The translations under genes and the position numbers were made by a program. A stretch of DNA of 36,955 nt, taken from positions 1 through 36,955 of the IMG/VR virus record IMGVR_UViG_3300014160_000348; one strand, written 5' to 3'. The notes beneath the pieces are model-generated. The model searched no databases. It saw nothing but the letters and a program-made list of their open reading frames with translations, and was not told the DNA's origin. The DNA comes from a virus (lineage: Duplodnaviria > Caudoviricetes). How positions within the stretch are numbered: the stretch's first letter is position 1; each line of letters opens with the position of its first letter. Of this stretch, positions 1 through 36,955 are shown one piece after another.

Positions 1-1251
1 ATGAAGGTCACGCTGAGCCGGGAGACGGTCAGGGGTAAGCCGCAATGGGTTGTCAGCCGCCGAGAGGGAGGCAAGCGGAAGCGAAGGTTTTTCGCAAGCA
101 AGGAACTTGCTCTTGCCGAGGTGGCGGACATTAAAGAGCGGCTCAAGCTCTACGGTGAGACCTGGACAAGTCTCCCCGCGCCTGACCGCGCCCGGCTCAT
201 AGACGCCTACGCTGCCGCAACCGAGAAGGGCCTCGACCTGGTCGCTCTCATCGAAAATGCCGAGAAGCCGGCGGTCATACCAGACGCCCCAGCGCTCACC
301 AAAGCGATAGAGGAAATGATTGCCGCTAAAGCCAAAGCCGGCCGCAGTGAGGACTACGTAAGCTCCCTCGATCAACTCCTGACTCAGTTCGCACGTGGTC
401 GGGAGGGTTCCACCATTGACGAGGTGGGCCTGGCCGACGTCGAGGCGTTCCTGGACAGCAAATGTATACAATCCCGGTCCACCATCCGCGCGCGCCTGTC
501 CACACTGTTCAAATTCGCGATCCGCCGCGGCTGGAGAGCGGACAACCCGTGCGCGCGGCTGGAGCCGATCACAGTCACGAAACCGCCGCCAATGGTCTTT
601 ACCGTCGAACAGTGCGAAAAATGCCTGGAATGGCTGCGTCTGAATCCGCGCGCCGGGGCCTGGTTTGTCCTGTCCGCTTGCTGCGGCTTGCGCCCTGAGG
701 AGGCCGAAAAGACCCGGCCCGAGGACATTCACCAGATGGAGGGGTGGATCAGGGTCGAGGCCCAGACAACCAAGGTGCGCCAGCGCCGGGTTGTGTATCC
801 ACGGCCCGAGGCAATGGCGCTCCTTGCCTTGGCTGTGAAGTCGGGGGCTGATCTACCGCTCGCCCCACAGCCCCGCCGGCGAACTATCCGGGAACTCCGG
901 AAGGTTGTTGGCTGGCTAAAATGGCCCAAGGACGTAACCCGCCACACGGCGGCATCCTACTGGCTCGCTGCCGGCGCCGGCGCCGCCGACCTGGCCGAGT
1001 CCCTCGGCCATTCAGAGATGGTGCTGCGGCGTCACTATAAAGCGCTGGTGACGCACGAGGAGGCTGCCCGCTTCTGGGCACTGGTTGAGTCCGCAGCCCG
1101 GCGCAAGCCCGCCACCAAGGGAGAGCGGCAAGCGGCCCGCAATGCTCGTTGCCGAGTCAATCGCTGGCCAGGGAAAGTTTCTGGAACTGTTCAAGCCGCG
1201 CCGCCCGTTCCGCCGCCGCCCGCTGGTAAGTGCGCTGCTCGGTCGGTGTGA
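1..1251 (+). CDS. int: Tyrosine recombinase/integrase
   Basis: N-terminal arm-binding-like segment (WVV..REGGKRKRRFF). Catalytic motifs GLRPEE (R), TTKV (K), KDVTRH (HxxR with D in place of H), LGHS and RRHY (Y). Confidence 0.95.
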   Translation: MKVTLSRETVRGKPQWVVSRREGGKRKRRFFASKELALAEVADIKERLKLYGETWTSLPAPDRARLIDAYAAATEKGLDLVALIENAEKPAVIPDAPALTKAIEEMIAAKAKAGRSEDYVSSLDQLLTQFARGREGSTIDEVGLADVEAFLDSKCIQSRSTIRARLSTLFKFAIRRGWRADNPCARLEPITVTKPPPMVFTVEQCEKCLEWLRLNPRAGAWFVLSACCGLRPEEAEKTRPEDIHQMEGWIRVEAQTTKVRQRRVVYPRPEAMALLALAVKSGADLPLAPQPRRRTIRELRKVVGWLKWPKDVTRHTAASYWLAAGAGAADLAESLGHSEMVLRRHYKALVTHEEAARFWALVESAARRKPATKGERQAARNARCRVNRWPGKVSGTVQAAPPVPPPPAGKCAARSV

Positions 1252-4200
1252 GGCTGTCGAAAAACTGCTGCTCCCGGCTTGGCTCGCCGTTTGGTCCCTC
1301 TTTGGCGCTCCCTGTGGCGCTATAGGACTTCGCGTAGCGCGCAGCGATAGACTGCGGCTTGTGCCCAGCCGCAACAAGGGCGTTGTAAGCGCTCTGTGCG
1401 GCGTCCAACTTTCCCGCATCGAGAAGGTTGTCCAATACCCGAAAGTCGCTCGCGGGGAGCTTTTCCGTGTCCCGGCGTTGCTGGTAAAGCCTGGCAGCCG
1501 GATCACTGCTGTTGCGGTTGAAGTCCGAGGCGCGCTCGTATGTCTGCGCTGAGGGGCTCTCTTTGCGACTCGACACGCCAAACGTCGCCGCCGCCACCTG
1601 TCCAAGGCCTGTCTGTCCTTTTGCCGCACCGCCAATAAACCCATCCACCGCCATCGGGGTCATCCACTCCGCCGTATCCTTGACTAGAATCTCCGCTGCA
1701 CGCAAGGCCGGGTTGTGCTCGCTGACCTTGCTCTGCCCTGTAAAAAGGTCGTCCCCTGTAACCATCTCGGTCAAGGTTTTCACTAGAGCCCCAAGCCGTC
1801 CGCTGATGAATGGAATCCCGTGCTGATTATAGCTACCGAGCCCGAGAAGGTCCCGCCCAAGGTTGGCCGCATCTGACACGATGAATCGCGCGTGATAGGC
1901 CCGGTTGCCAATGACCACAGAGTCCCAGTTGCGCGGTTCGAAGTGCGGATCGTTGTCGTCGCTGAAAATCGCGTTGGCCACACGGCAAAGCGCATACACC
2001 CCCGCCGCCTGGGCCAGCAGGAACACCCGTTGCTCCTGGTTGTAGGGCTTGAACGCCTGGGCGACCACCTTCGCGCGAGAGACCAAAAAGTCCGGGGCTA
2101 CAAAGGTAAGTCGCATCACGCCCAGCAGCCCTTTGTTTGCTCCCATCAGCCGCCAGTTCTGACCACCAAACGCCGCATCCATCTGGCGCCCGGTCAATTC
2201 CCCGATCTGCTCCGTGGTGACTTTGCCGGAGTACCGGGCAATGTTGCGTTCCAGGACCGCCAGGCCAACCTTCATTTTCAAACGCGGGATATACTCCTCA
2301 AAGGTGAAACGGTTCATCCTCACAACCGCGTCCCCCAGGCCGGGGATCATGCCCCAGATACCGTGCTGGCTCGATAGTCCGTCTTCAAACATCTCTCGCG
2401 CGCGTCCAAATCCCAAGACCATGTTGCGGCTCAAAAGGGCCTGTTTGGGATCGCTCAAGTCCAGGTTAAACCCGTGGACGCTTGGCGCAACGCCGTGAAA
2501 GCTCGCGTGCAGCGCCTCGGTGACCACGTGAAAAGGACCAACGAATTTGCTCGCCTTGAGAAAGCCGCTCGTTTTTAGCACCGCGGCGCCTACCCCCTCC
2601 GTCGTCCATCGAGGCGTTTCCAGTTCGTTCTTGAGCCACTTCACATAGTCGGGGTGCACAAGCATGTCCCCGCGCACGATGATCGGGTTTCCCTCCGCGT
2701 CGCGAAACCTCACAGCCCAGTCCCGCAGGGCCCAGTGGTCAACGCTCTGGTAGGGCCGCCCGTCCTTGGTCACCGCGTCTGGGGGGCGGGTGTTGCTGTC
2801 CACGAGAAATGCCGGATCCCCATCCCGCGTGACGCGGGACACGCTCCCACTCACCTTGACGATCGGTGTCCCGTCCGGAGCGCGCGCGTCCTGGAGCGCG
2901 CGTATCGCCCCACGGCTGGACAGGGCCTTGTGGAAGGCCGCATCATACTCATTGACCAGGTGCGCAATGTCCAGGTTCTGCGGCACGCCCTTGGACATGA
3001 TGCCGTCAAAGTATGTGGGCACTGTCCGTTCAAAGGAAAAAAAAGGGTCTCTCGGGTCGAGCTTTGCCGTGGGGTTCCCCGGCTTGCCGGCCGCCCCCTC
3101 GCCAAACGGATCCGACGACGGCCCGATCTCTGGAGCGTTCTTCCAGCGCTGCGGCACCCCATAGTCAGCCCGTCCCTTCTTGACAAGCCCGACGTTGAGC
3201 GCATCCTCCAGCTTGGCGGCAAAGTTCGCCTTGATCTGCATCGCCATCCGCTGTTCTCCCGGAGTCAACCTCAGCGCCGCATCCCATGTCGCCCGATATT
3301 TCTCGGGAACCTGCTGCCGCTGCGCCTCCAAAAGGCCGCGATCGCCGTTAGCCTCAAGCCAGATGCTCATGGCCTCGCGGCGAACCTTCGACGGGACGGC
3401 CTCCTGTAACGCTTTAACCCATTTATACCCCTCCACACCCGTCCGCTGGTCATAGGAGATCCAGTCCTTCATAACAGACCGGAAGTCGTCGTCGATCGGC
3501 GGATGCAAATAGCTCTCTCGCATCGCCGACCAGGCCGCGGCCGCCTTCAGCCACGCCTTGCCCGCCGCATCCTTCACGCCTTGCCACGCATCCGCGAATT
3601 TCCGCCCCAGCGCCAACCGGTCCGCGAAGGACAGCCGCGGCGAGTCGCTTTGGTGGGTGCGAAGATATTCCGTCATTTGGTCGAGTGTCCGGCCCGCGTT
3701 GGTGATGGCTGGCCCTTCCGACTTTGGCAACCGCCCGTCGGCCTGCATCTCGGAATACACCCGCGACACCAGCCGCCCCGGCATCTGGTCGATCTGCGAC
3801 CGCGCGTCCCCAATCTGCTGCGAGAGTTCGCGCACCCGCGCGTAATCTTCCGGGCTCAACCGTTCCTGGGCCTGCATCGTGTTGCCCAGTCCGTAGTCAT
3901 CCACTGGCGGCAATCCCTTCGATGCCAAGATCCGGTTTGCTTCCGCGGTAGCTGCATGGTGCTTGGCTAGCTGCTCCGCAACGTAATCCGGATGGCTAAG
4001 CAACTCCTCGCGCAGTTGACGGTACCGCGCACCCGCGAGGGCTGATGCCTGCCGATAGTCATCAATGGTCTGTCCCGGCTGCTTCCGCACTGCCGCGCGC
4101 GCAGCCTGGTCCGCCTCGGCCAACTCGCTCTTGATTTGGTCCGGTGTCCGTTCGCTGACTGCCTGTTTCATCAGCCAGTCCCGCGCCTCTCCCTCATTAA

Positions 4201-7060
4201 ACCCGTCCGGGTTGCGGTCTCGTAGCCAATCGATCCCTTTCTCGATGGCGTCCCCAAACCGCAAGCCGGCTCGCATAGCCGCACGCACCGCCATCAGCGT
4301 TCCGTGAGCAAAGGCCTGAGATAGCCAGATTGGCGCCCCTAGCACTCCCTCCCTCACAGAGCCCCCGCCAAGCGGGTGCGTAATCGGATTCGTGGCATCG
4401 ATCGCCCGGTCGAGCCAGCCGGCAAAACCGCCGGCGGTTCCGGGCTGCCCGCGCCGCATTTGGGCTTCCACGTAGCTTTCAGCGCCGGGATAAACAACAC
4501 TTGTGAGCCGTGCGAGATCAAGCCGTGCCTGGGCAATTTGCGAGCGCAGGTGTTCGAGGTGGAACACCGCGTTGATGTCCTGATCGGGGAGGGATTTGAG
4601 AGCTTTTAGGTTTAGCTCGCCTTGCGGCGTGCGCGGGACTTTCGCAAGGGCCTCGGCGGCGTGCGGTTGTACAATGCGCTCTTGTCCCTCAAGGGCTTCG
4701 ATCTGGGATTGAAGCCGCTCTCGTCTATAAGATAGCCATCGCTCGTTGACCGGAGCTTGCTCCCGTCCTTGAACTGTTGGGCCTTCATGCAAGGAGTCTG
4801 GTCCCTCGTGAAGCGCTTGTCCAGTCGGATTATCTCCGCCAGTTCCCGCCTCTCCGGGCGGCGCCAGCCTCGTCCTGTTATTCCCCTCCGGCGTTCTACC
4901 AGTCACTGTCGGCTCATTGCTATGCGCGAGGCTTCCCTTGTCCACTGTCAACTCGGTGCCGCCGGGGACTTCCTGCGTCCCGTACTTTGCGCCATCATCC
5001 AAGGTCAGGCGGGAAACCCGTCCGTCGTCGTCAAACTCCATTGCCCGCACCTTGAGCGGCGTGCCACGGATGGTGATTGAGTCGCCCACCTGCAGATCAT
5101 CGCTCAGGATCGGGTTTTGGTTTCGGCCTGGCCGGCTAACGTCTCGGGCAAAGGCTGATTCCTGGTTTATTAGCTGCCTCTCACGGGCTGCCTTCTGCCG
5201 GTCACCGATCCGCCCCTGCGCCGCGCGGTTAACAGCATCCCCAAACTCTTCAACCTTGGCTGGGTCTCCGCCATAATCGCCCGATCGATACAGAGAATCC
5301 GCCGCCACATCCGCACGCACTCCGCCTTTCCTGAAGAGCTTTCTGGCCGCTCCGGTAGGCTTCCAGTATGGGTCACGCTCCTTAATCAGTGTCGGGTCAA
5401 TTCCGCGCGAAAACGCCCCCTGCGCGGCGTCGATGAGATCCGGGAGGCGGTTGCTTTGCCGTGTACGTGAAGCAGCCGCGCTGCGTGCTGGAGTCTCACC
5501 AGCATCCGCCGGGATTGTCCCCGCGGGGGGAGGAACGCCTTTTTGCGTTGGGGTAAGGCCTGGCGGGGTCTCCGCTCCAGCCTCAGTGCCCCCGGTGACA
5601 GTTTCGGGCGCGGCCGTCTCCTGTATCCCACTCGCAGCGGGTTTTGTCAAGTTCGCTACTCCCTGTGCTGCGGGCTGAGGGTCTGCGGCCTGCTCCTCTG
5701 AGATCTCCGCAGCAGGCAGTAAAGTGCCGCCAGGTTGCTCCTGGCCGCTCCCGCCGGCGTCCCCAGTCTCACCAGGGCCAGCGGCGGGTTGGTCAGTTCC
5801 CTGGTGCTCAGCCTCCTCACGTATCCTGGCCAGCGCCGTCTCCACGAGGTCAATTCGCCCATCTGGCGTTCTGATTACAGCCTGAGACGGCAATGGAGTA
5901 AGCTCAGCCTCGGTTGGCCCGGCGGGCGCGGTTGGAGTTTCGCCCCCTTCGCTTCCTTCTGCTGAGCTTTCCGGAGACGTTTCTGGTGCCACTTGGTTGC
6001 GCGTAAGCGTGTCTTGCAGTTCCCTGACGGCCGCCGCCAAGTCGTCCACCTTGGCCGCTATGGGCCTGGGGGACGCGCTTCCGGCTGGAGCGGCAGCGCC
6101 CAGGGCGTCCAGCACCCCGCTATCACGCAGGACCGCGCGCCGGAGATCTGCACCTGATCCCTCAGCCCCTTCTATAAGTGCTCGCGGAGGCTTGGGGCTG
6201 GCTGCGTTTCCTGTGCCAATCGCCCCAGGTCGGATATCCCCGCTCGCCTGCAACTCCCTTAGCGCCTCCTCAGTCTGCCCGCGCACTTCCGCCTGGCCGA
6301 CGGCTTCCGGGCTGATCTCTGCCCGCGCACCCTGCAAAACGTGAGGTCCGACCAACATGGCAGCCGTTGCGATCGCGTTATTGATCCGGTCCCGTTTGTC
6401 CTCATCAGTCCCGCTCCCTTGCGCCAGGTCGAGCACCTGTTGCGGCAGTGAAGTGGCCATGTCAGCCGCCACCAAAGGGGCTGTAGGCGGGAACATCGAG
6501 GCCGCGAACGTGACCGCCCCCTGTGGGGACGACCACTGTTCAGCCATCCGGCCAAGGTCGGTTGCCTCTGGATGGACAGGATTCCGAGGGGCAGTCCAAA
6601 GGGGCTTGTTGGGTTGGAGCGGATCCCGATCAGCAACCTCTTCAGGGGTCATCGTCCGTGCTTCCCCCTTGTCGGTGTCGATGACGAAAGGTTGCTGCTT
6701 GGCGGAGTCCGGCAGGTACGTTTCAGGGTTCAGAACGTCGCGGAGAGTTTTTGCCCCTTCGGTGGCGACGTAGCCCGCACCGCGCAGCAGTAGCCCGGGC
6801 GTGAGCATGTGCGCCCAGGCTTCCTGCATGTGCTCCGCGTATCCGGGCGTCCCTGGAGTGTACCCGCCATAGGGGCCGAGGTCAGGCGGTGGCGGGAATG
6901 GCCTCAGATCCAGCCGGATCTGATCCCGGTCTGGAATAAAGCCAAGGTCCGAGCCAGGTGTGGCGCTGGATGCGTCCGGAACAAACCCCAGGTCCGCACC
7001 TGGCGCATTGGTCGTAACGCTCCCATCCGGAACAAACCCGATATCGGCGGCGGCAGCCAT
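1157..7060 (-). CDS. Large (1967 aa) internal virion/DNA ejection protein
   Basis: Last gene of the structural run. Three N-terminal D(I/L)GF(V/I)PD repeats, a low-complexity Pro/Ala/Glu middle and a helical C-terminal half. Position and size match large podovirus ejection proteins. Confidence 0.7.
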   Translation of the reverse strand: MAAAADIGFVPDGSVTTNAPGADLGFVPDASSATPGSDLGFIPDRDQIRLDLRPFPPPPDLGPYGGYTPGTPGYAEHMQEAWAHMLTPGLLLRGAGYVATEGAKTLRDVLNPETYLPDSAKQQPFVIDTDKGEARTMTPEEVADRDPLQPNKPLWTAPRNPVHPEATDLGRMAEQWSSPQGAVTFAASMFPPTAPLVAADMATSLPQQVLDLAQGSGTDEDKRDRINNAIATAAMLVGPHVLQGARAEISPEAVGQAEVRGQTEEALRELQASGDIRPGAIGTGNAASPKPPRALIEGAEGSGADLRRAVLRDSGVLDALGAAAPAGSASPRPIAAKVDDLAAAVRELQDTLTRNQVAPETSPESSAEGSEGGETPTAPAGPTEAELTPLPSQAVIRTPDGRIDLVETALARIREEAEHQGTDQPAAGPGETGDAGGSGQEQPGGTLLPAAEISEEQAADPQPAAQGVANLTKPAASGIQETAAPETVTGGTEAGAETPPGLTPTQKGVPPPAGTIPADAGETPARSAAASRTRQSNRLPDLIDAAQGAFSRGIDPTLIKERDPYWKPTGAARKLFRKGGVRADVAADSLYRSGDYGGDPAKVEEFGDAVNRAAQGRIGDRQKAARERQLINQESAFARDVSRPGRNQNPILSDDLQVGDSITIRGTPLKVRAMEFDDDGRVSRLTLDDGAKYGTQEVPGGTELTVDKGSLAHSNEPTVTGRTPEGNNRTRLAPPGEAGTGGDNPTGQALHEGPDSLHEGPTVQGREQAPVNERWLSYRRERLQSQIEALEGQERIVQPHAAEALAKVPRTPQGELNLKALKSLPDQDINAVFHLEHLRSQIAQARLDLARLTSVVYPGAESYVEAQMRRGQPGTAGGFAGWLDRAIDATNPITHPLGGGSVREGVLGAPIWLSQAFAHGTLMAVRAAMRAGLRFGDAIEKGIDWLRDRNPDGFNEGEARDWLMKQAVSERTPDQIKSELAEADQAARAAVRKQPGQTIDDYRQASALAGARYRQLREELLSHPDYVAEQLAKHHAATAEANRILASKGLPPVDDYGLGNTMQAQERLSPEDYARVRELSQQIGDARSQIDQMPGRLVSRVYSEMQADGRLPKSEGPAITNAGRTLDQMTEYLRTHQSDSPRLSFADRLALGRKFADAWQGVKDAAGKAWLKAAAAWSAMRESYLHPPIDDDFRSVMKDWISYDQRTGVEGYKWVKALQEAVPSKVRREAMSIWLEANGDRGLLEAQRQQVPEKYRATWDAALRLTPGEQRMAMQIKANFAAKLEDALNVGLVKKGRADYGVPQRWKNAPEIGPSSDPFGEGAAGKPGNPTAKLDPRDPFFSFERTVPTYFDGIMSKGVPQNLDIAHLVNEYDAAFHKALSSRGAIRALQDARAPDGTPIVKVSGSVSRVTRDGDPAFLVDSNTRPPDAVTKDGRPYQSVDHWALRDWAVRFRDAEGNPIIVRGDMLVHPDYVKWLKNELETPRWTTEGVGAAVLKTSGFLKASKFVGPFHVVTEALHASFHGVAPSVHGFNLDLSDPKQALLSRNMVLGFGRAREMFEDGLSSQHGIWGMIPGLGDAVVRMNRFTFEEYIPRLKMKVGLAVLERNIARYSGKVTTEQIGELTGRQMDAAFGGQNWRLMGANKGLLGVMRLTFVAPDFLVSRAKVVAQAFKPYNQEQRVFLLAQAAGVYALCRVANAIFSDDNDPHFEPRNWDSVVIGNRAYHARFIVSDAANLGRDLLGLGSYNQHGIPFISGRLGALVKTLTEMVTGDDLFTGQSKVSEHNPALRAAEILVKDTAEWMTPMAVDGFIGGAAKGQTGLGQVAAATFGVSSRKESPSAQTYERASDFNRNSSDPAARLYQQRRDTEKLPASDFRVLDNLLDAGKLDAAQSAYNALVAAGHKPQSIAARYAKSYSATGSAKEGPNGEPSREQQFFDSLTPTEQRTYQRAAAERAARLEQFQKLSLASD

Positions 7061-7063
7061 AGC

Positions 7064-8161
7064 CTACTGCCCTATCACTTGGTAGCCCTGCTGGAGCGCT
7101 GCCGGCAGGCTGTTGGCTGGGATAAGGCCGGTTTGCCCATTGGGATGCTGAACCCGGACCATGCCTTGGGGCGCAGCCGTTGCAGCTGCGGCTGGTAACG
7201 CCGGCTGGCCCGTCGGTATGCCGTTCGCATTCAAGGCTGCAGTTCCCAGGCTGGGAATAGTCGGCGGGAGGTTTGTCGAATCTCCCGAGCCTGGTGCCAG
7301 CGATAGCGGCTTCAACCCCTGGAGATACGCACCAAGAGTTCCCGGGGGCGGTGTGAATGGCGCAGCCGTGGCGCCCGCATCTGCTGCCGGCTGGCTGGAG
7401 CCGCCACCCCCCGCCGCGGCGGGTTGCTGATAGGTGGTATGCCGCCCGGTAATCCGCCCCTTGGCATCACGGTCAAACGTGACGTCCTCGCCGGGTTTTG
7501 GAGCCCACTGGCCAAGCTTCAAAAGGTGTGCCTTTTCGAGGGCCGCGTTGGTGAGGTGTTGTTGTTGCTCTGCGGGATCCTCAGAGTCATCCGCTGCTTG
7601 GAGTTCGGAGTTGTAACGCGCCATGCTCTGGGAGAAGTCCCCTGCCGCCGCTCCGCCGCGGGCGTACTGCGGATCGTAGACGTTTACGCCGTGGTTCGCC
7701 TGCATGTCCGAGGCGAACTTGTTAGCCGAGTCCTGATCCTCGAAGCTAAACTGGGCGCCCCCGACGTTGAACTGCGCCGCAAATGCCCGTTTCCCGGAGA
7801 CCTTCAGTTCCTGGCCGTCATGCGCGTCAGAGTACGCATCCTGCATCTTCTGCAACTGCTCCGGTGTGCCGGTAAACGTCATATTCGTGCCAGTCTCCGG
7901 CTCTGTGATGTCGGCCTGCACCTTGGGCGCGTTAATGGCGGCGTTGCGGTCGGTCTCGCTCTGCTCCATCCGCTGGTTGTGCTGCGCCTGGTTTTGCTCG
8001 ATCTGTTTGTAGTGCTCAAGTTGTGCCTGCCTGAACGCCTGATCGATGGCGTTGCGCTGCTGCCGTTCCTGCATGCTTTCATCCAGCGCGCGGTTGCGGT
8101 AAATGGTGTCCGCCAGGCTCCGCAAGGAGTCCTGGAGCATTTGTGCTGAGGCGATGTTCAT
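7064..8161 (-). CDS. Putative ejection/internal virion protein
   Basis: Gln-rich coiled N-terminus and a C-terminal VRVQHPNGQTGLIP..AL..GY motif. Tightly packed among the ejection genes. Confidence 0.6.
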   Translation of the reverse strand: MNIASAQMLQDSLRSLADTIYRNRALDESMQERQQRNAIDQAFRQAQLEHYKQIEQNQAQHNQRMEQSETDRNAAINAPKVQADITEPETGTNMTFTGTPEQLQKMQDAYSDAHDGQELKVSGKRAFAAQFNVGGAQFSFEDQDSANKFASDMQANHGVNVYDPQYARGGAAAGDFSQSMARYNSELQAADDSEDPAEQQQHLTNAALEKAHLLKLGQWAPKPGEDVTFDRDAKGRITGRHTTYQQPAAAGGGGSSQPAADAGATAAPFTPPPGTLGAYLQGLKPLSLAPGSGDSTNLPPTIPSLGTAALNANGIPTGQPALPAAAATAAPQGMVRVQHPNGQTGLIPANSLPAALQQGYQVIGQ

Positions 8162-8164
8162 ACG

Positions 8165-9403
8165 TTATCCGGGGTTAGGGGCTAAAGGCTTCCAACCAAG
8201 GTTTGCGGCGGCTCCCCCCACGCCAATGAGCGAGGACAGGCCAGTCATCCACGGGTTAGCCTGGCTTGCCTGGTAGTTGCTCTGGCTCAGCCAGTCTTGC
8301 ATGGCCGGCCCTTGCGCCTGCATCGCGTCGCTCGGCATCGTCGGCAGGGGGGCTCCGGTCTTTACCGGAGTCGGTCCGCTCTGCGCGCCGCTCAGGCTTG
8401 AAAACTCGCTTTCGGGGGTCTTCCCATTCACCTCCGCGCTCAGGTTGGCAAGGTTCTGCTGCTCTCGCCGGTAGGAGATATCCTCCGGAGAGGATCCGCT
8501 GGCGAGCAGGCCGGTCGCCGACTGGGCGGCGTTGGCCTGGCGCTGCTCGCCCGCAAAGCCGGTCGTGAGAGGTTGCGCGAACGTGTCCGTCCCGTTGGTC
8601 GGCCCGCTGCCGCGATCGCCCAGCGCCGATGACACAGCCGCATCAAGTCGGGCTCGGTCCATGGCTGTGAGGCTGTCGTTATTGGCCGCGTTGAGTGTGT
8701 CCTGGACCTGAGAATTGAGCATATCCGCCACTGGCTCATTGAGCGGGCGGTTAATCTGCTCCTGGATAAGATTGGACTCCTCACCACGCGCGGCCACGCT
8801 CTGCGGATCGGCTTGCTGCTCTTCGCTCAGCGCCTGGGCGATAAACTGCGGGTCATACTTTTGAGAAAGCGCAAGCTGGTTGAGGGCATTCTGGGTGGCA
8901 ATCTTCCCCTGCACATCGGCGGTACCGTAGCCTGAGAAATTGGCCACCGCCTGGCTGGCCGGCACAACCTGCCCCTTCGAATTGAGATAGACCGTATTTC
9001 CGGACGCCGGGATGGCCGCAAGCTGCGCCTGCAAAGAGGCAAGCTGCGCCTGGTCGCCCGCCAACTGCCGCTGCCCGTAATTGGCCTCCTGGCCGCCACT
9101 CGATCCCCCCTTCGCTCCAGCGATCCGCTGCTGCAACGTCGCAATCTGCTGGTTTAACTTGTTCCGCTCCTGTATGGCCGTGTCGCTCTGCGTGTAGCCG
9201 TAGTTGAGAGCCGATCCACCTTCCTCGGATGCGGCCTGCAGCGCGCGCTGTTCGGGCAGGATTGAGGCCTCGAAGTCGGATAACTGCTTCGACGAAGACC
9301 CCAGGTTAGGCTCATTGGGCTGTCCAACGCCGGCAGCGGACATGCCAACACTCGTTGCTGTGAGTGCGAGCCCCGCCGAAACTCCGATAATTGCCATGCT
9401 CAT
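8165..9403 (-). CDS. Putative ejection protein, paralog of 9858-10877
   Basis: Gly/Ala hydrophobic N-terminus, Q/A/N-rich. Shares SPEDxxYRR..QQ, EFxSLSGAQ and QANPWxTGLSSL with 9858-10877. Confidence 0.65.
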   Translation of the reverse strand: MSMAIIGVSAGLALTATSVGMSAAGVGQPNEPNLGSSSKQLSDFEASILPEQRALQAASEEGGSALNYGYTQSDTAIQERNKLNQQIATLQQRIAGAKGGSSGGQEANYGQRQLAGDQAQLASLQAQLAAIPASGNTVYLNSKGQVVPASQAVANFSGYGTADVQGKIATQNALNQLALSQKYDPQFIAQALSEEQQADPQSVAARGEESNLIQEQINRPLNEPVADMLNSQVQDTLNAANNDSLTAMDRARLDAAVSSALGDRGSGPTNGTDTFAQPLTTGFAGEQRQANAAQSATGLLASGSSPEDISYRREQQNLANLSAEVNGKTPESEFSSLSGAQSGPTPVKTGAPLPTMPSDAMQAQGPAMQDWLSQSNYQASQANPWMTGLSSLIGVGGAAANLGWKPLAPNPG

Positions 9404-9861
9404 ACCCGTGCCTCCTGTGGTAGCTGCTTGAGAAAACTGAACATTTCCGGGGACAACTGCGGCGCGTTGCTCACGTCATGGGCCTCTGTAAGCTCGGCAA
9501 CGATCCTGTCCGGGTCCGTACCCGGCGGCCAGTCGCCCGGGTGAAACGTCGTCCAGACCGTATCCTCGAACATGAACAAGATCCGCCGCGTGCCGGGAGT
9601 CGTGATCCCGATGTGCCCGGACCGGACGTGCTGCACGCCGTTGGCCTCGTCCCAGACCAAGCAATGACCTTCAGTGACGACGAAGGGATGTGTAGTCTTG
9701 TGGATTCGGCTGATGACGAGCGCCCCTTTTGGCATGAGAATAGTTCGAGCGTAGAGCCCTGGCGTAAAGCGGTGCGTCAGAGGCATCTCAAGCTGAGGAA
9801 GCTTGCCCAGAGCCTTCTCGAGGGCGTCAACCTTCACAGTTGGAGCGACGATAGCTTTCAC
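9400..9861 (-). CDS. Cupin-fold protein
   Basis: HRFTPGLYARTILMPKG...IHKTTH...WTTFH fits a cupin beta-barrel with His ligands. 4-nt overlaps with both neighbours. Confidence 0.65.
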   Translation of the reverse strand: MKAIVAPTVKVDALEKALGKLPQLEMPLTHRFTPGLYARTILMPKGALVISRIHKTTHPFVVTEGHCLVWDEANGVQHVRSGHIGITTPGTRRILFMFEDTVWTTFHPGDWPPGTDPDRIVAELTEAHDVSNAPQLSPEMFSFLKQLPQEARV

Positions 9862-10877
9862 GGTTCAGCCCCCATGTCCATCGTCCCGCCCACATTCACC
9901 ATTGTCGCCCCAGGGACGCTGGTTGTGCTCCCTGAGTTGCCATTCATAAAGCTCGTCCCTGAGGCCGCGCCAAACGGTTGCCAGCCCATTGCGCCCGCAA
10001 CGCCGGCCATTCCGGTCAAGCTGGAAAGCCCAGTGGTCCAAGGATTTGCCTGGGACTTTGCCCAGTTCACCTGGCCGCTGTAGATGTTGGCCGCGTTCTG
10101 CTCACCCATCAGCGGCGCGCCAGTGTTTACCGTCGGGCTCGTAACCTGCCCCGGGTTAAATGGCGCTGCGCCATTCTGCGCCCCGCTCAGGCTGGCAAAC
10201 TCCGCCTCGGGGGATTGCCCATTGATGACATTGCCAAGGTTGGAAAGGCTCTGCTGCACTCGCCGATAGGTCACATCCTCGGGCGAGACGCCACTTTGCA
10301 GGAAGCTCATGGCTTGGTTCTGCCGCTGCTTCTGCATCTGGTCGCCGGCGTTGACCAATGCGGACGCCTCCTGGCTAGCTGGAGCATTCCCCAAAAAGAT
10401 CCCGTTGGCCAACTGCTGCCCACGCACGCCCTGCTGTACGGCTTCGGTCTCGCTTCCCGGGCCGGTAGTAAGGTTGCTGCCCTGGCTGAGCAGGTTGGTG
10501 ATCTGCTGCTGCGTGTCCGCCGCCATTGGCCGGTTTGGCGCGGCCTGAGCGTCGGACAGCACCTTGCTGAACAACTGCTGGCGCGCGGCATAACCAGCGG
10601 GGTCGGACTGCTGCAAGTCCGCGAGGCGCTGTTGGATATAGGCCGGGTCGGTGCTCTTCTGGAGGTCCAGAAGCGTTTGGGCCATCTGGTCGGAGATCTT
10701 ACCATTGGCATCGGCGTTGCCCAGGCCGGTGAAGTTGTAAGTCTTTCCACCGATCGTCGCGTTGCCGCCCATCTGGGCAAGGGCATTGATCTGGCTCTCA
10801 AACGGAAAGTTGGAGAGGTCGGCCTTTGCGCCAGCCAGGGAAGCCTGGTTTGGATCAGGAATGTTTGGTCCGCCCAT
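9858..10877 (-). CDS. Putative ejection protein
   Basis: MGGPNIPDP start, Q/N/A-rich, Gly-rich hydrophobic C-terminal segment. Paralog of 8165-9403. Confidence 0.65.
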   Translation of the reverse strand: MGGPNIPDPNQASLAGAKADLSNFPFESQINALAQMGGNATIGGKTYNFTGLGNADANGKISDQMAQTLLDLQKSTDPAYIQQRLADLQQSDPAGYAARQQLFSKVLSDAQAAPNRPMAADTQQQITNLLSQGSNLTTGPGSETEAVQQGVRGQQLANGIFLGNAPASQEASALVNAGDQMQKQRQNQAMSFLQSGVSPEDVTYRRVQQSLSNLGNVINGQSPEAEFASLSGAQNGAAPFNPGQVTSPTVNTGAPLMGEQNAANIYSGQVNWAKSQANPWTTGLSSLTGMAGVAGAMGWQPFGAASGTSFMNGNSGSTTSVPGATMVNVGGTMDMGAEP

Positions 10878-11331
10878 AGGTAAAGCGCTGTAGAGTTGGC
10901 CAGCTTATCTCGGTCAGCCTCGGTGCCCCGTCCCGAACACGGTAGGTGAACAGTTTTTTCCGAGGCGATTCCGGCCAGTGCGCCATTACCTGCTCGACTA
11001 TCGAGGAAATGAAATGCCGCTTTCCAACAACTTCCGCAATGAAAATCGCATCACCGCCGGCGAGCGGCTTGCCCCAGAAAAACACCGGCTCTCTGCGCTC
11101 GGCGTGTCCCCGCAAATCCGCTTCGTCCGCCCACCGCACAAACGCCACTGCCTGGGGCTCTCCCTTTCTGCCAAACACCCCAAAGACGCAATCCGCCAAC
11201 AAATGCCAGGCCACATATCGGAACACCTTGGCAGCCGTCCAGCCGGGGAAACACCGCTGCCCGCGGCGCAGTAGGCAAAACGCGGCCACCTGGGCTACCA
11301 GCTTGGCGGTCTCCTTATTGATCGCAATCAT
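10855..11331 (-). CDS. Acyltransferase-like protein (GNAT/HlyC-TAAT-like fold)
   Basis: Pattern W...GEPQAVAFVRW...GDAIFIAEVVG...WP...R resembles toxin-activating acyltransferases. Lies between nozzle and ejection genes, like T7 gp13. Confidence 0.45.
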   Translation of the reverse strand: MIAINKETAKLVAQVAAFCLLRRGQRCFPGWTAAKVFRYVAWHLLADCVFGVFGRKGEPQAVAFVRWADEADLRGHAERREPVFFWGKPLAGGDAIFIAEVVGKRHFISSIVEQVMAHWPESPRKKLFTYRVRDGAPRLTEISWPTLQRFTYGRTKHS

Positions 11332-11879
11332 CTGAACCTCCGAACAAAGCGCGCCATGCCTACCTCAAGCGGCGACATCCCATAGCCCCTCGCTTCCGCC
11401 AGGGCTCTAGCCCCGCTCCACCCCTGCGCGCGAACCCTGTAACACGCGACAATCGTCCCCGTCCGGTCGCACCCAAACTGGCAGTGAACAAACACCGGCC
11501 CGGGTGACCGCTGGATCTCCCGCAGAATCTCGTCCACCTGGTCGCCCGTCGGCGCGCCAAACCCCGCGAGCGGCGCAGCCACGTACTCGATCCCCGCCTC
11601 CCGGGCCCAGTCGGCCTCAGCCGGCAGCGCGTCGGCCCTCAAATTAATAACCTTGACCACCCCGAGCGCCGCCAGCGCCTGGTACCCGACCTGATTCGGC
11701 TGCGCCCCCCGGTAAACCCGCGCGGTCACCCGGTCAAAATTAGCAATCCCGAACACCGGCGGAAACCCACGGCGCGTGGCACACCCGCACAGCACAACCC
11801 CGAGCGCGAGACAAAGCGCGACGCCCAGCCTCGCGATTCCGGACAACTCATGGCACTCCCGCGCATTCATGTCACTCAT
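11328..11879 (-). CDS. Cys-dependent (PTP/DSP family) phosphatase, probable lipoprotein
   Basis: NFDRV..VYRGAQP, VINLR and active-site HCQFGCDRTG (Cx5R). Hydrophobic LGVALCLALGVVLCG-C lipobox-like segment. Start moved to ATG 11879 (or 11870) to remove the overlap with the upstream gene. Confidence 0.85.
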   Translation of the reverse strand: MSDMNARECHELSGIARLGVALCLALGVVLCGCATRRGFPPVFGIANFDRVTARVYRGAQPNQVGYQALAALGVVKVINLRADALPAEADWAREAGIEYVAAPLAGFGAPTGDQVDEILREIQRSPGPVFVHCQFGCDRTGTIVACYRVRAQGWSGARALAEARGYGMSPLEVGMARFVRRFR

Positions 11880-11890
11880 GGGCACTGTCC

Positions 11891-13525
11891 TTACCCGTCC
11901 AAAGCATTCACAAACGCCGTGACCGTCACATTCCGGAGCTTGATCCACCCCGACGTCGTGGCGATCTGCAGGTAGAGCTCCTGGAACTTCGGCAGCGACC
12001 GCAAGCTGTTCTGCACCTTCACAGGCTTCACGCTGGCCAGTTGGAACGGCAGCCGGCCCACGCCGAGCTTGTCCCCAGACACAGAAAAAGCAGCGTTAAA
12101 GGATGCGGTCTGTGCCAAGTCCATGACCGCTGTGACTGTTGCCGCCGCGTTGCCGGCCGTAAAGCGCAGGGTGCAGTTGTAGGCTGTCTTGGTGTTGGCG
12201 GGCTGGCCGAACTGAAACGACCGCGTCCAAATCGTGCTGGGAATATTCTGGCCGTTGTCCAGGTAGGTTGCTGGGTTGCTGGTGTCTGCGGCATCCTTCC
12301 AGATGTTCACGTAGCCGATCGAGTCCCCAAAGGCCAACTGCACCACACCCCCAAACCTTGGCGAGGCGAACCTCGTCGGCGTCCAGCCCGTCCAGCACCC
12401 GAGCCACTTGGCGAGGCGCGTGTTATAGACCAGCACAGCGTTATTGACCGTGCTGGAGTCCAGGGGGACCGCGAACAGGACAAACTCCTTGTAAGTGGTT
12501 GCCGCGATGCTCTGCCAGTAAGCAGGGTTAATCCGGTTGATATACTGCTGCACCGGCTGGCTGATGGGCGACGTCAACTGCCACTGTCCGACGGCGGATT
12601 GCATCCGTTGGATCGTCCGGACGCCGTCTTGGGCCATAAAAAATACGTCGTTTTGGAAGCCCGTCGCTGCCCATTTGCCAACACAGCCGACGGAAAACCC
12701 CACCGAGTCAACCACGGTCGATGCTGAAAAGTTTGTCGGCTCCGCCGTCGGGTCCGCGTTGACGAGCCACACCGAGTTTGCCTTGAACACAGCCAGCATT
12801 GATCCTTGCATTGGGCAAATGGCTGTCACAGGATCCCCATCACCCGCTCCCACTCGGAAACTACGAGTGGTCCCATTCCACTGCCCGCTCCCAAAAGCCA
12901 GCCGATTGCTCACCCAAACCGCGTCTCGCTCCTTGCCGGCCACAGAACCCGCAAAGCCCGCCGCGAACATGCGCCCAGTGGCAAAACGCAGTATCTTTGC
13001 GCCGACAGGCGGATCAACGTTCGGATCGTTGGAGCAAGCCGTGAGCGTGAGGTTTTGGTCCAGGATGGACATGGCATTCTCGCCGTCCGAAAGCAGCAGC
13101 GAGTCAATGCCTTGCTCCATCTCAAGCGCGTTTCCTGGCGTGTTGGTGGTAAACCCGGTAGCGGTCCAGGGCTGCCCCGGCCCCTGGCAGGACTTCAACG
13201 CGCCGTTAATGGCTGCCAGCAGAAACTTGTTGGCCGGCGTGTCGAAGTAGGTCAGGGAGTTAATGGCGCCCGTTCCGAGCGGTGTCGCGCCCGTAGCCGC
13301 CGCCATCGGGTCAGCGCCAGGCCGGGTCCATGCCTCGTAGTTGTCCCTTACGATGATGTTGACCAACTTTTGGCACTGGTCCGGATCCAACAGCGTTGAT
13401 CGGCGGTAATCGTCCTCGCCGCCGGCAAAACTCTCCATGCGCTCGAACTGTATATCGTCGTCGAGGCCGTCTATCCCGTAGAACGGCCTCCCGTAAAGTT
13501 CAAGCGCTGATGAGTCTATGGCCAT
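11891..13525 (-). CDS. Tail nozzle/DNA stabilisation protein (tail tubular B/P22 gp10-like)
   Basis: Beta-propeller-like repeats (GDGDPVTAI, AVFKANSVWLV, GCVG, DVFFMAQDGVR, VLVYN..W). Follows the adaptor gene. Confidence 0.8.
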   Translation of the reverse strand: MAIDSSALELYGRPFYGIDGLDDDIQFERMESFAGGEDDYRRSTLLDPDQCQKLVNIIVRDNYEAWTRPGADPMAAATGATPLGTGAINSLTYFDTPANKFLLAAINGALKSCQGPGQPWTATGFTTNTPGNALEMEQGIDSLLLSDGENAMSILDQNLTLTACSNDPNVDPPVGAKILRFATGRMFAAGFAGSVAGKERDAVWVSNRLAFGSGQWNGTTRSFRVGAGDGDPVTAICPMQGSMLAVFKANSVWLVNADPTAEPTNFSASTVVDSVGFSVGCVGKWAATGFQNDVFFMAQDGVRTIQRMQSAVGQWQLTSPISQPVQQYINRINPAYWQSIAATTYKEFVLFAVPLDSSTVNNAVLVYNTRLAKWLGCWTGWTPTRFASPRFGGVVQLAFGDSIGYVNIWKDAADTSNPATYLDNGQNIPSTIWTRSFQFGQPANTKTAYNCTLRFTAGNAAATVTAVMDLAQTASFNAAFSVSGDKLGVGRLPFQLASVKPVKVQNSLRSLPKFQELYLQIATTSGWIKLRNVTVTAFVNALDG

Positions 13526-13527
13526 GG

Positions 13528-15006
13528 TTACAGGTGCGGCGCGTAGATATCCCAGTTAGGCTCGCCAAAGCCGCTATCCGGCTCGATATGGTTGCGGCTG
13601 GACTGGTGAAACGCCTCCAAGGCAGTCAACTGGGCGAGCAACGCAGCCCCTTCCTGCATGGCCTGCTGTGCCTTTCCGTGCTGCCGTGAGCGCATCAGCA
13701 TGTCGGCTCGCGCGAATGCCATCAGACACGGCTCCGAGTTGTTGATGGGGGAGGCGTCAAAGTCGCCAAGGATGGGGCAGGCAATCTTGCCCAAAACCCG
13801 AAGATTTACCGATGTGTTTGGAAGCGACGTAAGCCGTATCCGCTGATGCTGCGCCAGTTGGCCGGCAGCCGGCGGCATGATGATCGGGGAAAGCACTATC
13901 TGCCAGTACGCCGTGTCGGGTGGTGAGTCATAGTACTGGAACACCGTCACAGTGGGCGATGGCGTCTCGCCCGAGACAGCGTCCCAGATCTGGTTTTCCA
14001 GCCCCGTTGGAGATAGCGCCGGTATTCCCTGGCTGGTGCTTGGATCAGTCATGTAATCTGGGGCGCCACTGGGGTCGACGAGTTGCCACATAGGAGGGCT
14101 GCTGTGTCCGGGCAGATTGAGTCCCGGTGCATAGCTAAACCTCCAGCCACTTGCCGCCTTAAAAGTGCCGTCGGACTGGGGCATATAGATGCCATCCGCA
14201 GCGCCGGTCCCGGTCACGTTTACCGCCGTAATCGTCTTTACAAGCTGGTAAAACGCGCCGTCTCCAGGGTTCTGCACCACGCTCCCTACCGCCAGACCGG
14301 TGTCGTTGACTCCCGCCGCGTACTCTGGAGCAGTCGGAGAGGACGAATAGGAGAAGTTGACCTGCCCCGCGGTTGCCGGCTTGGAGACTGTGTAAACCAG
14401 CATCGCCGGACCGACGAGTGTGCCAGGTGACACCGTGGATGGGTTTGGCGTGACCGTATTGATGGTCACTCCATCCACTGAAAACCGCACTGAGAGTGCG
14501 GCGGTGCTGTCCCCGGCAAGGAAGGCCATCGCGTAAAAGTTTGCCAGCTCGGGTAGTTCCATCACCGCTGGCCGCAACACCTGGAACTCTGTCGGGTCGC
14601 CCTGCATGTCGAGATGGTCTATCACATCCCGGTAATAACTCTCCAGGCTGGCGACACTTATCTGGTGTTTGTCGGTCCTGACCGCCAGCACGGTGTTGAT
14701 AACCGTCGGCAGCAAGAGTGACCCGCGCGCGGGAATCCAATAGGTATCGCCCAGGTTGCAAGTCCCGTCCGTGTTGATCGTGAAAGTGGCTTCGACCAAC
14801 GAGGCGCGCCACAACTGGCTATTCCAGATCATCTCCAGCCGTCGTTGGAGGAACATTTTTGCGGCCGTCACGTCGTCCGTGTCGGACATGCCGGTCTGTT
14901 CACAGATGTGGTTGGCAAGGTCGGTGAGTGTCATTGGGCTAGTGGGTTGTGCGGCCTTAGCGCTGGACAAGGACAGGAGCGCGGCCAGGATGATTGTTCG
15001 AAGCAT
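13528..15006 (-). CDS. Head-tail adaptor (tail tubular A-like) with N-terminal signal-like peptide and inserted domains
   Basis: MTLTDLANHI helix at residue 25, IWNSQLW, and C-terminal helices (CLMAFARADML...). Preceded by MLRTIILAALLSLSSAKA. Confidence 0.65.
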   Translation of the reverse strand: MLRTIILAALLSLSSAKAAQPTSPMTLTDLANHICEQTGMSDTDDVTAAKMFLQRRLEMIWNSQLWRASLVEATFTINTDGTCNLGDTYWIPARGSLLLPTVINTVLAVRTDKHQISVASLESYYRDVIDHLDMQGDPTEFQVLRPAVMELPELANFYAMAFLAGDSTAALSVRFSVDGVTINTVTPNPSTVSPGTLVGPAMLVYTVSKPATAGQVNFSYSSSPTAPEYAAGVNDTGLAVGSVVQNPGDGAFYQLVKTITAVNVTGTGAADGIYMPQSDGTFKAASGWRFSYAPGLNLPGHSSPPMWQLVDPSGAPDYMTDPSTSQGIPALSPTGLENQIWDAVSGETPSPTVTVFQYYDSPPDTAYWQIVLSPIIMPPAAGQLAQHQRIRLTSLPNTSVNLRVLGKIACPILGDFDASPINNSEPCLMAFARADMLMRSRQHGKAQQAMQEGAALLAQLTALEAFHQSSRNHIEPDSGFGEPNWDIYAPHL

Positions 15007-15009
15007 AGG

Positions 15010-16665
15010 TTATTGTGGCGAGACAAGGACATGAATCAAGGGTACTTGGCGTGCCGTTCCACCGCCGTCGTTGACGGCGATGCGGAAACGGTTCGTGGTC
15101 ACGATATTGTCAAAGGCGAGGTTTACGACCGGCGGAGCCCCGCCGCTGGTGAACTCAATCGCGCTGGACGACACGTAATAGAAGGGTGTAGGGGATGGTG
15201 TGCGGAAATACACATCGTAACACCCAGTCCGGATCGTCGTGTTCGTCACCAACTGGATCACATCCGCGTTCAGGCTTGTGAGCGTGCTCATCCAATACAT
15301 CACTGGCGGATGCGTGCTCGAAGGCGTCCCCAACGAAACCGCGTTGCTCTGCCCCAGGGCCGTGGTGTAGTTGGTGTAGATCCTCCAAGAGTTCATGTCC
15401 CCTCCCGCCGACCGCGCATAATAGAGCACGTTGCTGCCGATCTGTGGGCTGGACGGAAGCTGCGTCGTGTTCCCGTAAGCAAAGAGGAACGACACCGGGA
15501 ACGGATTTGTGAAGCCGTAGCCCGTATTGGTGATCGAGTTCGCCGCCAGATTCACGCTGGCTACCGTAAATAAGTTCGGAACTCCCGAGAACTGCACCCG
15601 CGCCTGGCTGTAGAGCGGTAGCGCGTTGCGGTTTGTCATATACGCGTATAGCGCCGCCAAGTTCATGGTGGTGTTGGTGCCTTGCGCCGATGCCCACACA
15701 GGCACCGTGTCCCCGTCGCTGAGCGTCGGAGCCGCGTTGGTCGGATTCGCCGCGTTGGTAAGTGTCAAGCTCACAATCGGGAAATTCGAGTAATACCCCC
15801 AGGCGTTGGTCCACGTGTTGGTGTTGTAGAGCGTCCAGGGCAGGAACTCCTGTGCAAACTCGAACGCCAGCAAGAGGTTTGTTCCCAGGTCCGCCGCGAT
15901 AGCCGACTCCAGGTTTGTCAGCGGCACTTGCCACGGCACGCCGTTAGTATCCCAAAACAGCGTCATCGGCTGGTTATTGGTCTGAGGTCCTGAAAACTGC
16001 CCAACCCACTTGCCCAGAACATATTGATTCGTGCCGCCGGCGTTGTTGGTCGAAGCAAACGTGAGGCACTGAACAGGCACATTAGAAGCCAGGGCATAGA
16101 CCAGGTTGGAGCCCTGCACCCTTCCCAGCACTCCGTTGGTCGGGTCAAAAAACAGAAAAGACCCGTACTGTGGGAGCGTCCGGTAAGGCACGTTGAGGTA
16201 GATGTTGGTGTTGCCGTAAATGGCTGTCTGGCAATCGATGCGGCGAAACATGGTCTGCGTCCCCGTCGGGTCGAGCACAAGGAAGTAATAGCCCGGGTTG
16301 AGGGATGGCACGGCCTGCTGGTCGAGGTAGAAGCCAACACCGATCGTTGCCGTATCGATCAGGTTGTGCAGGTCCGAGGCGTAGATCTGCTGCCCGTCGA
16401 GAAGGGTCGTGTTGCGGATGACTTCGCCAGCGCCGGCGCTGATTGCCAGCAGGCAGGTCAGGAGGGCCACTGCCGTAGCTGGCCAAATCTTCTTGAGCCG
16501 GCTTGCCTTCATGTCCAACTTGCGCTCAAGCTGGCTGGTTCCCATTTGCTGCTCCATCTCCCGAAGCGCGCGCGGCACCGCCCGATCCGCGTCTGTTGGA
16601 TCACCCGCGTTGGTGTTGACCCCCGGCGCCCTGCCGGCCTCCAAAATCTCAGCGATCTTGCTCAT
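15010..16665 (-). CDS. Tail fibre-like protein with signal peptide; probable start at ATG 16512
   Basis: MKASRLKK + hydrophobic core + AGA, then DGQQIYASDLHNLIDTATI (fibre attachment-like). C-terminal ARVQFSG...TGCYDVYF fibre-tip-like module. Confidence 0.65.
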   Translation of the reverse strand: MSKIAEILEAGRAPGVNTNAGDPTDADRAVPRALREMEQQMGTSQLERKLDMKASRLKKIWPATAVALLTCLLAISAGAGEVIRNTTLLDGQQIYASDLHNLIDTATIGVGFYLDQQAVPSLNPGYYFLVLDPTGTQTMFRRIDCQTAIYGNTNIYLNVPYRTLPQYGSFLFFDPTNGVLGRVQGSNLVYALASNVPVQCLTFASTNNAGGTNQYVLGKWVGQFSGPQTNNQPMTLFWDTNGVPWQVPLTNLESAIAADLGTNLLLAFEFAQEFLPWTLYNTNTWTNAWGYYSNFPIVSLTLTNAANPTNAAPTLSDGDTVPVWASAQGTNTTMNLAALYAYMTNRNALPLYSQARVQFSGVPNLFTVASVNLAANSITNTGYGFTNPFPVSFLFAYGNTTQLPSSPQIGSNVLYYARSAGGDMNSWRIYTNYTTALGQSNAVSLGTPSSTHPPVMYWMSTLTSLNADVIQLVTNTTIRTGCYDVYFRTPSPTPFYYVSSSAIEFTSGGAPPVVNLAFDNIVTTNRFRIAVNDGGGTARQVPLIHVLVSPQ

Positions 16666-16707
16666 GCGTTCTTCAGATGTTCAGTGCTCAATGAACAACG
16701 GCCCCAT

Positions 16708-17556
16708 TCAAAACCCCGCGCGTAAACCCAGGAACAAAGAGTCCCTCCACCCCGAGTAAGCCCCGAGATTGGACCACTCCGTCCTTGCATACCCCGTGCT
16801 CAGCTTGAGAGTCGTACCCCCCACGTCGAACTGGCACAAGTCCAGATTGAACCCCGCGCCATAGATCGCCCCGATACTCCCATTCGCGCTTCCCGCCGAC
16901 GAAATAGGCGAGCACGCCCCCGCAATCCCAAATGGTGTGACAGTAAAGTTCGACGCAAAGGCGCTGGTCATCCCCAAATACGTAAGTGGCCGCAAGGACT
17001 GCTTAATGGTGACATTCCCGTTCACCATATTGAATGACCCGAGGTAATCCACCCCCATCCCAATGCCGACGTTCTGAGACACGTCAAAAACAAACAGCGC
17101 GCCGCCGCCAAACTGGCGCCCCTTGGGCGCATTCTCCGCGTAGGTTGCATACGGAGAGACGCTGTAATTAGAAGCCGTCTTGAGCCCGTTCCAAATGGCT
17201 TTGCCGACCAATCCCCAAGACAGTGGCGCATTGGTCGCTGGGGCCAACGCGGCTCCGCTGTTAGTTGCGCTGCCCGGACTCGCTGCGCTATTTGTTTGCG
17301 CAGAGGCGCTCGCCCCCAGAGCCAGCAGTAAGAGGATTACAGGCACCGTGCCTGTCTTGAGCTTTTGAAAGTCCGCCGCGATGGCTTCGCGCTTCTCCCA
17401 AAGTGAATGACCAATGGCTACCAGGACGCCTATCGCGCCGATGGCTTGTGAGAGTTGAGAGCCCGAGAGAATGCCTTGCGTGACGAGCCAGGCGCCAGCC
17501 GCGTTGACTGCGTGGCGGATGATGACTTTGGCGAGTTGAGTTTTTAACCAGTTCAT
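16708..17556 (-). CDS. Holin-like domain fused to a signal peptide and an outer-membrane beta-barrel
   Basis: IIRHAVNAAGAWLVTQG...IGAIGVLVAIGHSLWEK (2 TM), then VILLLLALGASASA|Q, about 8 amphipathic strands and terminal LFLGLRAGF. Start at ATG 17556 or 17595. Confidence 0.65.
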   Translation of the reverse strand: MNWLKTQLAKVIIRHAVNAAGAWLVTQGILSGSQLSQAIGAIGVLVAIGHSLWEKREAIAADFQKLKTGTVPVILLLLALGASASAQTNSAASPGSATNSGAALAPATNAPLSWGLVGKAIWNGLKTASNYSVSPYATYAENAPKGRQFGGGALFVFDVSQNVGIGMGVDYLGSFNMVNGNVTIKQSLRPLTYLGMTSAFASNFTVTPFGIAGACSPISSAGSANGSIGAIYGAGFNLDLCQFDVGGTTLKLSTGYARTEWSNLGAYSGWRDSLFLGLRAGF

Positions 17557-17594
17557 GTGTTTTGTGCGTTGTTGTTGAGACGGTCGATCAGACA

Positions 17595-17885
17595 TCAGTG
17601 TTTGTTGAAGGCCCCGGAGAAGAACGCAGCCGCGGTGCTGACAAGGAACGAGACTATACCCGCCAACAGCACGATCGCGGCCTTGCCTCCTTTGGCGCGT
17701 TCCCGAGCATCCTCCAGGCTGCGGACGCGCGCTTCCGTCGAGGATCGATACTCCGCCCAGGAACGCTCAGCCTTCTCCTGGTTTCCCTCAATGGTCTTTA
17801 GCTGCTCCTCAATCCTGGCAAGCCTGCTCAGGCAGTCGGGGAAGGCCGGGCCGCATTCGTTGGTTGGTCGGTGCTCGTTGTTCAT
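17595..17885 (-). CDS. Small coiled-coil protein with C-terminal TM helix (holin/XhlA-like)
   Basis: RLARIEEQLKTIE...RVRSLE coiled coil followed by AIVLLAGIVSFLVSTAAAFF. Confidence 0.55.
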   Translation of the reverse strand: MNNEHRPTNECGPAFPDCLSRLARIEEQLKTIEGNQEKAERSWAEYRSSTEARVRSLEDARERAKGGKAAIVLLAGIVSFLVSTAAAFFSGAFNKH

Positions 17886-19114
17886 TGGGCGGTCAGTATG
17901 GGAACGTTGTTGCTCATCCAGACGCGCGTGAGGCCAAGGCCGTTGGAGTTCACGATCTTGACGTCGCCCGGTCCCATGCCGTTAGTGGCGGCAGCCAGGC
18001 TCCAGGTATTTGAGTGGTAAAGAAGTCCCCCATCAGCCGCGAGCGGTACCGAAAACCTGGACTCCACGTAGGACGGCCCATGCATCTGAAAAAACTGGCA
18101 CTGAAGCGTCGGCTGGATGGGCACAGCAAAGGTCACGATCCCCGCATTGGTTAAGATCGTAAAATTGGTTGTGGCCTGCCAGGTAATCGGCCCGCTGAGG
18201 TTGGTGCAGGTCTCCATGGCCCACCCGGGCACGAGGTTTGTTGCGGGGGTGTTGATCAGGATGTTGGTCCCGCTGGTTCCCCCAAAAGCCTCAGGGATGC
18301 CTGGAACTGTGGCCCAAAGATTCAGCACGTTCGTGCCGTGGTTGTAGAAGGTGACTGTCTCATTGGTCTGCAACTGCGATTGGAGCAGCCAGCCGCCAGC
18401 CATGTTCACCGGCGGCGCCAGAACGTGGATATAGCTCAGTAGGTCGGACTGATTGACCAGTGACGATCCCTGCATCATCAGGCTCTGGCCATCGAAGGAG
18501 ATGACGTTGCCGTAAAGCTCCGGATGGTCCAGCCCATAGATCGTAACTGAGCCGATCCCAACCGTGGTGTCGCCCACAACAGAGAGCCAGATATTTGACC
18601 AGCAGACAAAGCCGTTGGTGAGCGGAAACCAGCCGTTGGTGCCAGTGTAGCTTCCCCACAGGCTCTCAGTGAGGGTGATATTGGGAAGCATTGGCCCGGC
18701 AGAGACCGATGGTGCTCCAATCCGCCACATGTAAAGCTGCGGGACCACGCCAAAGAAGTTGGAGCCTGACATCGTGAACGCCGAGTTATTGGTCAACAAT
18801 ATCTCGTGCGACGAAAGCACCAGATTGGTTTGCATGGCGCTGACGTACTGCTGCGCCCGCACCCACCCCACCACGCCATTGCTGCACACAACCAGATCCC
18901 CAGCCCCCAATCCCCCGCTACTACTGAGGCTGGTAAGGTTGGTGCCGTTCAGGACGATCCCGTTCACATACAGCGTGCGGAACGGGAAATCGGAGCGCCC
19001 CAGGTCGGCCCATCCTGGGCTCACAGGCCGGAAGATGGGATCCCGCAACACGTTCTCATTTCCGCTGGCCGCCAGAGCCAGAAGGCAAACACATATGGCA
19101 AGAAAATGCTTCAC
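17882..19114 (-). CDS. Secreted tail fibre/spike-like protein
   Basis: Signal peptide MKHFLAICVCLLALAASG. Fibre-like P.....DLG....F..LY motif, beta-rich, and an ETCTNL....W...FFQM module. Confidence 0.55.
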   Translation of the reverse strand: MKHFLAICVCLLALAASGNENVLRDPIFRPVSPGWADLGRSDFPFRTLYVNGIVLNGTNLTSLSSSGGLGAGDLVVCSNGVVGWVRAQQYVSAMQTNLVLSSHEILLTNNSAFTMSGSNFFGVVPQLYMWRIGAPSVSAGPMLPNITLTESLWGSYTGTNGWFPLTNGFVCWSNIWLSVVGDTTVGIGSVTIYGLDHPELYGNVISFDGQSLMMQGSSLVNQSDLLSYIHVLAPPVNMAGGWLLQSQLQTNETVTFYNHGTNVLNLWATVPGIPEAFGGTSGTNILINTPATNLVPGWAMETCTNLSGPITWQATTNFTILTNAGIVTFAVPIQPTLQCQFFQMHGPSYVESRFSVPLAADGGLLYHSNTWSLAAATNGMGPGDVKIVNSNGLGLTRVWMSNNVPILTAQ

Positions 19115-19120
19115 GGGTTG

Positions 19121-19423
19121 TCAATGCCCCAACAGAGCCACAACAGACACCGTCCCACTGACCAGCCCCACGCCCATCGCGGAAGAGGCCGGCGTAATTG
19201 TCAGGTTGTCCAGGTCCAGCCCTTCCGGAAACTCGAAGGAGAAATAGCCTGGGGCAATTGCGGGGCAAAAGAGCAGGCCCCCCAGCGGAGTGCCCTCGTT
19301 AATCCAGAGGAAACAGGCCGAGCCCGCATTGTAGCCATACACGCCACACAGCTTGACGGGTGCCGTAGAGACCGTCAGAGCCGCTGTGAGCGGCGTCATG
19401 TTGCCAACAGGTTGTGTGAACAT
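19121..19423 (-). CDS. Small beta-rich virion protein (decoration-like), paralog of 19428-19745
   Basis: STAPVKLCGVYGYN...FPEGLDLDNLTI; downstream of the capsid gene. Confidence 0.55.
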   Translation of the reverse strand: MFTQPVGNMTPLTAALTVSTAPVKLCGVYGYNAGSACFLWINEGTPLGGLLFCPAIAPGYFSFEFPEGLDLDNLTITPASSAMGVGLVSGTVSVVALLGH

Positions 19424-19427
19424 GTCG

Positions 19428-19745
19428 TTAGAGGGCGAGCATCGCGTTGAACAGGCATGAGGCGCTATCCAGGGTCTTTGTCGCCTGCGTGGTTGACGTG
19501 CACAGGGTCAGCGCGTCCAAGTCCATGCCCTGTGAGAAGGTGGCGAAGTAAGAGCCGCCCGCAGCCACTGCGATTGATAAGAGCGGCACTGCCCCGTCCG
19601 CTGGCAACGTTGGGGATGGGTGGACCTGGATATACCTGGTCGCAGCGGCGTTGTTGGCCCCGAACACGCCAAAGAGCTTCACCGGGCTCGTGGATATCAC
19701 GAGCGAGGAGAGTTGCTGGTTGCTCCCATTCAATCGCGTTTTCAT
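19428..19745 (-). CDS. Small beta-rich virion protein (decoration-like)
   Basis: STSPVKLFGVFGAN...FSQGMDLDALTL; downstream of the capsid gene. Confidence 0.55.
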   Translation of the reverse strand: MKTRLNGSNQQLSSLVISTSPVKLFGVFGANNAAATRYIQVHPSPTLPADGAVPLLSIAVAAGGSYFATFSQGMDLDALTLCTSTTQATKTLDSASCLFNAMLAL

Positions 19746-19778
19746 GTGTCGTCTGGTTGTGCGTTTTTACGACTGGCC

Positions 19779-19818
19779 GGCTTGCGGCGCGTAAACCCAC
19801 CAAACCACGCCGCAAGCC
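19779..19818 (-). promoter_or_regulatory. Intergenic stem-loop without a U-tract
   Basis: Perfect 11-bp inverted repeat: GGCTTGCGGCG (19779-19789) and CGCCGCAAGCC (19808-19818). Confidence 0.5.
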
Positions 19819-19852
19819 CTGTCCTGCAAACCCACCGCCAGGCGGGTAAGAA

Positions 19853-20236
19853 TCACTGGAAGCCCTGCCCGTTTTGGCTGCTTTGGTCGAGGCCTTGAGC
19901 CTCCGTTTGGAGCGCCTTTTCATCGGCATCCTCGTTTGGGTCCTGGTCGTTGTCGGGAGCGGTGTCAGATCCATCGTCCACCGGCTGCCCGTTGATGCTG
20001 GTGCGCTTTACTTGGGCCGTGTCGCCGTCGATGGACACCACCTTCCCGGCCACCTGGTAGTTGACCTCGTCGCCCACTTCCGGAGGCTGCATTTGCTCCT
20101 GGTCGTCGGGCATTTGCAGCGCCGAAATGGGGACGGAATCCGTTTGGCCGCTCGATGAGACGCCACCGGCATCCGGCGCGCCTTTTCCTGGTCCGCCCGG
20201 AGCCCCAATGACGATTGCTAAACCTGGTTTCTTCAT
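19853..20236 (-). CDS. Acidic hypothetical protein after the capsid gene
   Basis: 127-aa ORF with a PEVGDEVNYQVAGKVVSIDG beta core and a D/E-rich tail. Confidence 0.7.
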   Translation of the reverse strand: MKKPGLAIVIGAPGGPGKGAPDAGGVSSSGQTDSVPISALQMPDDQEQMQPPEVGDEVNYQVAGKVVSIDGDTAQVKRTSINGQPVDDGSDTAPDNDQDPNEDADEKALQTEAQGLDQSSQNGQGFQ

Positions 20237-20270
20237 ATTTGTGCTTCTCGTTGTCTCTTCTTGTTTAGCC

Positions 20271-20304
20271 GGCTGGGAGCGTGGCGTAACTCACGCCCCC
20301 AGCC
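20271..20304 (-). promoter_or_regulatory. Stem-loop immediately downstream of the capsid gene
   Basis: Minus strand GGCTGGGGGCGTG-AGTTACGC-CACGCTCCCAGCC pairs with one G-U; no U-tract. Confidence 0.5.
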
Positions 20305-20323
20305 CGGGAATCACCAGGTTGCC

Positions 20324-21361
20324 TTACACGAAGGTCGACTGTGACCGGAATAACACGAAGCGCGGCTGCTCGCTCGCGCCGTTGGTGATGAGAGGCTTGG
20401 CGCCGTAATAGGCTTTCCAGCCGATTTGCACCCACTGGCCCAACGGGTTTGAATGGTCGGGCTTGTTGATGATGATGAGTTGCGGGGCGTAGGGAGAACC
20501 GCCCGCCTTGGTATTGTCCAGCCCGGGCACGCCGAAAGCGGCATCGCCGAGGTAGATGGAGGTAAAGATCTTGCCGCCGGCAGCGTAGGTGCCGTAGGCC
20601 GTCTCCTGGAATGGGTTGGTGGCCTCGATAAAGACCGTACCGTCCAGCATGACAGCCTGGTCTTTATACAGCGGCTCGCCCTGGTACTGGAACGCCAGCG
20701 TCAAGGTCGTGTCTTTGCGCAGGTCGTGGACGATCTGTGGCGGGACGATGGCTACATACTTGCCTCCAACCTTTGGCACGCGGGCGGACTTCAACTGCGT
20801 GATGCACTTGATGTTTTCCGCCCGGGTCATGTTGGATGCCGATGCACCCAAACCGGTCAGCGTCGTGAAGTCGGTCGAGGAAGTGCCGGAATTGGTTGTG
20901 CCGGCAAACCGCTCAAAGTAACCAGTGTAAGTGCTGTTCGAGTTGGCGAGTCCGGCGACCAGCGCGTTGCGGATCACGGTATCCAGGTCCAGGGCCGCGT
21001 CAGCGCCCATTGTCTGGGTGTAGAGCTTCACCGTGTCCAGCAGGTCAGTCGCCAGGACAATGTCGGTGATCTTGGCGAGCGCTCCGCGCTGTCCAAGTGG
21101 CACATCCACATAGCCCACGGCGACTTCCGTCAGGGTTGTGGGCACCGTTCCTTCCGTGAGGGCGCCCGCGCCAACCGTGTTGGCAAGGCGCGGGCGGAAG
21201 AACCGGACGGTTGGAGTAGAGCCGGCAGCTGGGTATTTGCCCTGGAGACCGAATCTTGCAAGCTGGAGGTTAAACTTGAGAGCCTCCAGCAGCTTCGGAT
21301 TATAGTACGTTTGGACCCGTGACGCGAAGTCAGCCGGGTTCGAAAGTGAAATAGTAGCCAT
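20324..21361 (-). CDS. Major capsid protein (N4-gp56-like, HK97 fold)
   Basis: TVRFFR, LTEGTVP, YVAIVPPQIVHDL, LGDAAFG, NPLGQ..IGWKAYYG; follows the scaffold gene. Confidence 0.9.
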   Translation of the reverse strand: MATISLSNPADFASRVQTYYNPKLLEALKFNLQLARFGLQGKYPAAGSTPTVRFFRPRLANTVGAGALTEGTVPTTLTEVAVGYVDVPLGQRGALAKITDIVLATDLLDTVKLYTQTMGADAALDLDTVIRNALVAGLANSNSTYTGYFERFAGTTNSGTSSTDFTTLTGLGASASNMTRAENIKCITQLKSARVPKVGGKYVAIVPPQIVHDLRKDTTLTLAFQYQGEPLYKDQAVMLDGTVFIEATNPFQETAYGTYAAGGKIFTSIYLGDAAFGVPGLDNTKAGGSPYAPQLIIINKPDHSNPLGQWVQIGWKAYYGAKPLITNGASEQPRFVLFRSQSTFV

Positions 21362-21381
21362 CGGAACCTATGGCAAAGGCA

Positions 21382-22557
21382 TTACCGGAGCGATACCATT
21401 TCCCGCGCCATTCGTTCGAGTTCCGCCTCCTCGTCCGCAGCGCCCGGACTCCCGAGCTTGGGGACAGTGGCAGACCCGCCGGGCGCGGTCAAAGTCTCAT
21501 ACTCCTTAACCTTTGCCTTGAGTTCTCCCAGTTCCTTTTCCAGTGACGACACACGAGCGGCGGCAGCCTGCGATTGCGCCTGAAACTGCTTAGCGGCAGC
21601 CTCAGCGGACGTAAGCCGGCAGACGTGATAGATGACTGATGGATGAGCCAGCAAGGACGGATCCTGTTTTGCCAGCGCGTTCAGATGACCTGCGACGGTC
21701 ATTTGAAACGGGCTGTTCTGCTTCATCAGGTCCGGAAAAGCTTTGGCCGCTTCGAGCGTCCAGCCTTTGCGCTGCTGCTCAAACTGCGCGGACCGCTCCG
21801 CGAGCCCCGCCGGGGGATTCCGCCGAACCTGCTCAGCCCACTGCGCCAGGTCGTCGGCCGTCATTTCGGCGCGATCGGCCTGCTTTGTGAGCCTGGCTTG
21901 CGCCTCGAAGTCGCCCTTGTCCTCGGCGCGTTTGGCCTGCATGCGCAGCGCGTCGGCATCCCGGCGCTTCTGTTGAGAAGCGCGCAGAATATCCTCCGGC
22001 GCGTGCTGCGGCTGCTCCGCCTGGCGCTTGATGGTGTCGAACTCCGCCCGCTGCCGGGCGAACTCGACCCTTTGCTGCTCCAACGCCGCCGCCTGGGAGT
22101 CTAACTCCGACTTTCGGGTGTTGACCGCTGTCCAGGTCTTGTCCAAGCGTTCCTGGGCCTTCGCATAGCGTGATTGCTGCTGCGCTGCGTCGGCCTGCGG
22201 GCCTGGGTGTCCAGGCTTTTCCGCTGCTGGCTTCTCGCCCGGCTTTACGGTTGCCCTATCCGCTGCCGGCGCTTCCGGGCTGGTTGGCGTTGGGGGAACC
22301 CCATCAGTTTTCTTTCCGGCAACGGCATCCGCCGTCGCTGGTGTGTCGGTCTGTTGAGAAACGAGAGATTGAGCGTCCGTCGTGGTCCCTTGAGCCGCGC
22401 GTTGCTCGTCGGTCGTCGCGCTCTGCCCGGCTGGTCCGTGCGGACTGCCATCAGCAGCAGGTAGCTGTGCGCCAGCGCCATCTGCGGCGATCAGGGCGTC
22501 AAGTTGCCGGCTGGCCTCTTCCATTCCGGGCATGTTGGGATCGATCTCTACGCTCAT
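21382..22557 (-). CDS. Capsid scaffolding protein
   Basis: Disordered N-terminus, long coiled coil and FPDL motif; directly upstream of the capsid gene. Confidence 0.75.
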   Translation of the reverse strand: MSVEIDPNMPGMEEASRQLDALIAADGAGAQLPAADGSPHGPAGQSATTDEQRAAQGTTTDAQSLVSQQTDTPATADAVAGKKTDGVPPTPTSPEAPAADRATVKPGEKPAAEKPGHPGPQADAAQQQSRYAKAQERLDKTWTAVNTRKSELDSQAAALEQQRVEFARQRAEFDTIKRQAEQPQHAPEDILRASQQKRRDADALRMQAKRAEDKGDFEAQARLTKQADRAEMTADDLAQWAEQVRRNPPAGLAERSAQFEQQRKGWTLEAAKAFPDLMKQNSPFQMTVAGHLNALAKQDPSLLAHPSVIYHVCRLTSAEAAAKQFQAQSQAAAARVSSLEKELGELKAKVKEYETLTAPGGSATVPKLGSPGAADEEAELERMAREMVSLR

Positions 22558-22562
22558 TTCAG

Positions 22563-23039
22563 TTACGGCGATAATTGTTCGAGCAGATCCGTTTCGCCTG
22601 GCGGACGCCCGTCATTTGGTTTTGTGTCCTGTGCGCCGGACACCCGCGAAAGTGAATGCAGATACCTGACCGCCTCATCCCATCCCGCGCTCACGCCTGC
22701 CGCGTAGGTGGCGTTGGTCTGCTTTTTGGCGCCGGCAATGGCGGCGCTGATGACTACGGTCCGCAGGCGGTTCGTGCACGCCTTGCCGGCGGCGGTATCA
22801 AGAAACGCCCTGAGAGCCGCGCCGTTTTCCTGAGTCCAAGCCGAGCACTCAGGCAGTGCGTAGGGCTCCGTCAACCTGGCCACCTTGGCTCGGAGCGTGG
22901 CCTCGCGCTCGAACGAGGCCATCAGCGCCTTATTGGCGGTCTGCGTCTGCTCGGCTAGTTGTTCGCGCGCGGCACGCAACTGACCAACTAGGTCGTTGAG
23001 ACCAAGCCAGGCAAAGAAGTTGAGGGCGGCGCATTTCAC
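22563..23039 (-). CDS. Hypothetical head-module protein
   Basis: Helical 158-aa ORF between portal and scaffold; 4-nt overlap with its upstream neighbour. Confidence 0.7.
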   Translation of the reverse strand: MKCAALNFFAWLGLNDLVGQLRAAREQLAEQTQTANKALMASFEREATLRAKVARLTEPYALPECSAWTQENGAALRAFLDTAAGKACTNRLRTVVISAAIAGAKKQTNATYAAGVSAGWDEAVRYLHSLSRVSGAQDTKPNDGRPPGETDLLEQLSP

Positions 23040-23338
23040 TGCTCCACTTTTGCACCGCGAGCCCGCTTCGGAGCAACCGGCACATTTGGAACCCTTTGGA
23101 ACCCTACGCCTGGGTCGACTCGGTCTGGAAGCGATTCCGTCCCCTCGATTTGGGCAATGGTGATCTCAAGCGCGCGGCTGAAAGGCGTCTTAATCGCGTC
23201 ATGCGACCACTCAACGACCACGCTCTGCTTGTCGTCAGACAGCCTGATCCCGCTTTGCGGGTCAATGTGGTGCCCCTTGGGAAGGCGAGCAATGAGGTCG
23301 TTAATGGGAAGGTTAATCAGTGTCTTGAATTGGCTCAT
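23036..23338 (-). CDS. Hypothetical protein
   Basis: 100-aa ORF overlapping the portal stop codon and the next gene. Confidence 0.65.
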   Translation of the reverse strand: MSQFKTLINLPINDLIARLPKGHHIDPQSGIRLSDDKQSVVVEWSHDAIKTPFSRALEITIAQIEGTESLPDRVDPGVGFQRVPNVPVAPKRARGAKVEQ

Positions 23339-25236
23339 AACTGGGGTTGTTGTGCTGGTTGTGGAGGTCGCTGGGCGGGGGCCGCGCCAGGTCCTGGGGA
23401 TCCCGCCGTAGGTGGCCGTCCCGAAGGCCCGGAATTGGGCACAGGAGTGGAGATAGCCTGCGCGATCTTGGCCTTGAACTGTTTGGCGGCGTCTGGGTCG
23501 GTTTTCTCGAGGTACTGCCAGTGCAGCGCCATGTGTTCCTGCACCCGCTGCCGCGCGACGGGGTCCACGGGCGCACCCACCATGCCTTGTTTCGCCAGCC
23601 AGCCCAGGTCCACCAGGATCCGGGTGGCGTGATCTTCCCCGGGCATCACAGCGGCCGGGTAGCCCTCCGCGAGCACGAGGATCTCCACGGCCTCGTCTTC
23701 GGCCTCGCTGTTGGCCTTCTGGTTGGTCGGGATGAACGCCTTGAGGGCAAGACGCGGGTCGTCGGCGTACAGGGCTTCTTTGGTCAGCTCTTCGGCGCTG
23801 ACATTTGGGTTGCCCTGGTAGGCCTGGAGGCGAGCCAGCGCCCGCTGCGCCTTGCGCTGGGCGTTCCAGCCGTCGGGAGACCCGTCAGGCATGATAAGGT
23901 AGGACAGGTGCAGGGCGGCGTCCGGCAACACGCCGATCCTGCCTGCGGCGTAGTATGAAAAGTCGGCGCTTTTAAACTGCACCAGGAGCGACCAGCAAAG
24001 GCGGTAGACCTTCGTGAGGGAATCGCGGAATAGCAACGCATTGTCATTCATGCCGGCGGACTGCAACGCCGTAATCCGTTCGTTCTCCGTGGCTGTCCGG
24101 GGTTTGGTGTCGGTCCCGTCGTTCTGGCTGATCCCAAAATCCGGCGTCATGGCCTGCTGCTCGCCCACGGTGCGGGCAAACATCATTTCCTCGTCGTAGG
24201 AGATTGGCGGCGCCGGCATTTGCACCCCTTTGAGGTTCATGGGGATGATCTCGCCCGGCTGCCAGCGGATATTGGCGATGTTCGGAATATCCCCGTCGGC
24301 GGTCAGGACGGGCCGGTTCGAGAACGTGATGGCGTCGGCCTTCTCGTTCCAGAGCTTGGTGAGATAGGCTTCGACGGGGGCAAGCAACTCACCAAGGCCC
24401 CGCGGCGAGTACCATCCCTCATCTTTGACCTCTGCCGCAAAGGAAATAAAGGGACACGCCGGCTCCTTGTCCACCATGTACGGACAACCGTAGGGCTCGC
24501 GGATTTTCAAATCTGGATTTTGCGGCGAGTAGGTGTAAACGGTGTAGCCATTGGACGTTTTCACCCAATGTTCCCAGAGCACGATCTTGTTATTGTCGGT
24601 GGAGTGGGTGATTCCTTCGCGCAACATCTTGTCGAGCGTGTATTGCAGCAGCGTGTCGGTGGACTGTACCCCTCGAATCTTCTTGATCGTCTCCTCGTCC
24701 TGGTCAAACAGCCGGTTTGCCCTGTATTTTGGCACAGACCAGTGCTGGACGTGTACGAACTCGTCCGCCTCGTCAATGTCCGCAGCACCTTCTGGCACGA
24801 TCAGGAACATCGGGTCAACAGCCTCAAACACGAGCTTGTGATCCTTAAACGGATCCGTTCGCACCTTTAACACGCCGCGCCCGCGCAGCAGCATTGTGTC
24901 CACCACACACCGCACCTTTTGCAGGAACGTGGACCGCTGGAAGAGCTTGTAGTTGAACCAATCGGCCGCCGCTTCGCTGAGCGGGTCCGCCTGCTCCACG
25001 AGCGAGATAAAAGAGGCGAGGCGATTCCCAGCCGTGACCTGGCCCAGCCAAAACGGCTTCTGCTTGCGGATCGACATATCGATCTGCGGATAATGGCCAT
25101 CCGCCGCGGTGGGGAAAGGTTTGTTGCGCCGTCGCAAGCCTTCGTGGCGCATAGTGGAGAAAATGCGCTGCTTGGTTTCCCAAGGAAGGCGGTCAACCAT
25201 CATCTTGTGGGCCGCTTCAAATCGAGATTTGCTCAT
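23335..25236 (-). CDS. Portal protein (P22-like)
   Basis: 633 aa, follows TerL. Motifs GRGVLKV, VDPMFLIVP, GWYSPRGLGE, RTATE and EDHATRI. Confidence 0.85.
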   Translation of the reverse strand: MSKSRFEAAHKMMVDRLPWETKQRIFSTMRHEGLRRRNKPFPTAADGHYPQIDMSIRKQKPFWLGQVTAGNRLASFISLVEQADPLSEAAADWFNYKLFQRSTFLQKVRCVVDTMLLRGRGVLKVRTDPFKDHKLVFEAVDPMFLIVPEGAADIDEADEFVHVQHWSVPKYRANRLFDQDEETIKKIRGVQSTDTLLQYTLDKMLREGITHSTDNNKIVLWEHWVKTSNGYTVYTYSPQNPDLKIREPYGCPYMVDKEPACPFISFAAEVKDEGWYSPRGLGELLAPVEAYLTKLWNEKADAITFSNRPVLTADGDIPNIANIRWQPGEIIPMNLKGVQMPAPPISYDEEMMFARTVGEQQAMTPDFGISQNDGTDTKPRTATENERITALQSAGMNDNALLFRDSLTKVYRLCWSLLVQFKSADFSYYAAGRIGVLPDAALHLSYLIMPDGSPDGWNAQRKAQRALARLQAYQGNPNVSAEELTKEALYADDPRLALKAFIPTNQKANSEAEDEAVEILVLAEGYPAAVMPGEDHATRILVDLGWLAKQGMVGAPVDPVARQRVQEHMALHWQYLEKTDPDAAKQFKAKIAQAISTPVPNSGPSGRPPTAGSPGPGAAPAQRPPQPAQQPQL

Positions 25237-25260
25237 AAAATGCCTAAGAAGGGTCGCCGA

Positions 25261-26682
25261 TCACCCGAAATACGCTCCCGGTATGCCGTGCGGGTCGCCC
25301 TCCATCTCTGCCATTTCGCGGACCTGCTCCACAAACGAACCGGCGGCGCCCTTGCGCCCCAGGTTGAACGAATCGACCCGCCGCACCGGAGTCATGGCCC
25401 CAAAGACCGCATCCGCGCGGTCTGGGCTGGACACGTTGCGCTTTTTCATCTCACGCTTGGGCTCGATCGCCAGCTTCCCCTTGCTGTGGGGGATGCGCTT
25501 GCGGTCGAGCATCTGCGCCCGCATGTCGTCGTCATCTGGCAGGATGATCTCCCGCCTGACAATCTGCTGCGCGCCTTCAAACCACATCTCCGCAGCCAGG
25601 TTGGCATAATGGTCGTCGTAGCGTGGGGGCTCGTTGTTGTTTACGCGGTTGATGCGCCAGCCCATCGCCCAGAGCTGGTCGATGATCAAGTGCCCGCCGC
25701 CGCCTTCGTCTCCGTCGATCTCCTCGGGTTTTAGACCCAGGCGCATGAACTCCGCGATAAAGCGTCCGCAAATGCCGTGCAGGCTGTCCGAGCGAAAGGT
25801 TGCTTCGATGGTGACCACGTTGCCGTCACGGTAGGCCAGCACATTTTCGTCGCCATCACCGCCCCAAGCAAAGTCACAGAATGCTTTCCGCTCCATCCCA
25901 CGTTTCTCGATCGGCGGATCGGCCAACAAATCTTCGAGGGCCTTCAGGTCAAGAACAGCATCGGCCACGGATGCCATAAACTCGGCGTCCACCATCGAAA
26001 GCACCAGCGGGTGCTTTGCGCCCCACTTCAAGCGCAGCTTATCAATGTCATCCTGTCTCCAGTGCGGGCAATCCGCCGCCCGCTGGACGAAGGTTTTGTA
26101 GAACTTGGCGCGCGTCGTATGGCTGCGGTAAAACTCGCCCTCAGCGTATCCGGGGGAGCTTGCGATCAGGAGTCGGGTCGGCTTGCATCGCTCAATAGCC
26201 TCAAAGATGTCGTCTTTGACGGTCTTCGCCTCATCCACGATGATCATGAGAGGCTGCTCAGGGCCGTCCTCGTGGTGTCCTTCGAACTTGCCCGCATCGT
26301 TGGTGCTGAACCCCTCCCAGAAACAGTTGATCGAGTCGGTCTCGATCCGTGGCGTGTGGAGGAAAGTCCAGTGTGGAAACCTGGTGCTGTAGGTGTGGAG
26401 GGCCGGTAGCAGTTGGTCTTTGATCTGCCGGTAGCTGCCACTGGTGGAGATGATATGCCCCTTGGGGAACATCGAAAGATGCCAGAGTATAGCCCCGGCA
26501 ATGACGCGGCGCGTCTTGCCGCCCTCGTTGCAGGACCGAAACGAGATCCGCACCCCTGGGGGCGCCAGCGCGCGCAACACGTCGCGCTGCTTTGGGTAGA
26601 GATCCATCCCTAGCATGGCCGAGGCGAACCCATCGGGGAGGGACAAGGTGTCAGCCTCGTTACTGTTTCCGGGCTTTGGCAT
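25261..26682 (-). CDS. terL: Terminase large subunit
   Basis: LYPKQ Q-motif, Walker A RSCNEGGKT, Walker B IIVDEA, ASSP, nuclease CDFAWGGDGD and SPDRADA. Start set at ATG 26682 (MPKPG). Confidence 0.93.
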   Translation of the reverse strand: MPKPGNSNEADTLSLPDGFASAMLGMDLYPKQRDVLRALAPPGVRISFRSCNEGGKTRRVIAGAILWHLSMFPKGHIISTSGSYRQIKDQLLPALHTYSTRFPHWTFLHTPRIETDSINCFWEGFSTNDAGKFEGHHEDGPEQPLMIIVDEAKTVKDDIFEAIERCKPTRLLIASSPGYAEGEFYRSHTTRAKFYKTFVQRAADCPHWRQDDIDKLRLKWGAKHPLVLSMVDAEFMASVADAVLDLKALEDLLADPPIEKRGMERKAFCDFAWGGDGDENVLAYRDGNVVTIEATFRSDSLHGICGRFIAEFMRLGLKPEEIDGDEGGGGHLIIDQLWAMGWRINRVNNNEPPRYDDHYANLAAEMWFEGAQQIVRREIILPDDDDMRAQMLDRKRIPHSKGKLAIEPKREMKKRNVSSPDRADAVFGAMTPVRRVDSFNLGRKGAAGSFVEQVREMAEMEGDPHGIPGAYFG

Positions 26683-27172
26683 ACTCTCGGGCCCGGGCCA
26701 ACACATCGTCAGGGATGCCGATAATCTGCTGGGTAACGTTGATGCTGGTCTCCCCGCCGCCAAACACGTCAGGATGCCGATGCTCCAGTACCCAGCACAG
26801 CCAGCGCGGATCCTCGTTATCCACGAGCCGCCGCAGCGCCTTTTCGTAAAAGTCCGCCTTGGCGGCTTCGAACGGGGGGACAAATTGCGGATTGCGCTTG
26901 AGAGCCTTGGACCAGGATTCGAGATTGACGCAGGGGTCTTTCTCAAGCACCAAGGCCATTTTAAGCGGCAACCCCAGCCCAAAACGCTCAGACACCCTAA
27001 GAACCACGTCCAGAGTGATGTGCCGCTTTCGCCCGCGTTTCCTTGCGCTTGCCACACTGGCGCCACACTGCGACACCAAGCGACCGCGCTTCAATGCGCG
27101 CTTTTGGAACCCTTTGGAACCCGGAAGCCACAGAAAACGACGACAATCCGGGCCGCGCCGCGTGTTACTCAC
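26660..27172 (-). CDS. terS: Terminase small subunit; true start probably further downstream (GTG of VASARKRG)
   Basis: RGRKRHIT + HTH-like helices + WVLEHRHPDVFG; overlaps the TerL start. Confidence 0.7.
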   Translation of the reverse strand: MSNTRRGPDCRRFLWLPGSKGFQKRALKRGRLVSQCGASVASARKRGRKRHITLDVVLRVSERFGLGLPLKMALVLEKDPCVNLESWSKALKRNPQFVPPFEAAKADFYEKALRRLVDNEDPRWLCWVLEHRHPDVFGGGETSINVTQQIIGIPDDVLARAREYAKARKQ

Positions 27173-27336
27173 TCCACACGGCGCGATGAGTAGCCCAGAG
27201 TCGTCTTGCCTTCTTTCAGGCTGCCAGCACTACAGGCACAAGGCCCAGGTCACTGCTTCCCAATGCTCTACTATCCGGCCCGGCATCACGGGCGGCGCCT
27301 TCCGTTTCCTAGGACAGGCAAGCGCGGCCAAAATAG

Positions 27337-27501
27337 CTATTGCTTCTTTGCAGCTACGGTCTTTCTCGGACGTCCGCCCTGGGATCCATTGGCCCGGGCG
27401 GCATCAGCTTTCGCGGTAGACGTGGACTTGCCGCCCTGGGATCCAGAGTGACAGGCGAAGTGCCCGGCGGGCACCGTCTTTTTACAAAGAGGACATTTCA
27501 T
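27337..27501 (-). CDS. 54-aa basic protein with CxxC and GGRP motifs (not in the ORF track)
   Basis: Hand translation: MKCPLCKKTVPAGHFACHSGSQGGKSTSTAKADAARANGSQGGRPRKTVAAKKQ*. Its ATG overlaps the upstream TGA (ATGA). Confidence 0.8.
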   Translation of the reverse strand: MKCPLCKKTVPAGHFACHSGSQGGKSTSTAKADAARANGSQGGRPRKTVAAKKQ

Positions 27502-27758
27502 GGTATTAAGCCCAAAAGTGAGCGCGTTACCGCGATATGATCCCCAAGCCGACTGGACTTGGAAAGCTCGGATTCAGCCACACCGGGGAGGCTCCATAGC
27601 TCGCTCTCGGGGGCGTGCGCCTCAAGAGTGCTGACAACAGCCAGAGCGGCCGTTGCATATCCGCGCTGAGCCTCCCTGTTGACGGAATAGGCACGGTATT
27701 CACGCCTCATCCGCTCCAGGAGTTCAACCCACGCCTCACGATATAAAGTGCCATTCAC
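27498..27758 (-). CDS. 86-aa helical hypothetical protein, probably leaderless
   Basis: GTG at 27758 coincides with the predicted +1 of the adjacent promoter; reads (M)NGTLYREAWVELLERMRREY... Confidence 0.65.
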   Translation of the reverse strand: MNGTLYREAWVELLERMRREYRAYSVNREAQRGYATAALAVVSTLEAHAPESELWSLPGVAESELSKSSRLGDHIAVTRSLLGLIP

Positions 27759-27764
27759 AGACCA

Positions 27765-27793
27765 AGAATAACCCAAGGCGTTGGGTTTTGCAA
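27765..27793 (-). promoter_or_regulatory. Sigma70-type promoter with a palindromic operator in the spacer
   Basis: Minus strand TTGCAA-N17-TATTCT. AACCCAA-CGCC-TTGGGTT (27770-27787) fills the spacer, and the region is locally AT-rich. Confidence 0.7.
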
Positions 27794-27822
27794 TGGAAAA
27801 ACGCGCACAGACAAAGAAAGTT

Positions 27823-28389
27823 TTACAAAGCATCCAAATGCCTATCAACATTGGTTGCGGGGGCCTCGTTGCCCCACACATCCCAGCCCGGCATTGCCTG
27901 GCGCGCGAAGAGCTCGATGCGCGGCACGTCGCCAAGCAACTGCACAAGCCGGTCCCGCGCTTCGTCCGGCTTCCGGCTGTGCTCGCGGACCTGGGCGTTG
28001 ATAATCTGCCGCACCGAATGGCTGACAGGTTTTGGGTGCCCGCGCACGGCGAACAGGCAATCCTCGCTATTCGCCCGGGTCCAGTGCCCCATGCCAAAGT
28101 GCTCCAGCCCTCCGCGCGTAAGCTTGCGCCAGGTAAAACCCTTCATGGTCTTGAGTTGGAAACCCCAGGCACTCACCACTGTCAAAGCCTCCACCGGCAT
28201 CGGCGGTACCCACCACATCGCCAAAAAGCAGTCTCTGGCCGCAACGTCATCGATAAACCCGCGAAGGAGGCATAGTTCCTCAATACTCATCACGGAGTAT
28301 TTGTGGCAGGCCCCGCGCAGGCCGGCGTTGCACGAATCGCGGTACTTCCACGGCGGGTCAGCGTAAATGATGGAGTAGGGCGTTGTCAT
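27823..28389 (-). CDS. MT-A70 family adenine methyltransferase
   Basis: IIYADPPW, WGF, FTWRK, GMGHWTRANSE, HSRKP and IELFAR..GWDVWGNE. Confidence 0.93.
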   Translation of the reverse strand: MTTPYSIIYADPPWKYRDSCNAGLRGACHKYSVMSIEELCLLRGFIDDVAARDCFLAMWWVPPMPVEALTVVSAWGFQLKTMKGFTWRKLTRGGLEHFGMGHWTRANSEDCLFAVRGHPKPVSHSVRQIINAQVREHSRKPDEARDRLVQLLGDVPRIELFARQAMPGWDVWGNEAPATNVDRHLDAL

Positions 28390-28619
28390 TGTTGCACCCC
28401 TCCCACCACGCCCTTGCCGCGGACGATCCGAAAATCATGCCTCTGAATCCAGGCCGCAGCAGCAGCCGTTGAGGCCGTCTGGTTGTTCTGATGCTCCCTC
28501 CCAGCCATCTCAAAGCCACAGGCCCGCATTTGGTACACGAACTTGGTCGATACCTGGAGGGCATTAGCCAGTTCCTTAACGCACAGTTTGTCCGATTGGT
28601 TCAAGCGAACTCCTTCCAT
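28386..28619 (-). CDS. Small HTH DNA-binding protein
   Basis: LCVKELANALQVSTKFVYQMRACGF. Confidence 0.7.
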   Translation of the reverse strand: MEGVRLNQSDKLCVKELANALQVSTKFVYQMRACGFEMAGREHQNNQTASTAAAAAWIQRHDFRIVRGKGVVGGVQQ

Positions 28620-29368
28620 ATCTGCTCAGCATACTGAGCCGGGGTTGTCCGGACCCGTCCCTCCCTTATTGCCGATTCTACTTCGGCAACCGCCCGCTCC
28701 GCCTTGCCGCATTCCTCCTTGCATCGGTTCACCCATTTTCCCGCGTCGTTGAGCCACTGGGCTGCGAGGGCGTTCTCAAACCGCTCCACAGCCTCACGTA
28801 CGCGCGGCGGCAGCTTTTTCGCCTTGGTCGCCTCACCCGCCTTGATCGCCCAGGAATCGCTCAGAGCTTGGTCGCCTTTCTCGCCATTGGCCTTTCTCGC
28901 GTCCCCATGGTCGGGCGCCAGTCCCGGTACCGGATGTCCTTCCGACAAAGGTTCAAAGCTTTGTCGCTTATCCCTTATAAGACTTAAGGGGGTTGTGACG
29001 CCAGCCGCACCGGGAGGCGCACAAGCACCGCACGCCCGCGAGCGCTGCATGCGTAACTTGTTGGCGTTGCGCTCCCTAGCCTCCCTTTGCATCCGGCGAT
29101 TAGTGAGCGACACAACGCCGTCACGCTCCGTAACATTGGCGGTATTTGTGGTCTTGAGTTCATCCAGTGCGTGGGCAAGTTCGACAGCTGAGCAACGGCC
29201 AAGTCGGGCGAGTTGTTCGCGCGACCCGGCGATAACACCACAGCGATCCAGCTTGTGCATAGCGCACAGGAGGTCCACCCAGATACCGCGAGTCGCCGCC
29301 GAACAGATCGACAGCGCCGGATCGGATAGCCACTCATCAACCGCAAAATCCATGCAGGGATACTTCAC
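28601..29368 (-). CDS. Phage replication initiator (DUF1376/YdaU-like N-terminus)
   Basis: YPCMDFAVDEWLSD...RGIWVDLLCAMH...NRRMQRE. Confidence 0.75.
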   Translation of the reverse strand: MKYPCMDFAVDEWLSDPALSICSAATRGIWVDLLCAMHKLDRCGVIAGSREQLARLGRCSAVELAHALDELKTTNTANVTERDGVVSLTNRRMQREARERNANKLRMQRSRACGACAPPGAAGVTTPLSLIRDKRQSFEPLSEGHPVPGLAPDHGDARKANGEKGDQALSDSWAIKAGEATKAKKLPPRVREAVERFENALAAQWLNDAGKWVNRCKEECGKAERAVAEVESAIREGRVRTTPAQYAEQIWKEFA

Positions 29369-29371
29369 AGG

Positions 29372-30070
29372 TCACCTGCCGAGAAGCCTGGCCAGGTTAG
29401 TCTTTCTGCGGATCTCAATTCTGGCCGCGCCCAAGGCGCCGATCAGGTCCCGCACCTTATCCGGGCTTGGCTCCGGAAGCCCAGCGCCCTTGCTATCCGC
29501 GCCGATGTTTACAAACTCCGGGCGAATTAACGCGATGGCCGCAACGAGCCGGTCAACGTCAAAGTCAAGAATCGGTTCGATGGTCACGAATCGACGCAGA
29601 GCGCTGGGCAGGCTAACCATGCCAGCCACACGCTCAGTTGGCGCTGGCGCATCCCGCATAACCTCGGGAAAGTGCCGATTGCTCTCGATGGTGGTTCCGA
29701 CTAAAGCAGTCGAGGGCAGGTCGCCAACGAAGTGAGGCAATCTAGAGGGGTTTTTGCTTTGGAACACGTAGGCGTTGTCGGGGTACTGCCTACAGTGGTC
29801 CAGGATGCACCCGATCCACTCCTTGTTGATCGCCGAGGCAAACAGGTCTCCCATGTGCTCAACGAAGATGGTCTTTCCCGAGCCGTAGCACACGTGCAAC
29901 TCATCCGCCACGAGGCGCGGAGGCCCCGCATAGTGCAGCCTCATGCTAGCAAACCTCCGCGCCATCGCCTGCACGTAGCAATACGAGCAGCGGTGCGGAC
30001 ACTCACCCTCCAGGTGCGCATGTGTGTGCGTGACCCAGGGGTACATATTACCGGCGGATTTTTTCAACAT
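29372..30070 (-). CDS. Radical SAM-like protein (DUF5131/Gp37Gp68-like)
   Basis: CPHRCSYCY (CxxxCxxC), IFVEHMGDLF, SKNP, GTTIES and TIEPIL. Confidence 0.85.
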   Translation of the reverse strand: MLKKSAGNMYPWVTHTHAHLEGECPHRCSYCYVQAMARRFASMRLHYAGPPRLVADELHVCYGSGKTIFVEHMGDLFASAINKEWIGCILDHCRQYPDNAYVFQSKNPSRLPHFVGDLPSTALVGTTIESNRHFPEVMRDAPAPTERVAGMVSLPSALRRFVTIEPILDFDVDRLVAAIALIRPEFVNIGADSKGAGLPEPSPDKVRDLIGALGAARIEIRRKTNLARLLGR

Positions 30071-30360
30071 AGATCCCTTTCCACCCGACTCCCGACGCCC
30101 ACGCTCCCGGCAAGGGCCATCTTCGCGTTTTGGTGGACCGGGAGCGTTGGCAAAAGCTGGCGCAGCCGGCTATTGGCCGACCACTGCGGAAGAGGCTCAG
30201 CGCTGACAGACACAACGAGCCCGGTCAGACAGTTCCAAACGACGACGTCCCAAAGCTGCTCTGGCCGTGAGGCAGCGACTTCAGTCCCCTCCGGCGAATC
30301 GGCCGCCGACCGCAGCCTGTCAAACGCAAACGGGAATGCTCCGCGCCGCGACCGCATCAA
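30064..30360 (-). CDS. Hypothetical protein
   Basis: 98-aa ORF filling the gap with short overlaps on both sides; no motif recognised. Confidence 0.45.
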   Translation of the reverse strand: MMRSRRGAFPFAFDRLRSAADSPEGTEVAASRPEQLWDVVVWNCLTGLVVSVSAEPLPQWSANSRLRQLLPTLPVHQNAKMALAGSVGVGSRVERDLC

Positions 30361-31961
30361 CCCACCTCCTCTTCTGCCTGCTTCTGGATACTCAGAAGAT
30401 CAACCCCCGCCAGCCTGGCAAGCTGCGTCCATCGATCCTCATTCCACGGATGCGCGCAGCAGAGCAGTTCTACAGCTATCCCTACGAAGTCCGCAGGGGT
30501 GCGGCTCTCGTCCCCCAGCCAAGCCTCCAGTGCCGGCCGCGCCTCGTTCTGCGACCTGGCCAGCCCGCGCCGCTTGGCAACTTCGGAATGCTTCGCAATG
30601 TCGGTGTACTGGTAGGCGTTCCATGCCAGGAAGCGCCAAACCTCCGCCTTCACCGTCCCAAGGTCCTGCATGACAGTCCTGGCAAGAATGGCCTCCGTAA
30701 CCTTCCACTCATACAGCCGCTGGATCTTCTGCTCCCGCAGCTGCGCCTTCCGATCCTCCTTTGGCTCCTCGGCCTCCGCCGGCAGTTTCCCAAGCTCCTT
30801 CAACACCGCCACCGCGTCCGCGCGCCGAATGAGCTCGTGGACGCCCCCATTCGCGTCCACCGCCAGAACAGTCTCGGGCATCTGCTTCCCGAGGGATTTC
30901 CTCCAGGACTTCCCAACCCCAGCCGCCCAATCGTCAGCATCAACCAGGCTGCGATCTTGCGGGCGGCCACACTCATCGTAAGCCCCCTCAATGACTGTTT
31001 TTCCTTTAGCCTTGGCCTTCGCAATAACCTCAGCGGCGTGGGCCTTGCGCTTGGCCTCAAAGCACGTGGGATTCGTGCAGACGTCTGCACTCTCGATGTC
31101 CGCAAAAAGCTCTTTTTGGTTCCCGGTCCGGTGCGGGCAGGCCGCGCAGGCCCCGGCCTCCGGCACAAGCTTCGCGTCCTTCGTGTTGAACGGCGCTTCC
31201 CTCAGCCGCAGCATGAAACAGCGCTGAATCTCAGCCGCAGCCGTGCGGTAGGCCGCCGGCTCGCCCTCGCAGTCAATGCATCGCTCGAGCGCCTGCACCT
31301 GCAGATCGGGGGCTGGAATGCGCGCCACGAGCAGCGCCAGGCTGGGCGTAAGTCTGCCCTCCACCAACGCCGTTCGCGCCTCAGGGCAAAGCGCCGTGAG
31401 CTTCATCCGCGCATAGACGTAGGCCTTGGACTTCCCCACCTTCGCAGCAATGTCATCGGCCGCGTAGCCGTGCTTGGCCATCAGCAGCTCGTAACCCTCC
31501 GCCTCCTCCATCGGTTGCAGGTCCGCCCGCTGCAAATTCTCCACCACAGCAACCTCTAGCGCCTCCTTGTCCGTGAAATCGCGCACCACGGCCGGTATCT
31601 CTGACAACCCAGCCTCTTTGGACGCGCGCCAGCGCCGCTCTCCGCTCACGATCTCGAACTCCGGCAAGTGCGCCTCAGCCTCCTCGCGCGTCGCGAACTG
31701 CTCCGGTTCCGGACCGGTGTAGCGGCCGCCGCGGGTAAGCCCCCGGTCGAGCACCTGGTAGAACCTGGTCTTCTTCCGTCCGTGGCTGGTGACCTGATCC
31801 ACCAACCAGTCGCCGCCGCGCAGCGGACGCACCAGGATAGGCTGGAGGATGCCGTGAGCCTTCACACTGGCGGCCAGGTCGGCCAGCGCGTCCGCGGCAA
31901 AGTGCTTTCGCGGGTTTGTTTGGGAAGGGACAATCTTTGAGACAGGGATATCCGTAATCAT
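30357..31961 (-). CDS. parB: ParB/Spo0J-family protein
   Basis: NPRKHF, GILQPILVRP, IVSGERRWRAS, ENLQRADL, HTH (IAAKVGKS), then a CAACP...CTNPTCF Cys cluster. Confidence 0.92.
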   Translation of the reverse strand: MITDIPVSKIVPSQTNPRKHFAADALADLAASVKAHGILQPILVRPLRGGDWLVDQVTSHGRKKTRFYQVLDRGLTRGGRYTGPEPEQFATREEAEAHLPEFEIVSGERRWRASKEAGLSEIPAVVRDFTDKEALEVAVVENLQRADLQPMEEAEGYELLMAKHGYAADDIAAKVGKSKAYVYARMKLTALCPEARTALVEGRLTPSLALLVARIPAPDLQVQALERCIDCEGEPAAYRTAAAEIQRCFMLRLREAPFNTKDAKLVPEAGACAACPHRTGNQKELFADIESADVCTNPTCFEAKRKAHAAEVIAKAKAKGKTVIEGAYDECGRPQDRSLVDADDWAAGVGKSWRKSLGKQMPETVLAVDANGGVHELIRRADAVAVLKELGKLPAEAEEPKEDRKAQLREQKIQRLYEWKVTEAILARTVMQDLGTVKAEVWRFLAWNAYQYTDIAKHSEVAKRRGLARSQNEARPALEAWLGDESRTPADFVGIAVELLCCAHPWNEDRWTQLARLAGVDLLSIQKQAEEEVG

Positions 31962-32132
31962 AATCAGTTACCTAACACGCCGCTGTGGGTTTGGTTTATT
32001 TGGACGAGCCAGGGGGCGGCAGCCCTAGCCCGGCCATGAAACTACTTTGAGCCGTCCAACCTGATTCTGATGCATGCTGCGTCCTGAAAGGCAATTCCTC
32101 GCGCACCGTAAGAACGCTATCCTGCAGGACGA

Positions 32133-33002
32133 TCATGATCGGTTTAGAATTTCAGCAATCCAGTTCGCCATAGGGGGGGGGAATGCGTTCCCTGCGGCAT
32201 AAGCCTCTTCAAGGTTGGTCGCATCCAGTCCGCAGCGAAGCCCATGTACCTCAACCTCTCGGGCCCGCTCAACCATCGAACCCCATCCGTCTTCCTCAGC
32301 AACGAAAAGTTCACTGCCCAAATTGATCCGGCTGGAGCATCGGTTAAACTTGTTTGGAGCCGTAAGAGTATAGCCAGCCCAAGAATCCGCTTGTTTTGCG
32401 ATCCAGTTCGAGCCAGGCGATGCAGGTAGCGATTCCACTGGCCTGGCGTCAGATAGAAACTCGGAGCTTGGGTATCGTCCAAGACCCGCGACCAGGAGAA
32501 GGCGGCGGCGCTTTTGGGGGATTCCGAAATATTGAGAGTCAAGCACTCGCCAGAATCCCACATACCCGCATTTGGATAATTCTGCGATGACTGCCTGAAA
32601 GTCTCGGCAATCGTTGATATAGAGCAGGGCCGGCACGTTTTCAACGACCACCCAAGCGGGTTTAAGTGCGGCGACGCACGCCATGATTTCAAAGAAGAGT
32701 CCGCTGCGCTCGCCAGCAAGACCTCGTTTCGACTGGTCTCGCTTAGCCGTCGCCATGTTAGAAATGTCCTGGCAGGGGAAGCCGAAGGCGACGCAGCCAA
32801 CTGGGGACAAGGCAAATGAGCGCCAGTCGCGGAGATCACGGTGTTGCCGGGCCTGAGGAAAGAGATCGGCAAGGACAGTCCGGTTGACGTCGTCCAGTTC
32901 AATCTGCCAGGTTGTTTTCCATCCGGCTTCCTCGAAACCTTTGTCGAAGCCACCAATCCCAGCGCAGATTGTTCCGAGCGTTCTGTTGCTGGTCTCATTC
33001 AC
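32133..33002 (-). CDS. DNA cytosine-5 methyltransferase, alpha polypeptide (motifs I-VIII and X)
   Basis: CAGIGG, GFPCQD, ENVP, PQKRRR and GNAFPPP; motif IX is missing from this frame. Likely GTG start at 33002 after GGGGGAG (ATG 33047 is an alternative). Confidence 0.9.
   Translation of the reverse strand: MNETSNRTLGTICAGIGGFDKGFEEAGWKTTWQIELDDVNRTVLADLFPQARQHRDLRDWRSFALSPVGCVAFGFPCQDISNMATAKRDQSKRGLAGERSGLFFEIMACVAALKPAWVVVENVPALLYINDCRDFQAVIAELSKCGYVGFWRVLDSQYFGIPQKRRRLLLVAGLGRYPSSEFLSDARPVESLPASPGSNWIAKQADSWAGYTLTAPNKFNRCSSRINLGSELFVAEEDGWGSMVERAREVEVHGLRCGLDATNLEEAYAAGNAFPPPMANWIAEILNRS
32144..32998 (-). CDS. C5 methyltransferase beta polypeptide in an overlapping frame (motif IX)
   Basis: 284-codon nested same-strand ORF carrying VRWLSGPERLRYMGFAADW; true start uncertain. 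Confidence 0.75.
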   Translation of the reverse strand: MRPATERSEQSALGLVASTKVSRKPDGKQPGRLNWTTSTGLSLPISFLRPGNTVISATGAHLPCPQLAASPSASPARTFLTWRRLSETSRNEVLLASAADSSLKSWRASPHLNPLGWSLKTCRPCSISTIAETFRQSSQNYPNAGMWDSGECLTLNISESPKSAAAFSWSRVLDDTQAPSFYLTPGQWNRYLHRLARTGSQNKRILGLAILLRLQTSLTDAPAGSIWAVNFSLLRKTDGVRWLSGPERLRYMGFAADWMRPTLKRLMPQGTHSPPLWRTGLLKF

Positions 33003-33048
33003 TTCTCCCCCTTTCCATCCAACATGGCCTGATGCATCCAAGTCCATC

Positions 33049-33432
33049 TCATAGCGTTTCGATTCTCACAATGGTTTCCTGCCTCCCTCTCGTCTCATGC
33101 TGCCCGTATTCCCAAACAATGGTTCCATCCTCATCATCGAGCCCGAACCACCGGGCGATGCAGTCTCGCAACTCTTTGTAGCCGGTGCGGAAGTTGTCGC
33201 CGTCAGTGACGATTCGGCGCCGGCACGAAATGAGAGCAACTCGGAGCACCGGGCCGCCGCGCGCCACGCGGCCGCGGCCCGGGCCTTGCGGTGCGCCTTT
33301 TCGCTCCAGTGCTCCCCCGCCGTGCGGTTGTACGACGGGGGGACAAACCGCACCCGGACCAAACAACTCCGGGTTGCGCCTGCGGACAGATTCGGAGACT
33401 TTGAGCCCATCGAGAGAGCGGAAAGGGTTCAT
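33049..33432 (-). CDS. RusA-like Holliday junction endonuclease
   Basis: RRRIVTDGDN....K.LRD.......DDED acidic catalytic pattern. Confidence 0.65.
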   Translation of the reverse strand: MNPFRSLDGLKVSESVRRRNPELFGPGAVCPPVVQPHGGGALERKGAPQGPGRGRVARGGPVLRVALISCRRRIVTDGDNFRTGYKELRDCIARWFGLDDEDGTIVWEYGQHETRGRQETIVRIETL

Positions 33433-33953
33433 TTCGCAATACTCGGCCAGAACGCTTGGCCGGACTCATCCATCATCAGCGCCGCCTGGCGCCTCTCCAC
33501 GCTCGCGGCTCCCTGGCGTTCAGCAACCACCTTGAACCATCCAAACTCGTAATCGTGCTTGCGCATTTGCAGCACCGGCCGGCCCAGGTCGTCCCGCACC
33601 AGGCCGCGCTTGTCGATCTTTACGCTGATGTGGTGCAGTTCATGGTCCAGCAACGCCTTTTGCTGCTCCTCGGAGGCCGTGTTCCACCAATCACCGTCCA
33701 GGCACACCTCAGCGTCTCCACGGCCAAGAGCCCTATCCTTCAAAGACACCACGCGGGTAACGCCAAGGGCGGGGACGCCATTTTTGGTAATGGCAGGCCC
33801 CTGCTTCACCCCGTCCTTGTCCGCCTTGGCGTAGGCGAACACGAGATCAATGCTCAACTTGCAGTCCAGCAGTGGCCGGTGTGTGTCAAACTGACAGAGA
33901 ACGTCATTGGCTAAATCGCGGACGGACTGACCGCATTTGTGGTAAATAGGCAT
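33429..33953 (-). CDS. Putative phage metallopeptidase
   Basis: ALLDHELHHI (HExxH) plus downstream RKHDYE. Confidence 0.8.
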   Translation of the reverse strand: MPIYHKCGQSVRDLANDVLCQFDTHRPLLDCKLSIDLVFAYAKADKDGVKQGPAITKNGVPALGVTRVVSLKDRALGRGDAEVCLDGDWWNTASEEQQKALLDHELHHISVKIDKRGLVRDDLGRPVLQMRKHDYEFGWFKVVAERQGAASVERRQAALMMDESGQAFWPSIAK

Positions 33954-34037
33954 AGTGATCGAATCTTTGATTTGCCGCCGTTATTCGCCCCACCCCAGGC
34001 GGCGGCCGGCTCTGGGTCGGGATTGGGAGTTGACCAG

Positions 34038-35021
34038 CTACTGAACGAACGGCAGTGCTTTGCAGTTGAACCCGCAAGCGCCTTTGTGACCCCCGCCGCC
34101 CCACTTCACCGCCAGCTTGGACAAATCGATATCGGTCCGGTGTGGTGCGTGGTACAGCGACACCGTCCACTGCCTGCCGTTCCAGTAAAACGCCAGCAGC
34201 CCGTCGTGTTCTGATTTCACCGCGGCTTGGAAGGTGAGGCTGTTGCACCGCGCTGTGTTGAGGCACAGGAAGCGCAGCCCTTCCCAGTCCAGTTCAAAGG
34301 ATCGGTGCAAGACCAAACTGGCGTTTTCCTGCGTCGCGTAGCGCTGTGCCGGCTCACCTGCGGATAGGATGGCCCCCACAGCGCGGTCCCCTACAGTGTC
34401 AGGGCTCAGCATCGCCCGCCACTCATCCTCACCAAGGTCCGAGCAGCGCAGCCCATATTGCAGCGTGTCAGCGCGCGAGTCTCGCTTGTCCCACACATCG
34501 TACTCGCCGGCCAGCCGGACGGCGAGAGGCTCCTGGACGCGCCGTTCCTGGAAGTCGGCCTTGGTGGGAAGCAACTCGGGATTGGCCACGCCAACGTCAT
34601 GCAGGTCCTTGAAGATCTGCCAGGCTAGCCGGCACGCCCCTACGCCGTCGAGTCTATAGCCTGGGATATGCCTCGGGTGTGAGGCAATCGCGGTCGCGTG
34701 GTGGTCTATCCACACGAAGCGACCAGCCTTGACCGCATCGTCGAACGCCACGATCCGATTAGTTGGCGTCTTCTCAGGCCAGATGCACAGCCCGGGAACA
34801 ACCGGATCAAACTTCGCGCCAAAAGGCGTGTCAATGGGCAGGTCCAGGACATAGATCGTGCCCTCCGGAGGAATCTCCAGTGTCGGGTCCCCGTGATTCC
34901 AGCCAATAAACGTGACACCATCTTCCACGAGAAACCGGCGTGCGATCTCGCGGCAGAAAATCCCGTCAAAATCGGCCGAGTGGTGAACGACTGTGGCTGG
35001 TTGTTTCATGCTTTGCTCCAT
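34038..35021 (-). CDS. DHH/DHHA1 phosphoesterase
   Basis: HSADFDG, VLD, WIDHH, YDVW and GGGGHKGACGF. Confidence 0.92.
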   Translation of the reverse strand: MEQSMKQPATVVHHSADFDGIFCREIARRFLVEDGVTFIGWNHGDPTLEIPPEGTIYVLDLPIDTPFGAKFDPVVPGLCIWPEKTPTNRIVAFDDAVKAGRFVWIDHHATAIASHPRHIPGYRLDGVGACRLAWQIFKDLHDVGVANPELLPTKADFQERRVQEPLAVRLAGEYDVWDKRDSRADTLQYGLRCSDLGEDEWRAMLSPDTVGDRAVGAILSAGEPAQRYATQENASLVLHRSFELDWEGLRFLCLNTARCNSLTFQAAVKSEHDGLLAFYWNGRQWTVSLYHAPHRTDIDLSKLAVKWGGGGHKGACGFNCKALPFVQ

Positions 35022-35045
35022 TGTGGTTGCCAGTTCAAAGCTGAG

Positions 35046-35432
35046 CTAAACCGGGTTACTGTCCGGTTCCTGTGGTTGGCTAGCTTGCGCGCCCGGCAGC
35101 GGCTCGTTGTGGGGCAGTGCCAGCAGTCCCGGGTGCTCCGCGCGAATTGCATCGAGCCGGGACTGAGCTTGACGGATCTCGCGATCGAGGCCGCGCACTT
35201 CCGCCTGGCGGGTGCTCAGTTGGTAGAGCTCTTCGAGACTGGCGAGCAGTTGCCGTTTGTGATCCTCGACGAGGCCCTCGGCCCGCGCCTGGAGCTCCTT
35301 GACGGCCTTGGAGGGATCCTCCCCTGGCTCAAGCGTGGCCGTCATGTTGACCCCTGGCCGGAGATTTGAGTAATCCTCATGAGGGTGGTTAAACGTGCGT
35401 GCTGCACTGACGGTTATTTGCGTTATTTGCAC
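35046..35432 (-). CDS. Hypothetical protein (beta hairpin + coiled coil)
   Basis: 128-aa ORF in the operon; GTG start after an A-rich leader. Confidence 0.7.
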   Translation of the reverse strand: MQITQITVSAARTFNHPHEDYSNLRPGVNMTATLEPGEDPSKAVKELQARAEGLVEDHKRQLLASLEELYQLSTRQAEVRGLDREIRQAQSRLDAIRAEHPGLLALPHNEPLPGAQASQPQEPDSNPV

Positions 35433-35467
35433 GTGTGGGTACTTTTGTTTTTTTAGTTACTGCGCTG

Positions 35468-35995
<528 letters not shown>

Positions 35996-36031
35996 GTGAG
36001 AGTTGTGTTTTTTGTGGTGTTGTTGCGGCAA

Positions 36032-36340
36032 CTAAATCGTTGTGGCTGGCGCCGCAAACCAGACTGCTGCGCTCGCGCCCGAGATATTCTTGCGCCTCTT
36101 TGTGGAGTGCCAGATCAGCCCCATTCGGTGCAGCTCCGAGAACCTTGGCCGCACAGACAGCACGGACTCGCCAAGCTTCGTTGCTGCCTCATCGGCCGTA
36201 AGCTCCTCGCTCTGGAGCAGGGCTAGCACCTGGTCGCGCAACCGCTGCGCGCGCCCCTGCATCGCCTGCGCTGCCTCACGCGAGGTTCCTGGGGCTTTGT
36301 AGCCCGGCGTGATTGGGTAGGCTTGGCAGTTGGCGCTCAT
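36032..36340 (-). CDS. Winged-helix DNA-binding protein
   Basis: TSREAA...VLALL..LTADEAA..LG..VLSVRPRFSEL..GLI..R...G..A.VW. Start at ATG 36340. Confidence 0.8.
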   Translation of the reverse strand: MSANCQAYPITPGYKAPGTSREAAQAMQGRAQRLRDQVLALLQSEELTADEAATKLGESVLSVRPRFSELHRMGLIWHSTKRRKNISGASAAVWFAAPATTI

Positions 36341-36636
36341 AGGCGGGGTTCCCTGGTTGCAAGGTGAGTCGCCATCAACGACGCGCGGCGCACGCTCTGA
36401 ATCTGCGCCTCCGTAAACCCGGCTTTGCGTCCCCAGTCCGGCAGGCACGCCAGGCATAGCCCATGAGAGACGCGCGGCGTCCCTTTCCCCACCCGCCGTC
36501 CAAACGGCATGAGGTCCAGCCCAATGCGCCGGACACAGACCATGCACACCGAGACCAGCGCCGGCTGTGAGGAAAGTTTGGAGCGCGGCCCAGCGGCTGT
36601 GCGTGTGCCCGCGCGAGTAGGATTAAGGGTTTGCAT
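36337..36636 (-). CDS. Small Zn-finger protein
   Basis: CMVC...SHGLCLAC. Start at ATG 36636; stop overlaps the next start. Confidence 0.7.
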   Translation of the reverse strand: MQTLNPTRAGTRTAAGPRSKLSSQPALVSVCMVCVRRIGLDLMPFGRRVGKGTPRVSHGLCLACLPDWGRKAGFTEAQIQSVRRASLMATHLATREPRL

Positions 36637-36640
36637 AGTG

Positions 36641-36880
36641 TCAGCCTTTGGTTGAGCTTTTGGGGGCAGAAAAGGACGCCTGGACCACCGCCAGCGGCAC
36701 TCCCGCGTCCGCCGCGAACTTCGCCAGGATGGTGCGGGGGTGAAAGCGCAGCGTCTTGCGGCCAAGTCGAATCGCGGGGATCTTCGGGCGAAGTCCGCGC
36801 GCCTTGGCTGCCACGTCTCGCGGCCTGAGCCGCAACCACCGCGCGCACTCGTCCAGCGTTAGAGGCTTGTCCAGGTTCAT
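36641..36880 (-). CDS. Excisionase-like/MerR-type HTH protein
   Basis: LTLDECARWLRL...IPAIRLGRKTLRF. Likely start at ATG 36880; the ORF track extends to 36955. Confidence 0.75.
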   Translation of the reverse strand: MNLDKPLTLDECARWLRLRPRDVAAKARGLRPKIPAIRLGRKTLRFHPRTILAKFAADAGVPLAVVQASFSAPKSSTKG

Positions 36881-36955
36881 AGACTTACAGCGCTTGCCGC
36901 CGCCCCACACCACAGCGTTGCTCAAGTTCTGGCAGATGCTTTTCGGCGAGTTCAT

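Follow-up and report, generated by a model that had tools for sequence, protein, structure and literature searches.

To our knowledge, podovirus tail fibres are cytoplasmic proteins made without a leader, which agrees with the leaderless homologs described below, and the textbook view places the whole assembly of tailed phages there. Virion proteins that carry Sec signal peptides and are cut by signal peptidase are made by filamentous phages (for example pVIII and pIII of M13), in which the entire particle is assembled at the membrane and extruded without lysis. Mycobacteriophage glycans are added in the cytoplasm by phage enzymes. These virions are glycosylated on the capsid and tail tube (Freeman et al. 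2023, as cited in the available portion of PMC12619734). The MAT fibres of Bdellovibrio are phage-like, carry a signal peptide and are folded outside the cytoplasm, according to the accessible part of PMC10769870, which presents them as surface adhesins that the cell itself encodes and that have an N-terminal domain of their own. In SU10, T7 and KP32, the fibre dock is carried by the adaptor (PMC9509320, in excerpt). The literature searched contained no precedent for an exported tail-fibre route in tailed phages; supplements were outside its coverage, and a mention in a proteomics table could be missed.

The window analysed here is a stretch of 36,955 nucleotides from an uncultured short-tailed wetland phage, many relatives of which share a leader-bearing fibre. 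The capsid, fibre, adaptor, nozzle, holin, phosphatase, appendage and small paralogous genes described below, with their parts, all lie on its minus strand. The gene order (portal-scaffold-capsid-fibre-adaptor-nozzle-large late genes) is that of the podovirus tail module, and the adaptor fold and nozzle likeness are shared with SU10, T7 and KP32; however, the fibres of the window's family differ in having leaders and a host-type bias towards the dipeptide Thr-Asn. We consider it fairly probable that the core particle of this phage is built in the cytoplasm, and that export of the fibres is followed by a likely modification at Thr-Asn and by docking at lysis. The tail fibre and a second appendage protein would cross the inner membrane by means of their leaders, signal peptidase is predicted to remove the leader at the start of the fibre anchor, a host envelope enzyme would likely modify many Thr-Asn sites, and the finished fibres, as trimers, would dock on the adaptor once holins open the inner membrane. 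Export, cleavage, trimer formation, docking on the virion and timing at lysis are inferred steps of this proposal. Fibres that cross the inner membrane would have to join the particle late, in a step coupled to lysis. As in filamentous phages, virion proteins are predicted to be made with signal peptides; in contrast to them, a cytoplasmic head-tail particle with portal and terminase is proposed to have its appendages alone exported.

Signal peptides were called with a home-made heuristic together with inspection by eye. The heuristic was positive for 4 of 34 window translations, namely the fibre read from the Met at 16512, the adaptor, 17882-19114 and 10855-11331, the last of which is a probable false positive. 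Heuristic and inspection found the elements of a Sec/SPase I substrate, namely a basic n-region, a hydrophobic core and small residues at positions -3 and -1, in the leaders of the fibre and of 17882-19114. An earlier note on this DNA had described signal-like peptides on five of seven consecutive genes as one envelope-routed system. All five hydrophobic leaders were found at their minus-strand sites, but the phosphatase was not called by the heuristic, and the five do not form one system: the case is solid for 15010-16665 and 17882-19114 only, and not for the adaptor, 16708-17556 and the phosphatase as exported virion parts. The fibre-leader and adaptor-leader stretches are identical in contigs of four other sequencing runs, two of which possibly derive from the window's own source. 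An assembly error at the fibre fusion or the adaptor leader is not supported, as contigs of other runs agree.

The fibre had been placed at 15010-16512. The leader is present, but the reading frame is open from 16665, not 16512, so that the full ORF is 15010-16665 and the leader is internal in the window, because residues 1-62 match a small free-standing gene of relatives. This 62-residue protein (16480-16665), fused before the fibre leader, is a separate gene in most relatives and there often begins with a weak FmdB-like zinc ribbon; the copy in locus L002 stops just past the equivalent KIW motif, and the fusion recurs in 15 of 165 fibre homologs tested. The internal signal-like segment (16429-16479) ends in Ala-Gly-Ala, with the last Ala aligned to Met1 of leaderless fibres. 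The window fibre is probably a two-part precursor, cleavage of which would leave the 62-residue protein tethered in the membrane. The mature fibre (15010-16428, 472 residues) contains an N-terminal anchor, four hairpin-plus-helix repeats, a C-terminal beta domain and 19 Thr-Asn dipeptides. The anchor (16249-16428) comprises the first 60 mature residues, is free of Thr-Asn and is predicted to dock on the adaptor. The structure model shows the four repeats and a confident C-terminal beta domain.

Several features identify this protein as a tail fibre: a shared anchor, repeats with a distal domain, and a gene that directly precedes the podovirus adaptor gene, with the nozzle nearby. With a profile of the anchor, leaderless proteins are also detected in or close to this place in the gene order; 7 of the 8 scanned match PHROG tail fibre/spike families (one also the S74 chaperone), as do all five leaderless proteins from close loci for tail-fibre families. 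Foldseek comparison of the model with a viral library returned many tail fibres (best E 1e-7), as local matches with low TM-scores. The fold check suggested in the earlier note was clear for the adaptor, a podovirus adaptor, and partial for the fibre, the whole model of which had no PDB match with E <0.001. By sequence, the anchor had no match among solved structures, and leader-bearing fibres had none among GenBank phages. Among 301 genomes from the order of the likely host, two carry the anchor, next to an adaptor gene in both; it is therefore not a host domain. Compared with the Bdellovibrio MAT fibres, the window fibre is phage-encoded and has a virion-type anchor, none of which occurred outside a phage context in the 301 genomes. 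Leader-bearing fibre genes of this kind will be mis-annotated as host secreted proteins.

Among 33 fibre homologs, the full leader is present in 30, one sequence is cut inside the leader and two lack the N-terminus. The anchor profile, built from a seed of 16 leader-bearing and 8 leaderless sequences, gave 1,573 hits. Among the best 150 of these, 98 have a clear leader, 8 a shorter or weaker one, 39 begin with a Met within 3 residues of the anchor, at the predicted cleavage point, and 5 are without an N-terminal anchor; the 98:39 ratio is not a prevalence, since both classes were in the seed. Many of the leaderless rows are near-copies of one lineage. The leaders are conserved in character, not in sequence, and the mature start stays in register. 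The anchor tree is weak, with six leader changes, one of which alone is forced by strong branches. A leaderless fibre also occurs in L131, a genome of the same host order, and therefore export is not required there.

Thr-Asn is the top dipeptide of leader-bearing fibres (3.0-fold, z 40), and the bias is specific to the order of the residues (Thr-Asn 3.0, Asn-Thr 0.95, Ser-Asn 1.26, Thr-Asp 0.9). The median observed/expected ratio is 2.97 for the 98 leader-bearing fibres; for the 36 leaderless fibres of at least 150 residues it is 0.78. In leader-bearing homologs, the density of Thr-Asn is 0.17 per 100 residues over the first 60 positions and 3.98 beyond them. At ten Thr-Asn columns of full-length homologs, the dipeptide is kept in 116 of 219 cells (23 leader-bearing fibres) versus 4 of 50 (5 leaderless fibres), all four in a single column; for other dipeptides of comparable conservation, the figure is 174 of 656 cells. 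Three leader-bearing fibres have little Thr-Asn (P0088, P0136 and P0139, 0.5-0.9 per 100), and P0195 and P0202, both in the leaderless count, are rich in it (probably truncated calls). Homologous fibres with and without a leader, in which Thr-Asn changes in step and the anchor is spared, amount to a natural experiment. Conservation, cleavage register and Thr-Asn bias together make the predicted export of the fibre and of 17882-19114 well supported, and with it the fibre part of the earlier claim, which sent the fibres, and possibly the adaptor, into the envelope; the adaptor does not follow. Cysteine pairing as the reason for export was rejected, with 0.47 versus 0.51 Cys per 100 residues and even counts in 36% versus 33% of leader-bearing and leaderless fibres. 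Thr-Asn would provide a reason for export other than disulfides, as a candidate modification motif.

Exported fibres need not be virion parts. They could be fibre-derived surface or decoy proteins of lysogens, acting in lysogenic conversion or receptor masking and never present on the virion. Relatives are indeed temperate (G004 and G005 encode integrases, and G006 is itself a provirus), the region also encodes an outer-membrane barrel and a lipobox phosphatase, 17882-19114 weakly resembles a host-protein module, and bacteria do export phage-like trimeric fibres with signal peptides, as the available text on Bdellovibrio MAT describes (PMC10769870). However, the window has no leaderless fibre as a replacement, the anchor, the position before the adaptor gene and the dock domain of the adaptor are all retained, the N-terminus after cleavage would be that of virion-type leaderless fibres, and the anchor is spared Thr-Asn; we regard this explanation as unlikely. 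Alternatively, each gene might supply two pools, a cytoplasmic one from failed export or an internal start that is built into the virion, and an exported one with a side role. Such a division is likely for the adaptor, which has a conserved Met behind a sporadic leader. Leader-bearing fibres, in contrast, have no Met at the anchor start and therefore no ready cytoplasmic form, an uncleaved leader of 17 to >100 residues would precede the anchor, and the pervasive gain of Thr-Asn points to selection on the exported form, so that two pools of fibre seem quite improbable. Export of fibres destined for the virion remains the preferred reading.

The adaptor gene (13528-15006) encodes a podovirus head-tail adaptor with a fibre-dock domain and a large insertion. 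In the structure comparison, phage portal-tail chains fill the 18 top rows, and the adaptors of SU10 and KP32 are among them (Z 10.4-13.6, rmsd 3.1-4.4 Å over 148-184 residues; unrelated rows Z <5), and the model has the helix bundle and fibre-dock beta domain of T7 gp11 and SU10 gp11; Foldseek alone gave E >0.001, and a sequence search of solved structures gave no match. Its 24-residue leader (14935-15006) lies ahead of a conserved Met (14934), at which the assembly-competent adaptor likely starts. The leader is absent from all 69 further loci whose start could be aligned, was called in only 3 of 41 other protein homologs, and arose at least twice in the family. A scan with P0016 found no DNA context for the leader-bearing adaptors P0004, P0008 and P0016, and leader-bearing adaptors hold 3 Thr-Asn versus 8.1 expected. 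The adaptor was therefore rejected as a conserved exported part, given its sporadic leader, the conserved Met behind it and Thr-Asn below expectation. Conservation of the signal in homologous phages, which the earlier note had asked about, was thus found for the fibre family and 17882-19114 but not for the adaptor, nearly all homologs of which start after the hydrophobic segment, a pattern that the note itself had named as refuting its claim.

The same note had virions, including the adaptor, completed at or beyond the inner membrane, with particles leaving by a dedicated envelope route. The start of the adaptor leader is the first ATG past the fibre stop, with a gap of 3 nt, a spacing comparable to that in 12 of 20 relatives checked (-4 to +10 nt); leaders were gained on adaptors repeatedly; and four verrucomicrobial strains including Ellin514 have a large ribosome-free outer compartment, according to the accessible part of PMC2647929. 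Against such a route, most adaptors are leaderless and those with a leader are poor in Thr-Asn, and two holin-like genes are present in the window. The absence of leaders from capsid, portal and nozzle, also claimed earlier, was confirmed by the heuristic on window translations: the N4-gp56-like major capsid protein (20324-21361) is leaderless, as is the nozzle/head-closure protein (11891-13525), with Thr-Asn at background. Portal, scaffold and ejection proteins are likewise leaderless, and all of these core proteins are Thr-Asn-poor. Completion of virions at the envelope and a dedicated egress machine are thus unsupported and very unlikely, in agreement with a core particle built in the cytoplasm.

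The second exported fibre-like or appendage protein (17882-19114, 410 residues) has a GTG start, a predicted 18-residue leader and 13 Thr-Asn versus 2.9 expected. A leader is present in 18 of its 22 homologs and absent from four, at least two of which look truncated. Its fold had no usable match in the Atlas, and a homolog had none by sequence among solved structures; weak tail-protein PHROG matches occur in only three homologs, and residues 286-350 are the part that resembles the host-protein module (best E 0.03). Two small paralogous proteins (19121-19745), decoration-like by position only, are leaderless and Thr-Asn-free in the window; their counterparts in L003, L059 and L070 bear leaders and 1-3 Thr-Asn.

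The likely host is a subdivision-3 Verrucomicrobium, and in three likely-host MAGs (G001, G002 and G003) Thr-Asn is the top dipeptide of signal-bearing proteins. In 400 kb of G001, more than one Thr-Asn per 100 residues is seen in 11 of 47 proteins with a signal and in 7 of the 164 others (Fisher p 2e-4); for 251 kb of G003, the counts are 10 of 36 and 5 of 80 (p 0.003); in 40 kb of G002, the same test gave 1 of 8 versus 1 of 10, which is not significant. The 'no signal' classes are also above expectation (1.58, 1.43 and 1.72), and the G001 value falls to 0.88 only after post hoc removal of the top 7 proteins. We think it moderately probable that Thr-Asn marks sites of modification, with a sugar as the likeliest addition. 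N-X-S/T sequons of the PglB/AglB type were rejected as the target, being not enriched (5 versus 8.2 expected in the fibre, 8 versus 5.9 in 17882-19114). No modifying enzyme for Thr-Asn was identified in the three MAGs: STT3/PglB was found in none of these incomplete genomes, with positive controls; TMTC DUF1736 and PF11846 were found in none, but no control was detected either; and PMT-like matches, present in all three, are shared by E. coli and Bacillus. Searches of the window recognised no glycosyltransferase.

This lack of an enzyme, the placement of most Thr-Asn sites of the fibre model in loops or at element ends, and the one column that retains Thr-Asn in leaderless fibres would suit a somewhat doubtful alternative, in which export is real and Thr-Asn reflects no more than a preference in structure or composition, such as turn capping or adaptation to the periplasm; it is compatible with the main proposal minus one step. 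The order-specific bias, the loss of Thr-Asn from the equivalent sites in leaderless fibres that share this architecture, and its occurrence in unrelated phage and host proteins argue for modification instead. On the modification reading, we tentatively suggest that this large phage family builds a DNA-filled core in the cytoplasm, and fibres and decoration proteins in the periplasm, where Thr-Asn may be glycosylated with host sugars by an undescribed general system of subdivision-3 Verrucomicrobia. A possible sugar coat on a tailed virion would be shared with the glycosylated mycobacteriophages, but the proposed route, in which an enzyme of the host envelope acts on fibres after their export, would differ. 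If so, the family would show a new way of assembling tailed phages and the motif recognised by a new bacterial modification system, in an abundant, little-studied soil and peat lineage with cultured members, and recombinant fibres from the cytoplasm may miss a needed modification.

The remaining leader-like segments belong to other functions. The earlier note had treated 16708-17556 as an exported protein of the fibre operon; its internal signal is present, but it joins a holin to a predicted outer-membrane beta-barrel ending in Phe, and no test shows a virion appendage. The N-terminal part is a Pam3-gp28-type holin (PF23987, E 5e-10, 39.7 bits versus a cut-off of 27). The Atlas neighbours of the barrel are all barrels, with low recognition (OmpA E 3e-4, far under cut-off), and in L058 and L059 a gene of its own encodes the barrel, again with a leader. 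The systems for comparison are lambda Lom-like outer-membrane proteins and unimolecular spanins. Like Lom-like proteins, 16708-17556 gives a predicted outer-membrane barrel among late genes; unlike them and spanins, the barrel is fused behind a holin via an internal signal, and, lacking a lipoprotein anchor, the protein is by sequence no T1 gp11-type spanin. A second holin-like protein with a single membrane span lies at 17595-17885 (phrog_689 holin, E 1.6e-4). No endolysin was recognised among 39 ORFs of the window, a partial genome, or the 29 ORFs scanned of complete phage G005; a weak PHROG row (E 0.014) was seen on the 153-residue ORF 9400-9861 in this search. The window had no Rfam match and no informative repeats, and its promoter and terminator counts are at chance level. 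The dual-specificity phosphatase (11328-11948, start uncertain) does contain the lipobox-like motif noted earlier, but a clean basic n-region is absent and the heuristic was negative. It is missing from the same place in every relative examined and is an accessory insertion.

The window derives from a single virus record of 36,955 bases. All recognisable genes lie on the minus strand in the order terminase-like, portal, scaffold, N4-like capsid, variable block, adaptor, nozzle and large late genes; the last of these, judged by their position past the nozzle, probably encode ejection proteins. These are ordinary podovirus parts (PMC9509320). The near relatives include G005, a complete 42-kb phage that has terminal repeats and encodes an integrase, as well as one provirus; a search for a cultured relative found none. 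Homologs carry the labels Verrucomicrobiae or Limisphaerales and were located in three MAGs of these taxa, in a further one labelled Ca. Sulfotelmatobacter and in another small contig; the host is therefore one that we infer only from these labels and locations. No endolysin was recognised among 39 ORFs scanned in the window or 29 scanned in G005. An M15 peptidase is present in a leaderless relative (L068).

The five leaders (signal-peptide-like segments) that the earlier note placed in the morphogenesis operon are all present in the sequence, and those of the fibre and adaptor agree base for base with other assemblies, but they fall into different classes rather than one export system. Routing into the envelope holds, as predicted export, for the fibre (full leader in 30 of 33 full-length homologs) and the 17882-19114 protein (18 of 22); the leader is conserved in these two families and is absent from most adaptor homologs.

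The fibre ORF (15010-16665, minus strand) begins with 62 residues that form a small free-standing gene in most relatives; the same fusion occurs in 15 of 165 homologs, all leader-bearing. The small gene has a weak FmdB-like zinc ribbon and a helical end (window 16480-16665; relatives L003 8258-8539 and L019 4328-4582), and is conserved ahead of the fibre in leader-bearing phages; it is also present in leaderless phages, unfused and at another place. An iterated profile built on the first mature residues (the anchor) matched 34 frames in the fetched loci. Three belong to the window's own phage; of the others, 19 are leader-bearing, 15 of them distinct, 11 open with a Met at the anchor and one is cut off. 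The small residue that closes the leader is in register with the Met of leaderless fibres, so cleavage would yield an N-terminus equal to that left by Met removal. Two pools of each protein, one cytoplasmic and one exported, are quite unlikely. Searching 1.84 billion representatives with the profile yielded 1,573 matches, the best 150 of which include 98 with a clear leader, 8 with a short or weaker one, 39 with none and 5 lacking the N-terminal anchor; the ratio of 98 to 39 is not a prevalence, because the seed favoured leader-bearing rows. Within the likely host order, 2 of 301 genomes contained the anchor, one with and one without a leader, both adjoining an adaptor gene. Short repeats inserted in or near the leader (L002 7980-8070 and 9500-9800, L062, L070) lengthen it and leave the reading frame open.

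In the fibre model (mean pLDDT 72.7), a hairpin-helix unit is repeated four times and the C-terminus forms a beta domain modelled with confidence; its matches in a viral structure library include many tail fibres, and nothing significant was found in the PDB. Seven of eight leaderless fibres scanned match tail fibre or spike families. We consider it probable that assembly uses two compartments: the core particle would be built in the cytoplasm, and the fibre would be exported, likely modified outside the cytoplasm, and docked on the core after holin action. In P22 and T4, fibres can be added to finished particles as a last step; a literature search on this point gave no match.

The adaptor (13528-15006) is modeled with a podovirus adaptor fold. 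Its leader (14935-15006) starts at the first ATG past the fibre stop, and Met 25 is kept wherever a homolog's start is intact. Among 73 loci, two are the window's phage, two have starts that are not anchored, and none of the other 69, many of them redundant, has an in-frame leader. Three of 41 other adaptor homologs were called with leaders, two of lipoprotein type, in gene calls that can miss leaders, including the window's own. The four leader-bearing adaptors do not cluster together, giving at least two origins, and contain 3 Thr-Asn pairs against 8.1 expected. Standard and lipoprotein leaders arose more than once ahead of the conserved Met (P0004, P0008, P0016 and the window). Given the conserved Met and the rare, scattered leaders, assembly does not need adaptor export; assembly of the whole tail in the envelope is very improbable.

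Thr-Asn accompanies the fibre leader. The window's fibre contains 19 such pairs against 5.0 expected and its 17882-19114 protein 13 against 2.9, whereas the adaptor has 0 (1.7 expected), the nozzle 2 (2.8) and the capsid 3 (1.7). Median observed/expected ratios are 2.97 for leader-bearing (n=98) and 0.78 for leaderless fibres (n=36, three short rows dropped); Asn-Thr is not enriched in the former. The anchor is spared, with 0.17 pairs per 100 residues in the first 60 mature residues versus 3.98 in the remainder. In an alignment of 23 leader-bearing and 5 leaderless full-length homologs, picked as near neighbours (mean identity 29% between and 34% within groups), 10 Thr-Asn columns held the pair in 116/219 leader-bearing versus 4/50 leaderless cells, the five leaderless fibres representing at most two lineages on a weak anchor tree; other conserved dipeptides were retained in 174/656 cells. 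Small paralogs at 19121-19745 behave likewise, on small numbers. Cysteines did not differ between leader-bearing and leaderless fibres, and N-X-S/T was not enriched in the window's fibre and 17882-19114 protein.

All homologs of the 17882-19114 protein are Thr-Asn-rich, and the protein is likely exported. Searches against known structures and profiles assigned no fold, and one segment weakly resembles a host-protein module. Its virion location is less sure than that of the fibre; a surface or decoy role for the exported proteins is, overall, unlikely. Many relatives carry, right after the capsid gene, a leader-bearing protein of ~200 residues (L003 3852-4439, L009 1525-2163, L010 440-1069, L065 1-696), absent from the window and a candidate exported capsid decoration protein. 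GDSL esterase or LamG lectin domains, a trait of receptor-binding proteins, occur in leader-bearing appendage genes (L008 4301-6367, L009 3143-5182, L010 4300-5226), and the appendage block of one leader-bearing relative includes genes for a family-2 glycosyltransferase and a lipase-like protein (L017 5816-7476).

In each of the three likely-host MAGs sampled (L076-L095 and L106-L123), Thr-Asn was also the top-enriched dipeptide among proteins that a heuristic scored as signal-bearing. The samples span 400 kb from G001, where two of the stretches adjoin a prophage remnant, 251 kb from G003 and 40 kb from G002. The per-protein test was significant in G001 and G003 only, and the class without signals was also somewhat enriched, mainly via a few secreted-looking proteins. 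Thr-Asn is a candidate motif for modification across the host lineage, independently of phages. We infer that the sites in exported fibres are likely modified, with glycosylation the most likely type; a search of these MAGs identified no modifying enzyme. Our literature search found neither a tailed phage with exported fibres nor a Thr-Asn motif. Phage-like fibres exported by Bdellovibrio cells have been described (PMC10769870), as have glycans on mycobacteriophage virions (cited in PMC12619734). New at this locus are the matched series of leader-bearing and leaderless fibres, the co-variation of Thr-Asn with the leader while the anchor is spared, and the repeated occurrence of precursors whose parts are linked by an internal signal.

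Such a precursor is likely encoded at 16708-17556, where an internal signal connects a holin to a barrel-like domain; in relatives a gene of its own encodes the barrel as a secreted protein, or the holin is fused to a lipoprotein. Fusions of this kind, in which an outer-membrane barrel or lipoprotein passenger follows a holin or holin-like N-terminus, recur (also L002 6540-7538, L003 7324-7866, L011 7506-8030 and L070 6780-7511) and are likely precursors that signal peptidase would cut into two parts. The phosphatase (11328-11948) has no counterpart at the same place in any fetched locus, and the proteins that match it in G005 and in three MAGs lack a leader. Elsewhere in the window, overlapping long same-strand frames at 32133-33047 and 32144-32998 both match DNA methyltransferase families (PF00145; phrog_16143), and a low-complexity Ala/Asp/Tyr repeat (35501-35734) lies within an Imm5-like/DUF6931 gene.

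Follow-up and report, generated by a model that had tools for sequence, protein, structure and literature searches.

FbcH of Bradyrhizobium japonicum is the product of one gene for cytochromes b and c1, in which a polytopic part is followed by an internal signal and the second product is released by processing. Signal peptidase I (SPase I) cleavage and folding of outer-membrane proteins (OMPs) by BAM are an established pathway. On the phage side, Pam3 gp28 gives its name to a family of 'putative' holins (PF23987), for which no paper testing holin activity was found in the literature searched. The spanins, such as lambda Rz/Rz1 and T1 gp11, resemble the gene described here in being part of a holin-linked cassette and in carrying signals for both membranes, and a spanin survey (PMC6139136) reports that about 13% of phages have no recognisable spanin or means of outer-membrane disruption, and raises an OMP acting as o-spanin as a possibility. 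Phage OMPs have been surveyed in a preprint (10.64898/2026.10.24.761521) restricted to OMPs with N-terminal signals, a requirement by which internal-signal fusions would be missed; the words 'holin' and 'fusion' do not occur in its main text, and its supplements might list fusions. No holin-signal-barrel fusion was found in the titles and abstract openings of the papers searched.

The gene under study lies in a stretch of 36,955 bases (the window), which is a provirus record with an estimated completeness of 88% and with matches to integrase, portal and major capsid proteins; its DNA occurs in sequencing runs from wetland metagenomes. The gene (16708..17556, minus strand), found between a capsid block and tail-like genes, encodes 282 amino acids from its likely start, and is a fusion of parts that are known, its barrel being from a phage family that has no name. 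Our main reading, to which we would give a probability of roughly 45%, is that the fusion arose by stop loss, that SPase I cleaves its product after Ala86 and that the freed barrel would be that component of a lysis cassette which works at the outer membrane. With FbcH it would share a polytopic inner-membrane part, an internal signal and a processed second product; FbcH, however, belongs to a host respiratory complex with both products in the inner membrane, whereas here a phage gene is predicted to serve two membranes. Such a design, in which two products are sorted to two membranes by one predicted SPase cut, was not found in the literature searched.

The first-pass annotation had described a holin-like domain, an internal signal peptide and an outer-membrane barrel in a single reading frame. 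This is confirmed by one uninterrupted open frame from 17595 to 16708 (minus strand), a PF23987 match, the signal profile at ASA|QTN and the barrel model. Its start at 17595 is disfavoured in favour of Met14 of that frame, at 17556, because four observations agree: the database form of the protein (282 amino acids) begins at Met14, its relative P0003 (locus L002) begins at the equivalent Met, the stretch of DNA similarity with P0003 begins at the Met14 codon, and the leader before 17556 is A-rich and G-poor, as in stand-alone genes of the family. The 13 extra codons of the longer form resemble an A/C-rich leader. Residues are numbered from Met14 throughout. As to a missed stop or an assembly error, the contigs of three of four runs, which are possibly the source of the window itself, span 16729-18200 with no other letter and no gap, and a second phage carries the same fusion (P0003); an assembly error is thus ruled out and the fusion stands.

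Residues 11-56 (17389..17526, minus strand) match PF23987 with an E value of 5.1e-10 and 39.7 bits (gathering cut-off, 27), and form a helical hairpin in the full-length model (pLDDT 64-79), with basic residues on both sides and none within the loop. The '2-TM holin-like N-terminus' of the first description is upheld as to family and modelled hairpin and weakened as to helix 1, the hydrophobicity of which is low (19-residue KD of about 0.8), so that the assignment of two transmembrane helices rests on the family match, the model and the distribution of charges. The stand-alone members of the Pam3 gp28 family also sit in barrel cassettes; the window gene differs from them in continuing in frame into a signal and a barrel, and in a third helix that would be kept after the predicted cleavage. 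No match was found for the fused ORF in PHROGs or for the fused protein among GenBank phages. A word-index search with the holin part alone, which is insensitive and missed P0003, returned only the protein itself among its 48 candidates and none of six shorter proteins. Directly upstream (17595..17885, minus strand) lies a 96-amino acid gene for a coiled coil with one C-terminal membrane segment, with a weak match to the PHROG holin family phrog_689 (E 1.6e-4), which is likely a second membrane gene of the cassette.

The hairpin is followed by a charged linker (17350..17388, minus strand), presumably cytoplasmic, of which Lys65 and Lys67 may form the n-region of the internal signal. The h- and c-regions of this Sec/SPase I-type signal occupy 17299..17349 (minus strand), with a predicted cut between Ala86 and Gln87 (17299|17298). 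On a profile built from the signal peptides of 73 stand-alone family members, ASA|QTN scores 22.4, against 3.1 for the runner-up anywhere in the protein, which bears out the third hydrophobic segment ending in ASA|Q that had been noticed earlier; the stand-alone signals themselves, scored in-sample, have a median of 27.1 and a 10th percentile of 21.9. Gln87 aligns with the cleavage sites of stand-alone barrel proteins. In L002 the linker is longer by 50 residues, in frame, carrying a palindromic repeat and a short direct repeat, and the linker and signal region forms a stretch of 37% identity between the two phages in which ASAQTN is unchanged. The top-scoring cleavage site is found just ahead of the barrel in all 12 fusions of the family, with scores of 17-30 in 11 and of 8.2 in P0083. 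A signal with n-, h- and c-regions and an A-x-A site is, therefore, present behind a polytopic part. SPase I probably cuts after Ala86, which would yield an 86-residue inner-membrane piece with three helices and a 196-residue piece to be folded by BAM. Of the two fates proposed at first for the protein, the precursor split by SPase I fits all of the evidence, with cleavage itself a prediction.

Beyond the cut, the models place a disordered spacer of 27 residues made of Ser, Ala, Thr and Asn (17218..17298), an amphipathic helix ahead of strand 1 (17176..17217), presumably along the outer membrane on its periplasmic side, and a predicted outer-membrane beta-barrel of eight strands (16711..17166, supported also by fold matches and dN/dS), which has short outer loops, contains a helical periplasmic turn (16945-16998) and ends in a C-terminal Phe (16711-16713; all on the minus strand). 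In the full-length model, hairpin, third helix, disordered spacer, amphipathic helix and barrel follow each other in this order. The earlier estimate of about eight strands and a terminal Phe holds, since AlphaFold2, with an alignment of 138 rows, models eight strands at a mean pLDDT of 90.2 in an OprF/OmpA fold; faces alternate in 8/8 strands family-wide. The best PDB hits in Foldseek are OmpA, NspA, OmpW and OprF, a structural aligner gives Z 17.4 for OprF (4rlc; rmsd 2.3, 122 aligned residues) and Z 16.9 for OmpA (3nb3), and the matches in BFVD are phage-encoded. The fold and the terminal Phe are thus common to the OprF/OmpA N-domain, OmpW, NspA, PagL, lambda Lom and the OMPs of huge phages, the latter two being phage-encoded like the window barrel; what distinguishes it from the known eight-stranded OMPs is an identity of 9-21% to the fold matches, the extra amphipathic helices and the internal position of the signal peptide. 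Both marks of the class, the C-terminal Phe and a Sec signal, are present. No Pfam barrel family (Ail/Lom, OmpA_membrane and OMP_b-brl included) matches the window protein above cut-off; its relatives match OmpA_membrane and OMP_b-brl below cut-off only, and NCBIfam OmpA gives 20.4 bits against 277. Features from the ESM Atlas fall into various porin clusters, with recognition below the useful mark.

P0003 is 67% identical to the window protein and has the same order of parts. At dS values of 0.7-1.6 between the two genes, the hairpin has a dN/dS of 0.10 and the helix and barrel together one of 0.07; about 0.1 in both halves, this indicates purifying selection on each, and the fusion is real and old. 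A barrel search among representatives at 50% identity gave 156 relatives, 150 of them listed, and the family has no name. Among the matches listed, 123 of the 151 family proteins are of 226 amino acids or fewer, mostly a plain signal peptide and barrel, and 110, fragments included, have a C-terminal Phe. The fusions, called by eye where additional membrane modules precede an internal signal, number 12 (the borderline P0147 is not counted). Their N-terminal modules differ, being PF23987-like in P0104 and P0060, holin-like (phrog_1129) in P0083 and unnamed in the others, and even the sister barrels P0024 and P0027 carry different ones. On a quick tree of 137 rows the 12 fused rows need 10 changes, at least six of which are forced by well-supported branches, and 29 of 500 shuffles are equally clustered. 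Eight of the 10 fusions other than the window's and P0003 are known from one contig each, so that some may be frameshift errors in overlapped gene pairs. The fusion does, then, recur, in P0003 and in fusions scattered on the quick tree with differing partners, and repeated origin by stop loss between neighbours appears to be the best reading. P0011 and P0088 look like three-part precursors, with a signal peptide at the N-terminus, a membrane module, a second internal signal and the barrel.

Gene neighbourhoods were compared in loci fetched by motif (98, of which 29 without a barrel were dropped, the remaining 69 giving 52 and then 44 groups at 90% identity). In related phages the barrel mostly has a gene to itself, next to genes for holin-like proteins and small hydrolases. 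L039 contains an exact split pair, in which the stop of a stand-alone PF23987 holin (E 1.5e-15) overlaps the start of the barrel as ATGA, and in L100 a holin like the N-terminal module of the fusion P0083 (E 1.8e-7) lies directly upstream of the barrel; neighbours overlapped in this way become fused in one step on stop loss. Among 26 distinct barrel loci with at least 1.5 kb downstream (the window's own phage included), a YiiX-like permuted papain (identified through PDB 2if6, E 1.1e-4) occurs within 2 kb in 12 and a DUF1353 gene within 2 kb in seven, never together, and 21 have a YiiX-like gene, a DUF1353 gene or a recurrent holin-like/TM gene. Among the surroundings in which the barrel occurs are podo-like tails, T4-like neck genes and terminases. 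It is possible that the YiiX-like and DUF1353 products are interchangeable non-canonical endolysins or lipid-acting enzymes. As to the slot after the barrel, the contrast between YiiX-like and DUF1353 genes sets L006, L009, L010, L013, L015, L017, L020, L026, L031, L032, L049, L061, L065 and L087 against L034, L036, L042, L047, L057, L059, L072 and L080; this slot holds a class 3 lipase in L044, and a papain C1 peptidase is found near it in L072.

Lipoproteins were also sought. No ORF with a lipobox was found within 2.2 kb downstream in any of 11 barrel-hydrolase-holin cassettes by a screen that caught two of three positive controls; nine of these cassettes have a terminase gene in the locus, and several are close relatives and thus not independent. 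An earlier screen, with 6/25 loci positive against 4/25 on the opposite strand and one known case missed, was set aside. The only lipobox on the coding strand of the window belongs to a phosphatase. In a syntenic prophage that lacks the barrel, the matching slot is taken by a 2-TM gene, two lipoproteins and a papain peptidase.

The main reading would proceed as follows. Two adjacent late genes would lose the stop that separates them, which would place a holin-like hairpin, an export signal and a barrel in one frame. The basic residues that flank the hairpin, with none in its loop, suggest that both of its ends are cytoplasmic and that the third helix would run from inside to outside as an ordinary signal peptide does. 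SPase I would then cut at ASA|Q, BAM would fold the released piece through its terminal Phe strand, and the barrel may act on the outer membrane at lysis, perhaps via its amphipathic helices in the periplasm, with the holin and a small hydrolase as partners. The fusion would be tolerated, as its two products likely come apart through signal peptidase I; a retained signal would make it harmless, which would account for its repeated origins with different partners. It is probably a tolerated compaction of genes that fixes a 1:1 ratio and creates no new trans-envelope machine. For the barrel itself, a role in the outer-membrane step of lysis has close to an even chance. The more specific proposal that the family is an OMP-type lysis factor (an 'OMP as o-spanin') of Verrucomicrobiota phages, within a three-layer cassette of barrel, papain-like or DUF1353 wall hydrolase and holin, and that one gene here supplies both membranes through SPase I, is more speculative and on balance doubtful. 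A barrel family in holin cassettes lacking lipoproteins is a concrete, clonable candidate for the spanin-less gap.

Eight-stranded barrels usually have no large pore, and the best-known phage one, Lom, blocks a receptor, both of which speak against a lysis role. Genes that block receptors, T1 cor and lambda bor for example, are located within or beside lysis cassettes. An alternative is that the precursor is cleaved in the same way and that its barrel is an accessory protein of the Lom type, expressed late or in the lysogen, which binds or masks the phage receptor, so as to cause superinfection exclusion or to protect progeny from debris, with adjacency to the holin reflecting timing only. The eight-stranded fold class is that of Lom, OmpX and Ail, and Lom, according to a second-hand account in the preprint on phage OMPs (10.64898/2026.10.24.761521), binds LamB and blocks adsorption. 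Nor is a known endolysin recognised nearby, either by a Pfam search with 55 ORF translations of the window, a record 88% complete, or in 91 neighbour ORFs of other barrel loci. In three loci (L039 1955-2294, L060 2142-2649 and L100 2579-2918), moreover, the barrel is followed by an overlapped small TM/helical gene and a lipoprotein gene; the pair, a 60-70-amino acid N-terminally hydrophobic protein and a lipoprotein, resembles a two-component spanin, has no family match in Pfam or PHROG and is a candidate new family of such spanins, and the barrel would therefore not be needed there as a spanin substitute. A Lom-like accessory is, however, rather unlikely in the light of the tight coupling to holin-like genes, through overlapping starts and repeated fusions, in podo-like, T4-like and terminase-linked phages, of the absence of any other outer-membrane-targeted gene in 11/11 cassettes screened, of the very short outer loops and of the lack of an Ail/Lom Pfam match among 150 family proteins. 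If it were one, the barrel would still represent a new family of phage OMPs.

An improbable alternative is that the barrel serves the export, anchoring or assembly of the signal-bearing Thr/Asn-rich surface proteins of the phage, the hairpin being a targeting or membrane-scaffold module and no holin. It draws on signal-like segments in all three flanking genes (17882-19114, 15010-16665 and 13528-15006), on similar exported proteins beside the barrel in L005, L009, L017, L024 and L039, and on the putative status of holin activity in PF23987. An eight-stranded barrel, however, is too narrow for protein export, cassettes linked to terminases have the barrel without exported neighbours, and the hairpin is under purifying selection as strong as the barrel's.

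Even less probable is a nested internal start ahead of the signal, from which the barrel would be made and which would leave the read-through product of little importance. Starts of this kind may exist elsewhere in the family, as in P0020 (L032) an ATG preceded by the usual A-rich leader stands immediately ahead of the signal, and P0027 and P0075 likewise carry a Met before theirs; in the window and in L002 there is no ATG ahead of the internal signal, and what is found is an in-frame GTG at the beginning of the hydrophobic stretch. A signal started there would lack a basic n-region, while Lys/Arg is present in 69 of the 73 signals of stand-alone proteins; the leaders of stand-alone starts (42 rows, only ATG considered) are A-rich and G-poor, with a median G of 0.07 against 0.27 and 0.40 for the GTGs; and in neither phage does the holin part end in a stop.

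The periplasm is about 20 nm wide. The uncleaved spanin analogue put forward in the first-pass annotation, in which a holin-like inner anchor and a barrel outer anchor would let the chain pull the membranes together, is very improbable in spite of anchors for two membranes on one chain, of amphipathic helices close to the barrel and of the lack of another spanin candidate in the window by the lipobox screens: the 44 residues between the cleavage site at helix 3 and strand 1 (27 extended, 14 in the amphipathic helix; family median 33 in 104 rows measured) are too few to cross it with the wall intact, most relatives are a plain signal and barrel with no inner-membrane anchor, the cleavage motif is conserved in a linker region of low identity, and the defining features of u-spanins are absent, there being no T1 gp11-type lipobox Cys in the fused ORF, no long periplasmic domain and, at the modelled C-terminus, a beta strand in place of the T1 gp11-type transmembrane helix, so that the outer anchor is a barrel on a protein that is likely cleaved.

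The host of the window phage is likely of the Verrucomicrobiota, because the sole credible named genome with the barrel is a metagenome-assembled genome of this phylum (L087; 16 motif hits), a second strong barrel match comes from the same order, and the prophage syntenic with the window comes from the same phylum. Within one order, just 2 of the 401 genomes have a strong barrel match (eight candidates scored per genome), which points to a phage-borne family and not to a core host gene. A capsid search in 401 genomes of the same phylum gave two hits, with the barrel in neither. L096, the record of which is labelled Bifidobacteriaceae, has the barrel of L047; it was treated as likely mis-binned and left out of the host range.

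A conserved non-coding element is found upstream of stand-alone barrel genes (L025 330-625, L036 2270-2580, L033, L034, L043, L050, L059, L065 and L026). It consists of two palindromic TGT-N9-ACA boxes with compensatory changes, an extended -10-like box and a leader of 100-200 nt, has no real match in Rfam in the four loci compared, and has the appearance of a regulated late promoter whose first gene is the barrel.

Other genes of the window also deserve mention. The gene adjoining the holin-barrel fusion (15010-16665, minus strand; 551 amino acids), in which a small soluble ORF runs on into an internal signal peptide and a long body rich in Thr and Asn, is by its arrangement a second read-through fusion: the small ORF stands by itself in L002 (7042-7263) and has a match in L107, again as an independent ORF, of 89 amino acids (E 3.5e-7). 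An in-frame Met just ahead of its signal could also act as a start. In the structural region, 13528-15006 and 17882-19114 (minus strand) have clear signal-peptide-like N-terminal segments; the L002 homolog of the former starts 24 codons later, without such a segment. A cluster at 27823-33047 (minus strand) with an MT-A70 adenine methyltransferase, DUF5131, a ParB-like protein and a C-5 cytosine methylase is ordinary for temperate phages. In the tail region, 11328-11870 (minus strand) encodes a dual-specificity/tyrosine phosphatase with a lipobox, a predicted lipoprotein, homologs of which are encoded close to the barrel in L040 (E 3e-41) and, in L100, immediately behind it (E 5e-22).
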